A DNA stretch of 64,000 nucleotides, taken from positions 31,322,464 to 31,386,463 of the forward strand of contig NC_043011.1 of assembly GCF_006345805.1 (NCBI RefSeq), read 5' to 3'. The DNA comes from Octopus sinensis (Eukaryota). Below, in pieces: positions 1-64,000 of the stretch; within the stretch, counting starts at the first letter, position 1, and each line of letters starts with the position of its first letter. A program made the position numbers and the translations under genes. A model generated the notes under the pieces. That model was not told the origin of the DNA. It did no database searches and worked only from the letters and a program-made list of their open reading frames with translations.

Positions 1-410
1 TAGGGGAGCACCAGTGGGGAAGGTTTGGGGTAAAGAGAAATGATGACAGGTAGGGTTGGTGGCAGGTTCTAGACAGAATGAAAAGTAGGAAGTAAAACGT
101 AGGATATCACGAGTGGGGGAGGGGGCTGGAAGGAGATAGCCGGTTGAGGCAGTGACACATTTCAAAACAGGATGAACATAAGATAACAGGTTAAGTGGGA
201 CGTTTGATGAGCTGCAGCGCTAGCTGCTTCTGTCCAGGGGGAGAGAGGCAGAGGTAAAATACATAGTGAGAAAGTATATTGAGGAGGAGGGGTAGGAGGA
301 ACAGACACACGTAGTGGTGGCGGTGGTAGAGGGAATATCCGGTGAGGATGGTGTAAACAGAGTGTTCTCCGGTATGGGTGGTGGGGGTGGGAGGGCGGGC
401 GAACCGCGAA

Positions 411-1069
411 CGAATGGCGGGCTGCGAAGATTTTGATTGGGGACAGTAGACTTAAAACAATCGGGGTTTGAAGAAATGAACAGAGTAACGAACAAATTAA
501 CTTGGTACCGAGGGGTTAAACAAATTAAAGGGTTATATTTTAAGAACAAGCAGAATTAGTGAATAGATTCGAACATTTAAGGGTTAGCGGCAAATGTATG
601 TGTGTAGTACAAGAGTCGGAAGAAATGAAATGAGAATTCTTAGCTTGCTTGCTATGATCATCGCTGTGTGGTCAAGAAAGGGTGAATGAAAGAGAAGCAC
701 ACGAGGTGATTATTTATATAGGTTCACCGGAAGTGGGTTGGAAAGACGGAAGTTTTGATTGAAAGTAATGGCGGAGGACGAACGAAATATCTTCATACCG
801 AGGCATTTTAAAAAGATTTAAGAATTTTGAGGAGGAAAGAACACGCAGGTTAGCGAATGGCGGGCTGCGAGATTTTGATTGGGGACAGTAGACTTAAAAC
901 AATCGGGGTTTGAAGAAATGAACAGAGTAACGAACAAATTAACTTGGTACCGAGGGGTTAAACAAATTAAAGGGTTATATTTTAAGAACAAGCAGAATTA
1001 GTGAATAGATTCGAACATTTAAGGGTTAGCGGCAAATGTATATGTGTAGTACAAGAGTCGGAAGAAATG

Positions 1070-1073
<4 letters not shown>
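411..1073. repeat. Near-perfect direct duplication of about 220 bp (411-631 and 854-1073) in an unclassified repeat, ending at (TA)n
   Basis: Both copies run cgaatggcgggctgcga...gtcggaagaaatgaaat with only a few differences. Confidence 0.85.
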
Positions 1074-1111
<38 letters not shown>

Positions 1112-1174
1112 TATATATAGTTACTTTTTTGGGGTTGGTTGTTTGTGCCTGTGTCTGTGTTTTTCAATGTATAG

Positions 1175-1215
1175 ACAATGCAACACAAACTTTAGAAAAA
1201 GTACAATTTATGAAG
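1175..1215 (+). CDS. MYCBPAP: Candidate upstream exon of MYCBPAP-like gene (xQCNTNFRKSTIYE-G)
   Basis: AG at 1173-1174 after a pyrimidine-rich stretch; G|GTATGT donor at 1216; 41 nt, open, ends in phase 1, matching the phase-1 start of exon 5669. Homology alone is weak. Confidence 0.5.
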
Positions 1216-2094
1216 GTATGTGCATGATTAACTAACATTTTTACAATGGGTAACGACCTAGAATTTCATAATTAAACATTAATATTCAGCACTCATGTTC
1301 TTTAAATATCCTCGAAATCATGCCAGATATACAGAATAACATACTTTCTCAAATTATGGCACTGTACCACCACTGGTGGATATGGCATTTGAGTGAAAAT
1401 TGTGGTGAATTACTTGTGGTACATGTGGCAGTTAATGTGTTAATATTTCTGTTCCTTGGTGGAGGCACGGGGCTTAGTGTTTAGGGTGTCGGACACATGA
1501 TTGTAAGATTGTGGTTTTGAATCCTGGACCAGGCAATGTGCTGTGTTCTTGAGCAATTCACATGGCTCCTGTTCACTCAGCCGGCAAAAATGAGTAATCC
1601 TGTGACAGACCAGTGTCCCATCTGGCTTGGTGGGGAATTTATACACCATAGAAAGTGGGAAACTGGCACTTATGAGTTGGGATGACTCGAGAAGATAACT
1701 TTACTTTTATCTTTACTTGTTTTCTGCTGACATGGCTTGGGGGCAGTTTGACAGGATCTGATGGGCTCAAGGATTGCATCCTGCTCCAGAGTCTACTTTG
1801 GCATGGTTTTTTTTACAGCTGGATATTTTTCCTAACTCATGTCACTTTACAGCATGTACTGGGTGCTTTTTCTCTGCTACTGGCACAAGTAAGGTCACCC
1901 TGCAGCTTGCAAGATTACAAAACCTGTTGGGATGGTATGGGATGTAATTAAACAGCAACATTAATGCTGCCTGCTTGCTTTAGGGCCATTTGTAAGAATG
2001 ATACCATTCCAAGTGACCCATTCTAAGCGACAGACTAATTGTCAAACTTTGTAAGGTAAATTACAAAAATATGATAATATAGTGATGATTGGTT

Positions 2095-2640
2095 TGTTTT
2101 AAGTTCTAGGTGACCCATAATAAGGTTTGCAATCACTGGGGCAGCTCAGGTTCCCATTGCAATTCCACATTCTTGTTGATAGTAAACTGTATTGAACATG
2201 AAATAGTTGTTCAGTAGGATGAATTTGAGTGCTGCGATTATGAATCTGTGGTTGATGTGTCCTGGGATCCCTTCTGGGTATTTTTCTAGCCAGAAGGTGA
2301 TTGCTTCTATACCATAATCATGTGGGACATTGGTGTACAGTATCGAATGATACTAGCAGGGTTCCTTTATTTATTGTCTTTGAGAGGTGGTTAGGCTGTC
2401 TAAGTCATCCCTGATGAAGCTTTTCACATATTTTAGAAACAGTTTGAGTAAGATGTCGAGGAAGTTGCTCAAAAGGTGGGTTTCACAAGCAGGGCCAGCA
2501 ATGATAGGTCTAAGTTGGAGGTCAGTAGGAGGAGGAACATTAATGCATAAGCTTGGAGAAACTTTGCAAGCTTTAAAAATATGTAGATTTTTGTGTATTT
2601 TAGCAACAATAAAGTGAGGATGATTTAATCTTTCAGTTAC
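2095..2640 (-). mobile_element. Penelope-like element reverse transcriptase remnant (frameshifted)
   Basis: KIHK...LRPIIAGPACETHLLSNFLDILLK...SFIRD, then YTNVPHDYGIEAI...LKFILLNNYFMFN..YYQQECGIAMGT*AAPVIANLIMG: PLE-type RT motifs. Confidence 0.88.
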
Positions 2641-3029
2641 TTTTGCCAATAATCAAAAATTTGGAAGGGTTATCATTAATCTACTGCTGTTGATCACTGT
2701 CATCATCATCATCATTATCTCACAGAGAAGTTGCCAAAAGATACAAACAACTTGCTAAATGATCTGCTACAATTAAAAACACATCTAACCCATGCAAGCA
2801 TAGAATTTTTTTCCTTCCTTTAGTTAGCATATTAGTTACATGGTCAGTTGCTGTTTATCTTTTCAGAACCCCTTCTACAAATTCATCAACTGTTCAAAGA
2901 ATTTACCTTAAAAATATATATATATATATCATCATCATATATATATATATATATGCGGAAGTTACTGCCGTGTGTGTATATGTACGTGTAGGTGCTTGTG
3001 CCTCTCCGAAAGAGAGAGGGATATATATA

Positions 3030-3330
3030 TCACCGTGATCACCGTGACCGACCAGGCTATCAGATGTTGCTACACATCGCTGGTCACAATGCGCTTCGCA
3101 TTATTTTAGCCTTTAAATGATGCCACCCCACTGGCTAAGCGAGCAGGCCAACAGAAGAAAGAATGAGAGAAAGTTATGGCGAAAGAGTACAGCAGGGATT
3201 GCCACCACCCCCTGCCGGAGCCCCGTGGAGCTTTAGGTGTTTTCGCTCAATAAACACTCACAACACCCGGTCTGGGAATTGAAACCGCAATCCTACAACC
3301 GCGAGTCCACTACCCTAACCACTGGGCCAT
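3030..3330 (-). mobile_element. tRNA-derived SINE family C (tRNA-Arg-like head), tail type a
   Basis: Minus strand tggcccagtggttaggg...gactcgc...gtttcaattcccagacc (A/B boxes); body shared with 3710, 21262, 27655, 40224 copies. Confidence 0.85.
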
Positions 3331-3497
3331 ATATATATATAGAGAGAGAGAGACCCATTTGTTTCTAGTTCAAGTTACATGGCAGTGGTTGGAAAACTGA
3401 GGAAGCTCTGAAATGTAACATAAAATGATATTCTGGGCACTTTATATTTGTATAACTGCAGACCAAGACGTCCAGTCAGATGCCTTCATGCTATATA

Positions 3498-3700
3498 TCT
3501 TTATATATAAAACTAAAGTTGTGTGTGTGTGTGTGTCTGTCTACTCCGATTTAGATTCCTAACTACTCCCACATTTTGCGGTGCAGTTTAACCAAAAGTG
3601 GGTATCTTATAGTCGTGATTCATATTGAGCCCTTCTGGTTATTAGCCCGCGTCTACGATGAGTCTACGATTTAAAAAAAAATTTACCATCATTTTTCCGC
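3498..3700 (+). mobile_element. Helitron-like non-autonomous element, 5' part
   Basis: Starts TCTTTATATATAAAA followed by (GT)n/gtctgtct, a typical Helitron 5' layout; truncated by SINE. Confidence 0.5.
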
Positions 3701-3709
3701 ATTAGAAGA

Positions 3710-3992
3710 GAAAGCAGGTCAACCCCCGACACCGAGAGCATCGACGGATGGATGAATGTGCATCCAGGCTCAGCAGTTGTGTAGGAAGTTGGGGGCAAGA
3801 AACAGGAAGAAAGAGTGAGAGAAAGTTGGGGCAAAAGAGTACAACAGGGGTCGCCACCACCCCCTGCCGGAGCCTCGTAGAGCTTTAGGTGTTTTCGCTC
3901 AATAAACACACAGAATGCCTGGTCTGGGAATCGAAACCGCAATCCTCCGACTGCGAGTCCGCTGCCCTAACCATTGGGCCATTGCACCTCCA
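3710..3992 (-). mobile_element. SINE family C, tail type b
   Basis: Full head ggaggtgcaatggcccaatggttagggcagcggactcgc...ggtttcgattccc on - strand. Confidence 0.85.
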
Positions 3993-4967
3993 CTGTTGTT
4001 GTTGCTGTTCAACTGCAGGTTAGTGGTTGGAAAGCAGACATTGATAGGGGAGGTAACTGGCACTAGATGCAGTTTTATGGCAAAAGGATTGGGAGACAGT
4101 ATTAAGTATGGAATTTGGAAAGTGAGTCTTGAGGAAACAAGATATATCAACTTCAATAAAAAAAAAAAAAGGAAAGAAAACGAACTTCCCTATATCTTAT
4201 TGAAATAAGATAATTAGATATTATTCCTCTGAGTCCTACTTCATTCATAAGACAAAGGAAGAGAATGTTAAATGATTAGTTCTCCAAACAGACAGGCAGT
4301 GTTTATTTTATAAGTATTGATAACATATCCTGTTTAGATAATGAGTAAGGTGTAGCTAAATGTTTTTGTCAGAAGTTGTTTTATGGTTCTGTATTTGTTG
4401 AAATGTCCTTTTTCCTAGAGCAAATTCAAAGAGACCCAGCTGATTTAGTAATGAATCGAGGAGATAGTCTTGGAAATAGGAAAACCCGTGAAACAGATTC
4501 AATAGAATGTAAGTAATATTATATTTAAATGAAAATTCCATTGTTTTCTTACTTACCATACATTATGGTTTAGAAAATATTTTCTGTTGCTTTATTTCAT
4601 GAATGTTGCGGAGAATTTTAAACTTTGTACATCTTTATCAATTTTGGAGTGAATAAATGAAGAATTAGTTCTTTTTACCATAAATTATAAATGATAACTA
4701 GTTTCCTGGTTGATATCCTTAAGTCGAAGAACCATTGTAATGAAAATCATCAAGAAGAATCTATGTTCTAAAGTTACTTCTGTTTTTTTTGTTCACATTT
4801 GTGTTGGAAAGGTTTGTGTGATAAGAAGTTTGCTTCTTATCACACAAACCTATCTGAGTTCAGTCCCACTGCATGATACCTTGGGCAAGTATCATTTATT
4901 ATAGCATTGGACTGTCCAAAACTTTGTGAGTGGATTTGGTAGACAGAAACTGAAGGAGCCTGTTGTA

Positions 4968-5030
<63 letters not shown>

Positions 5031-5668
5031 ATGTCTGTGTTTATCCCCCACCACAATTTGACAACTGGAATTGGTTTGTTTATGTTCCTGTAACTCAGCG
5101 GTTTGGCAAAAGAGGCTGTTAGAATAAGCACCAGACTTTAAGATATAAATACTGGGGTTGATTTGTTCCACTAAGAAACTCTTCAAGATGATGCCCCAGC
5201 ATTGTCAAAGTCTAATGACTGAAACAAGTAAAATATAAATGGTAAAAGATATCTATAGGAATTCAAGGTGGTTTTTTTTTTTAGTCAGAGAGGAATTGGT
5301 ATTTATTTTTCAAACAAATGCAACAAAAAGTATAATACATTTTGTTCACTGATTGAATTATTCAGTGCAAATCACAGACGTCAAACCTATGATCTGGGTG
5401 TTTTAAGAATATGAACTTATCTTTTCAAGAAAGATATAAAATTTCTATAGAAGAAAAATTGCTTCAGTGATGGAAAAAAAGTGTGTGTTAGGTCAATTTG
5501 GATGGTTTCTTGTACTAGCATGAGTTATTCTTGGAGGATAACTGTTGTAAGAAATATTGGTTTATGAAATGTAACAAAATGATGAAGTTGGCAAACTTAA
5601 AATAGCATAGAATGACTAAGGAATCAATCTTACAGATTTGTTGTATAATAATTGTTATTATTTTGCAG

Positions 5669-5732
5669 GTCATTCACCAGTTTCATTTTGGAAACAACAA
5701 AAAAGATTTGGCGATGCATTAAAGGGCATACA
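5669..5732 (+). CDS. MYCBPAP: MYCBP-associated protein exon (GHSPVSFWKQQKRFGDALKGIH)
   Basis: ttttgcAG acceptor, GTATGT donor; FWxxxxxxGD motif recalls MYCBPAP FWSRLEYLGD; phase-compatible with next exon. Confidence 0.8.
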
Positions 5733-7180
5733 GTATGTATTTTATAATTGTCACCACTTATACTTTGCATCTACTGTATTTATTCTTATATAAAAAAAAC
5801 ATTTTTGTTTGTCATGGAAATCCTGATCATGTGATATCCACACTGTTGACTTTACAGCAGATACACTTTCATTGTCAACAATGGTAAAGTTCATCATCAT
5901 ATAATGCCTGTTTCCCATGCTGGCATGGATTAGATGGTTTGACTGAAATCTGGTAAGTTGGGGAGCTGCACATGGTTCCGATCTGATCTGGCAAGGTTTC
6001 TACAGTTGGATGCTCTTCCTTATGCCAACCACTCCAAAAGTGTAGTAGGTGCTTTTTACTTGCCATCAGCATAGGTGCCATTGACCTGACACTGACATTG
6101 GCCACAACTATGGTCTCACAAACATGGTATATTGTCAAAGGTTTCAGCCACCTCTCACTGCCTCCGTGAGGTCCAATGCTTTTTATGGGTGTCAGTCAGA
6201 TGGCATTGGCATCCGCCATGACTATGATTTCACTTGGCTCAAGAGGTCTTCTCAAGCACAGCATGTCACCCAATGTTTGAAGGGTGCTTTTAACGTGTCA
6301 GTTACATGACCCTGGCATCAGCTACATTCAAGGTCACTTTTTAATTTGCTTTTTGTTTCATTTAGGATGTGTGAACTTTCTCAGTATATTTTATACAGCA
6401 ATTATAATAAACCTGTCTAAACAGTCCTTTTTCCATACTTTATAGTCCTAACCCTTTAGCATTCAGATTACTTGGACAAGTGCATCATCATCATCACCAC
6501 CACCACCACCACCAAAATTTTCTGGGCAGAAAATTTTGTGGCATTTGTAATTCTGAACTCTTCTATATCCTTTTCACTAAGGTTCCCCTAGTAAACACAC
6601 TCATAGAAAAATCGTACAAGTGTAAGCATTGGCAGAAGCACACTTTCCATTCATATAAATGATAAATAATATAGATAACCTCTTTAGTTTTAATAATTAG
6701 CTTCACGTCTACACCACTGCCATAGACAAATTCTTTCTTTCTACTCCGTTGCATGTTACATTACTACTAAATATCGTTGACGTAAGTTTATCTCTATCTC
6801 TCTACCTCTCCCCCCTCTCTCTCTCTCTCTATCACACACACAATCAAACATACAGACACAAATTTGTCACCTTACTACTAAATATATTTGACATTTGTCC
6901 CCCCCCCCCACACAATTACACATACACAAATGCAGTTATATACACACACTCATACACACACATAAACACTCGCACTCATTAACACAAGCAAACACCCGCA
7001 CATCCCCATATATACAGCATACATACTGTCCCCTAACTATTTTTAGTACTTCCTCCTTCCAACCAATTTTGACGTCATTGCTTATAACGGATTATTTTAA
7101 AAAATACACTCATTATCACTGTGGGCACCATGTAGGCAGTCATCAAAAAGTTTTTGTTCGTCTTGAGGCTGAAAGAGGCT

Positions 7181-7275
7181 CCTTATCTTTCCTGATGAGA
7201 AGATGGCATAATGCAACCTTTATTCTTTCAGAATTAAGAGTATGCTGTCTTCGAAACATGTGTCGAGAGTAAAGG
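7181..7275 (+). ncRNA. Type I hammerhead ribozyme motif, canonical core
   Basis: Stem I CTTTC(7187-91)/GAGAG(7265-69); CTGATGA 7192-98; 12-bp stem II GAAGATGGCATA/TATGCTGTCTTC; GAAA 7253-56; short near-palindromic stem III ACATGTGT; GUC site, cleavage predicted after 7264. Confidence 0.88.
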
Positions 7276-7466
7276 AATTTTGTTAATATCTTCGTTCGAC
7301 TCCATTCTTTCATTTATTCATATAAAAAAAAACACAAATTTCCACACAAGAACCCGCCTGGAGTTTCTACCCTTGACATGTAGCTTCAACCGTGTTTTCT
7401 AATGTGAATTTGCTACCCAGGTATTGGTTAACCGAATTTTCCATGCTAGGATAATTCATTCAACTA

Positions 7467-7503
<37 letters not shown>

Positions 7504-7590
7504 AGAATTCACAAAAAAAACAAAAGATGAAGACAGGTGGTGTACAAAACAAACAGATGTATTAGTATAATGCTCAGGAATTGAAAAAAT

Positions 7591-7628
7591 TCTTTTACAT
7601 TTCGAGCCTATGCTCTTCTACAGAAAGG
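7591..7628 (-). ncRNA. Hammerhead-like motif with variant core CUGUAGA
   Basis: Minus: CCTTT-CTGTAGA-A-GAGC-ATAG-GCTC-GAAA-TG-TA-AAAGA, in a ~190-bp element (7501-7692) between (TA)n tracts. Confidence 0.55.
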
Positions 7629-7991
7629 GACGCAGACAAAAACAAGGAGAGAAAAAAATGTGTGTAGTGGCTAACGATCTATCATGGTGAATGATATATA
7701 TATATATATGTATGTGTGTGTATATGTTTGTTTGTCTGTGTTTGTCCCCTCCCGCCAACATCGCTTGACAACCGATGCTGTTGTGTTTATGTCCCCGTTA
7801 CTTAGCTGTTTGGCAAAAGAGACCGATAGAATAAGTACTAGGCTTACAAAGAATAAGTCCTGAGGTCGATTTGCTTGACTAAAGGTGGTGCTCCAGCATG
7901 GCCACAGTCACATGACTGAAACAAGTAAAACAGTAAAGAGTATAGTCACATTGCACTGAGTAGCTCATCAAAGAACAGTTGTATGTATGTA

Positions 7992-8037
<46 letters not shown>

Positions 8038-8418
8038 CATATATACATATGCATGCGCATGCAACCCACCCCCAATGCTGTATATTAACTGATATTTATC
8101 AAACTTGAGTAGAGAAATACTCTTCAACATCATTTAAACCAACAATATCTAACCCAAATATTCTACCTATTTTACGTTCAACTTGGCCAGATCTGATCTC
8201 TCATGCCTACCTGACAATGTCATTTGAAAAATTAACAACTCCTTCATCAAAATCTTGAAGCTATGAGGTAATACATAATTAATTCAAAACAATGTAGATA
8301 AGTAAGCATTAAAATTTGGGAGAGGAAAGTTAAGGAAAAAAATGACAGGTGAGAAATCAAAGGGAGACAGCAGAGGTTTGCATAGGTGTTCCATATTTAT
8401 CTTTATATTGTGTGTTTG

Positions 8419-8419
<1 letters not shown>

Positions 8420-8452
<33 letters not shown>

Positions 8453-8893
8453 TTAATGTCCGCTTTCCATGCTGACATGGGTTGGACGATTTGACTGAGG
8501 ACTGGCAGACCAGATGGCTCTACCAGCCTCCAATCTGATCTGGCAGAGTTTCTACAGCTGGATGCCCTTCCTAATGCCAACCACTCCGAGAGTGAAGTGG
8601 GTGCTTTTACGTGCCACTGGCATGAGGGCCAGTCAGGCGGTACTGGCAACGGCCATGCTCAAATGGTGTTTTTTACATGCCACCTGCACAGGAGCCAGTC
8701 CAGCGGCACTGGCAATGACCTCGCTCGAATGTTTTTTCACGTGCCAGTAAGGAGACACTGGTAACGATCACGATTGAATGGTGCTTTTTACGTGCCACCA
8801 GCACAGAAGCCAGTTAGCTGCTCTGGCAACGATCATATTCGGATGGTGCTCTTAGCACTCCACTAGCACGGATACCAGTCATCGAATTTGATT
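8420..8893 (-). mobile_element. RTE-LINE 3' tail / RTE-tail SINE with internal ~55-60 bp tandem units
   Basis: (CAT)n plus ctttccatgct..catgggttggac end, same as the tail of RTE copies at 17563 and 54019; similar copies near 5895, 30900, 38610, 40735, 58045, 60808, 63175. Confidence 0.8.
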
Positions 8894-9684
8894 TGTGTAT
8901 GTGTTTTTCATGTGTGAATGGTGCTTTAAAGTGAAAGTTGGATATGCGAATGCACTATAATGCCTTGACATGTGTTATACTGAAACTAACCATCATGAAG
9001 ATCTATCACTAGTTTTAATGATAAAAAGTGAAATTTTGGTGTTGATTTTAATGGAAACTATAAAATTAATGGAAGTTTTGATTTTACTTGTTGACTTATC
9101 AATTTAAACTTCAAAATAAAGATGGAAATTCTTGTTTGAGTTTTTTTTATCAATTTTTTTTTTGAGAAATATTAAATGGATAAAAGTGAGATGTTTACAT
9201 AAACTAAAATTAGGAAAATGGAAAGAAACTAAAAACAAAATTTAGAATCTGAAATTGAAATGTAAACTCTTATAAATTTGCTTAAGAGAAAAAAAAAAAT
9301 CCCTGAAATCTGCATTCAAGCAGATAATTTTATTTATCAATTTAAAAAAAATTTTTTTCTGAATTTCAATTTTAGTTTGAATTTAAACTTGAGACTTTTT
9401 TCCTACTCTGATTTCAGTTTATCAAAAACTTTATATTTTTACAAATTTGAAATTTATAGTTGCAAATATGGCTGTGTGGTGAAGAAGTACACTTTTGAAC
9501 TTTTGGTTTTGGGTTCAATCCCACCGTGTGGCACCTCAGGCAGTTGGGCCGATTAATGCTTTGTAAATGAATTTGGTAGACAGAAACTGGGCGGAAACAC
9601 ATCACATCACATCTCCCCCCCCTCTCTATCTATCGTCTGTCTGTCCGTGTACCCACCTACCTCTCTCTCTCTCAACATACATGC

Positions 9685-9717
<33 letters not shown>

Positions 9718-9982
9718 TGCATACATATATGGACATATGCACTCTGTAAAGTTATTGGCACTAGGAAGGGTATTCTGCTGTAGAAACCATGCCAACACAG
9801 ACATTGGAGCTTGGCACAGTCCACTAGCTCATTGGCTCTTGAAACACCATCCAATACCCATGTCAATATGGGAAGCAGACATTAAATGTTGATGAAGTGA
9901 GGATGATGTGTGTGTATGTATCATTTTGTCGGTTTTTGCCGTCCCTCCTCCCACATCACTGTTTGACAACTGCTGCTGGTTT

Positions 9983-10408
9983 TACAGTTCTGTATTTAAG
10001 AGATGAGGAATTATGTACATTATTTACATTTGATGGATATTTGTCCTCATCTTGTTTGTTGTTAACACGTTTCAGTTGATATACCCTCCAACCTTCATCA
10101 GGTGTCTTGGGGAAATTTCAAACCTGGGTTCTCATTCATAAGGTTATTTTTCAATGTTATTATCATCATCATCATCATCATCATCATTATTATTATTATA
10201 ATCTTGGGATTAGTAGCCTGCGGCGCAGACTACTAACCCCAAGATTCCGAGTTCGATCATCGAAAAATACCTTATGAATGAGAACCCAGGTTTGAAATTT
10301 CCCCAAGACACCTGAAGAAGGTTGGAGGGTATATCAGCTGAAACATTGTGTTAACAACAAACAAGATGAGGACAAATATCCGTCAAATGTAAATAATGTA
10401 AATAATGT
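9983..10408. mobile_element. Head-to-head fold-back of a tRNA-headed, hammerhead-bearing short element
   Basis: Arms 9983-10222 and 10223-10408 are reverse complements apart from a microsatellite and indels; each has ACAC-CTGAnGA-A-GGTTG..CA(A/G)CT-GAAAC..GTGT (10065-10105 -, 10308-10351 +); tRNA-like gcagactactaaccccaagattccgagttcgat at the centre. Confidence 0.8.
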
Positions 10409-10824
10409 GGTGTTGGTTTGTTTACGTCTTTATAACTTAGTGGTTCTGCAAAAATAAATACTGAGGCTGATTTGTTCAAATGAACCCATAAGGCAGTGCT
10501 CCAGTATGGCTGTTGTCCAATAGTTGAAACAAATGAAAAGAATAGAGAAAGTAAGAGAATAAAGAATACTCGTTAATCTTGTCAGAAACAAAATAGTCTC
10601 TCTAAAACTGGTGCCATGATAAAACATATTCAATATACTTTGTGCAGTGGTTGGTGAATATAGGCAATGCAGGATACAGAGGATCTTTTAGTCTTGCTGG
10701 AAACAACACAACCTCTCTAGTACTTTTAAATCTTTAGAACTTTAAAACTTCATAACTCTGAAACTTTTGAATGTTTTGAGATTCTTTCAGAATTTTCGAG
10801 ATTGTGTGAATTGCTCTCTCTCTC

Positions 10825-11235
10825 TTTCTCTCTTTTTACTTGTATCAGTCATTTGACTGCGGCCATGCTGGAACACCGCCTTTAGTCGAGCACTTATAAG
10901 TCGAGCACTTGTAAGCCTAGTACTTATTCTATTGGTTCTCTTTTGCTGAACTGCTAAGTTACAGGGACGTAAACACACCGGCATCGGTTGTCAAGCGATG
11001 TTGGAGGGATAAACACAGACACACAAACATACACACACACACGCATATATATATATACATACATATATACAATGGGCTTCTTTCAGCTCCCGTCTACCAA
11101 ATCCACTCACAAGGCTTTGGTCGGCCCGAGGCTATAGTTGAAGACACTTGCCCAAGGTGCCATACAGTGGGACTGAACTCAGAACCATGTGGTTTGTAAG
11201 CAAGCTACGAACCACACAGCCATTCCTACGCCTAT
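10825..11235 (-). mobile_element. tRNA-derived SINE family A (CORE-like block, internal TG/TA microsatellite)
   Basis: Head ggaRtggctgtgtggt..gcttgctt..ggttc.gagttcagtccc, caccttgggcaagtgtctt block, tail ggcggtgYtccagcatggccgcagtcaaatgactga; roughly 20 copies in window. Confidence 0.85.
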
Positions 11236-12028
11236 ATAATTTTGAATTCTTTTTATATATTTCTGTATATATAAGCGCAGGAGTGGCTGTGTGGTAAGTA
11301 GTTTGTTTACCAACCACATGGTTCCAAGTTCAGTCCCACTGTGTGGAACCTTGGGCAAGAGTCTCCTACTATAGCCTCATGCTGACCAAAGCCTTTTGAG
11401 TGGATTTGGTAGATGGAAACTGAAAGAAGCCTGTCGTATATGTCTAAACATATAAATTTGACATGGGAAATTCTTTCTTGTCTTGCGATTCATGGTCAAA
11501 TGGCTGGGTGGAATTGCGCAAAAAATTACACAGATATATGTAGAATGATTCAGTGGTGATGCTGGGCTTTGTATTTTTTTGATAGCTCCCATGGTTACCA
11601 AGATAATCTACTATAATAATACTAATACTCTTGTGTTTATGAATGAGAAAGGGGTGATGTCATACTTGGTAGTGGGATGATGAAAATTGTATGCTGAAAA
11701 AAATAAATCAAACAATGTTTGAACTCTGTGTGAATATATATGTGTGTATGTAAAAGCGGGTATCTAATATGTATGTGTGTGTGTGTGTGTGCATGCATGC
11801 ATGTGTGGGTGTGCATGTTTATGTGTGTGCGTGTGCATGCGCAATGGCAGTGGGATGGTTCATTATTGTTCGCTTAGTATTTGGGTTTATTTTTTGATTT
11901 GGTTGAATCTTGGTTGGTTATTTTTTTTATTGGTCAGTTATTTTTAGTGTTTTGACAGAAAAAAATCATTCTAAAATTGTTTCTTAACATAAGCGTGCCC
12001 AAACAAGTTGAAGGCTTACACAGAGCAG

Positions 12029-12085
<57 letters not shown>

Positions 12086-12348
12086 CTGTATATGTTTGTG
12101 TTTCTGTGTTTGCCCCCACCAACATCGGTTCCCCCTACCATCGCTCGACAACCGATGTTGGTGTGTAACTTAGCAGTTCGGTAAAAGAGACTGATAGAAT
12201 AAGTACTAGGCTTACAAAGAATAAGTACTGGGATCGATTTTTTTACTAAAGGCAGTGCTCCAGCATGGCCACAGTCAAAAGACTGAAACAAATGAAAGAA
12301 TGAAAGAATATGTGAATATTCATTTTAAAGATTATGTTTTATTTTTAG

Positions 12349-12428
12349 TTCAACCCTTGCTCTGAGTCAAACATGCCATGCAGTGTATGAACAAGTTGGG
12401 ATTTCTGAAATGATTCTAAATGAAAAAG
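12349..12428 (+). CDS. MYCBPAP: MYCBPAP exon (STLALSQTCHAVYEQVGISEMILNEKG)
   Basis: tttttAG acceptor, GTATGT donor, 80 nt (1+78+1) fits phases of both neighbours. Confidence 0.75.
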
Positions 12429-12464
12429 GTATGTATATAAACCTCTGTGCTTATAGAGCTTATA

Positions 12465-13030
12465 TTGGGTTGTCCAGAAAGTTCATACCGACTTTTAAAG
12501 GAAAGAAAAAGGTCAATAAACACTTGGCATTAGATTTTTAATCAACCAAATATGAACCATTTTGTTACACAATGCATCTCCATCTTCCCTTTAACTTGAA
12601 AATACCCTCTTCCCAGAATTGAGGTGGTTTCATGGCAAAGAATTCATCAAGGTATCTTTTTATGTCATCCAAGGAATTGAAATTTTTATCCTTAAGACTA
12701 TTCTGCAGAGACCTGAATAAATGGAAATCCAAAGGAGCAATATCTGGTGAATATGGAGGGTGGGGTAACACATCCCAGCCGAGCTGCAGCAATTTTTGTC
12801 TGGTTCCCAAAGCATCAAGTGCCTAAGATGAACTTTCTTATCTTCCATTTTAAAGGGTTACAGAATTAACACAGGTTGTAGGAACATAAGCCTTCTTCCA
12901 CGAAAAGATAGCTTAAATTGTGCTCTAAATGGAGGTGTAGTCAAATCCTATTTTATGGACTCAACCATGTTCTAAAATAAGTCGAAAGGTAAGCTACTAT
13001 AAATCGACACGAACTTTCTGGACATCCCAA
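12465..13030 (-). mobile_element. Internally deleted mariner transposon
   Basis: TIRs ttgggttgtccagaaagttc / gaactttctggacatcccaa, TA flanks; LGWDVLPHPPYSPDIAPLDFHLFRSLQN transposase C-terminus. Confidence 0.92.
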
Positions 13031-13384
13031 TAGTTATCATACTTTTGTCAATTGAAGGTGATGAATGACAGAGTCAGTAGAGTATCAGATGAAATATTTT
13101 GTGGTATTTGATTATGTTTCTTTACAGCAATGTACAGAAAGCTTCTTCAGGTCGACACAGGCAGATTTTGTCTTTTATTAGTTTTGAGGTATTCTAGCAT
13201 GGCTGCAGTTCAGTGACTGGAACCAGGAAAAAATGAAAAAAAGCAAAGGCTTGGCTGTGTGGTAAGAAGTTTGTTTCCCCACCACATGGTTCTAGGGTCC
13301 TACTATTAGTCCTGGGTGGACCAAAGCCTTATGAGTAGATTTGGCAGATAGAAACTGAAAAGGTACCTGTTGTACCTATCTCTT

Positions 13385-13415
<31 letters not shown>

Positions 13416-13658
13416 ATCTATCAATCCATCAATCCACACAGACACACACAGAGATTTGGCAGACAAAAACTGAAGTGTATGTGTGTTTTTGTGTGTGTAT
13501 GTGTGTGTGTGTGTGTGTGTCTTTGTGCTTGTGTTTGTCCCTCACCTCTGCTTGACAACTGGTGTTGGTGTGCTAACGTCCCTATAAGTTAGCAGTTTGG
13601 CAAAAGTGACCGATAGAATAAGTACCAGGCTTTACAAAAAATAAGTTCAACTAAAGTT

Positions 13659-13718
<60 letters not shown>

Positions 13719-13844
13719 ATATCTACATCTATTTATCCGTCTGTCTGTCTGTCTGTCTGTCTACCTACTTATCTATCTATCTACCTATCTACCTACCTAC
13801 CTTCTTGTCTGTCTGTTTATGTACGTATGTATGTATGTATGTAC

Positions 13845-13875
<31 letters not shown>

Positions 13876-14174
13876 TGTATGTATCTATTTGTATATGACA
13901 GGCTTCCATACAGTTTCTGTAGACTAAATTAATTCACAAGGTATTGGTTGGCCTGGAGCTATAGTAGAAGACATTTGCCCGAGGTGCCATGCAGTGGGAC
14001 TGAACCGGAAACCACAGTTTGCAAAGTGAGCTTCTTGACCACATAGTTAAGGAAACTGGAATATGCTTCTATGCTCAAGACAGACTTTGACGTAAATTTT
14101 ACTAGCAAGAATAACCCTTTCAATACTAACCACCTAAAACCACCTTCAATCCTGTGATATAAAATTTCTTGATT

Positions 14175-14397
14175 TAATCCTTTAGCATTTAAAGCAGCCA
14201 TATCTAGCCCAAATATTCTACTTGTTTTATGTTCAAATTGGCCAGAACTGGCATGTCACACCTACCCTAAAATGTCATTCTAAGAATAAACAATCACATC
14301 ATCAAAATCTCAAAGCTATCAATGCATGATTAATTCAAAATGATATGAATAAATAAGCATTACATCTGGCAGAGTAATACGAACACTAAAGGGTTAA
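14175..14397. mobile_element. piggyBac-like MITE (TTAA flanks)
   Basis: ttaatcctttag...ctaaagggttaa; same family as 49463-49691 in opposite orientation. Confidence 0.7.
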
Positions 14398-14477
14398 AAG
14401 GATTTAAATAGAAACCTTCAATCAAAAGTTTATTGTTCATTTATGTTCTAAGCACCAGTTTAATAAGAACAAAATTT

Positions 14478-15138
14478 GGATCTTTCCCTTTTGACCTGCA
14501 GATTTTAAAAATAATTTTTTGTAACTAAACACTTTCAAACTTTGGGCACTGGTAGAATGTGTCATATAAAACATCTTTTACTCTTAGCATTTTTGAGAAA
14601 AACTTATATTTACAAAGTTATTTCACGTTAAAGTTCTCATATTTTGGTAATTTCAACCAATCAATGACGTGTATTCAGCTGAATAAAATTACTGCTGTTG
14701 TTTGTCAACAAGAACTTCCAGTGGTGTATATTTCGTTTGTCACTGTTATTTATGACAACCCTAACCCTAAAACCCTAACCCTGACCCTAAAACCTTAACC
14801 CTAACCCTAAAACCCCAACCCTGACCCTAAAACCTTAAAACCAGTACAAATGCACAAACGATGTCATAAATAACAGTGACAAACGAAAAATACATCGCCG
14901 ATAGTTGTTGACAAACAACGGCAGTAATTTTATTCAGCTGAATGCACGTCATTGATTGGTTGAAATTACCGAAATATGAGAACTTCAATGTGAAATAACT
15001 TCGTAAATATAAGTTTTTCTCAAGAATGCTAGGAGTAAAAAATGTTTTATATGACACATTCTACCAGTGTCCGAAGTTTGAAAGTGTTTAGTTACAAACA
15101 ATTATTTTTTAAGTCTGTAGGTCAAAAAGTAAAGATCC
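14478..15138. mobile_element. Palindromic MITE with ~280-bp TIRs, GGATC termini, 8-bp TSD and telomeric-repeat spacer (Merlin-like)
   Basis: TSD CAAAATTT at 14470-77 and 15139-46; arms reverse-complementary; degenerate (CCCTAA)n at 14757-14842. Confidence 0.88.
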
Positions 15139-15607
15139 CAAAATTTTTCAACACATTCTTTGACTTTTTTTTGTTTTAGTCATGAGACTGTGGCCATGCT
15201 GGAGCACTGCCTCGATGAATTTTTAGTCGAATGAATCAACTGCAATACTTTTTTAAAAGATTTTTTTAGGCCTGGTATCTATTTTATTGATCTCTTTTGC
15301 CAAACCACTAAGTTAAGGGGATGTAAATACTCCAACACCGGTTGTCAAGCAGTGGTGGGGGACAAACAAAACACAGACACATACTGGCACGCATGCACAC
15401 ATGCACATGCGCACATACACACACAGACTCACCCCCCCCACACATGACGGGCTTCTTTCAGTTTCCATCTTCCAAATCCACTGACAAGGCTTTGGTTGGC
15501 CTGAGGCTATAATAGAAGACACTTGCCCAAGGTGCCACGCAGTGGAACTGAACCTAGAACCATGTGGTTGGGAAGCAAACTTCTTACCACACAAGCATGC
15601 CTGATTA

Positions 15608-15824
15608 TACTCTTTTACTCTTTTACTTGTTTCAGTCATTTGACTGTGGCCATGCTGGAGCACCGCCTTTAGTAGAGCAAATCAACCCCCTGGACTTATT
15701 CTTTGTAAGCCTAGTACTTATTCTATTGGTCTCTTTTGTCGAACTGCTAAGTTACAAGGACATAAACACACCAGCATCGGTTGTCAAGTGATTTGGGGGG
15801 ACAAACACAGACACACAAATATTT

Positions 15825-15855
<31 letters not shown>

Positions 15856-16012
15856 CATATATACGACAGGCTTCTTTCAGTTTCCATCACAAGGCTTCGG
15901 TCGGCCTGAGGCTATAGTAGAAGACACTTGCCCAAGGTGCCACATAGTGGGACTGAACCTAGAACCATGTGGTTGGTAAGCAAGCTACTTACCACACAGC
16001 CACTCCTACGCC
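15608..16012 (-). mobile_element. SINE family A, near full length (second copy adjacent at 15170-15600)
   Basis: Head and tail as for family A. Confidence 0.85.
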
Positions 16013-16361
16013 TAAATTTTCAAAATTTATTGCCACAAATGCAGTGCATTTCAACAGAATTACTGTAACAAAATGGTTGAAAGAGTTCAACTGAAGAAGT
16101 TCATTTGCTGTGAAAAGTGAAAATTCTAGCATTCCATGCTTTTGCACTTCACCTGAAAGTGATCAAGTGGCCGAGAGTGACCAAGGGCTGTTTCTTTGGC
16201 TGCAAGTTAGTTGTGGTTGAGGCCGGTCGTTATTTGTTTTCTCATTCATAATTTTACTCTCATAATGCTAGAGTTTTGTAAAGAACTACAAACATTCCAT
16301 TCATTTATGCTAATTAGGAAAAGATCATTAATTTTCTCTGGTTTTTTTTTTTGTACTTTAG

Positions 16362-16456
16362 GTGTAATTCAACCTAAAAGTTTAAGGCAAACCACAGACA
16401 AAGACAGCTTTAGACTTTCATTACCAAAATTTAAAAAACAGAACACCATTGTGCCG
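16362..16456 (+). CDS. MYCBPAP: MYCBPAP exon (VIQPKSLRQTTDKDSFRLSLPKFKKQNTIVP)
   Basis: Poly-T tract plus tttAG acceptor, GTAAGT donor, 95 nt (2+93). Confidence 0.75.
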
Positions 16457-17312
16457 GTAAGTTTCAAATTTTAACCTATGAAGTATTAGTAAAACAGTTG
16501 CTTCTTTACTAAAAGAAATGCTATGCAGCGTGTGTGTGTAGGGGAGGGGGTTTATATATATATTGTGGCGAGCTGGCAGAAACGTTAGCACGCCGGGCGA
16601 AAATACGTAGCCATATTTCGTCTGCCGTTATGTTCTGAGTTCAAATTCCTCCGAGGTCAACTTTGCCTTTCATCCTTTCGGGGTCGATAAATTAAGTACG
16701 AGTTACACACTGGGGTCAATATAATCGACTTAATCCGTTTGTCTATCCTTGTTTGTCCCCTCTGTGTTTAGCCCCTTGCGAGAGGCCTTTTGTCACCAGC
16801 AGAGGTAAGAGCTCTACTCTAGCAGTTACACTTTCAGCACACCCGCCCCCGCTACTGACTTGGTCACCTAGGTAACGGAAGCTATCAACTATTTCTAGTT
16901 TTTCTCCCTGGAATGTGGCAGAAGTTGGTCTCAGAACATTTTCAGTATTTTCCGTTATATATACATATATATTAGTTAATATATATACATATATATTAGT
17001 TTAATATATATGTAGGGTGATGTAGTGTGATGTGGTGTTTGTGGTGTTATGGGCTGTGATGAGCTATGTGGTGTTGGTGGAGAGGGCTGCAGATGAGGTA
17101 AATGGAAGTGAAAAAAAAAAAAAAAGCAGGTGTGGCGAGTTGGATGAGAGACGGCAGCATGCAACGACATATTTATTCTTGACAGTGATTGCTCATTCCG
17201 CCTAGGTCAACAGGTAAGGTCTCTGTAGTTCTTTCTCCCTTTTGCTTCTTTTTCTGTTATCTTTTCCTCCATCACACTACATATATATTAAACTAATATA
17301 TATGTATATATA

Positions 17313-17541
17313 GGCGGCGAGCTGGCAGAAACATTAGCATGCCGGGTGAAATGCTTTGTGGCATTTTGTCTGCCGTTACGTTGTGAGTTCAAATTCCGCT
17401 GAGGTCGACTTTGCCTTTCATCCTTTCAGGGTCGATAAATTAAGTACCAGTTATGCACTGAGGGTCCATGGAATCGACTTAATCGCTTTGTCTGTCCTTG
17501 TTTGTCCCCTCTGTGTTTCACCCCTTGTGGGTAGTAAAGAA
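17313..17541 (+). mobile_element. SINE family B (tRNA-like head, Meta-domain-like core)
   Basis: ggcggcgagctggcagaa...gagttcaaattcc...gactttgcctttcatcctttc.gggtcgataaattaagtaccag; many copies (16566, 33340-34310, 39695-40200, 60240-60690). Confidence 0.8.
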
Positions 17542-17562
17542 ATATATATATGTATATATAAC

Positions 17563-18543
17563 GGAAAACACTGAAAATGCTCTGAGACCAACTTCTTCCA
17601 CATTCCAGGGAGAAAAACTAGAAATAGTTGATAGCTTCCGTTACCTAGGTGACCAAGTCAGTAGCAGGGGTGGGTGTGCTGAAAGTGTAACTGCTAGAGT
17701 AAGAATAGCTTGGGCAAAGTTCAGAGAGCTCTTACCTCTGCTGGTGACAGAAGGCCTCTTGCTCAGAGTAAAAGGCAGACTGTATGACGCGTGTGTATGA
17801 ACAGCCATGCTACATGGCAGTGAAACATGGGCCATGACTGCTGAGGATATGCGTAAGCTCGCAAGAAATGAAGCCAGTATGCTCCAATGGATGTGTAATG
17901 TCAGTGTTCATACTCGACAGAGTGTAAGTACCTTGAGAGAAAAGCTGGACCTAAGAAGCATTAGTTGTGGTGTGCAAGAGAGACGTTTACGCTGGTATGG
18001 TCATGTGGCGAGAATGGATGAATATAGTTGTGTGAAAAAGTGCCATACCCTAGCAGTTGAGGGAACCTGTGGAAGAGGCAGACCCAGGAAAACCTGGGAC
18101 GAGGTGGTGAAGCACAACCTTCGAACTTTAGGTCTCACTGAAGAAATGACTAGAGGCCGAGACCTTTGGAAGTGTGCTGTGCATGAGAAGACCCAGCAGG
18201 ACAAGTGAGACCATAACCCAGGTTGTGCCAGTCCACTTATGCATACCTTTCCTTCTGGGGACACAAAACTTTACTTGTGAAGACCTGTTGAGGCAAGTGA
18301 GAATCGAAATCGATCAACATCTATGGAAATTGCAGCTGTGATACCAGTGCAGGTGGCACGTAAAAAGCACCCACTACACTCATGGAGTGGTTGGCGTTAG
18401 GAAGGGCATCCAGCCGTAGAAACATTGCCAGATCAGACTGGGCCCGGTGCAGCCTTCTGGCTTCCCAGACCTCAGTTGAACCGTCCAACCCATGCTAGTA
18501 TGGAAAGCGGACGCTAAACGATGATGATGATGATGATGATGAT
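17563..18543 (+). mobile_element. 5'-truncated RTE-clade LINE (RT C-terminus plus 3' UTR, (GAT)n tail)
   Basis: LEIVDSFRYLGD...ARVRIAWAKFREL...MLHGSETW...RRLRWYGHVARM...GRGRPRKTW; one premature stop; tail ends in (GAT)n. Confidence 0.9.
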
Positions 18544-19352
18544 ATATATATAGAATTGAACAGCCGAAATTTGCTATGATGATTCGGTGTCTGACTGAAG
18601 ATTGAAGGCTTCGAATGATTTGTCTGTGTTCCGTGTTTGTCCCTTCCTGTATTTCACGTTCTTTATATATAAAACATTTATTCTTATATATATATATGTA
18701 TATATTTAAATATATATATTATATATATATATATATAGTGAGAGAGAGAGAGAGAGAGAGAGAGATAAAGATTCAATTAAATGTACTTGGGCTTGGTATA
18801 TAAAATATATATGCATACATATATAAATGTAAATATATATAGAGATATGTATGTAGAGAGGAACAAAAGCTGAAAATATTCAGATGGTGAACATTCATGT
18901 ATAAGCATATAAATATTTCTATATTTACAGAGCAGATTTACATAGAGTACAAAAAATACAGAAAACTAAGTGGAGAGGGCATGGTGTTTCAGGTCCAACA
19001 GCTGTTGCTGTGGGCTCAGAAATACATAATAGTTGTAATCTCGGCTGATGCAGAAAAAGTCAAGGATATGCAACCAGTAGTGGATGCGTATAAAGATTAC
19101 TGAAATTGGCCCTTGTCCTCAGGATGAAAGCAAGGGTTAACCTTGGTGGAATTTTAACTTAGAACATAAAGACAAAACTTGAATTTAGAATGTAATACTG
19201 CTAAGCATTTTTGCCTAGTGCGGTAACAATTTTGCCAGCTTGCTATCTTAGTATTCCTTAATATTGAACCTTTTCTACCTACTTTCACAAAATACTGCTG
19301 TTTGCTAACATCTTTCCTAAAGAAATAAGGACTATATTCTGTGTTCTTCTAG

Positions 19353-19477
19353 GATTTCCAATATCTTCAAGTGAAGGGACAACCAATTGGTGGGCCATCT
19401 GAAAATGAAACAGTCCATAGTACAGTGACGGATTCAAAAGATTTTGCGGAAGGATTACCAAAAGCTACAGTAGCGAG
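19353..19477 (+). CDS. MYCBPAP: MYCBPAP exon (DFQYLQVKGQPIGGPSENETVHSTVTDSKDFAEGLPKATVAS)
   Basis: ttcttctAG acceptor, AG|GTATAT donor, 125 nt; DxxxLxVxG recalls MYCBPAP DIDGLEVVG. Confidence 0.8.
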
Positions 19478-20500
19478 GTATATAACAGTTTCTTCTTTGT
19501 TGCTGTTTTGGCCTAACTACTGCAAAATCTAGTTGATCTATGATCAGAGCAGCTCAAGTCATGGCCATCTTGTTTTTGTCTGTATCTATGACTACATTGT
19601 GGTCAATGTGTTGTCCTTGCACTGACCCTTCGTATATACCAGCAATGCATCATACTGTAACCTAGTGTGAAGTGTATGAATGAATTTTATTATTTAATAA
19701 ACACAATATATGTTTTTATGTGCTACTTTTAGTTTCATATGCTGAGAACATGACAAACATTGAGAACATGACAAACAAACAGCCAATATCCTGAGAACAT
19801 GTCAAACAAACATCTAATGCCTCAGCACAATCATCAGACACTGCTCACATGGCATTACAAACTAAAAATAGGACGAGAGAAAAAGCAAGAAAAGGCAAGA
19901 AAGAAGTATAAGGTTGAAAAACTGGAAAACAAAAAAGTAATCAGAAAGAAACAAAAGGGGAATAAGAGTTATTTCCCTTTGATCCTAAATTATAAGACTG
20001 AAAAGATTGTGGCTAGGACCTATAGCACAGTTATTTAATTCAGTGGGGGAGGTATTTCCCAATTCTTCAACAGGAACTTAGCTATATGCTTACAACCGCT
20101 GAAAATTTTGGATCTAGAGTTCAGTAGTGAGTTAGAGATTTTGATCTGAAAATGATCTGAGTTCTTTCAGCTATGGATAGCTTACATTTTTTTTTGATCC
20201 ATTAGCATATAGTGTAGATTTTTTAACTATTTCCTGTCGTATGTAGTGTTGTGTTTAGTTTCAAGCTTCATATGTGGCTAGCCAACTTGGTAGCTTTGCT
20301 TTTGTCAGAAAAGTTGGAAGAAGGTACTTTAAGATGTCCAGCATGACTCTGTGGTTAAGATGCTTGCATTGCAACCACATGGTTTCAGGTTCAGTCCCAC
20401 TGCATGGAACCTTGGGCAAGTGTCTTCTACTACAACTCTGGACCAACCAATGCCTTGTAAGTGAATCTGATAGACAAAAACTATGTGGACGTGCATCATA

Positions 20501-20537
<37 letters not shown>

Positions 20538-20821
20538 ATATGTGTGCATTTGTGTTTTGTCCTCCTCTGTTTGACAACCAGTGTTGGTTTGTTTATGTCC
20601 CCATAATTTAGTTGTTTGGCACATGAGATTGATAGAAGAAATACCAGGCTTAAAAATAGTTACTGTGGCCAATTTGTTCAACTAAAACTCTTTGAGGTGT
20701 TGCCACTGCATGGTTGCAGTTCAACAACTGAAATAAATAAAAGGATAAAAAGATAAACCTTGAGCTTTGCTCTTGTTCTTCCCACATTCACATTGTTATT
20801 TCATCTCTTGATTCCTTTTAG

Positions 20822-21047
20822 TAAGCAAAGTACAATGGCTTCTGAAGTTGCAGATGACGAAAATCTCATAACTGGTCCAGCTTTACTACTCAATGGTCGA
20901 CAAGTGAACTGGTTCTTGGACCCTAATGACCCACCAGAAAACAGTTTGGAATTCATGTTCTATTTTGAAGCACTTCTTGATCAAAAAGACAAATCTTGTA
21001 TGTTTATTCAGAATAATGGTACCACAGCTATATTTTACAAGTGGAAA
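20822..21047 (+). CDS. MYCBPAP: MYCBPAP exon, start of Ig-like (ASH-type) region (KQSTMA...ITGPALLLNGRQVNW...NNGTTAIFYKWK)
   Basis: ccttttAG acceptor, GTATGT donor, 226 nt; GPALLLNG..W and NNGTTAIFYKW match recalled MYCBPAP GPSLLFCG..W and NNGTVAIWYDW. Confidence 0.9.
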
Positions 21048-21261
21048 GTATGTAATATTTCGTTTATATTGGGTTTCTCTTACATTTAGATTATGGCTAT
21101 GTGGAAGGGCTTTTGAGCTGTTAAAAGAGAGGAAAGAAAGGGGAAAGTTTTATATTACTAGAACAACTGGTTTACATGTCTAGGGACAAATTTTATGGGG
21201 AATTTCTTTGTCTTTTATCTGATCAAAGTTAATAAAACTGGATTGTGTCATATGCTAAACG

Positions 21262-21563
21262 TTGCCCTTTTCAAGCCTACTCAGGCTCATGGGCCCGGTT
21301 TCCCGGTTTCTGTAGCGTATGTGTTCCCCCCAGCTGGATGGGATGCCAGTCCATTGCAGTGTTACTCAAGAAACAAGAAGAGAGAGTGAGAGAAAGTTGT
21401 GGCAAAAGAGTACAACAGGGGTCGCCACCACCCCCTGCCGGAGCCTTGTGGAGCTTTTAGGTGTTTTTGCTCAATAAACACACACAATGCCCGGTCTGGG
21501 AATCGAAACTGCGATCCTCCGACCGTGAGTCCGCTGCCCTAACCACTGGGCCATTGCACCTCC
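21262..21563 (-). mobile_element. SINE family C, tail type c (also 40224-40525)
   Basis: Same head and body; tail ...gaaaccgggaaaccgggcccatgagcc...cttgaaaagggca. Confidence 0.85.
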
Positions 21564-24174
21564 ACTGGATTGTGTCATAGTGTAACTATATTGAATTTCA
21601 GTTCAGCGGTACTGCTGTATGAACCTTCTTCACACGTAGCTCACTATGGATTTCTGTATTTGGAAAGTTCCTCTCCAAAGCCTAGCCACAAGCAGGGTTC
21701 CCTTTTTGAAGAAGACTGAAGTTGCTCATCATGCAAGTTCCCTGTCTCCTTGCCACTGATAATGTCCATGGCTGATACACCTTGGCATCAGTGTCCAGTC
21801 CTACAACCTGGACTGGTACTCTTTTATCAACTTCAGGATGAGAAACTAAGCTGACCTTAAGATTTGAACTCAAAGTTCAGAGAGCTAGAACGATTAACAT
21901 AGTGTATTCTAACTGAAACTCTAACAACTTAGTCAAGTCACCACTCACAACAGTACAGTGGCTATACAATAATCTTGTTATAGTGTAATGAAGTGTAACT
22001 TTACTGTAATGTTTTACTGGTTAGCTTAGAGAATAGAGGCAAATTAACTGAGTAATTAGCATGTAGGATAGAATGCTTTGCACTGAGTTCAAATCCTGCT
22101 GAGGTGAACATTTTCATTTATTCTCTCAGCATTGATAAAAATATTGCCAGTCAAGGATGAAAGATTGGAGGACTTATGTGTGCACCAAGCAAGATGTCTT
22201 ATAGTATCATTTCTGGGTTTGTGCATTCTGAGTTAAAATTCTGCTGAGATCAACTTGGTCTTTCATCCTTTAAGAGTTAATGAAGAAAAAGTACCTTTCA
22301 TGGATTGGAAGATTTGCTTATGGATTCTGACCCATTTTTTTATCTATGGACCTCTTTGATTATTATTTTATTCTGGTGTACCCCCCATAGTCATTCAATG
22401 TTTAAGAACTAGTTTTGTAGAAACTTCTTACAAAATTCCTGTTTTATTTTTCACACATTAACTCATGTAGATTGACTTATGTAAAATATTAGAGAAAGAA
22501 ACCCAGCTGTTTCTTGTAATAAATACCTATACATACATCTAAAGCAAAAACTTTTCGGGGACCCTTAAAATATTCTGGATCCCCAATTTAGAATTCTGTT
22601 GTGTGAACCCCCAAAAATCTTATATGGTCCCTCAGTTGCTCTATGGATTCCAGTTGAAACCATTGTACAGCTTTACAACTTTACAAGATGCTTTTACAGA
22701 ATGTGTTCAGGCTCAGTACATTTTGAGTTCAAATCTTACTTGTTCTGTTAGGAGTTGCAGCCTACAGATAGTATCAGAAATTTGAAGAACCAATGCAAAC
22801 CACATTTCTTTGATTCAGTCTATCCATGAGAGGTACTTTTTTTTTATCATTGACTCCTAAAGGATGAAAGACCAAGTTGACCTCAGCAAGATTTGAACTC
22901 AGAATGCTCAGACCCAGAAATGATACTATAAGACATCTTGTTTGATGTTCAAACTAATCACCCAATCCTACTGCCACTGCCACCATCCCTGCCACTACTG
23001 TTGCTGCTGCCACCATCACAGTGATGAGAAATGGTAGTGTCTGTGGCTTTTCTAGTATCTCTGATATCAGTAAATAGTGATAGAGTTAATGAATGCCAGT
23101 TTATAGGTTTTTAAATCATTGTAGTTATATGTAGAAGAGACAGGAAGAATACTCAACTTGATAGGAGGCTAGTGGAGGATAGTGGGATGACATGAGGATG
23201 ACATAATACAGGGAATACAAGAGAGAACAAGTGATTATATCAAAATGAAGTGACAAAGTGAGAATTTAGATTCATGTTGCATTATTGAATGTAATGTTTT
23301 TGGTGAGTGAAATGTTTATCTTTCATTAATAATCTTGTCAATAATTCTTCTTAACCCTTTTGGGAATATATTTCTGCCAATGAATTGTCCGTCTACCCTA
23401 GTTAACTTACCCACTTTGTTGTCCTGGCTCTCCCCCATCACCATATCCTAGAAAATCTTATGAGAGACTAAATCTAGTATGATGTATAGTGATATAACTA
23501 AAGGCTGTACACTCTAAAAAAATTTTTCCCAGTTTTATTTTCTTTCCTCTTCAATCCCACCCTTGTATGTCCCTGCACCAAAAGATTGCCCCCACAAAAT
23601 CTAGCAGCATTCATTAAAGATAAACTTCAATTCATCAGCAATTGTTTTATCCAGCATCATTCACACGCCCCCTCCATCTTTTTTGCCATCCTTAAGGTGA
23701 CAAGCTGGCAGAATCATTAGCATACTGGACAAAACGCTTAGTGGCATGTCTTCCAGATTTTTATGTTCAGTGTTCAAATGTTGCTGAGGACAATTTTGCC
23801 CCTCATCTTTTTTGAGTGTTGGTAAAATAAGTACCAGTTGAGTACTGGAGTAGATGAAATCAACTAGCCCTCTACCCCCAAAGTGACAATGTGCTTCAAT
23901 TCATTTTGGAAATAATCAAGAATTTGAATGAGTTTACTATAAAATAGTAACACCTTTATTATTAAGATATTGGAAGGTAGTGAAATGGCTGAATCATTAG
24001 TGTGTCAGACAAAATGCTGAGTGACATTTCTTCATGCTCTTTACATTCAAACAACCAATTCCTCCCACTAAAAATTTCTAGCTTTGTGCCAAAATTTGAA
24101 ACCATTATTAATCCTGACAATAGTTTTTCATTAACTCTTTTGTGAATATATTTCTAAGTAAATTATATTGACTA

Positions 24175-25067
24175 TGGGTAATCCCAAAAGTAAGGTCTCC
24201 AAAGCACTGGGGATGCAGGGAAACTGTGCATGTGGCTATTGGCAACACTGTTGTGTTTGTTGTGCATGCACCTGCACCTGCCCCTGTGTGTGCCTCACTG
24301 TCATGCTCAGTCTTGGCTTGGCAATTGTATCTGATGGAGTTCTCGATTGACGCTACCACCAAGTGTGAAGTTTGCACAGTTATTCAGTTTTTGAATGCAA
24401 AAGGCATTAAACCGATTGAAATTCATTGTCAATTAACGAAAGTGTACGGTAAGGTGTACATGGATGTCAAAAACGTCTGCAAGTGGTGTAGGGGGTTTGC
24501 AGGTGGTCATACTGAAATTCACATTGAAGAAAGAAGTGGAGTGACCATCAATTTCTGACAAGACAGTTGCAAAGGTTGAGCAAATCCTGCATGAAGATTA
24601 GGGGATCACTCTGGATTATCTTCACATTTTGGTTCTTGAGGTTTCCCAAAGCACCATTCATAGGGTTTTGAGTGAAAATTTGCAATATCGGAAGATGTGT
24701 GCAAGATGGGTCCCATAAATGCTCATAGAAGACCATAAATGGCAACCCACCTTATAGTCTGGACTTGGCACCCAGTGACTACCACCTGTTCCCTAAGTTG
24801 AAAGAACATTTGGCTGGAACATGCTTCAGCAATGATGACAAGGTGAAAGATGAGGTTAACACTTCCTCAATGACATGGTGGTGAGCTGGTATGGCATGGT
24901 TTTATAAAAACTGACCCGGTGCCTACAAAAGTGCATCGACTGAAATGGTGGTTATGTAGAAAAATAGATAAATGTTCAAACTTTAAAATGATGTAAACAT
25001 CATTGACAATAAACATTTCTGTGATTTCTAAATATTTTTGGAGACCTTACTTTTGGGATTATCCTTA
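24175..25067 (+). mobile_element. Degenerate, internally deleted mariner transposon
   Basis: TIRs gggtaatcccaaaagtaaggtctccaaa / tttggagaccttacttttgggattatcc; VIQFLNAKGIKPIEIH...KWCRGF...EERSG, ARWVP, PPYSLDLAPSDYHLFPKLKEHL. Confidence 0.9.
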
Positions 25068-25361
25068 TAATTAAGAATTTGAAAGGATTTAGTATAAAAT
25101 AAGATTTTTTTTTTATTATTGGAACATAACAGAATTAACAGACAGTTCTTATATAAAATTCTTATGCAAGCTGTTTTAATTTAGACATGTACACTTTAAA
25201 TATTGCATTTTTATTGTATCGAACTGGGGATAATCTTTGATGTTCTTAGGATCCCTAACCATAAAGGTTAATACAGTAAAAATTCATTTTTTTTTCACTC
25301 CAGATATCTCTTAACTTTTTATTATCCATCTGAGATCTTGAAACAATTCTCTTATTTCCAG

Positions 25362-25434
25362 AAACTTTTCAAAGACAACCCGTTCAACCCTTTCCAAAGA
25401 CAACACCAATATTTCTATTTCAATGATTCAGATG
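25362..25434 (+). CDS. MYCBPAP: MYCBPAP exon (KLFKDNPFNPFQRQHQYFYFNDSDG)
   Basis: tttccAG acceptor, G|GTAAAT donor, 73 nt; QYFYFNDSDG matches recalled QRFYFDNREG. Confidence 0.88.
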
Positions 25435-25734
25435 GTAAATATTTGATTTTTGTAACATTGAGACAAATGAATTGTTGCTAGCTAAGCAGTTTTTTTACCC
25501 TCATTTTAATTTTTTTTTTAATTTTTTTTTTTTTAATAACTTCAGTACAAGGCAGGGCTATTTGTTTAAGAAGTTCATTTTGTAATCTCATGGCTTCTGG
25601 CTCATTCCCTCTGTTTGGCATTATGGGCAAGATTTTCTATTGTCAAGGGATAACCAATATCTTGTGTCTTGGGATTGAAATTATCTGACAGAAACTGTTA
25701 GGAAACCCACTATATGTGTGTGTGTGTATGTATG

Positions 25735-25778
<44 letters not shown>

Positions 25779-26534
25779 GTTGTATTTCGGGATGGTCATT
25801 TTTTTTGCCAAATAAACAAGCGCACTATAAATTCGTTCTTCACTTGTTTATTATTGTTCTTATTTTAACTCATGTCCATTGGTTGGATATCTTTCATCAC
25901 ACATCTGTGACCTCTTCAGTGACACTTTTTGTTTACATGTGTACTCTTGCTCCACTTACTCCATTCTGCTCTTCTATGATGTGTATCCTTATATGTACAT
26001 GCGTCCCCATATGTGTGCACGTGTGTCTATGTGTGTGTGTGTATGCTTGTGTGTATGTGTCATTGTTCTTAGCAGTATAGCCTTCCCTTCCCTTCCTTTC
26101 CCACCTTTCACCCCATTGTGTTGCTGCTGTCCTAGGACCCGATAATTTGGTACAGTTCCTGTATCTCTCTGTGTTTGTGTGTTCGCCCATGGTGTTGCCA
26201 TCGTGGTAGTTGATGTTGTTATTGCTGTCATTGTTACCACAGCTGCTGCTGTTGTTGTTAATTGTGTTGATATTGTTGTGGCTGTCCATAAAGTTATTGT
26301 CTTTGTGTGTGTGTATGGGTTCACTTCATATGTTGTTTGTATCCATACCCTTTATATAAATTTATTTATTTATTTATTTCATCTATCTCTATTTCTTATA
26401 TTTACCACAGGTATGTGACAAATATATTTATTTATTTTTTATATTTATCTATCTCTATTTTTTATATGTATCACAGGTATGTGCATATATGTCTATTGTG
26501 TGTGTATTACTCTGTCTGTATCTGTGTTTTATTT

Positions 26535-26990
26535 ACCCTGGAGAGAAGGTGGGAGAAGTATGCAGTAATATACATCTGGAAGATCCTGGAAGGAATTGTG
26601 CCAAATTTTGGCATTGAAAGCTGCACCAATGCCAGAACGGGATGACACTGCATAGTGCCAAAGATCCCAGCAACGCCATCGCACTTCAGGACCAGTTACT
26701 GCAACAGCCTGGGTTTCAAGGGCCCACAGCTTTTTAATATTCTCCCAAAGAGTCTGAGGAACTTGCACAAAGTAGATGTAGGCGTTTTTAAATCAAAGCT
26801 AGACCTCTTCCTGTTGAGAGTCCCAGATGAACCTACCTCACAGCAAGAGGTGCAAATGAGGGTAGCTATATCAAACTCCATTCTTCACTAAGTACCACAT
26901 ATTGGAGGAGGCTCTCGGTAATAACAGTGCAGCAAAACGGCGTTGCATCAGCATGGCTGCAGCTCTGAGCTGTAAACTACAGAAAAAAAA
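26535..26990 (+). mobile_element. CR1/L2-group LINE 3' end
   Basis: LERRWEKYAVIYIWKILEGIVPN...NSLGFKGPQLFNILPKSLRN...FKSKLDLFL..VPDEP; short 3' UTR with stem-loop and A-tail. Confidence 0.8.
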
Positions 26991-27230
26991 TTTTTCGCTC
27001 TCTCTCTTCTCTTCCCATCTGTCTTTAGTCATGTGGTGTGGTGGTGGGTGTTACTGTTCCATTTGTGTTTTCTATTGAGGCTAGGTCTGTCTACAGCTAT
27101 GTGTGTTGCCTCTGTGGTCTGTCTAAGTGTTGTGTCAGTTCTATGCATCGATATGAGAAATTGTATGTTGAAACAGATATTGTTGTATTTCAGGATGGTT
27201 ATTGTTCTTATTTTAATGCTTATCCATTGT

Positions 27231-27270
27231 CCAGAAATCTTTCGTCACACATCTGTGACCTCTTCAGTGG
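27231..27270 (-). ncRNA. Minimal type I hammerhead motif
   Basis: Minus: CCA-CTGAAGA-G-GTCACA-GATG-TGTGAC-GAAA-GATT-TC-TGG; paralog with broken stem I at 25884-25922. Confidence 0.7.
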
Positions 27271-27388
27271 CACTTTTTGTTTACGTGCTGCACTCTTGCT
27301 CCACTTGCTTCATTCTGCTCTTCTATGATGTGTATCCTTATGTGTGCATGCGTTTGCATCTGTGTTTGTGTTTGTGTATGCGTGCATG

Positions 27389-27426
<38 letters not shown>

Positions 27427-27563
27427 ATATCCCCGGTATGTGTGTGTGTCATTGTTCTTAGCAGCAGTATGAGGGGAAGGCCATACTGCTGCTAAGACCA
27501 ATGATACACACGCACAAGCATACACACCTGTATTAAGTAATTCTCATAGACTTTCAAATATAT

Positions 27564-27654
<91 letters not shown>

Positions 27655-27655
<1 letters not shown>

Positions 27656-28028
27656 CGTGGCACTCTGTTGGTTATGACAATGAGAGTTCCAGTTGATCTA
27701 ATCAACAGAACAGCCTGCTCATGAAATTAAAGTGCAAGTGGCTGAGCACTCCACAGACACATGTACCTGCAATTCTCGGGGAGATTCAGCATGATACAGA
27801 GTGTGACAAGGCTGTCCCTTTGAAATACAGGTACAACAGAAACAGGAAGAAAGAGTGAAAGTTGTGGTGAAAGAGTACAGCAGGGTTTGCCACCATCCCC
27901 TGCCGAAGCTTTATGGAATTTTAGGTGTTTTCACTCAATAAACACTCACAATGCCCGGTCTGGGAATTGAAACCGTGATCCTGTGACCACGAGTCTGCTG
28001 CCCTAACCATTGGGCCATTGCGCCTCCG
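27655..28028 (-). mobile_element. SINE family C, tail type d
   Basis: Same head and body (27840-28028) joined to an unrelated ~185-bp tail. Confidence 0.75.
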
Positions 28029-28033
28029 CATGC

Positions 28034-28096
<63 letters not shown>

Positions 28097-28140
28097 TAAT
28101 ATAAACAGCAGTTTGTAATGGTTCACTAGAAAGGAGACTA

Positions 28141-28426
28141 AATGTGACTATGGTGTTAGAAAACACCTCTATTGCTAGAAATAAGAGCTAAAATGTTCTA
28201 ATGCTGTAGTTAACGTACATAAATGTAAATATATATGCTAACAGGGACCATAATTGTCTGAAAAGTGCCAATTGAGAATTCCTTATACTGACACCAGTTT
28301 CAGCAAGTTCCTCTAATATATATTAGTGTATATGTTTACATTTATGTGCTTTGACAACAGCATTAGAGCATTTTAGCTCTTATTTCTAGCAATGTAGCTA
28401 TTTTCTAAAGACCATAGCCACATTTA
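28141..28426. repeat. Degenerate fold-back (arms about 100 bp)
   Basis: aatgtgactatggt...attgctagaaataagagctaaaatgttctaatgctgt versus acagcattagagcattttagctcttatttctagcaat...accatagccacatt. Confidence 0.8.
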
Positions 28427-30057
28427 ACGACAACTACAATTTTCTTTTTTTTTTTTTTGGTGACTTCTTCATTCCAGAAGCATGAAGCAGTTGGGCTCCC
28501 ATTAGGGGCCTGCTAAACTTGAAGTAGCATGGAACTGAATCAAACTGTTTTGAATAATATGTGAGTGTGTGTGTGTGGGGGGTGGTGTCAGTATTTGTGT
28601 TTGTTACCCACCACCACCACCACACCACCACCACCACCACCACCACCTTTGTTGGTTTGTTTACATCTCCATAACTAAGTGGGTCAACAAAAAAATGACT
28701 GTATAAGTACTGGGCTTAAAAAAGAAATATAAGTTCTGGGGTTGATTTGTTTCATTAAGCACTTCGAAGGTGCTACTCCAGTATGGCCATGGTCCAATGA
28801 CTGAAAAAGATAAAAGACAAAAAGATAAATGATTTACATACCAATTATGATGTCATTGCTTAATTGTAGTGTTACACACACACACACAGACACAGACACA
28901 CACACACACATGCATGCACACATACACAAACACACACACACACACACACATACACACACAAACAGACAAGAAACACAGGAGAGATAAATGAGTCTCTGTA
29001 AGGCTATTGATACTTTATATTAGTAAACCAGTTTCAGCTTTCATCTGTGTTTTCGTTGCTTGAGGTTATTTTAGAGGAAAGCTGGTCTTTATGTCTTTCT
29101 TATTAACCTTGGTTAGCAACTGAGACAGATATCACGTCTGATACGAGAAATCAATTTATATGTGCAAGAGCAAGACTTGTATGAAAAAGTTGTATATTTA
29201 ACAAGACTACGTTTATAAGCCAACAGGGAGACGGGTGGACTTCCTTGTGGTCATTGAGCCTGCTACAGATTGCAACCAAATCTCCCACAGATCATATTTG
29301 TACTGTCTTAAAAAACAAAAACGGAAGGACTCATTCAATAATATAGCCATCATCATCATCATCATCATCATCATTGTCGCCATTGTCGTCGTCATCGTCG
29401 TTTGTTTTAATGTCCACTTTTCATGCTTGTATGGGTTGGACGGAATTTATAGAGGCAGATTTTCTATGGCTGAATGCCCTTCCTAGCGCCAACCCCTCAT
29501 TATTATCTTGTTTCTAAGCAAGGTAATAATACTTCCCCATTGCCCAGATATGTTTTTGCAGAATACTGGAAATGAATGACTTTTGTATGACAGACTTCAT
29601 ACCCAGTTTAGCACTGTTACCCAGTCCTTGGGTGTCTTTAGCAAAGTCCACTCCATTGCAAGCATCCAGGTCTCTTCCAGGGAGGAAGGTATTCAGATCA
29701 GGATACCTTTTCCCTCCACCTCTCTCCCTCTGCCTTTCCTCCTCTGCTTCTCTCCCTCCGCCTCTCTTCTCTCTCCTTTTACCATTCCTACCGCTGCCCT
29801 TAAAGGCCCTGTAAAGACCTGGACTATCTTTCTAAGTGTTAAAAGGAAAAAAATCCGAGACAGCCTTATCCACTGGGTCCTTGTCGTTTTTTAAGATAAG
29901 GTGTAAGTTGAAGGAGATTTGGTTTCTATTTCTATCAGATCAAACAACCACATAGAGGCACTCTCTCTCTCTCTCTCTCTCTCTCTCACTTGCTCAGACT
30001 ACTCTAAACTGAGCAATAATTTCTGTCACAGATGGAAGTAAGCTGGATGAGTTCCTT

Positions 30058-30437
30058 TTATTACTTCCGTCTTGGTGAAAGCAGAGGTATTGTTTCCAGT
30101 CATGTTTGTTTGTTTGATTGTTTGTCTATGGACAAGATGTCTCAAAAACTGCCCGATGAATTCAGATGAAACTTTCAGGGTTGTTTGGCCTCATGACTGG
30201 CACAAACTGATTAGATTTTGGGATCGATCTGGTACCGGGCAAGGATTCTGGATTATTTTTCCTGATTTTTTTTTACTTAATTTTTGAGAGCAGTCAGGTT
30301 TATTTCTAGTATTCTCGATTCTGAGAGCAGTTGAGTTTATTTTAGGTATTCTCATTTAAAAAATCATCTCTGGCTAATCATTGAGACGTTGGTGTTGCCT
30401 TGGTGGAAGTTTGCGCTCTCTGAGTGCTCTTGTTAGT
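30058..30437 (+). mobile_element. Helentron-associated (HINE/DINE-1-like) non-autonomous element
   Basis: ttattacttccg 5' end, (GTTT)n, gatgaaactttcagg core, 3' ccttggtggaagtttgcgctctctgagtgctc subterminal IR plus hairpin. Confidence 0.7.
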
Positions 30438-31587
30438 ATGTAATTCAGTCACTTGTATTTGTGAGTTCAGATCCTGTTAGGGCAAAATTATGTGACCTTG
30501 TGGTCAGCATGTTGCATTCATGAGCACAAGATCATGGTTTCAATTTGTAGACCAGTTGGTGTGTTGTGTTCTTGAGCAAAACACTTCATTTAGTGTTGCT
30601 CCTGTCCATTCAGCTGTAAAGGAGTTACCCTACGATGGACATTCAAGAAGAATGTTGTGATCATGGTAATTTTACATGCCAGGGAAACTGGGTAACCAGC
30701 CCTATGAGTCCCAGGACTTGAGATGGAACATTTTTATCCTGTTAGAATCAGATTCAGCTTTCAAACACCAAGAAGAAACTGGTGGGGTTGACTGAACTTA
30801 ATCAACTGTGCTTGTATCCACCTCAGGAAAATAGTACTTTTGCTTCAGCAAGAGCTCTATTGAGAGTATAAGATATACTGAGTGAATTGTAGTTGTGGCT
30901 ATTGCCAGTGTTATGTAAATGGCATGTAAAATGCACCCGTTACACTCTCAGAGTGGTTGGCATTAGGAAGGGCACCCAGCCGTAGAGACCATGCCAAATC
31001 AGACTGGAACCTGACACAGCCTTCCGCCTTACCAGTTTCAGTCAAACCATCTAACCCATGCTAGCATGGAAAGTAGACGTTAAATGATGATGATGATGAA
31101 TGCTTTGCTTGTTCAAATTTCTTGGACTTGTCTCTCATCACAGGTCATCATCAACTTTTGACATGGTCGAACAACCAATCCCAATCAGTTGGGATTCACA
31201 GTATAGGTTGTACACTATTCATCCTTTCAGTTGTTGAATACAAAACGTTGCTCATGGGACTTCCATTCAGGTGATTTTCCTGAGTCACCATCTCTCCCTT
31301 GCATGTTAATCCAGCACAAGGTTATCTGTTTGCAGCTGAGTGGACTGGAGCAATATGAAATGGAAGTGTTTTGATCAAGAACACGACACACAGCTGGTCT
31401 GGGAATTGGAACACCCTAACCACTAGGCCACATTTCTCTGTCACAGGTAGTAATATAATATTCCTTTGCTGAGCACTCTAGAACAAAAAAGATAAGCTCC
31501 TATGGAATAGTTTCAGTTTTCACTTGAAACTGTCATTAATGACAAAGGAAATCAATGAGACTTAAATACAAAGTCCATTGCAGTGAG

Positions 31588-32002
31588 GGATCTTTTCGGT
31601 TTGAACGGCAGTTTTTTAAAATAATTTCCACATAACTAAATACTTTTAAACTTTGTATACTGGTAGAATGTGTTTATAAAACATCTTTTTCTCTTGGCTT
31701 TATTGAGAAAATTCTATAGTTTGTAAGATATTTGTTTTTTTTCTTCAATTTCTACAATTTCAACCAATCAATGACGTCTATTGAAGGTGAAAATATTCTT
31801 TGCCGTATGAATATGTCCCTCTTTTAAGAAACAGATTGGGTTTATTTACATTTGTGAAGAAAAAAAGATGCCCTTCCCCCCACTCCTAACCCTAACCCTA
31901 AAATAGATTGAAATGCAATAGATTGATACTAGGGTCATAATTATGGGTGACAATTTCATATGACACCGCTAGAAAAAACTGCCGTTCAAACCGAAAAGAT
32001 CC
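31588..32002. mobile_element. Merlin-like MITE, ~29-bp TIRs, 8-bp TSD, short CCCTAA array
   Basis: TSD GCAGTGAG at 31580-87 and 32003-10; TIR ggatcttttcggtttgaacggcagttttt; interior similar to one arm of 14478-15138. Confidence 0.88.
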
Positions 32003-32120
32003 GCAGTGAGTTCTAATTCAAGCTCAAGTAATCCATTCTGTTTTTATTTATGTCTTCAGACAAGAGATATGTCACTACTTAACCAAATCCTACTGTAACT
32101 CTGTGATTGCTCCTTTTCAG

Positions 32121-32299
32121 GTGTCATTTTACCAAATCAGACAATAGAATTCCCGTTTACTTTTAAATCTCCCCAAATTGGGATTTTCTATGAAGTGTTG
32201 CAGTTTGTCACCTTTCCACAGTTACCTCGTGTTGTTATATCACTACAAGGGATCATTAAACCACTGGACGTATATTCTGTTTCCCGGAGTAACCTATCG
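32121..32299 (+). CDS. MYCBPAP: MYCBPAP exon (VILPNQTIEFPFTFKSPQIGIFYEVLQFVTFPQL...SNLS)
   Basis: ccttttcAG acceptor, GTAAGA donor, 179 nt; GVILP..F.F.FKS...G.F.E...F.T.P.L is a hallmark MYCBPAP block. Confidence 0.92.
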
Positions 32300-32372
32300 G
32301 TAAGAATCATTACAACTTGTTTTGTTATCTTATATTTCATAATAATAATAATGATAATAATAATGATAATAA

Positions 32373-32932
32373 TAAATGCCCTGATGCAGTACCAGGCAGT
32401 GGCTCTCGTGGCTTCTGATCTTAACTGATTGGAAGTGTTATCATGTACATTGTTTTGTCTTGGTATAAAAGATGGGCTACAGTAAATATTCTGCTCAATA
32501 CCACAGATTTGCTTGTCAGTTGTTTGACCTTAACCAGTTGAGCATGTCCCTTAGTGGCTGATGATATGTGCATCTCTGATCACGAGCAGAAGTAGTGGGG
32601 GAGCATCATAGCCATGTGTTGAGAAGGGTTCTTTGGGGTTTGAATGATTCGCCTCTGGAAACATGGGTGTTTCGTTCAACATCCTTAAACAAACCTTATT
32701 CAGGGACCTTTTGAGCGAGATGGGCTACTCAACCTGAAGAAAATTCTAACTGGGCCCCACCTGTAAGGTCATGCGCTGTTTAGCTCGATATGAGATTACC
32801 ATGTCGCGCACATATGGTTGTGATGCATGTGCCTGGTGTACCCTTATCAGACGGGTAGTCATGATGGGTATATTGGGCTTCGTATATTTTACCCCAGTGT
32901 CACTTTGATGGCATGAACTGCTCTTTCACTCA

Positions 32933-32963
<31 letters not shown>

Positions 32964-33304
32964 ATACCCTGATGCAGTACCAGGCAGTGGCTCTCGTGGC
33001 TTCTGATCTTAACTGATTGGAAGTGTTATCATGTACATTGTTTTGTCTTGGTATAAAAGATGAGCTACAGTAAATATTCTGCTCAATACCACAGATTTTC
33101 TTGTCAGTTGTTTGACCTTAACCAGTTGAGCATGTCCCTTAGTGGCTGATGATATGTGCATCTCTGATCACGAGCAGAAGTAGTTGGGGAGCATCATGCA
33201 TGTGCCTGGTGTACCCTTATCAGACGGGTAGTCATGATGGGTATATTGGGCTTTGTATATTTTACTCCAGTGTCACTTTGATGGCATGCACTGCTCTCTC
33301 ACTC

Positions 33305-33305
<1 letters not shown>
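32373..33305 (+). mobile_element. Two tandem copies (one internally deleted) of a ~560-bp non-coding element inserted in (AAT)n
   Basis: aaatRccctgatgcagtacc...gctctYtcactc(aat)n at 32373-32935 and 32962-33305; third copy 47513-48073. Confidence 0.85.
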
Positions 33306-33342
<37 letters not shown>

Positions 33343-33555
33343 TTTCAAATTTTACCACAAGGGCAACAGTTTTGGGGGAGGGGATGAGTTGATTACATGA
33401 ACCCCAGTGTTCAACTGGTACTTATTTTATCAACCCCGAAAGGATGAAAGGCAAAGTCAACCTGAATGGAATTTGAACTCAGAATGTTGTGACAGGCAAA
33501 ATACTGCTAAGCATTTCGTCTAGCATGCTAATAATTCTGCCAGCTTGCTTCCTTC

Positions 33556-33609
<54 letters not shown>

Positions 33610-35033
33610 GGTAATAATAATGGCTTCAAATTTTGCCACAAGGGCAGCAGTTTTGGGGAAGGGGATGAATCGATTACATCAACCCCGGTGTTCAACTAGT
33701 ACTTATTTTATCAAACCCGAAAAGATGAAAGGCTAAGTCGACCCCGATGGAATTTGAACTCAGAACATAAAGATGGATGAAATGCCGCTAAGCATTTTCC
33801 CTCTGTGAGCTCATCGCCTTAATAATAATAATAATAATAATAATAATATTAATAATAATAATATTGATGATGATGATGATGATGATGAACCTTTGTACTA
33901 CAAGCACAAAGCCTGAAATTTAGGGGAAGTGGGTAAGTCAATTACATCAACCCCAGTGCATAACTGGTACTTAATCAACTCCGAAAGGATGAAAGGCAAA
34001 GTCAACCCCAGCAGAATTTGAACTCAAAACATAAAGTCGGTCGAAATGCCGCTAAGCATTTTGCCTGGTGTGCTAATGATTCTGTGAGCTTGCTGCCTTA
34101 ATAATAATAAAAATAATAATATTGCACAAGGGCAGCTTGGAGGAGATGGGGGGACGAGTTGAATGTATTGACACCAGTGTACAACTGGTACTTATTTTAT
34201 CAACCCCAAAAGATGAAAGGCAAAGTTGATTGACCTTGGCAGAATTTGAACTCAGGATGTAGTGATGGATGAAATACCACTAAGCTAACAATTCTACCAG
34301 CTTGCTGCCAATAATAATGATGATGATGATGATGATGATGATGGAACTCTCCCATTAAAGATGGTGTATGAGTGTTCAGCTTTTTGTTGAACATCCTTCA
34401 CAAAGGATTTTTATAGTGATCAAATGTATGTGTTGTACATTAGACCTTCACCATGAAGGCACATTGCTCAGTAGTTAGAGTGTTGAGCTTACGATTGTGA
34501 GATTGTGAGTTCGATTCCTGGACCGGGCTGTGTGTTGTGTTCTTGAGCAAGACACTTCATTTCATGTTGCTCCAGTTCACTCAGCTGTAGAAATGAGTTG
34601 CGACGTCACTGGTGCCAAGCTGTATTGGCCTTTGCCTTTCTCTTGGATAACATCAGTGGTGTGTAGAGGGGAGGCTGGTATGCATGGGCAACTGGTGGTC
34701 TTCCGTAAAAACAACCCTAGGTTGTGCGTTCATCCGTGAGGTGACTACTATTACTACTACTACTACTACTACTAATAATAATAATGACAACAACAACAAC
34801 AACAATAATAATAATCCTTTCTACTATAGGCAGAAGATTTGGATTTTTGTGGAGAGGGGGACAATCGATCACATCGACCCCAATGCTTGACTGGTACCTA
34901 ATTTATTGATCCCAAAAGGATGAAAGGCAAAGTCGACCTCAGCGGAATTTGAACTCAAAAAGTAGCAACGGGCGAAATACTGCTAAGCATTCCGTCCAGG
35001 GTGCTAACAACTTTGCCAGCTTGCTGCCTTCAA

Positions 35034-35065
<32 letters not shown>

Positions 35066-35429
35066 ATCAATGATAATAAAAATAATAATGGTAGGCGTAA
35101 TTTTAATTGCAATAATGGTAAAGGTGATAATAATGATAGAGATGATAATAACCATTTCTACAGTAGCCACACAGGACTCAATAATAATAATATTAATATA
35201 GAATAAAAATGTCTTATAGAACAAGAAGAAAAATTTAAGTAGTACACCAAATCACTTGTTTCATGTTTAATCCAGAAGCTTGTCCCTCAGGGAAGAGCCA
35301 GCCTGGGGTTGAAAAGCCATCCAGTAGCACAAACTCTTCTCCAAATATGAACCTGGAACTACCCCAACTTGAGCCCTACAAGTTCACCACCACAGCCACC
35401 ACAAAGAGTATAAACAAGTTATATACACT

Positions 35430-37395
35430 TGTTACTATGTATTAGGTAGGCCATCTCAAGAAAGAAACACTGCAAACTCTTACAAAATATGGAGAACATG
35501 AAATCAAGACAGCAGACCCTATTTGGATAAAAACAAATTAGCAAATGTTATGAGGGATTCTTTAGAAATAACAGACTCACAGATAGTGAAATAATCATAA
35601 TTAAGTTTGTAGTGGAAAATGACAGGCAGGAAATGAAGAATCAGGTGAAGAGAGGAGCTTGCCATTAATCTTAATTGAATGACTACCATCTGACCAAATT
35701 ATGAAAAGGCCTGAAGAAATAATAAATTCTAATGAACCTAATAAAGATAGCCAGAAAAGTGGTAAGGAGATTTTTGAAAACCACACATTTGCTGAAGAAC
35801 ACAGTGAGTCTATGATGGGAATGAAGGAGAAAATTCTGAATAAGTTTGAGGTTGTAAGACATGCAAGTATGAATGATAGAGAACCATTTCATGAACTCAC
35901 AAATGCAAACCAGAATAAAAAAAAACAAATTGAAATTAGCAACAGTGTAACAAACGAAATCATATGGGGATTTAAACTTGATTTCACTGAGTTAAATGAA
36001 ATTAGGAGTGGCTGTGTGGTAAGTAGCTTGCTTACCAACCACATGGTTCCAGGTTCAGTCCCACTGCGTGGCATCTTGGGCAAGTGTCTTCGGCTATAGC
36101 CCCGGGCCGACCAATGCCTTGTGAGTGGATTTGGTAGACGGAAACTAAAAGAAGCCTGTCGTATATATGTATATATATGTGTGTGTGTGTGTGGTGTGTG
36201 TGTGTGTGTGTGTGTTGTGTGTGTGTGTGTGTGTGTGTGTATGTTTGTGCGTCTGTGTTTGTCCCCCTAGCATTGCTTGACAACTGATGCTGGTGTGTTT
36301 TACGTCCCCGTCACTTAGCGGTTCGGCAAAAGAGACCGATAGAATAAGTACTGGGCTTACAAGTCCTGGGGTCAATTTGCTCGACTAAAGGCAGTGCTCC
36401 AGCATGGCCGCAGTCAAATGACTGAAACAAGTAAAAGAGAAAGAGAAAGAGAACAATGTAACAAAAGAAATCATATGGGGATTTAAATTGATTTCACTGA
36501 GTTAAATGAAATTATTTATGCATCTGCTAAAGCAATTGAAACCAGGCTGCATGTTTCCGAAAAAAAAAGAAAAAAGAAAAAAGAACTTGGGAAGAAATCC
36601 AAACTGGAAAAGTAAAACTGAAAAAGAGATTGAATTAATGAGAGGTGAAATATCAATATTAAATGAACTAATCTTTGGAAACGATGTAAAATCCAGAAAA
36701 GGAAGAAAGATGAAGAGAAAAAAATGGATTTTCACCCAGAGAAGAACTGATATCAACAAAGGAAACACTGAAACGAAAGCTCAAAGGATACAAAGATTTG
36801 AGAAAAGAAACAAATTTTACAAGCAAAATAAGCTGTTCACATCCAATGTGAAAATAATAAGGCATCCAACTGTAGATCAGACTGGAGCCTGATGCAGCCT
36901 CCTGGCTTCCTAGATCCTGGTCAAATCATCCAACCCATGCTAGCATGGAAAACGGACGTTAAACGATGATGATGACATAATGAATATGCAGATTGGATTA
37001 GATGCATAGAAAGATCCTACCAAAATTTTCCAGAACAAGCATGGGATGACATCACAGTAGCAGACCTAAGAATGACACTCATGAAGGCTCATAAGTGGAA
37101 ATCTCCTGGTAAAAATAGGGTACCAAATTTCTGGCTTGCATCACTCCAAAAATGTTCATGTGCGTGTGGAACGTTAGTTCAGCTATTCAAAGAAATTATG
37201 AGAGATTCCATGAGCGCAGCTGATTGGTTAGCAAGTGGTATTATCTACTCCCAAAGAATAACGAAACCAAAGTTCAAAGAAAAATATTGGCCCATAACCT
37301 GTTTATCTGCCACATATAGGATTTTGACATCCATCCTTGTGGAGGAAAAACGCATTTATGGAACAGATCAAAAAAAGAGACTGAAAATTAGTTGA
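35430..37395 (+). mobile_element. R4/Dong-like non-LTR retrotransposon remnant, interrupted by SINE and RTE tail
   Basis: KAQRIQRFEKRNKFYKQNKLF; KAHKWKSPGKNRVPNFWL...ADWLASG...YWPITCLSATYRILTSIL resemble R4-clade RT N-terminal motifs. Confidence 0.7.
36005..36451 (+). mobile_element. SINE family A flanked by ~63-bp direct repeat
   Basis: Flanks 35941-36004 and 36452-36514 near-identical. Confidence 0.88.
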
Positions 37396-38885
37396 GAATG
37401 ATCTCTGTCTTACTGTGTGTGTGTATTCAACAGTTATTTTCTCCTTCCCTATATCTCTAGAACGTTTTTACATTGGATGCTTATAGGTGCAGGAGTGGCT
37501 GTGTGGTAAGTAGCTTGCTTACCAACCACATGGTTCCGGGTTCAGTCCCACTGCATGATATCTTGGGCAAGTGTCTTCTACTATAGCCTATTGTAGGCTT
37601 CTACTATAGGCTTCTACTATAGCCTATACAAGCATTGCTTGACAACCGATGCTGGTGTTTTTTCATGTCCCCGTAACTTAGCGGTTCAGCAAAAGTGCCC
37701 GATAGAATTAGTAGAAGGCATTTGCACCTTGGGCAAATGCCTTCTACTAATAGCCTCAGGCTGACCAAAGCCTTGTGAATGGATTTGGTAGACGGAAACT
37801 GAAAGAAGCCCGTCGTATATATATGTATATATATATGTGTGTGTGTGTATTTGTATGTCTGTGTTTGTCCCCCCAACATCGCTTGACAACCGATGCTGGT
37901 GTGTTTACATCCCTGTAACTTAGTGGTTCGGCAAAAGAGACCGATGGAATAAGTACCAGGCTTACAAAGAATAAGTCCCAGAGTCGATTTGCTCGACTAA
38001 AGGCGGTGCTCCAGCATGGCCACAGTCACATGACTGAAACAAGTAAAAGAGTAAAAAGTGGAAAAGATTGTTTTAACTGGTACATCACATGTATTGAGAA
38101 AAGCATTGTTGCTGTGAGAATGATTACAACCCAAGTAAATATTTTTCTTTACCTTTTTCCTTTCTTTTTCTTCTTTTATTTTCAAATATTTTCTGTTTGT
38201 AAATGAACAATGTAGTGTGTTTATTTTAATGGCCTATCAATATATACAATGATTTTCTTTGCCCTAGGTGTCTGGAAGACACTAGGCAAGAAATGGAAAC
38301 AAAATTGAAAGAAATAAAACCCACAATAATAATCATAAAAAACAAAGCCTGAAATTACATAGACCCCCCCAGTACTCATTGACCCCAAAAAAAGATGAAA
38401 AGCAGAGTCAACCTCAGAATTTGAAACCAAAACACAAAGAACCAGAAGAAATGCCAGGTAGCATTTTTTCTGATGCACTAATGATTCTGCTGCCTTGCCA
38501 TCTTGATAATAATTCTATCTAACTTTGGCACAAGAGCAGCAATTTTCAGGGTAAAGGAGTTAGTTGATTATGTTGACCCCAGTACTTGACTAATATTTTC
38601 TTAAAAAAAAGAAAAATTCGAGTGAGGTCGTTGCCAGTACTGCCCGACTGGCCCCTGTGCCGGTGGCACGTAAAAAGCACCCACTACACTCTTGGAGTGG
38701 TTGGCGTTAGGAAGGGCATCCAGCTGTAGAAACTCTGCCAGATCAAGACTGGAGCCTGGTGCAGCCATCTGGTTCGTCAGCCCACAGTCAAATCGTCCAA
38801 CCCATGCTAGCATGGAAAGCGGATGTTAAACGATGATGATGACCTTGTAAGGAGGAGGAAAGGCAATCGTCGCCTTATGATGGGG

Positions 38886-51871: not shown

Positions 51872-51917
<46 letters not shown>

Positions 51918-52222
51918 GTATGTATGTATATATATAATGACCCTCCATGTTTGTTTTTGTTTGGTTTCCTTGTATGTCTCCACTATCATTTTTTTGTTCC
52001 AAACTTTGATCCTCCATAAATCCTACATTTTATTTTAGAATTGGTGGGAGCAACTGTCTTTGAAGACTCATATTGTCATTGAATACTTGAAATAAGGAGT
52101 AGATAGACAGCCAACAACTGATGATGCATTTACTTGTCCTGTTTTCCATTTATTTTCTCTTGTTGTTTATGTATTTCATGTTATCTACACCATTGGTGAC
52201 ATCCTACACCCATATATGCATG

Positions 52223-52272
<50 letters not shown>

Positions 52273-52567
52273 TAAATCCCTAAAAATGAAGAACAAACAG
52301 AAGGAAAAACACTACAATGCAAGGATGTGGTTCATGCGAAGTAGTAGCTTAAGCTCAGGGAAGGAAAGAAAGGTAGTTTTACGTTTTGAGCAAAGCTCCC
52401 TCTCTCTATATATAGTATATATATATATATTTATATCAAAATAGTGTTAGAGATAGAAACACCCACAACTTCATCAACACCGAATGGTATTAACTCAACC
52501 AAGCCATAAAATGTTAAATATTATACTTACTATTTATATTCATAATCCCCAAATTTTCCATATTACG

Positions 52568-52663
52568 GACTACACGTGTTTCATGAGGGTACATATGGTA
52601 TTGTCAAGACACAAAGTCTCATTCAAAAATTCATTATGTTTATGCACTCCCAATCGTCAGGTC
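52568..52663 (-). ncRNA. Type I hammerhead motif with long stem II
   Basis: Minus: GAC-CTGACGA-T-TGGGAGTGCATA..(~45 nt)..TATGTACCCTCA-T-GAAA-CACGTG-TA-GTC; palindromic stem III ACACGTGT. Confidence 0.78.
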
Positions 52664-52740
52664 TACTTTTCCCACATTTATAAATATAACTACTCCTTAT
52701 ATATATAAGAAGTAGTTATATTTATTGATATTCCCTAATT

Positions 52741-52804
<64 letters not shown>

Positions 52805-52971
52805 TCATCATCATCATCATTATTGTTTAATGTCCGCTTTCCATGCTAGCATGGGTTGACTTAGGTCTGGCGAAGCAGATGGCTGCACTCGACTCCAATC
52901 TGATCTGGCAGAGTTTCTACAGCTGGATGCCCTTCCTAACGCCAACCACTCTGAGATATATACATATATAC

Positions 52972-53007
<36 letters not shown>

Positions 53008-54018
53008 GGTCGTTATATAATAGGGTTAGATAGGATGATGTCTATATTGCAATAACCAATAATATGTTGTGCATGTACAGTAATATTATGATCATGAAAT
53101 TAGCATTAGTTTATCTCGCTTTTCTCGCGGACTCCCAACAAACCTATTGCAGAACTCTAGGGTTCTGGGGAATCCTGATTGAGAAACGCTGTTCTAGAGG
53201 CATCAGCATCACAGCCAAATGACTTTATCTTTCCTTGGGTTATTTTTACTGGATGTGGCCTTGCATTATCACGTTACAGGGTTAGTCCTTTTCTATTGAC
53301 AAGAACTGATTGTTTTTTTTTTTTAGCAAAGCTTGATTGATATCTTTTATGTTTTTAATTATTTCAGTTGTTAGAGTGTGGCCATGCTGGAGCAATGTCT
53401 TGAAAGGTTTTTAGTTGAATGAGTCAACCCCAGCACTAATCTTATTTTCTTTTAAGCCTGATACTTATTCTGTCAGTCTCTTTTGCTGAGCTGCTAAGTT
53501 ATGGGGATGTAAACACACCAACACCTGTTGTCAAGCAGTGGTGGGGACAAATACAAAGGCACACACATTCACACATATGCATACATGCGCACGCGTGCAT
53601 GCACACACACACACACACGGTGGGTTTCTTTCAGTTTCCATCTGCCAAATCCACTTACAAGGCTTTGGTTGGCCCGAGGCTATAATTGAAGACACTTTCC
53701 CAAGGTGTTATGCAGTGGGACTGAACCTGGATCCATGTGGTTGGCAAGCAAGCGTCTTACTGTACAGCTACACCTATTCAAGTTTAGACAATAAAATTCT
53801 GTGGTAATGCTTTTCCCTTTTCTGTGGTGATGCTCACTAAAATCTTCTCTGGGTGTAGATCTGGTTTGGGTGTTGGAACTGGATTTTCATTTGGCAGTAG
53901 CCATAGCTTCTTGTGTTTATTGTTGGCATAGGCTATCCATTTATCATCCCTTTTCACAATTTGATTAAGTAAAGGTGTTTGTTCATTCCTGGTATATAAC
54001 TTGTCACAAATTGTTGAA

Positions 54019-55500
54019 TCATCATCATCATCATCATCATTTAGCATCCGTTTTCCATGCTAGCATGGGTTGGATGGTTCAACTGGGGTCTGTGAAGCCA
54101 GAAGGCTGCATCAGGCCCAGTCTGATCTGGCAGTGTTTCTACGGCTGGATGCCCTTCCTAATGCCAACCTCTCCATGAGTGTAGTGGGTGCTTTTTACGT
54201 GCCACCGGCACGGGGGCCAGGCGAGGCTGGCAATGGCCACGATCGGATGATGCTTTTTACGTGCCACCAGCACGGGGGCCAGGCGAGGCTGGCAACGGCC
54301 ACGAACGGATGGTGCTTTTTACATGCCACCGGCACGGAGGCCAGTCGGGGCAGCGCTGGCAACAGCCACGATCGGATGGTTCGCTTACTTGTCACCGGCA
54401 CTGGTATCACAGCTGCAATTTCCATTGATGTTGATTGACTTCGATTTTGGTTCTGCTTTCTGATATCTGATTTGATTTGATTTGATTTTGATTTTGATTT
54501 TCACTTGCCTCAACGGGTCTTCACAAGTGGAGTTTTATGTTCCGAGAAGGAAAGGTATGTATAATTGACTGGCTACATACTAGGTAGAGGCCATGGGTTA
54601 TGGTCTCACTAGTCTTGCTGGGTCTTCTCACGCACAGCATACTTCCATAGGTCTCGGTCTCTAGTCATTTCCTTGGTGAGACCTAAAGTTCAAAGGTCGT
54701 GCTTCACCACCTCGTCCCAGGTTTTCCTGGGTCTACCTTTTCCACAGGTTCCCTCAACCGCTAGGGTGTGGCACTTTTGCACTCAACTATCTTCAGCCAT
54801 TCTCGTCACATGACCATACCAGCGCAAACGTCTCTCTTGCACACCACCACTGATGCTTCTTAGGTCCAACTTTTCTCTCAAGGTACTTACACTCTGTTGA
54901 GTATGAACACTGACATTGCACATCCATCGGAGCATACTGGCTTCATTTCTTGCGAGCTTACACATATCCTCAGCAGTCACAGCCCATGTTTCACTACCAT
55001 GTAGCATGGCTGTACGTACACATGCATCATACAGTCTGCTTTTTACTCTGAGCGAGAGGCCTTTTGTCACCAGCAAGGGTAAGAGCTCTCTGAACTTTGC
55101 CCAGGCTATTCTTACTCTAGCAGTTACACTTTCAGCACACCCACTCTCGCTACTGACTTGGTCACCTAGGTAGCGGAAGCTATCAACTACTTCTAGTTTT
55201 TCTCCCTGGAATGTGGTAGAAGTTGGTCTCAGAGCATTTTCAGTGTTTATTGCTCCTGAGCATCTGCCACAAACAAAAACTATTTTCCTAGTTAGCCTTC
55301 CTTTGACATTGCTGCACCTCTTATGTGTCCATAGCTTACACTTGGTGCATCTTATAGAGTTTCTACCTACACCTTTTCTACAGATCGAACAGGGCCATCT
55401 ACCTGAAGGCGTTTGTGATTGGTCTACCTTCCTACTTATTAGGACTTTGGTTTTGGCTAGGTTGATTCTAAGGCCCTTCGATTCTAATCCTTGCTTCCAA
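54019..55500 (-). mobile_element. 5'-truncated RTE-clade LINE with 6-bp TSD
   Basis: WKQGLESKGLRINLAKTKVL, PHD-like CSIC..CTKCKLWTHKRC..CGRC insert, FRYLGD, RRLRWYGHV; TSD GTTGAA at 54013-18 and 55501-06; (GAT)n tail. Confidence 0.92.
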
Positions 55501-56082
55501 GTTGAACACACTTCTTTATTCACATGGGACAGCTCATGTGGTACCCACTTCACTTCTCTATCTCCATCTGCTTTAGATGATCTTACACAGTGGACCAAGG
55601 CTTTTTTAAACCTCTGTGATAAGTCCCAATACTTTGATATAAATTCTCTTCAACTGTTATTTTCATTGTCTCAATATTGAAAAAAGTTGTTTCGCCTGAT
55701 TGATACCCATCCAAAAGATTGAAATCACCATTTTTGAATTTATTAAACCACCTTTGGCATTTCTGAGCACTCACACCTTATGTTTTCCATTGTACATGTT
55801 GCTTTGTTGCTCTCATGAAATTTGTAAAGCTTACAATATGCAGGTCACTAAAGTCTTTTTCTTCTATGATCCACCAGATGAAGCATAATACATACACAGA
55901 CTATGTCTACATTTATGTTTTGGTCATTAATTCTATGCTGATTAGTTAATTGCAAGGACACTTTTTACTGGCTTGTGAGCTATTTGTGGTGTGATGTCAG
56001 AGTCTTTACTTGAAAATATGACATTATAGTACCCCTAATACACACACACACACACACACACACACAAATATATAGATATATA

Positions 56083-56560
56083 TATTTATATTAAGGGCAT
56101 TACTATACATAAATGCCTCATGCTATGAGGGACTCTTAAAGTCAAAGCTACCATAATAAATACAGTGTACCGAACATGAGGAAATACAACTGTCTCGCTT
56201 CGAGAGTTATATTCCCTCATGTTCGGTACACTGTATGACTTTAAGAGCCCCTCATAGCATGAGGCATTTATGTATAGTAATGCCCTTAATATAAATAACT
56301 ATATTTAAAGGGAATAATTAAAAATGTTTTCCCTTATGAGGTTTTTCATGCTGACTACTTGATAAATTCTTATGAAGATTTTTATCCTATTTTTAAATAT
56401 ATATACATACATACATACATACATATATATATATATAATTTTAATTTGTCCACATTGAAATTTATAACGATGTTTTTACACTTTTACCATTGATAAACAA
56501 AAAATATTGTTGAAACTAGTTTGGTACATATGTAAATAAAATGTATTTTAAACATTCATG
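56083..56560 (+). mobile_element. Asymmetric fold-back element (hairpin 56083-56297) with degenerate hammerhead at 56485-56526
   Basis: Long near-perfect inverted repeat; downstream TACCA-TTGATAA-ACAA..TTGT-T-GAAA-CTAG-TT-TGGTA. Confidence 0.7.
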
Positions 56561-56601
56561 AGTTTTTGAAATTTAAGTGCATTTTCAGCAACACATTTTC
56601 C

Positions 56602-56709
<108 letters not shown>

Positions 56710-56826
56710 GTATGTATTAGCCTGCTTGCTTAGCCAGTGGAGTGGCATCATTTGAGGCTAAAATAATGCAAAGCGCATTGTGACCAGTGATGTGTAGCAA
56801 CATCTGATAGCCTGGTCGATCACGGT

Positions 56827-56876
<50 letters not shown>

Positions 56877-57047
56877 GTACTATGTTTCCATGTATGTGTA
56901 CATTCCATATAATATATCTATATGTGTATATATATATATGTGTGTGTGTGTGTATAGTTCATAGATTATAAGATATTCTCTATATAGAATACACTTAATA
57001 GTGCTTCAGAGAATTAAACTTGAGTGGGTGTAAATGTAAAGATAAAC

Positions 57048-57141
57048 AAGTTAGACAGATCAATATATAAAGTTTTATTCTATTAATACAGGTATCTCAT
57101 GTATTAATATAGTAAAACTTTATATATTCATCTGTCTAACT
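57048..57141. repeat. Hairpin with ~42-bp arms
   Basis: agttagacagatcaatatataaagttttattctattaataca / tgtattaatatagtaaaactttatatattcatctgtctaact. Confidence 0.8.
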
Positions 57142-57294
57142 AGCTCATTCCTACATTTATATACGTGTGTGTGTGTGTGTGTTTATACACACACATAGAC
57201 ATCTCCAAAGTAAATAGACACCCTTATATATATTGACTATATATATATATAATATATATAATATATATATATATACATATTATATATATACATA

Positions 57295-57331
<37 letters not shown>

Positions 57332-57507
57332 ATATATACATATATATATACATATATATATACATATATATTATACATATATATACATATATATATGTTA
57401 AAGGCAACGCGTCTATTTACTTTTGAGTTGTTTGTGTATATGCATTGTATATATCTATGTGTATGTGTGTATTTGTATGTATATGTGCATGTGTATACAA
57501 ATACATA

Positions 57508-57626
<119 letters not shown>

Positions 57627-58507
57627 CGAGAACACAACAATAAATCAACTCCCCAACCTCGGAGATAAATATGTATGCATATCGTCGATTTTGGTGAGAG
57701 GGAATGAAAATATTTGTACAGTGAGCGACTGGTTGAACTTACACACAATCATGGCTGAACGAACTAACAGAAGAAACAAAGGCCAACTAAATGAGGGGAG
57801 TTAACTCTGGCTGGGTTGAAAAATTCCACTGCAGAAAGAAAATAGAATGCGGACATACATGTTTGTGTGTGTGAATGTCTGTATATAGATAGGATATATA
57901 TATAATATATATATAATATATATATATATAATATATATATATTATAATGTATATATATATAATATATATATATATATCTATAATATATATATATACATAA
58001 CATATATATATATGTTATAAGGGATTTGAAAATTATATCCAGTCGTCATCATCATCATCATCATCGTTTAGCATCAGTTTTCCGTGCTAGCACGGGTTGG
58101 ACGGTTCGACCGGGGTCAGGGAACCCAGGAGACTGCACCAGGCTCAGTCTGATCTGGCAGTGTTTCTACAGTTTGATGCTCTTCCTAGTGCCAACCACTC
58201 CGTGAGTGTAGTGGGTGCTTTTTACCTGCCACCGGCACAGAAGCCAGTGAAGGCGGCGCTGGCATTGGCTATGTTTGGATGGTGCTTTTTATGTGCCACC
58301 AGCACAGGTATCACAACTACAATTTCCATTTGATATTTATTTTTATGCTGATTTACTTGACTCAATAGGTCTTGATGTACTTGATTCAATGTTAATAATA
58401 TTGATATTATAAGAAAGTCATACTCACCAGGAATTAAACTCTGAATTAAAAACACTATGCAGAAACAACACTATACAGGTAAAATAATTGTCCATAAAGT
58501 TGTTTAC

Positions 58508-58609
58508 CTGAGCCCCACTATCCAAAAGTAGTTTAGCTACTTCGACATGACCTTCCATCGAAGCTTCCATCAGAGCTGTATGCATTTCATCTATTTTATG
58601 TTCTTGATC
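58508..58609 (-). pseudogene. ANKHD1: Orphan ANKHD1/ANKRD17 (Mask) ankyrin-repeat exon fragment
   Basis: Translates DQEHKIDEMHTALMEASMEGHVEVAKLLLDSGAQ, near-identical to the Mask/ANKHD1 repeat; ends in CAG|GTAAAC donor; 5' side abuts (TG)n with no acceptor; no other ANKHD1 exons seen. Confidence 0.8.
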
Positions 58610-58852
58610 ACACACACACATACATACATATATATGTATATATATATATATCTTTTATCTTCTACTTCTTTCAGCGTTTCAACAGCGGCAATCATGGGGC
58701 CCTGCCCTGAAATCTCCTGTTGACAAAACTGACTCAGTAGTTATGTATTCTAGCCCTGGTACTTATTCTATTGGTCTCTTTTATGCTAAACTGCTAACCT
58801 ACAGAGCCATAAACAAACCAGCACTGCTTGTGGTGGGTGGACGGGTGGGGAA

Positions 58853-58891
<39 letters not shown>

Positions 58892-59226
58892 CACACATAT
58901 GCACATATACAATGGGCTTCAGTTTCTGTCCACTAAATCAGTCTGGGGCCCAGGGCTATGGTAAAAGACAGTTGCTCACAGTAGGACTGAACCAGCCACA
59001 GCACTGTAAATGTCTTACTATGCAGCTACGCCCTTGCCTAAGGAATTAAAATGCAGAGTGTGATCTTGGCAAGATTTGGACTTAGTGTGCAGACAACCAG
59101 AAGAAGCTAGTAAGGTTGTCCATCTGCTGTGCTAAGAACTTGGTCAACACTATGCAGCTATTTATAGATATAATTATGATATATATGTGCATGTGTGTGT
59201 ATGCATGTGTGTGTATGTGTGTATAC

Positions 59227-59277
<51 letters not shown>

Positions 59278-59280
<3 letters not shown>

Positions 59281-59672
59281 TCTTTTACTCGTTTCAGTCA
59301 TTTGACTGTGCCCATGCTGGAGCACCGCCTTTAGTCGAGCAAATCGACCCCAGGACTTATTCTTTGTAAGCCTAGTACTTATTCTATCAGTCTCTTTTAC
59401 CGAACTGCTAAGTTCCGGGAATGTAAACACACCAGCATCGGTTGTCAAGCGATGTTGGGGGTACAAACACAGACACACAAATACACACACACACACACAC
59501 ACACATATATGTGACGGGCTTCTTTCAGTTTCCGTCTACCAAATCCACTCACAAGGCTTTGGTCAGCCCGAGGCTATAGTAGAAGACACTTGCCCAAGGT
59601 GCCACGCAGTGGGGCTGAACCCGGAACCATGTGGTTGGTAAGCAAGCTACTTAGCACACAGCCACTCCTGCG

Positions 59673-59676
<4 letters not shown>
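59278..59676 (-). mobile_element. SINE family A, full length, in (TA)n
   Basis: Close to family consensus at both ends. Confidence 0.88.
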
Positions 59677-59711
<35 letters not shown>

Positions 59712-61439
59712 AGACAAAGATATAATTATAAAATGATTATATCAGTGGCCTAGCACTTAAAAATGACTCTATAGATAACATTAATTTTTTTATGTATATA
59801 ATTATAGTTAAGGCCTACTGGAGATGACCATCGCCAATGCTAGAAATAGGTGTCAAATATCTACAATCCACTCCACAGGTATAAATGTGAGGGAATGAGG
59901 AAGAAAATACAAAAAATATTGGATAATTCTATACCTCGAGATTTCACATATATACACACATATATATATCTCTGTCTGTCTGTATGTATGTATGTATGTA
60001 TGTATGTATGTATGTATGTATAAATGTATGTGTGTAGGTGCGTGTGTATGTTACTGTCTCCTTGTCTTGGGCATCACACAGTAGTTGTAAAAGAGTGTCA
60101 CTGTTATGCAAGCAGTGCCTCTTGTTTCAATATCCTGCAAAAATATGCAAGCAAGAAAAAGTAGAAACATATATTAAAAAAGATATATATCGATGGTAAG
60201 TCGAAAATTATATGCACTTTTGTCTCTGCAAATTGTTTTCTTTTCTACTTTAGGCACAAGACCCAAAATTTCGGGGGAGAGGGGGGTCCTGTTGATCAGA
60301 TTGACTCCAGTACACAACTGGTACTTAATTTATTGACCCCAAATGGATGAAAGGCAAAGTCAACCTTAGTGGAATTTGAACTCAGAATGTAATGACAGAC
60401 GAAATACCGCTAAGCATTTTGCCCGGCATGCTAACGTTTCTGCCAGCTCACCGCCTTTAATAATAATCTTTTCTACTCTAGGCACAAGGCTCGAAATTTT
60501 TGGGAAGGGAGCCACTCAATTAGATCGAACCCAGTACACAACTGGTACTTAATTCTATCAACTCTGAAAGGATGAAAGGCAAAGTCGACCTCTGTAGAAT
60601 TTAAACTCAGAACATAAAGACAGACGACATACCGCTAAGCATTTTGCCCGGCATGCTAACGTTTCTGCCAGTTCACTGTCTTTCTGCAAATTATTAAAGC
60701 AGAAGCAGTAGTTAAACAATTAGATCAAATGTCAAAGAAAAATAGGCTTTGGTATGGAATTTAGAAGATTGCTGGTCAGATTATCTAAAATAAATGATAA
60801 AGGCCTTTCATCATCATCATCATCATCGTTTAACGTCCGTTCTCCATGCTAGCATGGGTTGGACAGTTCGACCGGGGATCTGGGAAGCCAGAAGGCTGCA
60901 CCAGGCTCCAGTCTGATCTGGCAATGTTTCTACAGCTGGATGCCCTTCCTAACGCCAACCACTCCGTGAGTGTAGTGGGTGCTTTTCACATGACACTGGC
61001 ACTGGTGCCAGGCGAGGCTGGCATCGGCCACGGTTGGATTGGTGCATTTTATGGAAGCCAGTCAAGGCGGCACTGGATGGTGCTTTTTACGTGCCACCGA
61101 CACGGAAGCCAGTCGAGGCGGCGCTGGCATCGGCCACAATTCAAATGGTGCATTTTATGGAAGCCAGTCGAGGCAACACTGGCTTCGGCTACGATTCGGA
61201 TGCTGCTTTTTACGTGCCACCGACACAGAAGCCAGTCAAGGCGGCGCTGGCATTGGCCACAATTCGGATAGTGCTTTTTACGTACCTCCAGTCCCAGGGC
61301 CCTGGCATCTGCCAGGTGCTAGTCATAGGATTGGTTCAATTTCGATTTTGATTTCACTTGCCCCAACAGGTCTTCGCAAGCAAGGGGGGTTGCCATAGGT
61401 GCCTGTCGTCGGATGAGGTTCGATATCGACTTCGCTTGC

Positions 61440-61477
<38 letters not shown>

Positions 61478-61485
61478 TAATAATG

Positions 61486-61521
<36 letters not shown>

Positions 61522-62159
61522 TTAGGGAATATTATTCCAAACTTACAGGGAAAAATTCAATTTAGAAATATTAGATCAAATTTCACAAAATATAATATAT
61601 ATATATATATATATAAATTAGGAAAAAACCACCTTTTATCAATTCAATAATGAAAAATTAAATTATACCATTTAGAAAAATTACATATTATAGAAAGATT
61701 AAATATAAGATAAAACATATAATGATAATTAAGTAATGTGCAAAATATATATATATATATATGTATGCATGTATGCATGATCATCATCATTATCACCATC
61801 ATTATTTAACATCTATCTTTCCATGCTTGCATGAATCAGACAGAATTCGTTGACACAGATTGTCTGTAGCTGGATGGTTATACTGACACCAACCCTCACC
61901 TATTTCCAAGACAGGTAATATTTCCCCATAGCTAAACATAATTTTCACAGAAGACTTGAAGCAAGCAATCTCACTTGTATGATGATGGTTCTTGTTTGCA
62001 ACCATCACATGATATCTAAACAAGAGTATACACATACACTTGTGCGCATACACACACACACATTCTTACATGTGTAAAACATGTCATACAAACAGACAGA
62101 TGTGTGTGTGTGTAAAAAATTATTCTGCATTGACTTGTAGCCTGTACTTAAACAACAAG

Positions 62160-62572
62160 GCATAGGAGTGGGTGTGTGGTAACTTGCTTGCTTACCAACC
62201 ACATGGTTCCGGGTTCAGTCCCACTGTGTGGCACCTTGGGCAAGTGTCTTCTACTATAGCCTCAGGCTAACCAAAGCCTTGTGAGTGGATTTGGTAGACG
62301 GAAACTGAAAGAAGCGCATCATATATATGTGTGTGTATATATGTGTGTGTGTGTGTGAGTGTATGTTTGTGTGTCTGTGGTTTGGCCCCCCCCAACATCG
62401 CTTGACAACCGAAGCTGTTGTGTTTACATCCCCGTAACTTAGCGGTTCGACCAAAGAGACCGATAGAATAAGTACTAGGCTTACAAAGAATAAGTCCTAG
62501 GGTCGATTTGCTCGACTAAAGGCGGTGCTCAAACATAGCCACAGTCAAATGACTGAAACAAGTAAAAGAGTA
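62160..62572 (+). mobile_element. SINE family A, full length
   Basis: Head and tail as for family A. Confidence 0.88.
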
Positions 62573-63022
62573 ACAAGGTCAAATAAGGGATATTAAAGGG
62601 ATATTAAAAAACATACAAGTTACATTTTTGATTAATTGAAATTATCTCGATTTTCAGAGAAGGTAGACCTATTTTTTTATGGTAATTGGGAACAACTCCA
62701 AATGAGAAGGAAAGATAATCTCAAGAATCAAAAACTCTCTAACACTGACATGCCATTAAGACAAGACAGTTTTTGATTGGTTGGACACAAGATTAGAGCT
62801 GAGGGCATATAGATATCATCAGAACATTCATTTTACTTATCTCTAACAGATAGCATAGTTAAACATTTACAAAATAGTGTAGATCATATTGATAGCCTAG
62901 GGCTGGGGGATATACATGCATGGGCAACTGCTAGTCATCCGCAAAAACCCCTTTCTTAGATTAGTGCCTTGGAGAAGACATCTCCAGTGGAAGAAACTTA
63001 TGGTCAGTCATACCCAAAGAGG

Positions 63023-63081
<59 letters not shown>

Positions 63082-64000
63082 AAATTTACCGTAAATGGTC
63101 CTTTTACATACTGAACACTGCTTGGTAAAATTATTAATTACTAATTAATTAATTAATTTTACCCTTATTATTATGCAGGTGGCACGTAAAAAGCACCCAC
63201 TACACTCACGGAGTGGTTGGCGTTAGGAAGAGCATCCAGCTGTAGAAACATTGCCAGATAAGACCGGAGCCTGGGGCAGCCTTCTGGCTTCCCAGATTCC
63301 CGGTCGAACCGTCCAACCCATGCTAGCATGGAGAACGGACGTTAAATGATGATGATGATGATGATATATATATATATATGCTTCAAATATCAGGATAAAA
63401 TTTTTTGAAAAAGCTTTTTTAATATAGATGTACACACACACACACATAAAACATGGTACTGGCTAGATTATTGGATGTTGTTGTATATCACTGTTCACAA
63501 TGTACTTTGCATCATTTTAGCTTTCAACTGATGCCACCTTGTTGGCTAGGTGAGCAGGCCAACATTCCCTCCAGCTTGGAAGGCTATTGTGTCACAGGTT
63601 TATCCATTTACTGCTGACTGTACTGGAACAATGTAAAGTGAAGTGTTTTTCTGAAGAACACAGCACACTTCCTGGTCTGGGAATTGAACTCATGATCTAG
63701 TGATTGTGAGTGTAACATGCTAACCACTAGTCTATGCACCTTCGTACAAATATACATGCATTCATTCATAGATAGATAGATAGATAGATAGATACATACA
63801 TACATACATACATACATACATTCTTTTATTCTTTTACTTGTTTCAGTCATTTGACTGCGGCCATGCTGGAGCACCACCTTTAGTCAAGCAAATCGACCCC
63901 AGGACTTATTCTTTATAAACCTAGTACTTATTCTATTGGTCTCTTTTGCTGGACCGCTAAGTTATGGGGACGTAAAAGCACCAGCATCGGTTGTCAAGCA

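What the first reader, a model, noticed from the sequence alone, without database searches (positions are those of the whole stretch)
7181..7275. Fully canonical hammerhead on the sense strand of a MYCBPAP intron
Intact core, G-C closing pair, 12-bp stem II with a 30-nt loop that can form an inner hairpin, GUC cleavage triplet, and stem I extendable to about 10 bp. It is co-oriented with the host pre-mRNA, so it could cut the nascent intron. Stem III is minimal, so activity may need dimerisation.
Basis: partly seen in the sequence, partly recalled or inferred. Interest (0 to 1): 0.7.

Follow-up and report, generated by a model that had tools for sequence, protein, structure and literature searches.

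The report
Penelope retrotransposon hammerhead in an intron
The hammerhead motif is real, but it is the standard end piece of a jumping gene with about 5,000 such motifs across this octopus genome; one truncated copy sits in a MYCBPAP intron, where a lone copy is predicted to cut poorly, so the location is likely incidental.

Summary
The anatomy is as described: a type I hammerhead at 7180-7276, on the sense strand of a MYCBPAP intron (5733-12348). It is not a feature of the host gene. It lies in the 3' pseudo-LTR of a 5'-truncated Penelope-like retrotransposon copy (6524-7468) that starts with the last codons of a GIY-YIG endonuclease and ends in (TA)n. The genome holds 5,030 exact matches to the core-plus-cleavage-site pattern (control 2). 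Longer copies carry a reverse transcriptase with Hydra-clade motifs between two co-oriented hammerheads 3.2-3.4 kb apart. Stem III is a two-base-pair stem inside an 8-nt near-palindrome; the active monomer fold is predicted at under 1%, and no compatible partner copy lies in the window. This copy shows no extra conservation over its flanks. Hammerheads in Penelope-like and Hydra elements are published. Unusual traits: a 52-55-nt domain II supported by covariation (Hydra list maximum 26 nt) and a ~148-nt tail. Cleavage was not tested. This scan noted other Penelope hammerheads in this genome; none by sequence for this family. Verdict: new family of a known kind; low interest.

The parts
5733..12348 (+). 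MYCBPAP intron that hosts the insertion (GT...AG)
   Evidence: gene identity
6524..7468 (+). 5'-truncated copy of a Hydra-clade Penelope-like retrotransposon (3' end of ORF plus pseudo-LTR plus tail)
   Evidence: blastn against 29 other loci; single copy in window; 89-93% identity to best relatives
6513..6538 (.). 12-bp perfect inverted repeat with a 2-nt spacer at the 5' truncation point (small fold-back)
   Evidence: read directly from the sequence
6525..6662 (+). last 45 codons and stop of the element's ORF: end of the GIY-YIG endonuclease with CxxC..E..N..CxH
   Evidence: translation; longer copies; weak Pfam GIY-YIG match on L032 (E 0.0049, below cut-off)
7180..7191 (+). stem I, 5' strand (7187-7191 proximal, 7180-7184 distal)
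7192..7198 (+). catalytic core CUGAUGA
7199..7252 (+). domain II, 54 nt: 12-bp stem, 5' bulge, middle helix and inner hairpin with UUC loop
7253..7264 (+). GAAA, stem III near-palindrome ACAUGUGU (7256-7263) and C17; predicted cut after 7264
7265..7276 (+). stem I, 3' strand
7321..7468 (+). ~148-nt 'tail' between the family's two fixed 3' ends; in full-length copies it continues into the 5' UTR of the next ORF
7469..7500 (.). (TA)n tract at the 3' junction, the likely target site

Best explanation
The motif is the hammerhead of the pseudo-LTR of a Hydra-clade Penelope-like retrotransposon, carried into a MYCBPAP intron by a 5'-truncated copy, and it likely works as a dimer in full-length elements while being predicted to cut poorly at this lone site. 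Shown: repeat membership, element anatomy, tandem pseudo-LTRs with one hammerhead each flanking the ORF, conserved pairing. Inferred: in a read-through transcript of a full element the two ACAURUGU near-palindromes would pair with each other to build two stable stems III, and double cutting would release a 3.2-3.5-kb unit RNA starting about 260 nt before the ATG; reverse transcription primed at a nick in (TA)n would start at one of two fixed sites, and in this copy stopped after about 945 nt. At this locus the motif would be a passenger.
For: 2,312 first-look candidates, 40 scored, full-length matches 90-95% identical on many contigs; 4,441 and 5,030 exact pattern matches, controls 0 and 2. 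Upstream ORF with YRDD-type RT and C-terminal GIY-YIG, IRWL and SDKT at the positions of the Hydra RWK and DKT motifs, colinear by eye with Hydra-1_Obim in the supplement of PMC8557442. Two co-oriented hammerheads flank the ORF in L111 and L113, cut sites 3,191 and 3,431 nt apart; cut site to ATG 256-273 nt in 6 of 7 loci. 23 of 25 two-armed insertions have one long and one short arm, 2 unresolved, as described for PLEs (PMC8557442, PMC11167929). Covariation: 10 of 25 pairs change on both sides against 5.5 in shuffles, 0/500. Active monomer fold 0.2-1.9% in 6 of 6 copies tested; the 8-bp intermolecular stem III adds 4.0-5.6 kcal/mol. PMC4209133 reports no cleavage for a single minimal PLE hammerhead and low cleavage for dimers.
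Against: No cleavage data. RNAalifold did not recover the structure from the 40-sequence alignment. Domain II folds as well or better on the antisense strand in 62 of 81 copies, so folding energy alone does not show the strand. For this copy the lowest-energy dimer uses a shifted, inactive register, nearly equal in energy to the active one (-44.4 against -45.0). No copy with an unbroken full ORF was seen among the 13 longer loci translated. In the anole element PAc, hammerhead cleavage needed the protein and was dispensable for insertion in vitro (PMC11167929), so the processing role is uncertain. Clade assignment rests on motifs, not on a tree.
Confidence: 0.85

Rival explanations
1. The family's long domain II and extended stem I form a tertiary contact or a protein-binding site that makes the ribozyme active as a monomer, so this copy would cut some nascent MYCBPAP transcripts as a side effect.
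For: Core, GUC and all helices intact in this copy; stems I and II form with probability mostly 0.84-1.0; domain II length is held at 52-55 nt with covariation; this copy's four private changes keep pairing or fall in the bulge.
Against: Stem III is 2 bp with a 4-nt loop, active fold 0.9%; the near-palindrome is kept across subfamilies, which fits dimer use (though the search pattern fixed most of it); no loop-loop partner was identified.
Confidence: 0.1
2. The host has co-opted this copy as an intronic ribozyme that tunes MYCBPAP splicing or expression, like the conserved RECK and C10orf118 intronic hammerheads of amniotes.
For: Sense orientation, about 1.5 kb after the 5' splice site; one double change (7226/7230) keeps a pair.
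Against: One motif per 540 kb genome-wide; private differences 4 of 97 nt in the hammerhead against 2 of 120, 1 of 39 and 7 of 131 in flanks (small numbers); copy only about 8-10% diverged from relatives.
Confidence: 0.03
3. The motif belongs to a non-autonomous retrozyme (tandem 150-400-nt circles) rather than to a coding element.
For: Most sampled copies are short and many lack ORF sequence.
Against: This copy begins inside the endonuclease ORF; no short head-to-tail arrays were seen; tandem spacing in L111 and L113 is one ORF length.
Confidence: 0.02

Closest known systems
Hydra-clade Penelope-like elements, including Hydra-1_Obim of Octopus bimaculoides (Craig et al. 2021, PMC8557442; outline, section 11, passages and parts of the supplement seen)
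   Same: Single ORF with RT and C-terminal GIY-YIG; RWK-like and DKT motifs; CxxC and CxH around the conserved E and N; (TA)n insertion; sense hammerhead after the ORF with minimal palindromic stem III.
   Different: RWL/RWF instead of RWK; Asn/Ser-rich linker with no CxCx5C seen; unit 3.2-3.5 kb against under about 3 kb; domain II 52-55 nt against at most 26 nt in the 26 Hydra rows of File S2; hammerhead sequence unlike that of Hydra-1_Obim; clear tandem pseudo-LTRs.
Minimal and palindromic-stem-III hammerheads of metazoan PLE pseudo-LTRs (Cervera and de la Pena 2014, PMC4209133; parts 1-2 of 4 read)
   Same: Type I topology, position in pseudo-LTRs, thousands of solo and inverted copies, G10.1-C11.1, palindromic stem III, larger-than-canonical helix II.
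   Different: [quoted passage not shown]
PAc (Poseidon of Anolis carolinensis; PMC11167929, passages seen)
   Same: Two fixed 3' ends that define an optional tail; hammerhead at the pseudo-LTR.
   Different: Tail about 148 nt against 30-40; hammerhead about 260 nt before the ATG rather than overlapping it; different clade.
Conserved intronic hammerheads of RECK and C10orf118 (PMC3088659, passages seen)
   Same: Type I-like motif in an intron, sense strand.
   Different: Those are conserved across mammals and cleave in vitro; this one is a young high-copy repeat with no sign of locus-specific conservation.

Membership tests
Type I hammerhead ribozyme | Core CUGANGA / GAAA / NUH | tested here: met
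Type I hammerhead ribozyme | Three helices round the core, stem I open | tested here: met
   stem III only 2 bp and weak as a monomer
Type I hammerhead ribozyme | Canonical 4-bp stem II with loop II-stem I tertiary contact | tested here: not met
   stem II is 12 bp inside a 54-nt domain; no Rfam hammerhead hit; a different contact was not excluded
Type I hammerhead ribozyme | Self-cleavage | not testable with these tools
   only contigs were available
Penelope-like element (EN+) | Single ORF with RT and GIY-YIG endonuclease | tested here: met
   Pfam GIY-YIG only weak (E 0.0049) and no Pfam RT hit; copies seen are interrupted
Penelope-like element (EN+) | Partial tandems forming pseudo-LTRs, with a hammerhead in each | tested here: met
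   L111, L113 and partial 5' repeats in L112, L114, L115
Penelope-like element (EN+) | Inverted 5'-truncated partner arm and optional tail | tested here: met
   for the family; this copy is single-armed with the tail
Hydra clade | C-terminal EN lacking CCHH, with CxxC and CxH round E and N | tested here: met
   read from translations
Hydra clade | RWK and DKT motifs | tested here: met
   DKT exact, RWK as RWL/RWF at the same position
Hydra clade | CxCx5C linker | tested here: not met
   Asn/Ser-rich linker in all translated copies; assignment is therefore to a divergent Hydra-like family
Hydra clade | Insertion into (TA)n | tested here: met
Hydra clade | Placement in an RT phylogeny | not tested
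   reference proteins were only seen in a supplement and compared by eye
Non-LTR retrozyme | Short non-coding head-to-tail repeats | tested here: not met

The most novel reading that the evidence does not exclude
This octopus Hydra-like family has evolved a hammerhead with a 54-nt, about 20-bp domain II and an extended stem I that act as a new activating or RT-binding module; with about 5,000 intact-core copies sharing one stem III palindrome, intronic copies such as this one could be cut in trans or with the element's protein and so place a genome-wide load on nascent transcripts.
Probability: 0.08. Interest if true: 0.55.

Novelty: new member of a known kind. Interest (0 to 1): 0.18.

Why it matters
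As most likely read, it matters little: it adds a high-copy Hydra-like Penelope family to the octopus repeat catalogue and warns that intronic hammerheads in this genome are usually transposon pieces that Rfam misses. The family is a usable natural test set: many subfamilies, tandem pseudo-LTRs, two fixed ends 148 nt apart and a long covarying domain II would let one ask what PLE hammerheads do, which the papers read here leave open.

Tried and rejected
Rfam at gathering score (whole window) and at E up to 10 (6900-7600): no hammerhead family. RNAalifold on alignment A2: no useful consensus. Pfam on the two short upstream exons: no hit; exon identity came from tblastn instead. PDB sequence search with the RT piece: nothing. 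Sequencing runs: no RNA holder on record; only contigs, swamped by repeats, so neither cleavage, splicing nor the empty site could be read; a second laying over the gene gave no result, so spliced reads across the intron remain unseen. I first read the match between 7340-7468 and the left end of L034 as a terminal inverted repeat; rejected, because full-length copies show it is an inverted arm of the tail. Naiad clade considered and rejected: the endonuclease is C-terminal. Retrozyme rejected (see rivals). One paper on dimeric PLE hammerheads (recalled, Lunse et al. 2017) is not held and was not read. Literature searches: hammerhead + Penelope-like + octopus gave only PMC8557442; hammerhead + cephalopod + ribozyme + retrotransposon gave that paper and a squid genome paper not opened; 'long stem II' occurred in none of the 15 papers listed of 69. 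Repbase and Dfam could not be searched, so the family may already be catalogued.

Full report
Observation. A strict descriptor found only this site on both strands of the window; 60 Markov shuffles gave 0.32 hits per window of any kind and none with a stem II of 10 bp or more. The overall fold is not unusually stable (z = -1.06), and Rfam has no hammerhead hit at either threshold.

Host gene. Pfam MYCBPAP matches the + strand at 20826-21053 and 32117-32269. That exon retrieved two octopus proteins, 97% and 76% identical, named MYCBP-associated protein-like by their sources. tblastn of the closer one maps the exons in order along the window; the motif lies in the intron 5733-12348, with GT and AG at its ends, about 1.5 kb after the donor. 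Intronic position and sense orientation are confirmed from the protein; spliced reads were not seen.

It is a repeat. A search of the genome (2.72 Gb) with 7050-7350 gave 2,312 candidates, of which 40 were scored; full-length matches were 90-95% identical and lay on many contigs. Exact patterns gave 4,441 matches (control 0) and, for intact core plus NUH, 5,030 (control 2), one per 540 kb. Against 29 other loci the window copy runs from 6524 to the (TA)n tract at 7469-7500. It is the only piece of the element in the window and is 89-93% identical to its best relatives.

The repeat is a Penelope-like element. The copy begins with the last 45 codons of an ORF. Longer copies extend this into a GIY-YIG-type endonuclease, an Asn/Ser-rich linker and a reverse transcriptase with YRDD. 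Pfam support is thin: GIY-YIG at E 0.0049, below cut-off, and no RT family. The N-terminus has IRWL and SDKT, at the places of RWK and DKT, which PMC8557442 gives as Hydra-clade marks together with CxxC and CxH round the endonuclease E and N and insertion into (TA)n (section 11 read). By eye the protein is colinear with Hydra-1_Obim in that paper's supplement but clearly a different family. The CxCx5C linker of Hydra elements was not seen, and no tree was built. Of 7 loci fetched for their intact 5' ends, L111 and L113 carry co-oriented hammerheads on both sides of the ORF, with cut sites 3,191 and 3,431 nt apart; L114 and L115 have a truncated 5' repeat with cut sites 3,531 and 3,488 nt apart; the upstream cut site lies 256-273 nt before the ATG in 6 of 7. 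None of the 13 longer loci translated had an unbroken ORF. In 59 loci, 93 arms ended at about 7469 (49), about 7320 (36) or elsewhere (8); after merging overlapping loci, 23 of 25 two-armed insertions had one long and one short arm and 2 were unresolved (the first 29 loci were picked by similarity to 7050-7350, which favours long arms). This matches the inverted arms and tail of PLEs (PMC8557442) and the two RT start sites of PAc (PMC11167929, passages), with a tail of about 148 nt rather than 30-40.

Structure across the family. From 83 distinct motifs in the loci held I aligned 40 chosen to cover subfamilies. For the 25 pairs named, 88.7% of cells pair against 85.1% in shuffles and 10 pairs change on both sides against 5.5 (0/500 each); 7 of the 12 stem II pairs do so; slid controls give 27-42%. 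Relatedness inflates these figures, and the core and stem III were fixed by the search pattern, so their invariance is circular. The middle and inner helices of domain II have weaker support (3 of 9 pairs, 171/500). In 81 family motifs (two from another family left out) proximal stem I pairs 1-5 hold in 79, 81, 81, 77 and 73, domain II is 52-55 nt, and the antisense strand folds as well or better in 62. RNAalifold failed to recover the structure. Cleavage triplets were GUC 45, GUA 24, GUU 13, GUG 1 of 83. The 26 Hydra rows of File S2 of PMC8557442 have domains II of at most 26 nt; a non-Hydra element there, PLE-X1_sMoe, has one of about 52 nt, so the long domain is unusual for the clade but not without precedent.

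Mechanism. In the monomer, stems I and II form but stem III has a pair probability of 0.013-0.015 and the active fold 0.9%; five other copies give 0.2-1.9%. Two copies co-fold at -60.8 against 2 x -25.9 kcal/mol with swapped stems I. The 8-bp intermolecular stem III in the active register adds 4.0-5.6 kcal/mol. In this copy, ACAUGUGU also allows a shifted, inactive register of nearly equal energy (-44.4 against -45.0), and the lowest-energy dimer uses it. PMC4209133 (parts 1-2 of 4 read) found no cleavage for a single minimal PLE hammerhead and low cleavage for dimers, and proposed processing of PLE precursor RNA. PMC11167929 found protein-dependent cleavage that was dispensable for insertion in vitro. 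I therefore infer dimer-dependent processing of tandem transcripts into unit-length RNA as the family's function, and little cutting at this lone copy. Relaxed scans of the window and the 10 kb upstream found no other motif with a compatible stem III.

Selection on this copy. Against 25 close copies, private differences number 4 of 97 nt in the hammerhead, 2 of 120 before it, 1 of 39 after it and 7 of 131 in the tail, four of these being one insertion. There is no excess conservation, though the numbers are small and the four changes keep pairing or lie in the bulge. Presence at the orthologous site in other species could not be read from the contigs.

Novelty. Hammerheads in PLE pseudo-LTRs, in the Hydra clade and in an octopus Hydra element are published. 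I found no paper on this family in the searches listed under Tried and rejected; Repbase and Dfam were not available; the supplements of the bioRxiv retrozyme preprint (passages only) were not seen. Earlier notes of this scan describe other Penelope hammerheads in this genome, and a look-up by sequence found none for this family. Verdict: new member of a known kind, interest 0.18.

Noticed in passing
window 7501-7690 (-), core at 7623; sister at 51431 (+): A second, very abundant repeat abuts the (TA)n tract and carries a small hammerhead-like motif with one core mismatch.
   Followed up: no
window 10101 (-) and 10312 (+): Inverted pair of intact CUGANGA...GAAAC cores with a 6-bp stem II after one extra base, in the same intron; no clear NUH plus stem I; likely another Penelope-type family.
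   Followed up: partly
window 51705 (-) and 51813 (+); 2411 (+); 13150 (-); 27267 (-): Further hammerhead-like cores, one of them an inverted pair.
   Followed up: no
L012:2081-2207 and L035:1787-1912: A different repeat family with a 59-60-nt domain II and the same ACAUAUGU stem III palindrome, so long domains II are not confined to this family.
   Followed up: partly
G000:C8702:565406-568961 (L057, L059): A second MYCBPAP-like gene, 26% GC against 38% for the window, about 40% identical in protein, compact, with no DNA match to the window gene; possibly from another organism in the assembly.
   Followed up: partly
L031-L036, linker between RT and endonuclease: A long Asn/Ser-rich low-complexity linker stands where Hydra elements have a CxCx5C motif, yet the family still ends in (TA)n.
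   Followed up: no
window 6513-6538: 12-bp fold-back at the 5' truncation point, perhaps a vestigial inverted arm.
   Followed up: no
window about 410-1070: A direct duplication of roughly 200 nt, about 440 nt apart, ending in (TA)n, seen by eye; could be another pseudo-LTR tandem.
   Followed up: no
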